NCBI GenBank assembly: GCA_016839705.1
Contig: JAEOTR010000028.1
Span: 1-15,826 of the forward strand
Length of the DNA stretch: 15,826 nt
DNA from: Promethearchaeota archaeon
GTDB lineage: Archaea; Asgardarchaeota; Lokiarchaeia; Sigyniarchaeales; SOKP01
Reading direction: 5' to 3'
Shown here one piece after another: positions 1 to 15,826 of the stretch. Below the pieces are notes generated by a model. It worked only from the letters and a program-made list of their open reading frames with translations, did not search any database and had not been told where the DNA came from. Made by a program: the position numbers and the translations under genes. The first letter of the stretch is position 1; the number at the start of each line of letters is the position of its first letter.

Positions 1-1
1 A

Positions 2-244
2 TCCATTGATCGTATTAGGGTTGGAGAAAACACAATCTTGATAAATCCTGTTGAAGACTTTCTAGCGTGCTATGTTATTAAAGGGCAATCCTATCCTGCG
101 TTGCAGAAGTTAACGCGCTTTAGCGAAACGATTAGAGAAAATTCGGAGATTTGGCAAGCTCTCAATAAATCGATCAAAACCAACGAGATGTTAGAACTCG
201 ATAAGCCTGCTGCCCTTAGAACAGTGATTGATGAAATATTTTAG
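2..244 (+). CDS. 3' end of a gene entering from the left edge; longin-like C-terminal domain of the kind seen on large Lokiarchaeal TPR proteins (partial)
   Basis: The frame is open from position 2 (SIDRIRVGENTILINPVEDFLACYVIKGQSYPALQKLTRFSETIREN...IDEIF*), so the TTG at 38 is internal. The strand-strand-strand-helix pattern fits the C-terminal half of a longin/roadblock-type fold. The family assignment is from recall. Confidence 0.6.
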   Translation, partial: SIDRIRVGENTILINPVEDFLACYVIKGQSYPALQKLTRFSETIRENSEIWQALNKSIKTNEMLELDKPAALRTVIDEIF

Positions 245-477
245 AATTTGTTTAAAATTTCTTTGAAATTGGAACGGGATGGAAAATTCTGCATCTGATT
301 TTAATGATAATTTGTCTGAAAAAATCTTATATCAAGATCCAATTCATTTTAAACCCATCCACACTCTTCCCCTATGATTATGAGAATAAACTACTAATTT
401 TTTGTTGGTACTATACTAATCTTTATACGATTTCAACTCTATATATAATAATATAAATTTAATTTGAGTGGTAAGTT

Positions 478-954
478 TTGATCGAAAATGTAGAAATTTT
501 TATTGGAATAGCTCATCTCGCAGGGATTTTCGTAGGATTTGAAGCTCTTATTAGTGCTACTCATCAAAAAGAAGTCGCAAGGATTAGGGGTATTGTAACA
601 GTGGGACTCATGACGATTATCGCCGCACTTATTCCTATCGGACTTGGTAGCTATGGATTAAGTGGTCATAGCTTATGGTTTTTGAGTAGCCTTATTTACC
701 TTTGTCTCAACTGGACTGTGATCATCTTGTCATTACGAATGCCTGAAAATAAGGAACTTGTGAGGTCCCAAACGAAAACGAGTTCCATACTTTTTTGGCT
801 TATATTCGAGGTTCCACTCGAAGTACCATTGATTCTAACCATAATTGGACTATTTCCTGATCTAGAACAGGCCTTCTACATTACAGCACTCGTATTCAAT
901 CTATTTTCGGCTGCTTATGTGCTTTCGCAAATAGTCTATACTAAAGCTGATTAA
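478..954 (+). CDS. Hypothetical integral membrane protein (~5 TM helices)
   Basis: 158-aa ORF with about five hydrophobic segments. TTG start is preceded by GAGTGGT, and a TATATATAA element lies at ~440-448. Confidence 0.8.
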   Translation: MIENVEIFIGIAHLAGIFVGFEALISATHQKEVARIRGIVTVGLMTIIAALIPIGLGSYGLSGHSLWFLSSLIYLCLNWTVIILSLRMPENKELVRSQTKTSSILFWLIFEVPLEVPLILTIIGLFPDLEQAFYITALVFNLFSAAYVLSQIVYTKAD

Positions 955-1163
955 TCAATTTAGTAAAAAGTAATTTCTAAATTATAATCATTTTTATTTT
1001 CAAATATTTATAAAACCGTCATTTGATGCATTATTATTCTTGAACAAGATAAATGGTTTTGCTGGAGGAATTGGTTCATACTATTTAAGCTATAAAGTAA
1101 ATTTAAGTCAATATTATTATACACATCTTTGTCTTACCTAATCATATCTAAACAAATTTCATT

Positions 1164-1301
1164 ATGGCTAAGTGTCTCAATAATCAAGATTCAATGAATC
1201 TTAAGGAAACACTTCACAACATTCCTGGAGTTGAAGAAGTAAAAACTGAAATCGTGTTAGACCGGATAAAAGAAGACCATTCTATTATCATCCCTGAGTA
1301 A
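1164..1301 (+). pseudogene. Remnant C-terminus of an Lrp/AsnC-family regulator (RAM domain end)
   Basis: Translates to MAKCLNNQDSMNLKETLHNIPGVEEVKTEIVLDRIKEDHSIIIPE*. The stretch L..IPGV..V.T.IVL..IKE matches the Lrp/AsnC C-terminus. There is an in-frame TAA at 1149-1151 and no HTH domain upstream. Confidence 0.65.
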
Positions 1302-1375
1302 TTTAAAAACAAGAATTTCCTTAGGTTTACTTAGTTTTATTTATTCTCTTTTTGATATTGTTAAAACGAAGATAA

Positions 1376-1676
1376 GCTAAAATTCTATTTGAGAATTCTA
1401 GATTCAACACTGTAGTTTTTCATAGTCAACAAGCAACAGAAAAAACAGTAAAAGCCTCATTATTTCATAACGAAATTAATGGGTGGGGACGTTCTATTCA
1501 CTTACTTTTAGAAAAATACGAAGAAATAAAAAAAGAAAAAGTTTGAAGGTGTCGAAAGATTAGCATTAGGCCTTGATAAACACTATATTATAACACATTA
1601 TCCGGACGCGTTTCCAAATATTGCACCACATAACGCTTATAATACACATAAAATTCTAAATATAATATCTCGGTGA
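1376..1676 (+). pseudogene. Frameshifted, 5'-truncated HEPN-domain gene (MNT-HEPN type)
   Basis: 1376-1546 reads AKILFENSRFNTVVFHSQQATEKTVKASLFHNEINGWGRSIHLLLEKYEEIKKEKV*. After a +1 shift in the A-runs near 1528-1540, 1542-1676 reads FEGVERLALGLDKHYIITHYPDAFPNIAPHNAYNTH...*. These match the HEPN motifs FxxQQAxEKxxKA, WGHS and LDxxYIxxRYPD. No start codon is present. Confidence 0.8.
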
Positions 1677-1694
1677 TATAAAAATTATCAAAGT

Positions 1695-1860
1695 TTAGGG
1701 AAGTATAATTAATTAACATTTGAAGTAAAATAATTTGAACTGTTTTCCCAATACTTGAGATAAATTTATATAAATATACAGTTATGTAATTGCTAAATAA
1801 GAATATATTTTTCCTATTTAGTTATTTTTGTGCTAAAAAAGGATTGGGAAAGGATATTAA
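1695..1860 (+). repeat. Copy A of a duplicated non-coding promoter/leader element
   Basis: Core 1720-1775 matches 11271-11327 at 52/57 aligned positions by manual alignment, with weaker similarity on both sides. It contains the TATA-like palindrome ATTTATATAAAT (1764-1775). Outer boundaries are approximate. Confidence 0.85.
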
Positions 1861-1888
1861 TTTTCATTTTTTTAATCGATATTTAAGC

Positions 1889-4800
1889 ATGAGTTTTATG
1901 ATGAGGATATACGATTTTAAAAGAAAAGAAAAACGATTTCATTTAGCTTTTATAATCACAATCTTTACCTTAATTTCAATAACTGTCCTTCCAAGTAGTA
2001 TAAATATAAATGATAAATATGAAAAATTTGACAATACAAATGATGATACAAATTTCATTATTAAAACCTCTACAAGCAATCCTCCCAATAATAACTATTT
2101 TAAATATTATAAAGCAATAACAATAAATCACGAGATGGTTGAAGGGTCTGGTAATTATACAAATTTTCCCGTTTTAATATCTATCTTGGATTCAGATTTG
2201 CATGATCATGTCAATCAATCAAATGGTAATGATATCGCATTTGCTAACGATACGGATTGGTTGGATCATGAAATAGAATTATTTAATATATCTTATGATG
2301 ACACTTATGCGCAGTTAATTACGTGGGTTCGCATTCCGAGCCTTTCTACACTAGTAAATACTACTATTTACATGTATTATGGGAATGCTACGATGAATTC
2401 CCGGCAAAATCCAACGGGTGTATGGGATACTTCTTATCGAGGGGTATGGCATCTTTCAGAGTTAAGTGGATATGCCATTGATTCCACTTCTTATGGTAGA
2501 ATTGGGTTTGTACAACCTACCGTTAGTAGGGGTGCAACGGGGGAGATTGATGGAGCGTATGACTTTGGAAATAATGGTCAAATTGATTTTGGTGATCCTT
2601 CTGATGGGCATTTAGATATGGGCACAGGGAGTTTTACAATTAGTTTTTGGATGAATATTGATGATAGTACGTCAAATTATCAATTACCATTATATAAAGG
2701 TGCTACAACTTATGATGAAGCCGGGTATGACTTTGAAACAAATACAGATGCAACATATCTCAATTTTCGCATTTGTGATGGCTCGGATATTGGAGAAGCG
2801 CATGATTTCGAAATCATTTTTGATAGCTGGGCGTATGTAACTGGAGTTGTGGATCGGTCATCGAATTACATGCGGCTTTATAAAGATGGTTCCCAAGTAA
2901 GTTCTACAGTAGATATTTCTAGCCTTGGAAGTATAAATACTAATAACTACCTTTATACTCCTTCTGCTACTTATGATTTAGATGGATTATTAGATGAGAT
3001 AAGAATTTGCAGCGTAGCGCGTACAGCAGGCTGGATCCTAACGGAATATAATAATCAAGATGACCCAGGAACGTTTTTTTCCTTAAGCTCGGAAGTTGTT
3101 GTAGACAATATTGCTCCCTCTTACTCAAATCTAATAGAAAGTTCAGATCCATTAGAATTAGGAGATACTGAAGTTATTAAAATAAATGTCTCCGATTCTT
3201 CCGGGATTAATCAGGTGAAAATCGAATTTGATAGTTCCAACCATTCAATGATAAATACTGTAGGAAATACATGGGAATATGACTCTTGGACTCCTAATAA
3301 TGTGGGGAATTATACTTATATGATATGGATGGAAGATAATTGCAATAATTGGAATTCTACTATGGGTACTATCGAAGTGATTGATACAACTTCACCAACT
3401 TATTCAAACCTACTTGAAAGTGCGGATCCTTTACAACTTGGACAAAATGAAACGATTGAAATTAGAGTATTCGATTTATCTGGGGTGAATCAAACCTTAT
3501 TAGAATATGATTCAACAAATCATAGTATGGTTTTTCAAGGTGGAAATAAATGGAGTTGGAGTAATTGGCAACCTATCACAGGATTTCGTCCTTATAAAAT
3601 CTATATGCAGGATAATCAAAACAATTGGAATATGACTAGTGGGAATATAACTGTAATAACCATATATGCTCCATTTATTGAAAATCTGACTGAGACTGAG
3701 GATCCCTTAGAATTGGGTAATGATATTAATATTAAGATTGATGTTTACGATAATGAAACTAGTGTATCTATAGTATTAATCGAATTGGATGGTATAAACC
3801 GTACAATGAGTAATATATCTGGAAATACTTATGAATATACCTGGAATGCCTCCGAATATATCGGAAGTGGATACTCAGTTGGATCCGTAAATTATAAAAT
3901 ATATGCAAATGATTCAGATAATAACTGGAATTCTTTAAGTAGTAGTTTTGATATTGTAGATACAACTTCACCTGACGTTTCAGGCCTTATAAAGAGTGAA
4001 GACCCTTTAGAACTTGGAAGTATGGTAATAATATCAGTAAATTCTACTGATTTATCCGATATTTACCAAGTAAAAATTGATTTTGAAGGATCCAACCATT
4101 CGATGACAAATATAGGAGGAAATACGTGGAATTATAGCCATTGGATTCCATTTGCTGCTGGAAATTGTTTATATACGATATGGGCAGAAGATAATTATAA
4201 TAATTGGGGATTTATTAGTGACTCTATTTTCGTTCAAGATACAACGCCCCCAACCTATTCAAATTTTACTGAAAGTGCTAATCCTGTCGAATTGGGTACT
4301 TTATTAACCATCTCGATTAAAACCACCGATTTTGCTAATATTAAAGAAGTATTGATAGAGTATGAAAATTCTAATCATACGATGGCAAATGTGGGTGGAG
4401 ATATATGGGATTTTGATTCTTGGATGCCAGACTCAAAAGGTAATTATAGCTACAAGATTTATATGACGGATAATAATGATAACTTGAATTATGTTAGCAG
4501 TTCGATATTGTTTCAAGATACTATTTTCCCGGTCTATTCTAATTTGTTTGAAAGTGCTGATCCTTTAGAGTTAGGGGATAATCAGATCATTAGCTTAAAT
4601 GCCTATGACTTCACTGGTATTAATCAATGTTTAATAGAATATCAAGGAGCGAACCATTCTATGATGAACATTTATGGAAATACCTGGCAATTTGATTCAT
4701 GGATCCCAAATAATTGGACTTTTTATCAATATAAAATCTATATAGAAGATAACAGCGGTAATTGGAATTTTATGATAGGAAATATTACCGTTCAAGACAC

Positions 4801-5944
4801 AACTCCTCCTTCACCACCCCTCTTAGCTAACGCTCCAAGCGGGGACGTTTATGGTAATCTAGTGTTTGATTGGTTAGATGGATCAGATCCTTCAGGTATT
4901 TCTTATTATTTATTAATTATTGATAATGAAACTGATCCCTCCATCACCCCGGGATATATTTATTTATTTAATATAACCAATATAGGACCTGAGAGTAGTT
5001 ATTACGAATTGACTGATAAATTTCCTTCAAGTAAATATTATTATTTTTTAGCTCAAGTTGATGGAACAGGTCATCAAAGTAGTTATACAATGGGTACCTT
5101 CACGATCCATTCAAATCCGAATAATAATAATTTTATGATTTATATCATTATTGCAGTAATTCTGATAAGTGTAGCGGGATCTATTACTGCTATAACAATC
5201 GTAAGGAAAAAATCACATAAAAAAATGGGTCCCCCCCGGAAAAAATTACCTCTTAAACTAATCTTAGCACACTTTGCTAAAATCTCATCTCAAGGATCAA
5301 CTTCAGAGGAGATAGAAGTTGGAGATATCCTAATTCAAGATGAACAAAATCAATTTTATCGTGAAGAATTACCTGATGAGGTAGATCTAGGAATTAATAT
5401 TGATGAGATTAAAGCTTTGGGAGAAGAATTATTCTCAGAAGGTGCTTATTTAGAGGCAATCAAGCAATTTCAACATGCAAAGGATCTTCTCTCAGAACAT
5501 GGTAGAAATGAAGAAGTAGTATTAATTTCCGATTTAATAGCTGGAATTGAAGGTTTAATTAACGAGCGTGAAAAACGATTAGAACTTTTAGAAAGAGAAA
5601 AAATCGAAGGGGGTTCCGTTAAAATCTTTGAATTATATTATGATATAATCGAGATATCAAAAAAATTAAGAGATCTTGATGGTATCAACATGTTCCAATC
5701 AGAACTAATTCAATTTTTTCAAACTAATAAATTTAAATTAGTAGTTATTGAAAAACATAGAGCAAATTTAGAGCAGGAGGCAGATTCATTATCACATAAT
5801 GGTTTTTTTGAAATGGCTGCTCAAATATATGGAAAATGTGAAGAAATATCCCAATTTTTAGTAAAATTAGAAAAGGAAGAAGAAATAACTAATGTTGAAA
5901 AATTTAGAAATAAAAAAAATGAGTGTCTAAAGAGAATTTCTTAA
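1889..5944 (+). CDS. Giant single-pass membrane/surface protein 1: signal peptide, DUF2341, LamG/ConA-like domain, 6 Ig-like repeats, FN3-like domain, TM helix, TPR/MIT-like cytoplasmic tail
   Basis: Basic plus hydrophobic N-terminus (KRKEKRFHLAFIITIFTLISITVLPSS). DUF2341-type motifs NFPVLI, GNDIAF, LDHEIE, WVRIP, IYMYYGN. LamG motifs FTISFW, LYKDG, GLLDEIRI. TM helix at ~5132-5203 followed by RKK. ATG at 1889 (or 1898/1901) is preferred over the track's TTG at 1790. Confidence 0.88.
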   Translation: MSFMMRIYDFKRKEKRFHLAFIITIFTLISITVLPSSININDKYEKFDNTNDDTNFIIKTSTSNPPNNNYFKYYKAITINHEMVEGSGNYTNFPVLISILDSDLHDHVNQSNGNDIAFANDTDWLDHEIELFNISYDDTYAQLITWVRIPSLSTLVNTTIYMYYGNATMNSRQNPTGVWDTSYRGVWHLSELSGYAIDSTSYGRIGFVQPTVSRGATGEIDGAYDFGNNGQIDFGDPSDGHLDMGTGSFTISFWMNIDDSTSNYQLPLYKGATTYDEAGYDFETNTDATYLNFRICDGSDIGEAHDFEIIFDSWAYVTGVVDRSSNYMRLYKDGSQVSSTVDISSLGSINTNNYLYTPSATYDLDGLLDEIRICSVARTAGWILTEYNNQDDPGTFFSLSSEVVVDNIAPSYSNLIESSDPLELGDTEVIKINVSDSSGINQVKIEFDSSNHSMINTVGNTWEYDSWTPNNVGNYTYMIWMEDNCNNWNSTMGTIEVIDTTSPTYSNLLESADPLQLGQNETIEIRVFDLSGVNQTLLEYDSTNHSMVFQGGNKWSWSNWQPITGFRPYKIYMQDNQNNWNMTSGNITVITIYAPFIENLTETEDPLELGNDINIKIDVYDNETSVSIVLIELDGINRTMSNISGNTYEYTWNASEYIGSGYSVGSVNYKIYANDSDNNWNSLSSSFDIVDTTSPDVSGLIKSEDPLELGSMVIISVNSTDLSDIYQVKIDFEGSNHSMTNIGGNTWNYSHWIPFAAGNCLYTIWAEDNYNNWGFISDSIFVQDTTPPTYSNFTESANPVELGTLLTISIKTTDFANIKEVLIEYENSNHTMANVGGDIWDFDSWMPDSKGNYSYKIYMTDNNDNLNYVSSSILFQDTIFPVYSNLFESADPLELGDNQIISLNAYDFTGINQCLIEYQGANHSMMNIYGNTWQFDSWIPNNWTFYQYKIYIEDNSGNWNFMIGNITVQDTTPPSPPLLANAPSGDVYGNLVFDWLDGSDPSGISYYLLIIDNETDPSITPGYIYLFNITNIGPESSYYELTDKFPSSKYYYFLAQVDGTGHQSSYTMGTFTIHSNPNNNNFMIYIIIAVILISVAGSITAITIVRKKSHKKMGPPRKKLPLKLILAHFAKISSQGSTSEEIEVGDILIQDEQNQFYREELPDEVDLGINIDEIKALGEELFSEGAYLEAIKQFQHAKDLLSEHGRNEEVVLISDLIAGIEGLINEREKRLELLEREKIEGGSVKIFELYYDIIEISKKLRDLDGINMFQSELIQFFQTNKFKLVVIEKHRANLEQEADSLSHNGFFEMAAQIYGKCEEISQFLVKLEKEEEITNVEKFRNKKNECLKRIS
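3104..4795 (+). repeat. Six tandem ~93-aa Ig-like coding repeats in protein 1
   Basis: D(T/N)xxP..S.L.ES.DPL(E/Q)LG...NHSM....W.....W.P...Y.I...D...NWN units start at 3104, 3383, ~3662, 3959, 4238 and 4517, mostly with a 279-nt period. The next domain starts at 4796. Confidence 0.85.
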
Positions 5945-5975
5945 CAAACGTATTGTGGGTAATTAAAAAAAGTTT

Positions 5976-5987
5976 AAATTTATATAA
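5976..5987 (+). promoter_or_regulatory. Putative archaeal TATA box for surface protein 2
   Basis: AAATTTATATAA is the same 12-mer found in both copies of the duplicated element, at a similar distance (~120 nt) from the ATG. An AGGTGGGA SD-like sequence lies at ~6088-6095. Confidence 0.45.
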
Positions 5988-6107
5988 CAGTTTTCTCTTT
6001 ATTCTTAAAGATAAGAGTATATTATACCGATTTGTCTAAATATTTGAGGTAGGGTATTTAAGCCATTTATATTTTTCAACTTGAATTAGGTGGGATGAAG
6101 AAAAACG

Positions 6108-9100
6108 ATGGGAAAAAAATATAGGAATAAAAAAATAAAATGTTATTTAATTTTTTTTATGCTCAGTTTTAGCATTATTTCAAGTATTCTCCTTCCAAAC
6201 AGTGATATCAATGCAAGAAATTGTGAAAAATTAGTGGATGATTCAAAATCCTTAATTCATACTTCTTCAAGTGGACCTCCAAATAAACACTTTTTTAAAT
6301 ATTATAAAACAATAACAATTGACCATAACCAAGTTAAGGGAACGGGGGATCATAAGAATTTCCCTGTGCTAATTTCGATTATTGATTCAGATTTACATGA
6401 TGCGGCTCAATCAAATGGAAACGATATTGCTTTTGGTAATGATACAGCGTGGTTAAACCATGAAATTGAACTATTTGAAAAGAATTATAATAGTACCCAT
6501 GCTAAATTGGTGGCATGGGTTCGAATTTCAGTATTATCAGTCACCACAGATACTATTTTTAGCATGTATTATGGGAATGAGACAATGGGCTCGAGACAAA
6601 ATCCTGAAGGTGTATGGGATGACAATTATTATGCGGTTTACCATATGAATCAAGATCCAGGCTCGACCTCCGTTCTGGATAGCACAGCTAATAATTATGA
6701 CTTAACTGCTGGTTCAGGATTTAATTCTGGAGATCTTGTAGATGGGGTTATCGGTAAAGCTATAAAGTTCGATTCGACAGATTATCCCAGTTCGGAATAT
6801 CTTGAAATGACTTCAGGTTTTTCTAATCCGACAAGCGCCCTCTCTCTTGAAATGTGGTTTAGACCTCAATTATATTCTGTTTATCAAAGATATTTTACCG
6901 CAACTGGTGCCAGGCCTGATATACTTTTGGGATGGGATAACAGGATTATAAGTCGGATTAAAAATCATCTTGGAAATACTTGTGATATAGAATTATCCTT
7001 CGATGAATGGAAGGATCAATTTTATCATTTAGTTATAACGTGGGAAGGTGGATCTGTTGGGCGTAAAAGGGCTTATCTTAACGGAACATTAAATGTAGAT
7101 GAATATGATGTCGAAGCCTTAGGAAATTCTTCTTTGTGGACAACTTATACAATCGGTACTGACTTAGATTACACTGATGTTGTTAACGCATTAATTGAGG
7201 AATTTAGAATCACTTCAAGTGTCCGTACACCCGGTTGGTTTGAAACAGAATATAATAATCAATATGATCCAAGTTCTTTTTATTCGATTGGAGAAGAAGA
7301 TCACGTAATAGATCATATACCTAATGCTCAATATTTCGCATATTATAAAGATATAATAATTGATCCTTCAATGGTGAGTGGATCACAGGATCTTCTTAAT
7401 TTTACAGTTTTAATTTCTATTATTGATGAAGATTTGCCAGATGAGGTTCAATTAAATGGAAATGATATTGCTTTTTCTAATGGTTTTTCTTGGTTAGACC
7501 ATGAAACCGAATTCTTTGATAAGTTTTATAACGGCAGTCATGCTCAATTAGTAGTTTGGGTTCGTATACCAAATTTATCACCATCTTTTGATACCGTTAT
7601 TCGTATGTATTACGGGAATTCTACTATGAGTTCAAACGAAAATCCTTCAGGAGTATGGAATACAAAATATAAGGGTGTTTGGCATCTCAAAGAGAATCCT
7701 TCAGCCCCTGCACCTCAATTTTCTGATAGTACAGCATATAACAATGATGGAACAGCTGTTAATTTATTTTCATCAAATCAAACTTCTGGGAAAATAGATG
7801 GGGGGCTTATATTTAACGATGAAAATGAAGCATGTGTAAATGTTTCGGATGACAATAGCCTTGATTTGAATAATGATATGACTATTTCAGCGTGGATAAA
7901 AACAAACGATAATGAAGACGATGTAGATATTGTTATAACTAAATGGTCTTTAAACCCGCCTAATCAAAATTACTGGCTCGGAAAGCTTAATCGTGATGAA
8001 TTTGCTTTTTATGTTGATTCTAATCAAAATGTTAAGATGAATCTAAATTTGATTAGGGATAATAATTGGCATTACGTCGTTGGAGTAGCAGATTCAACTA
8101 ATTCTTTATTAAGAATCTATCTTGATGGGACACAAAGAAATACGGCATCATATAGTGGAAGTTCACAAACAGGGAATCATCATCTAAATATTGGAAAAAG
8201 TTCTGGAATTATAGAACAAGAATGGAATGGTAAGATCGATGAAGTTCGAGTTGTAGATGTTGCCCATTCCGCAGCTTGGATTGCAACGGAATATAACAAC
8301 CAATACAATGCTCAATCCTTTATAACTGTAGGTTCAGGAGAAAAAGTCGATAATATCCCCCCTACTTATTCCAATCTAATAGAAAGTTCAGATCCACTGG
8401 AATTAGGAGATACAGAGGTTATTACAATAAATGTTTCTGATCCTTCAGGAATTAATCAAGTGAAAATAGAATTCAAAGACTCTGATCATGTAATCAGAAA
8501 TCACACCATGACAAATATATCAGAAAATGCGTGGCAGTACGACTCATGGACTCCCAACAACGTGGATAATTATACATATACGATATGGATGCAAGATAAC
8601 TTTGATAATTGGAATTCTACTCTCGGTACAATTGAGGTGATAGATACTACTCCACCAACTTATTCAGATCTAATTGAAAGTGCAGATCCTTTACAAATAG
8701 GACAAAACGAAACAATTACTATAAAAGTTTATGACTCTCCAGGTTCAGGTGTGAATCAAGTTCTTTTAGAATACGATTCTTCAAATCATACAATGATCAA
8801 TATTGGAGGAGATACGTGGAGATGGAATAAGTGGAAGCCAGCCAAAGGAAATCATTCTTATAACATATATATGGAAGATATGGAAAATAACTGGAATGTG
8901 ACCAGTGGAAATATAACAGTTGTTGAAGCAACTGGGCCAACCATTGAAAATTTTACTATGAGTGAGGATCCTTTAGAATTGGGAAATAGTGTCACTATTT
9001 TTGTTGATGTGTATGATAATAGCTCTGTAGATACCGTGTTTATTGAATTAGAAAACGTTAATTATACTATGAATAAGCCAGTGGGAAATACATATAATTA

Positions 9101-10922
9101 TACTTGGACGAGATCTTGGGTAGGAACGGTTATATACGTAATTTATGCAAATGATACATTAAATAATTGGAATTCATTTACAGGTAGTTTTGAAGTTGTA
9201 GATACGACTCCACCTGCTTTTTCAAATCTTACGAAGAGTGAACACCTCTTAGAATTAGGAGATACGGTAATAATAACAGTAAATTCTACGGATTTAGCAG
9301 AGATTAACGAAGTGAAAATCGAATTCATGGGCTCTAACCATTCCATGACAAATTTTAGTGCTTACACCTGGCAATATGACTCTTGGACTCCCGAAAGTGT
9401 TGGTAACTTTACATTTACGATATGGGCTGAAGATAATAATAATAACTGGGGCTTTATTAGCGATTCAATTTTAGTTCAAGATACAACACCCCCAACTTAT
9501 TCTAATTTAATTGAAACTGTTGATCCATTAGAGTTAGGAGATAATCCAATTATAACAATAGACGTCTATGATTTAGCTGATATTAACCAATGCGTACTAG
9601 AATTCGAAGGGGCGAATCATTCGATGACAAATATATATGGGGATACTTGGCAATTTGATTCATGGACACCAAATAACTGGATTGTTTATCAGTATAAGAT
9701 CTATATTGAAGATATGAGCGGTAATTGGAATTTTATAATAGGAAATATTACAGTTCAAGATACAACTCCTCCTTTACCACCTGTATTGACCAACAGTCCA
9801 AGTGGAGATGTTAGTGGTATCCTTGTTTTTGATTGGTTGGATGGATCAGATCTTTCAGGTATTTCTTATTATTTATTAATAATTGATAATGAAACTGACC
9901 CCTCCATCACCCCAGGATACATTTATTTATTTAACATTACTAATACAGGCTCCGAGAGTAGTTATTACGAATTAAATGATATCAATTCTTCAGGCAAGTA
10001 TTACTATTTTTTAGCTCAAGTGGATGGAGTAGGGCATCAAAGCACATATACAATGGGAACATTTAATGTAATTACACTTAGTAATGGTTCTCCTATTAAT
10101 AATAATTTTACGATTTATATCATTATTGCAGTAATTCTGATAAGTGTGGTTGGCTCTATTACTGCTATAACAATCGTAAGGAAAAAATCACACAAGAAAA
10201 TGAGTCCACCACGGAAAAAAGTACCTCTTAAACTAATCTTAGCACACATTGCTAAAATATCATCTCAAGGATCAACTTCAGATGAGGTAAAGGTTGGAGA
10301 TATCCTAATTCAAAATGAACAAAATCAATTTTATCGTGAAGAATTAACCGATGAGGCAGATTCAGGAATTATTATTGATGAGATTAAAGCTTTGGGAGAA
10401 GAGTTGTTCAAAGAAGGTGCTTATTTAGAGGCTATCAAGCAATTTCAATATGCAAAGGAATTTCTCTCAACGCAGGGTAGAAATGAAGCAGCAGCATTAT
10501 TTTCTGATTTAATCGTGGGAATTGAAGGTTTAATTGAAGAGCGTGAAAAACGATTAGAACTTTTAGAAACTGAGAAGGTTGGGGGGGAACCCACAAAGAT
10601 CTTTGAATTATATTATGATATAATTGAGATTTCAAGAAAATTAAGAGATCTTGATGCTATAAGCATGTTACAATCAGAATTAATTCAATATTTTCAAATG
10701 AACACCTCCAAGTTGAGAGATATTGAAATGTATAGGTCAAATTTAGGACACGAGGCAGATTCATTATCAAATAATGGTCTTTTTGAATTGGCAGCTCAAA
10801 TGTATGGAAAATGTGAGGAAATATCCCAATTTTTAGTTAAATTAGAAAAGGAAGAAGAAATAGCTAATGTTGAAAAATTTAGAAATAAAAAAAATGAATG
10901 TTTAGAAAAATTTTCTTTATAA
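6108..10922 (+). CDS. Giant single-pass membrane/surface protein 2 (paralog of protein 1): signal peptide, two DUF2341+LamG units, 5 Ig-like repeats, FN3-like domain, TM helix, TPR/MIT-like cytoplasmic tail
   Basis: The DUF2341+LamG unit occurs twice (starting ~6294 FKYYK and ~7335 FAYYK). TM helix at ~10107-10178 followed by RKK. The C-terminal ~480 aa are highly similar to protein 1. Confidence 0.9.
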   Translation: MGKKYRNKKIKCYLIFFMLSFSIISSILLPNSDINARNCEKLVDDSKSLIHTSSSGPPNKHFFKYYKTITIDHNQVKGTGDHKNFPVLISIIDSDLHDAAQSNGNDIAFGNDTAWLNHEIELFEKNYNSTHAKLVAWVRISVLSVTTDTIFSMYYGNETMGSRQNPEGVWDDNYYAVYHMNQDPGSTSVLDSTANNYDLTAGSGFNSGDLVDGVIGKAIKFDSTDYPSSEYLEMTSGFSNPTSALSLEMWFRPQLYSVYQRYFTATGARPDILLGWDNRIISRIKNHLGNTCDIELSFDEWKDQFYHLVITWEGGSVGRKRAYLNGTLNVDEYDVEALGNSSLWTTYTIGTDLDYTDVVNALIEEFRITSSVRTPGWFETEYNNQYDPSSFYSIGEEDHVIDHIPNAQYFAYYKDIIIDPSMVSGSQDLLNFTVLISIIDEDLPDEVQLNGNDIAFSNGFSWLDHETEFFDKFYNGSHAQLVVWVRIPNLSPSFDTVIRMYYGNSTMSSNENPSGVWNTKYKGVWHLKENPSAPAPQFSDSTAYNNDGTAVNLFSSNQTSGKIDGGLIFNDENEACVNVSDDNSLDLNNDMTISAWIKTNDNEDDVDIVITKWSLNPPNQNYWLGKLNRDEFAFYVDSNQNVKMNLNLIRDNNWHYVVGVADSTNSLLRIYLDGTQRNTASYSGSSQTGNHHLNIGKSSGIIEQEWNGKIDEVRVVDVAHSAAWIATEYNNQYNAQSFITVGSGEKVDNIPPTYSNLIESSDPLELGDTEVITINVSDPSGINQVKIEFKDSDHVIRNHTMTNISENAWQYDSWTPNNVDNYTYTIWMQDNFDNWNSTLGTIEVIDTTPPTYSDLIESADPLQIGQNETITIKVYDSPGSGVNQVLLEYDSSNHTMINIGGDTWRWNKWKPAKGNHSYNIYMEDMENNWNVTSGNITVVEATGPTIENFTMSEDPLELGNSVTIFVDVYDNSSVDTVFIELENVNYTMNKPVGNTYNYTWTRSWVGTVIYVIYANDTLNNWNSFTGSFEVVDTTPPAFSNLTKSEHLLELGDTVIITVNSTDLAEINEVKIEFMGSNHSMTNFSAYTWQYDSWTPESVGNFTFTIWAEDNNNNWGFISDSILVQDTTPPTYSNLIETVDPLELGDNPIITIDVYDLADINQCVLEFEGANHSMTNIYGDTWQFDSWTPNNWIVYQYKIYIEDMSGNWNFIIGNITVQDTTPPLPPVLTNSPSGDVSGILVFDWLDGSDLSGISYYLLIIDNETDPSITPGYIYLFNITNTGSESSYYELNDINSSGKYYYFLAQVDGVGHQSTYTMGTFNVITLSNGSPINNNFTIYIIIAVILISVVGSITAITIVRKKSHKKMSPPRKKVPLKLILAHIAKISSQGSTSDEVKVGDILIQNEQNQFYREELTDEADSGIIIDEIKALGEELFKEGAYLEAIKQFQYAKEFLSTQGRNEAAALFSDLIVGIEGLIEEREKRLELLETEKVGGEPTKIFELYYDIIEISRKLRDLDAISMLQSELIQYFQMNTSKLRDIEMYRSNLGHEADSLSNNGLFELAAQMYGKCEEISQFLVKLEKEEEIANVEKFRNKKNECLEKFSL
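8349..9758 (+). repeat. Five tandem ~93-aa Ig-like coding repeats in protein 2
   Basis: Units start at 8349, 8643, 8925, 9201 and 9480. The FN3-like domain starts at 9759. Confidence 0.85.
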
Positions 10923-11183
10923 ATGGATTCGATGTCTTATGGTGCGATAACTATTACTTTTTATGTTAGTGATATCATCGGAAATATCGGATCTGCTGAG
11001 GTTAATGTCATAAAAGGGCTTATAAGTCCAGGTGGATTAGAACCAGGAGTTATAATAGTTATCATAGTTGTAACTGTTATTGGGGGACTAGCTATAATAG
11101 GTGCGATTTGGGGAATACTTGTAAAGAAAGGAAAAATCCTTTTGTATATTTTTAAATCCTTAATATCTCATCAAGGGTGTTAA
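10923..11183 (+). pseudogene. C-terminal fragment of a different surface protein (half an Ig-like domain plus GGLEPG-TM-basic anchor)
   Basis: DSMSYGAITITFYVSDIIGNIGSAEVNVIK resembles the last two strands of an Ig-like repeat (G..TI.FY..D..GN). It is followed by GGLEPG, a long hydrophobic helix and KKGK. There is no signal peptide, and it starts on the base immediately after the stop of protein 2. Confidence 0.6.
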
Positions 11184-11244
11184 TTATTTTTCTTATAACA
11201 AAAACTAGTTATACATAATTCATGGAAAAATAAAGGTAAATAAT

Positions 11245-11410
11245 ATTTAGGAAAGATTAATTAATTGATATTGAAGTTAAAATAGTTTAAACTGTTTTTC
11301 CAATACTTCAGATAAATTTATATAAATGAATAGGTATGTATTAGTTAAAGTAAGATATGTTTTTCAATATTAAGCCACTTCTTAATTAAAAAATGATAGG
11401 AAAGTGGATT
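11245..11410 (+). repeat. Copy B of the duplicated non-coding promoter/leader element
   Basis: See copy A. It contains the near-perfect inverted repeat AAAATAGTTT/AAACTGTTTT (11279-11298) and ATTTATATAAAT (11316-11327). Confidence 0.85.
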
Positions 11411-11467
11411 TTTACCTTTATTTTGCTCAGAAAAAGATCTTAATACACAATTTTAAGGTAAAGAAAT

Positions 11468-12667
11468 ATGAAAAAAATACCGGGCACTTTATATCATTTT
11501 GGCATTGCAAGTTCTAAAAATAATAGTTTAGGAATTAATATTTGGTATAGAAGTGAGTTAATTTTTGAGAGAACTGGAATATTACAGGAAGAAATTATTA
11601 ATATTCTACAGAAATTTTTCGAAAGTAAAAATTTAACCATACCACGTAATAGGTTATCATGGGTCGTAAAAGAGGAATTAAATGAGTTATCTCCAACAAG
11701 TGATATTACTTTTATTGAAGGTACTGTATCAGAAATACTTGGAGAAATTCAAAAAAAACCTTCAGAAAATGTAAAAAAAATAGTTTTGATGGGACTTTCT
11801 AACGCGGGAAAAACCTGCATTTATGAACGGGTATTTGAAGGAAAAAAACCCTGGGAATTAATGCAATCTACAGCAACAAAAGGAATAGATTATAAAAAGT
11901 ATGAAGTTGGCAGTGTTACAAAACCAATGATATGGGATTTAGGAGGACAGCAACAATATCTTGATGAATATCACGGTCCTTTAAGAAAAAGTATATTTCA
12001 AAAGGCATCTGTATTATTATATATTATTGATGCTTCAGATTCTGACCGTTTTGAAAATGCTCGGGTTGAATTTGAATGGAGCGTAAATCAAATCTTATCA
12101 TTCAATCAATCTCCAATAGTAAATGTTTTTTTTCATAAAATTGATCTTATTCACGATAAAGATGCTTTAATTCCTTATTTAAAGAATATTTTATCCCAGA
12201 ATATATCTTACAAAATAAATTTTTATGCAACCTCAGTGTTCGATGAATCATTATTTACGGCGTGGAGTGGAATTATACGAGATATATCACCTAAATCAAT
12301 TTTCATTAATTCAATATTAAAGACATTGAAGGATCAAGAAGGTGTTAAAGACGCATTGTTGATTGAAAAAACAACTGGACTTGCATGCGGTTCAACTCTA
12401 GATGGATCCGATGAGGAAATTGTTATCGGCATGGTTTCCTTATTAATAGTAACTTGCGATAAAGTCACAAAAAATATGAAATTACAAAATTTTAGTGAAT
12501 TTAGGTTAAAAACGTCATCTAATTATTTATTATTAACTGATGTTACTCCAGATTTAATGCTTGTAATTATTTTGGGCTCATCGGCTTTTACTGATAATAT
12601 ATTAAAAGATATTGAAGAGGTAGGTAAGGAAATTGCAATACAAATTAGAGATTTATGGAATGATTAA
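11468..12667 (+). CDS. Rag-family (Gtr1/RagA-like) small GTPase with a ~100-aa N-terminal extension and a C-terminal roadblock domain
   Basis: G1 GLSNAGKT, G2 TAT, G3 WDLGGQ, Rag-type G4 HKID, and G5 region TSVFDESLFTAWS (cf. RagA TSIWDETLYKAWS). The C-terminal LKDQEGVKDALLIEKTTGLACGS... has a roadblock helix-strand-strand-helix pattern. Confidence 0.88.
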   Translation: MKKIPGTLYHFGIASSKNNSLGINIWYRSELIFERTGILQEEIINILQKFFESKNLTIPRNRLSWVVKEELNELSPTSDITFIEGTVSEILGEIQKKPSENVKKIVLMGLSNAGKTCIYERVFEGKKPWELMQSTATKGIDYKKYEVGSVTKPMIWDLGGQQQYLDEYHGPLRKSIFQKASVLLYIIDASDSDRFENARVEFEWSVNQILSFNQSPIVNVFFHKIDLIHDKDALIPYLKNILSQNISYKINFYATSVFDESLFTAWSGIIRDISPKSIFINSILKTLKDQEGVKDALLIEKTTGLACGSTLDGSDEEIVIGMVSLLIVTCDKVTKNMKLQNFSEFRLKTSSNYLLLTDVTPDLMLVIILGSSAFTDNILKDIEEVGKEIAIQIRDLWND

Positions 12668-12683
12668 GAGGTAAATCGAAAAA

Positions 12684-13556
12684 ATGCCACGAGGAATGTT
12701 TTTACTCATACATGATGAGATAATGGGACCGGAAATTAAATGCTCTTATTATACAAATCCAGTAAGTTTAAGCAAAGAATTAATATCAAAACTTTATATC
12801 TCTCATGCGGGGTTTAAATCACCATCTCAACTAGAAATAAAATTTGAGAATTTTAGAAGTATTTCATGTTTCACTGGTAATCTTGATCGCAGAAGTCAAA
12901 AAGAAGGAATATTAGGAATAATTTTTGAGGAAGATGAAGAATTTGATAATTTAGATTTATTTTTACAACGCAATTTATATGATGCTATCGATAAATCGAG
13001 TGATGAAACAATGCAAGAAATTTTTTCGACAAAACTTCTTCATTATCTATCACTAAGCAATCTTTTTCAAAAGGTAGAAATTGAAGGTATTCCAGAGTTA
13101 TTTATTATAAATGGAAATGAACAATATAAATCCTGTGTCTTACGAATTGGTGAAAGCACTGTTTCGATTTCAGAGATGACTGATTTGTATAAAAAAATCA
13201 TAAAGAAACAAACAATTTCACAATATCATTATATAAGTTTAAATTTAGAAAATGAAAAAAATACCTTTTTAGTTTTAAGGATTAACAGTCCTAGTAAGAC
13301 TATTGAGACAATAACGACAACATTAAAACTATATTTAGAAGAATTTTTCTATTATTCACTAGAAATTTTAGCTTTATTATTTCTACCTTCAATTATAAAG
13401 GTACTTCCATTAAAACAAGAAATTTCTAAAAAAAATTTAGGTAAGTCTAATACGTTTCTACAAAGTCTACAACAATCAAAGAACTATTATAATAAATTTA
13501 ATGATACAATCTCAAACTTGTTAAAAGGAAATATCTATATTGAGCCATCATTATAA
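12684..13556 (+). CDS. Protein with an N-terminal longin-like domain, probably co-transcribed with the Rag GTPase
   Basis: Lies 16 nt after the GTPase stop, with a GAGGT RBS. The N-terminus MPRGMFLLIHDEIMGPEIKCSY has the hydrophobic strand-D-x3-GP-hydrophobic hairpin typical of u-DENN/NPRL2/FLCN-type longins. The CDS is secure; the domain call is tentative. Confidence 0.6.
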   Translation: MPRGMFLLIHDEIMGPEIKCSYYTNPVSLSKELISKLYISHAGFKSPSQLEIKFENFRSISCFTGNLDRRSQKEGILGIIFEEDEEFDNLDLFLQRNLYDAIDKSSDETMQEIFSTKLLHYLSLSNLFQKVEIEGIPELFIINGNEQYKSCVLRIGESTVSISEMTDLYKKIIKKQTISQYHYISLNLENEKNTFLVLRINSPSKTIETITTTLKLYLEEFFYYSLEILALLFLPSIIKVLPLKQEISKKNLGKSNTFLQSLQQSKNYYNKFNDTISNLLKGNIYIEPSL

Positions 13557-14584
13557 TTTTTAGTTATTATTTTTACTTTGTTTATTAAATCTCTAAATAT
13601 CATAGTCCCCATGCCAAAATTTACTCTTTCAGAAAAAATTAGAACAAAAATAAAATTTTTATCTAATATTTTAATATATTCTGAGAAAATCTTTTTATAG
13701 TCTTTTATTTCAATATACATTTTTGTCATTACTTCAAGTTGTTTTTCATTCCGAAACTCGAATTCTTTAATTATATTAAATAATATGTTTGAGGGAACTG
13801 AAGCATGTATAACCATCCCTTTTTCGGTAAAAATCGCACTCCCTAAAATTTCCCTATCGTCTACACTTTCTCTAAAAATAGTAATTATATCTTTATAGAA
13901 TGGAAAAGAAATAAAATGAACAATATCTTCATCTTTTTCATGTAAATTTTCTCCATCATTAGTTTTAGAAAATTCTAGTATATTAGACTCGTAATCGACA
14001 AGTTGATATCTTCTAATAATAAAAGACTTATCAATAAGCACTTGAAAACTGTGTTCACATATCATATCTTTAGGAATGCTAATTGTCGTAAAATTTTGAG
14101 TTTGATTTATAATTTTAATTGGAATTTTCAAACTTTTCTCTGTTTCACATTTAGGGCATGTTATTCGTACATAATTGAATATTTCCTGGTGAACGGCATA
14201 ATCTTTTCTTATTCTTGTTTCATTATTATCAATAGGTTCTGATTCATTTGGAGTTAGCTGAGTATCAACAACCTGAATTAATGAGGAAGTATCAAAATAT
14301 CCTTTTTTAACATTTTCAAGCTCTTGTTTAAGTTTTACATTTTCTAATCGTAAAAAACTCAATTTTTTCTTTAATTCTCGATTTCTCTCTTCCAAATCTT
14401 TTAAATGAATATTTAATAGTGAAGTGTCAGATTTATCGGTTTTTTCAGATAAAGATACTTCAAACTCCATAATTATATTTTCGAGATAATCTATTTTATC
14501 TAGATATTCACTTATTTCGTTGTTCTTTAAAAGTAATTCTGATTTCAACTCTTCAATTTTATTTATAAGAGGCTCTTCTGTCAT
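13535..14584 (-). CDS. Coiled-coil + Zn-ribbon + roadblock/LAMTOR-like domain protein
   Basis: aa ~5-95 show heptad E/K/L coiled-coil patterning. CPKC...CEH forms a metal-binding ribbon. The C-terminal EILGSAIFTEKGMVIHAS...FVLIFSERVNFGMG...LINKV fits the roadblock/MglB pattern. The 3' end overlaps the longin gene by 22 nt. Confidence 0.75.
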   Translation of the reverse strand: MTEEPLINKIEELKSELLLKNNEISEYLDKIDYLENIIMEFEVSLSEKTDKSDTSLLNIHLKDLEERNRELKKKLSFLRLENVKLKQELENVKKGYFDTSSLIQVVDTQLTPNESEPIDNNETRIRKDYAVHQEIFNYVRITCPKCETEKSLKIPIKIINQTQNFTTISIPKDMICEHSFQVLIDKSFIIRRYQLVDYESNILEFSKTNDGENLHEKDEDIVHFISFPFYKDIITIFRESVDDREILGSAIFTEKGMVIHASVPSNILFNIIKEFEFRNEKQLEVMTKMYIEIKDYKKIFSEYIKILDKNFIFVLIFSERVNFGMGTMIFRDLINKVKIITKNYNDGSI

Positions 14585-14757
14585 TTTTATTACCCTTGAG
14601 CTTATTGTTAATATTATAAATTTTTCTTTTTAATAGTTTGTTCATTCACTTAATATTAAGTTATTCTGAGAAATTTAATAGGGAAACATAAAATGTATAT
14701 CATTATATACATATTTATCCTATCAGTGTTATCTTATTAAAATTTACATAAATTTAG

Positions 14758-14848
14758 GATCTTTCAGCTGGGAGATTAGATTCGAGAATTATTGTTAATA
14801 ATAATAGGTGTTGCTTACATGATTCTAAAAAAACGGAGGGCACCGGTA
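14758..14848 (+). pseudogene. Possible decayed relic of a second GGL(D/E)PG-TM-basic C-terminal anchor
   Basis: DLSAGRLDSRIIV (14758-14796), then in a shifted frame IIIGVAYMILKKRRAPV (14798-14848). Compare ISPGGLEPGVIIV...AIIGAIWGILVKK in the 10923 ORF. Confidence 0.3.
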
Positions 14849-14999
14849 TTATTTTTCTTTAACTTCTTCTGCTTTCTTTAGATAGATTAGTAAGTATAAT
14901 GTGTCTAAATTATCAAGAATTAATGTTTTTTAAGATATATTATATAGAATTCAAAATATAAAAGGGATATAAGAAAATATAAGATTTAAGGCAGTATAA

Positions 15000-15125
15000 T
15001 TAAAGCTCCAACTTCTCAAAGCAATTTTGGCAATAATATTTTTCGTCTACTCTCCATGCTTCACCAAGATTAATTTTCGCGCCACATGCTTCACAATTCC
15101 CCATTTCTAAAATTAGTTCTGCCAT
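15000..15125 (-). CDS. 41-aa C4 zinc-finger microprotein resembling a single LIM-domain finger (not in the ORF track)
   Basis: The reverse complement reads MAELILEMGNCEACGAKINLGEAWRVDEKYYCQNCFEKLEL*, i.e. CxxC-x17-CxxC, with an ATG start and a TAA stop. It is visibly more GC-rich than its flanks. Confidence 0.8.
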   Translation of the reverse strand: MAELILEMGNCEACGAKINLGEAWRVDEKYYCQNCFEKLEL

Positions 15126-15280
15126 AATTATATTATAATTTTTTTAATTTTAATTTTTAATTCTTTTATTAATTTAATTTCTAAATTATATTTCTACGGA
15201 TTTTAACAAAATTAATTAATCAATTTTGATTTGGTACTATAATAAATGTATAATTTTCCATATTAAATGGAGTGAAATAA

Positions 15281-15826
15281 ATGATCGCTATTGAAGATTT
15301 TAAAGACATAAAATATGAAAAGGAAGAAAATGGCATAGGGACTATAACTATTAATCGACCAGAACGTAGGAATGCTCTTTCTCAAATAACTTTTTTAGAA
15401 TTGCAGGCGGCATTCGATCATATGGAACGAGATGATGATATTAAAGTTGTTATCATAACGGGGAATCAAGATGGAAATGCGTTCTCTTCAGGGGCATATG
15501 TAAGTCCCAAAGTTATGAGTGAGATGACACCCGAAATAAGAAAACTGATAGATCCAACTGATAAATCGTCAAAAAATATGGCTCGAAAGATTTTTGATTT
15601 TCCGAAGCCTATCGTAGCTGCTGTGAATGGGTTAGCTATTGGCGGGGGGATTACTATGCTATTAATTGGGGCAGATCTTATATATGCTTCAGATAATGCA
15701 TATTTAGGATTTTATTTTGTTCAAAATGCGTTTATGTCAGAATTTGCATCAACTTTCCTATTACCCCTTCATCTTGGATTTCAGAGAGCCAAAGAGATTA
15801 TATATTACGGTAAAAAAATCGAGGCA
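15281..15826 (+). CDS. Enoyl-CoA hydratase/isomerase (crotonase) family protein, running off the right edge (partial)
   Basis: MIAIEDFKDIKYEKEENGIGTITINRPERRNALS...VVIITG...AFSSG...FPKPIVAAVNGLAIGGG...ADLIYAS...LGFQRAKEIIYYGKKIEA, with a GGAGTG RBS at ~15269. Confidence 0.93.
   Translation, partial: MIAIEDFKDIKYEKEENGIGTITINRPERRNALSQITFLELQAAFDHMERDDDIKVVIITGNQDGNAFSSGAYVSPKVMSEMTPEIRKLIDPTDKSSKNMARKIFDFPKPIVAAVNGLAIGGGITMLLIGADLIYASDNAYLGFYFVQNAFMSEFASTFLLPLHLGFQRAKEIIYYGKKIEA

What the first reader, a model, noticed from the sequence alone, without database searches (positions are those of the whole stretch)
11245..11410. Same ~165-bp non-coding element upstream of two unrelated genes (receptor 1 and the Rag GTPase)
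Seen: 1720-1775 and 11271-11327 agree at 52/57 positions, and similarity continues for roughly 85 nt past the TATA-like palindrome ATTTATATAAAT. The downstream genes are not homologous, so simple gene duplication does not explain it. Inference, three options: a shared promoter or 5' leader defining a regulon; direct repeats left when the ~9.5-kb receptor cassette was inserted in front of the GTPase operon; or a small dispersed element. Recombination between the copies would excise both receptors and leave one promoter in front of the GTPase.
Basis: partly seen in the sequence, partly recalled or inferred. Interest (0 to 1): 0.72.

Follow-up and report, generated by a model that had tools for sequence, protein, structure and literature searches.

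The report
Orphaned receptor promoter before Rag GTPase
The repeated ~180-base element is the promoter and untranslated leader that belongs to a family of cell-surface receptor genes in this Loki-type Asgard archaeon, and the copy in front of the Rag GTPase is most likely such a receptor promoter that lost its receptor gene: a real but fairly ordinary piece of operon evolution.

Summary

It is not a mobile element, not a structured RNA, and not a scar of receptor-cassette insertion. In the genus (54 genomes) 11 of 12 further copies read to a gene lie 107-177 nt upstream of a receptor start codon, so this is the receptor family's TATA-type promoter plus 5' leader.

In most relatives the last receptor ends only 3-60 nt (mostly 17-25) before the GTPase start, so a tight receptor-GTPase operon is the older state.

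In G000, G011, G013 and G055 a 390-545-nt block sits in that junction. It holds a relic of an upstream surface-protein gene, copy B, the last codons and stop of a receptor ORF, and the old 24-nt junction.

Copy B is therefore a receptor promoter whose receptor ORF is gone, and it now drives the GTPase operon. A fifth genome (G062) reached the same result by a separate deletion inside a receptor.

B's core is more conserved than silent sites of the GTPase, so it is probably active. No RNA data were available to map transcript starts.

The scan's other notes on this window describe the receptor-GTPase locus itself; none that I saw resolves this element.

The parts
1694..1870 (+). Copy A: promoter plus 5' leader of receptor 1 (head of the receptor array)
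   Evidence: 77% identical to 11246-11424. Orthologous copies lie upstream of receptor genes in G048, G061, G010, G064 and G002, and before a broken receptor in G062.
1759..1775 (+). Invariant core of copy A, with TATA-like box TTTATATA at 1765-1772 and a purine-rich stretch just upstream (BRE-like)
   Evidence: ATAAATTTATATAA is identical in all 16 copies aligned. The 17-mer is unique to the two copies in this genome. The genome encodes TBP.
1889..5944 (+). Receptor 1: signal anchor, DUF2341, LamG, Ig-like repeats, TM helix, about 330-aa cytoplasmic tail
   Evidence: Pfam hits. Start at ATG 1889 inferred from orthologs' N-termini.
5976..5987 (+). TATA-like AAATTTATATAA in the 163-nt receptor 1 / receptor 2 spacer: a diverged promoter candidate for receptor 2
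   Evidence: Read directly from the sequence. It is too diverged for the element profile to detect.
6108..10922 (+). Receptor 2, a paralog of receptor 1 with two DUF2341-LamG heads
10923..11183 (+). orf86: relic of the C-terminal TM anchor of a beta-helix-type surface protein gene; part of the block inserted in the receptor-GTPase junction
   Evidence: 45% aa identity (tblastn E 2.5e-6, blastp E 5.5e-7) and 70.5% nt identity over 129 nt to the 3' end of an intact 517-aa gene. In G061 that gene lies directly upstream of a receptor promoter, in the same order as here. No other homolog in the own genome.
11149..11191 (+). Two oligo-T runs (11149-11153, 11187-11191) between receptor 2 and copy B: candidate archaeal terminators for the receptor transcript
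   Evidence: Runs of 4-8 T at the same places in all four B-bearing species. The 20-nt window 11181-11200 is 85% invariant. The terminator function is inferred.
11246..11424 (+). Copy B: receptor-type promoter plus leader, now the promoter of the Rag GTPase operon
   Evidence: Orthologs are present in G013, G011 and G055. It clusters (98/100) with promoters of intact receptor genes G011_C148 and G055_C193a. The core is 70-90% invariant against 46% at 4-fold sites.
11311..11327 (+). Invariant core of copy B (TATA-like box 11317-11324). Predicted transcript start about 11345-11350 by the usual archaeal spacing.
   Evidence: The transcript start is an inference only; no RNA data.
11430..11443 (+). 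Relic of the last codons and TAA stop of a receptor ORF
   Evidence: 16 of 20 positions match the 3' end of the G048 receptor. From the last sense codon TCT onward, 24 of 25 positions match G048's tight junction. A metagenome contig joins 10913 directly to 11438.
11444..11467 (+). Ancestral receptor-GTPase junction with Shine-Dalgarno-like AAGGT (11455-11459)
   Evidence: Homologous to the junctions (mostly 17-25 nt) of G048, G061, G002, G007 and others.
11468..12667 (+). Rag/Gtr1-type GTPase with C-terminal Roadblock domain
   Evidence: Pfam Gtr1_RagA 1.4e-39 and Robl_LC7 1.3e-7. Single orthologs in 23 of 53 other genus genomes.

Best explanation
The element is the transcription-control module of one receptor gene family. 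It has three parts: an archaeal TATA/BRE-type core promoter (invariant ATAAATTTATATAA), a conserved block of about 35 nt upstream of it that probably binds a specific regulator, and an unstructured 5' leader of about 100-150 nt.

Copy A heads the receptor 1-receptor 2 array. Copy B is a paralogous receptor promoter that no longer has a receptor behind it.

The ancestral operon was promoter - receptor(s) - short junction (mostly 17-25 nt) with Shine-Dalgarno - Rag GTPase. In the lineage of G000, G011, G013 and G055 a second promoter block came to lie between the last receptor and the GTPase. That block carried the 3' end of the gene that preceded an array head, then the promoter and leader.

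The most likely route is a segmental (tandem) duplication of the array, followed by deletion of the duplicated receptor ORF(s). The deletion ran from about 20 nt before the start codon to about 15 nt before the stop codon. What remains is leader, then the last receptor codons with TAA, then the old junction, then the GTPase.

The consequence is inferred. The GTPase operon is now transcribed from its own receptor-type promoter. Oligo-T runs upstream probably end the receptor transcript. The GTPase thus stays co-regulated with the receptors without being co-transcribed.
For: Shown:
- Two copies only in this genome, with E about 1e-26.
- Of 12 further copies in 9 genus genomes whose downstream gene was read, 9 are followed by a receptor ORF, 2 by the GTPase, and one runs off its contig end. 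With the copies of G000, G013, G011 and G055, one search places 11 copies 107-177 nt upstream of a receptor ATG, including copies inside tandem arrays.
- 19 of the 24 GTPase loci examined in the genus have the gene within 60 nt of an upstream ORF stop, mostly 17-25 nt, with a GAGGTG-type Shine-Dalgarno.
- The right end of B reproduces the last sense codon, the stop and the junction of tight-junction relatives (24 of 25 nt against G048).
- The left flank of B (orf86) is collinear with the 3' end of the 517-aa surface-protein gene that precedes a receptor promoter in G061.
- B copies cluster (98/100) with promoters that still drive intact receptors in G011 and G055.
- G062 shows an independent receptor deletion. 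It leaves 24 N-terminal and 33 C-terminal codons and puts an A-type promoter in front of the GTPase.
- B's core and proximal leader are 70-90% invariant among four species, against 46% at 4-fold degenerate sites of the adjacent GTPase.
- The genome encodes TBP.
- No conserved RNA structure and no Rfam family.
Against: - No transcript data exist. No RNA runs hold the locus, so promoter activity, transcript start and termination are all inferred.
- The in-situ deletion of a receptor ORF cannot be told apart from a direct copy-paste of the promoter block. Both leave the same roughly 18-20-nt direct repeat (receptor 3' end plus TAATAC) at the two ends of the block.
- The distribution is patchy on the GTPase tree. 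G016 is nested among B-bearers but has the tight junction, and G048, G061 and G002 also lack B. So losses, reversion of a duplication, or recombination between lineages must be assumed.
- The tail tree puts the receptor upstream of B in G011 with the last, tightly joined receptors of G016 and G048. That fits a duplication or an insertion, but not a simple loss of a unique last receptor.
- Nearly all relatives' contigs break inside the repetitive receptors, so full arrays could not be compared.
Confidence: 0.72

Rival explanations
1. Copy-paste insertion. A fragment of about 400-520 nt (3' end of the surface-protein gene, promoter, most of the leader) was copied from an array head straight into the tight receptor-GTPase junction. 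The copying would have been replication template switching or gap repair, and it duplicated about 18-20 nt of target (receptor 3' end plus TAATAC). No receptor ORF ever stood behind B.
For: One event explains the block. The block is flanked by near-identical 18-20-nt direct repeats in G011. The receptor upstream of B in G011 clusters with the last, tightly joined receptors of G016 and G048. A metagenome contig joins 10913 to 11438 exactly across the repeat. Excision between the repeats could explain the tight junction in G016.
Against: No known mechanism routinely gives an 18-20-nt target duplication. Receptor-ORF deletion that leaves the promoter is directly documented in G062. Tandem receptor duplication is pervasive at this locus. 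Duplication followed by deletion predicts the same repeats.
Confidence: 0.2
2. The shared sequence is kept because the transcribed leader is a structured cis-regulatory RNA (riboswitch-, thermometer- or attenuator-like) that both mRNAs need.
For: Similarity continues about 97 nt past the TATA box. An ATG at the same leader position opens a short upstream ORF in all four B copies.
Against: RNAalifold finds essentially no consensus structure: -0.31 kcal/mol on 6 copies and an open chain on 14 leaders. Thirteen of the 14 leaders have unremarkable folding z-scores (+0.95 to -1.5); only G000_A is lower, at -2.55. No Rfam hit reaches threshold. The upstream ORF varies in length and sequence and is absent from copy A and from G061.
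Confidence: 0.05
3. A small mobile or dispersed repeat (MITE-like), or attachment-site-like direct repeats left by integration of the receptor cassette.
For: Two direct copies flank about 9.5 kb that holds both receptors.
Against: Only two copies exist in the genome. No terminal inverted repeats were found. In every relative the element keeps the same orientation and distance to a receptor start. Receptor-GTPase adjacency is ancestral in the genus. The two copies belong to different, old promoter lineages.
Confidence: 0.03

Closest known systems
Promoter reuse / 'putative mobile promoters' in prokaryotes (commentary 'Promoter reuse in prokaryotes', Mob Genet Elements 2012, PMC3575422; seen in abstract only)
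   Same: Highly similar upstream regions stand in front of genes that are not homologous, which rewires or preserves regulation independently of the coding sequence.
   Different: Here the promoter did not move to a foreign gene. The GTPase was already under this promoter type as the distal gene of the receptor operon, and the receptor ORF between them was lost or never copied. There is no link to a mobile element, and only two copies exist per genome.
Archaeal BRE/TATA core promoters recognised by TBP and TFB (textbook knowledge)
   Same: An invariant AT-rich 8-mer TTTATATA is preceded by a purine-rich GATAAA, and the genome has TBP genes.
   Different: Conservation extends far beyond a core promoter: about 35 nt upstream and about 50-100 nt downstream. 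The module therefore also carries gene-family-specific information, presumably a regulator site and a leader. The transcript start is unmapped.
Internal operon promoters created by rearrangement, and orphan promoters left by gene decay (general bacterial/archaeal genome evolution; own knowledge)
   Same: A distal operon gene gains or keeps its own promoter after the structure upstream changes. Relics of the lost ORF remain.
   Different: It occurs twice independently at the same receptor-Rag GTPase junction within one Asgard genus (the B block, and the G062 deletion).
Asgard Rag-like GTPase with fused Roadblock domain (Commun Biol 2024, PMC10933270)
   Same: The downstream gene has the GTPase-Roadblock architecture described there for Lokiarchaeia.
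   Different: That paper states that MK-D1 small GTPase genes are generally not in operons with their putative regulators. Here the GTPase is ancestrally coupled, by a junction of mostly 17-25 nt, to a single-pass surface receptor. The paper does not mention this: it has no occurrence of 'transmembrane' or 'promoter'.

Membership tests
Archaeal TBP/TFB-dependent core promoter | AT-rich TATA box of about 8 bp with a purine-rich BRE directly upstream | tested here: met
   GATAAA + TTTATATA is invariant in 16 copies from 10 genomes.
Archaeal TBP/TFB-dependent core promoter | The organism uses TBP | tested here: met
   PF00352 hits above the cut-off on three contigs of the own genome.
Archaeal TBP/TFB-dependent core promoter | Transcript start about 22-27 nt downstream of the TATA box | not testable with these tools
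   No RNA run holds the locus; only DNA contigs could be laid.
Archaeal TBP/TFB-dependent core promoter | Under purifying selection relative to neutral sites | tested here: met
   Window 11277-11356 is 70-90% invariant in four species, against 46% at 95 four-fold sites of the GTPase.
Reused / mobile promoter (PMC3575422) | Highly similar upstream region before non-homologous genes | tested here: met
   77% identity over about 180 nt before a receptor and a GTPase.
Reused / mobile promoter (PMC3575422) | Spread to several unrelated loci, or association with mobile elements | tested here: not met
   Two copies in the genome. In relatives it is found only before receptor genes or this GTPase.
MITE-like dispersed repeat | Many copies, terminal inverted repeats, short target duplications, no fixed relation to a gene | tested here: not met
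Structured cis-regulatory leader RNA | Conserved secondary structure with compensatory changes | tested here: not met
   RNAalifold gives -0.31 kcal/mol on 6 copies and 0 on 14 leaders. No Rfam match passes threshold.
Direct repeats flanking an inserted gene cassette | Relatives show the empty site (one repeat copy, no cassette) as the ancestral state | tested here: not met
   Tight receptor-GTPase junctions occur in both major branches of the GTPase tree. The only 'empty' form (G062) carries 5' and 3' relics of a deleted receptor.

The most novel reading that the evidence does not exclude
The receptor-Rag GTPase operon of this Loki-type genus repeatedly sheds or uncouples the receptor while always keeping a receptor-type promoter on the GTPase. 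This happened twice independently: the B block in four species, and the internal receptor deletion in G062. That would mean selection keeps the GTPase module under the same, still unknown, regulator as the surface receptors. The conserved block of about 35 nt upstream of the TATA box would be that regulator's binding site and would define a small receptor / Rag-GTPase signalling regulon in an Asgard archaeon. Unstable tandem duplications of the array (duplicate, then collapse or decay) would be what generates the variants.
Probability: 0.35. Interest if true: 0.5.

Novelty: new member of a known kind. Interest (0 to 1): 0.3.

Why it matters
On its own the element is an ordinary product of operon rearrangement. 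Its value is as evidence about the locus around it.

- It shows that the single-pass LamG/Ig receptor and the Rag-type GTPase were ancestrally one transcription unit with a junction of mostly 17-25 nt. It also shows that the GTPase kept a receptor-type promoter in each of the two rearrangements seen. This is independent comparative support for a functional receptor-to-Rag-GTPase link in Asgard archaea, where GTPase partners are otherwise hard to assign from gene order (PMC10933270).
- It gives a defined, conserved candidate Asgard promoter with a likely regulator site. That is useful for in-vitro transcription or reporter work in Lokiarchaeia.
- It also corrects the annotation: receptor 1 starts at ATG 1889, not TTG 1790, and orf86 is a gene relic.

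Tried and rejected
- Searching the genus with a sequence-only covariance model (R1) failed twice on the server side. I used BLAST and a local nhmmer profile instead.
- No RNA holder was listed for the locus, so transcript starts could not be examined.
- Laying metagenome contigs on the window showed no listed joint between about 1750 and about 11300 (the A x B recombinant). Only the best-supported joints are printed, and contigs drop rare variants, so this is not evidence of absence.
- I tried to link relatives' contigs across the receptors. G061 C130/C159 overlap by exactly 77 nt, but inside a motif shared by receptor paralogs, so the adjacency is unsure. G002 C4/C19 and G048 C230/C291 do not overlap.
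- Upstream synteny of the A-type copies is not conserved between genomes.
- A genome-wide plot of TATA-like motifs against start codons gave no sharp peak, so the leader length could not be called unusual.
- The sigma-70 promoter / intrinsic terminator scan is not informative for an archaeon.
- I considered gene conversion between A and B in G000. It is not needed, because the shared upstream block is also present in A-type and B-type copies of other species.

Full report
**The observation**

The window is a whole 15,826-nt contig (C7) of a 3.36-Mb, about 93%-complete marine-sediment MAG with 31% G+C. It encodes TBP. Other notes of this scan call it a Loki-type Asgard archaeon; I did not test that beyond TBP and the Gtr1/RagA-Roadblock GTPase.

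BLAST extends the pair to 1694-1870 vs 11246-11424 at 77% identity, E about 1e-26 against the whole genome. The 17-mer core GATAAATTTATATAAAT is found only at 1759 and 11311, even with one mismatch. A profile HMM built from 16 copies finds only these two places at E up to 10. The repeat is therefore real, far beyond chance, and two-copy.

**Gene context**

The order on the + strand is as follows.

| Feature | Coordinates | Notes |
|---|---|---|
| Copy A | 1694-1870 | |
| Receptor 1 | 1889-5944 | ATG start; DUF2341, LamG, Ig-like repeats, TM helix, about 330-aa cytoplasmic tail |
| Spacer | 163 nt | own TATA-like AAATTTATATAA at 5976-5987 |
| Receptor 2 | 6108-10922 | |
| orf86 | 10923-11183 | |
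| Copy B | 11246-11424 | |
| GTPase | 11468-12667 | Gtr1/RagA with fused Roadblock domain |
| orf290 | 12684-13556 | |

The TTG-1790 start listed for receptor 1 lies inside the shared non-coding element. Orthologs begin at the ATG that matches 1889.

**What the element is**

BLAST of copy A against all 54 genomes of the genus found further copies in nine of them. I read what follows 12 such copies:

- Nine are followed by a receptor ORF: G048, G061, G010, G064, G002, three in G011, and one in G055.
- Two are followed by the GTPase: G062 and G055_C82.
- One runs off its contig end: G055_C193b.

With the copies of G000, G013, G011 and G055, one search places 11 copies 107-177 nt upstream of a receptor ATG in the same orientation. 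Some lie between tandem receptors: the receptor stop is followed by about 130 nt, then the element, then the next receptor.

In the 16-copy alignment ATAAATTTATATAA is invariant. The block of about 35 nt upstream of it and the 50 nt downstream are well conserved, and the distal leader less so.

No consensus RNA structure exists. RNAalifold gives -0.31 kcal/mol on six copies and an open chain on 14 leaders. Folding z-scores are unremarkable (+0.95 to -1.5) except for G000_A at -2.55. Rfam gives nothing above threshold.

The simplest reading is a TBP/TFB-type promoter, a gene-family-specific upstream site, and an unstructured 5' leader. Other DUF2341/LamG proteins of the genome (contigs C29, C32) have a different tail and lack the element.

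**Which state is ancestral**

GTPase orthologs were found in 23 of the 53 other genus genomes. In 19 of the 24 loci examined the upstream ORF, where identified a receptor, ends within 60 nt of the GTPase start, mostly 17-25 nt. The junction has a GAGGTG-type Shine-Dalgarno and no T-run, so this is a tight operon. The tight state occurs in both major branches of the GTPase tree.

Only G000, G013, G011 and G055 carry a 390-545-nt block with copy B in this junction. G064a has an unrelated 387-nt gap, and G062a is a special case described below. The receptor cassette was therefore not inserted in front of a pre-existing promoter-GTPase unit. The B block is the novelty.

**Anatomy of the B block**

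- *Right end.* 11430-11467 reads as the last receptor codons, TCT TAA, then the old junction. From TCT onward it matches the tight junction of G048 at 24 of 25 positions, and the 20 nt ending just past the stop match the receptor 3' end at 16 of 20.
- *Leader.* B's leader stops about 20 nt short of where A-type leaders reach the receptor ATG.
- *Left end.* orf86 is a relic of the C-terminal TM anchor of a surface protein. An intact 517-aa homolog lies directly upstream of a receptor promoter in G061. The G000 block is collinear with it: 129 nt at 70.5% identity, then 296 nt at 67.6%.
- *Shorter versions.* G011, G013 and G055 lack about 190 nt of this relic.
- *Flanking repeat.* In G011 the block is flanked by a near-identical direct repeat of 18-20 nt, consisting of the receptor 3' end plus TAATAC.
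- *Metagenome variant.* Contigs from the same sediment study include a form that joins 10913 directly to 11438. This is the tight junction, in a relative whose GTPase part differs at 24 of 255 positions.

**Origin of the B block**

- B copies form a clade (98/100) with the promoters of intact receptor genes G011_C148 and G055_C193a. The A-head group (G000_A, G048, G061, G062, G010, G064) is separate. A and B of the window are thus old paralogs within the receptor-promoter family, not recent copies of each other.
- The receptor tail upstream of B in G011 clusters (100/99) with the last, tightly joined receptors of G016 and G048. So the receptor upstream of B corresponds to the 'last' receptor of the other genomes.
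- Together with the novel joint between the receptor stop and the 3' fragment of an array-head neighbour gene, this fits a tandem duplication of the array and its head. The duplicated receptor ORF(s) were then deleted, leaving leader, ORF tail and junction.
- A direct copy-paste of the promoter block with an 18-20-nt target duplication gives the same end state. I cannot exclude it (about 0.2).
- The patchy distribution needs extra events under either route. G016 is nested among B-bearers, and G048, G061 and G002 lack B. Collapse of an unstable tandem duplication, excision between the flanking repeats, or recombination between lineages would each do. This part is inference.

**An independent parallel**

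In G062 contig C128 an A-type promoter has the same Lrp-like neighbour that survives as a 45-codon relic at 1164-1301 of the window. The promoter is followed by 24 N-terminal receptor codons and a stop. Then come the last 33 receptor codons, the junction and the GTPase. This is an unambiguous internal deletion of the receptor(s).

**Is B functional?**

Among the four B-bearing species, 11277-11356 (upstream block, TATA, proximal leader) is 70-90% invariant and 11435-11467 about 88%. The flanks are 20-55% invariant. The 95 four-fold degenerate sites of the adjacent GTPase are 46% invariant. This indicates purifying selection on B.

T-runs of 4-8 are kept at two places between the receptor stop and B. 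In archaea such runs are the usual termination signal (own knowledge). I infer, but have not shown, two things:

- The receptor transcript ends there.
- The GTPase operon is transcribed from B, with a start near 11345-11350.

**Verdict**

It is wrong on cassette insertion and on a dispersed element.

The phenomenon (promoter reuse, or an orphaned promoter after gene loss) is known in kind (PMC3575422, abstract seen). This instance is new and modestly interesting. Its main value is as comparative evidence that receptor and Rag GTPase form one regulatory unit in this Asgard genus.

Noticed in passing
window 10890-11470; loci L079, L082-L088, L106, L107: In most genus members a single-pass LamG/Ig receptor stops 17-25 nt before the Rag-type GTPase start, with a GAGGTG-like Shine-Dalgarno. 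This is a conserved tight receptor-GTPase operon, with orf290 and the convergent orf349 also syntenic.
   Followed up: partly
L123 (G062 C128) 10047-10340: Receptor pseudogene remnant: promoter, 24 N-terminal codons and a stop, then the last 33 codons, then the GTPase. G062 also has a second GTPase locus with an intact tight receptor junction (C96).
   Followed up: yes
window 10923-11183: orf86 starts at the base after receptor 2's stop codon. It is a fragment of the TM anchor of a 517-aa beta-helix-like surface protein that is intact in G061 (L121 4359-5912). It is probably a relic rather than a gene.
   Followed up: partly
window 954-1694 (orf45 at 1164-1301): The 'empty' 740 nt upstream of copy A contains the last 45 codons of an Lrp/AsnC-type regulator (89% aa identity to the C-terminus of an intact 154-aa gene in G062, L123 8502-8966). 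This is another gene relic.
   Followed up: partly
window 5945-6107: The receptor 1 / receptor 2 spacer carries the same TATA core AAATTTATATAA (5976-5987) about 120 nt before the receptor 2 ATG, plus an AGGTGG Shine-Dalgarno. Otherwise it is too diverged to count as an element copy.
   Followed up: no
window 11393-11443: A short upstream ORF (16 codons) starts at an ATG conserved in all four B copies. In G000 it ends at the relic receptor stop codon. Its length and sequence differ between species, and the ATG is missing in copy A.
   Followed up: partly
window 2100-10100 (table 5): Metagenome contigs from the same sediment study show many alternative joints inside and between the two receptors (e.g. 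2387->6609, 3295->8567). Nearly every relative's assembly breaks inside these genes. The receptor array is highly variable among co-occurring strains.
   Followed up: no
window 1790-1888: The TTG-1790 start that mechanical ORF calling gives receptor 1 is spurious. These 99 nt belong to the conserved non-coding leader that is also present before the GTPase.
   Followed up: yes
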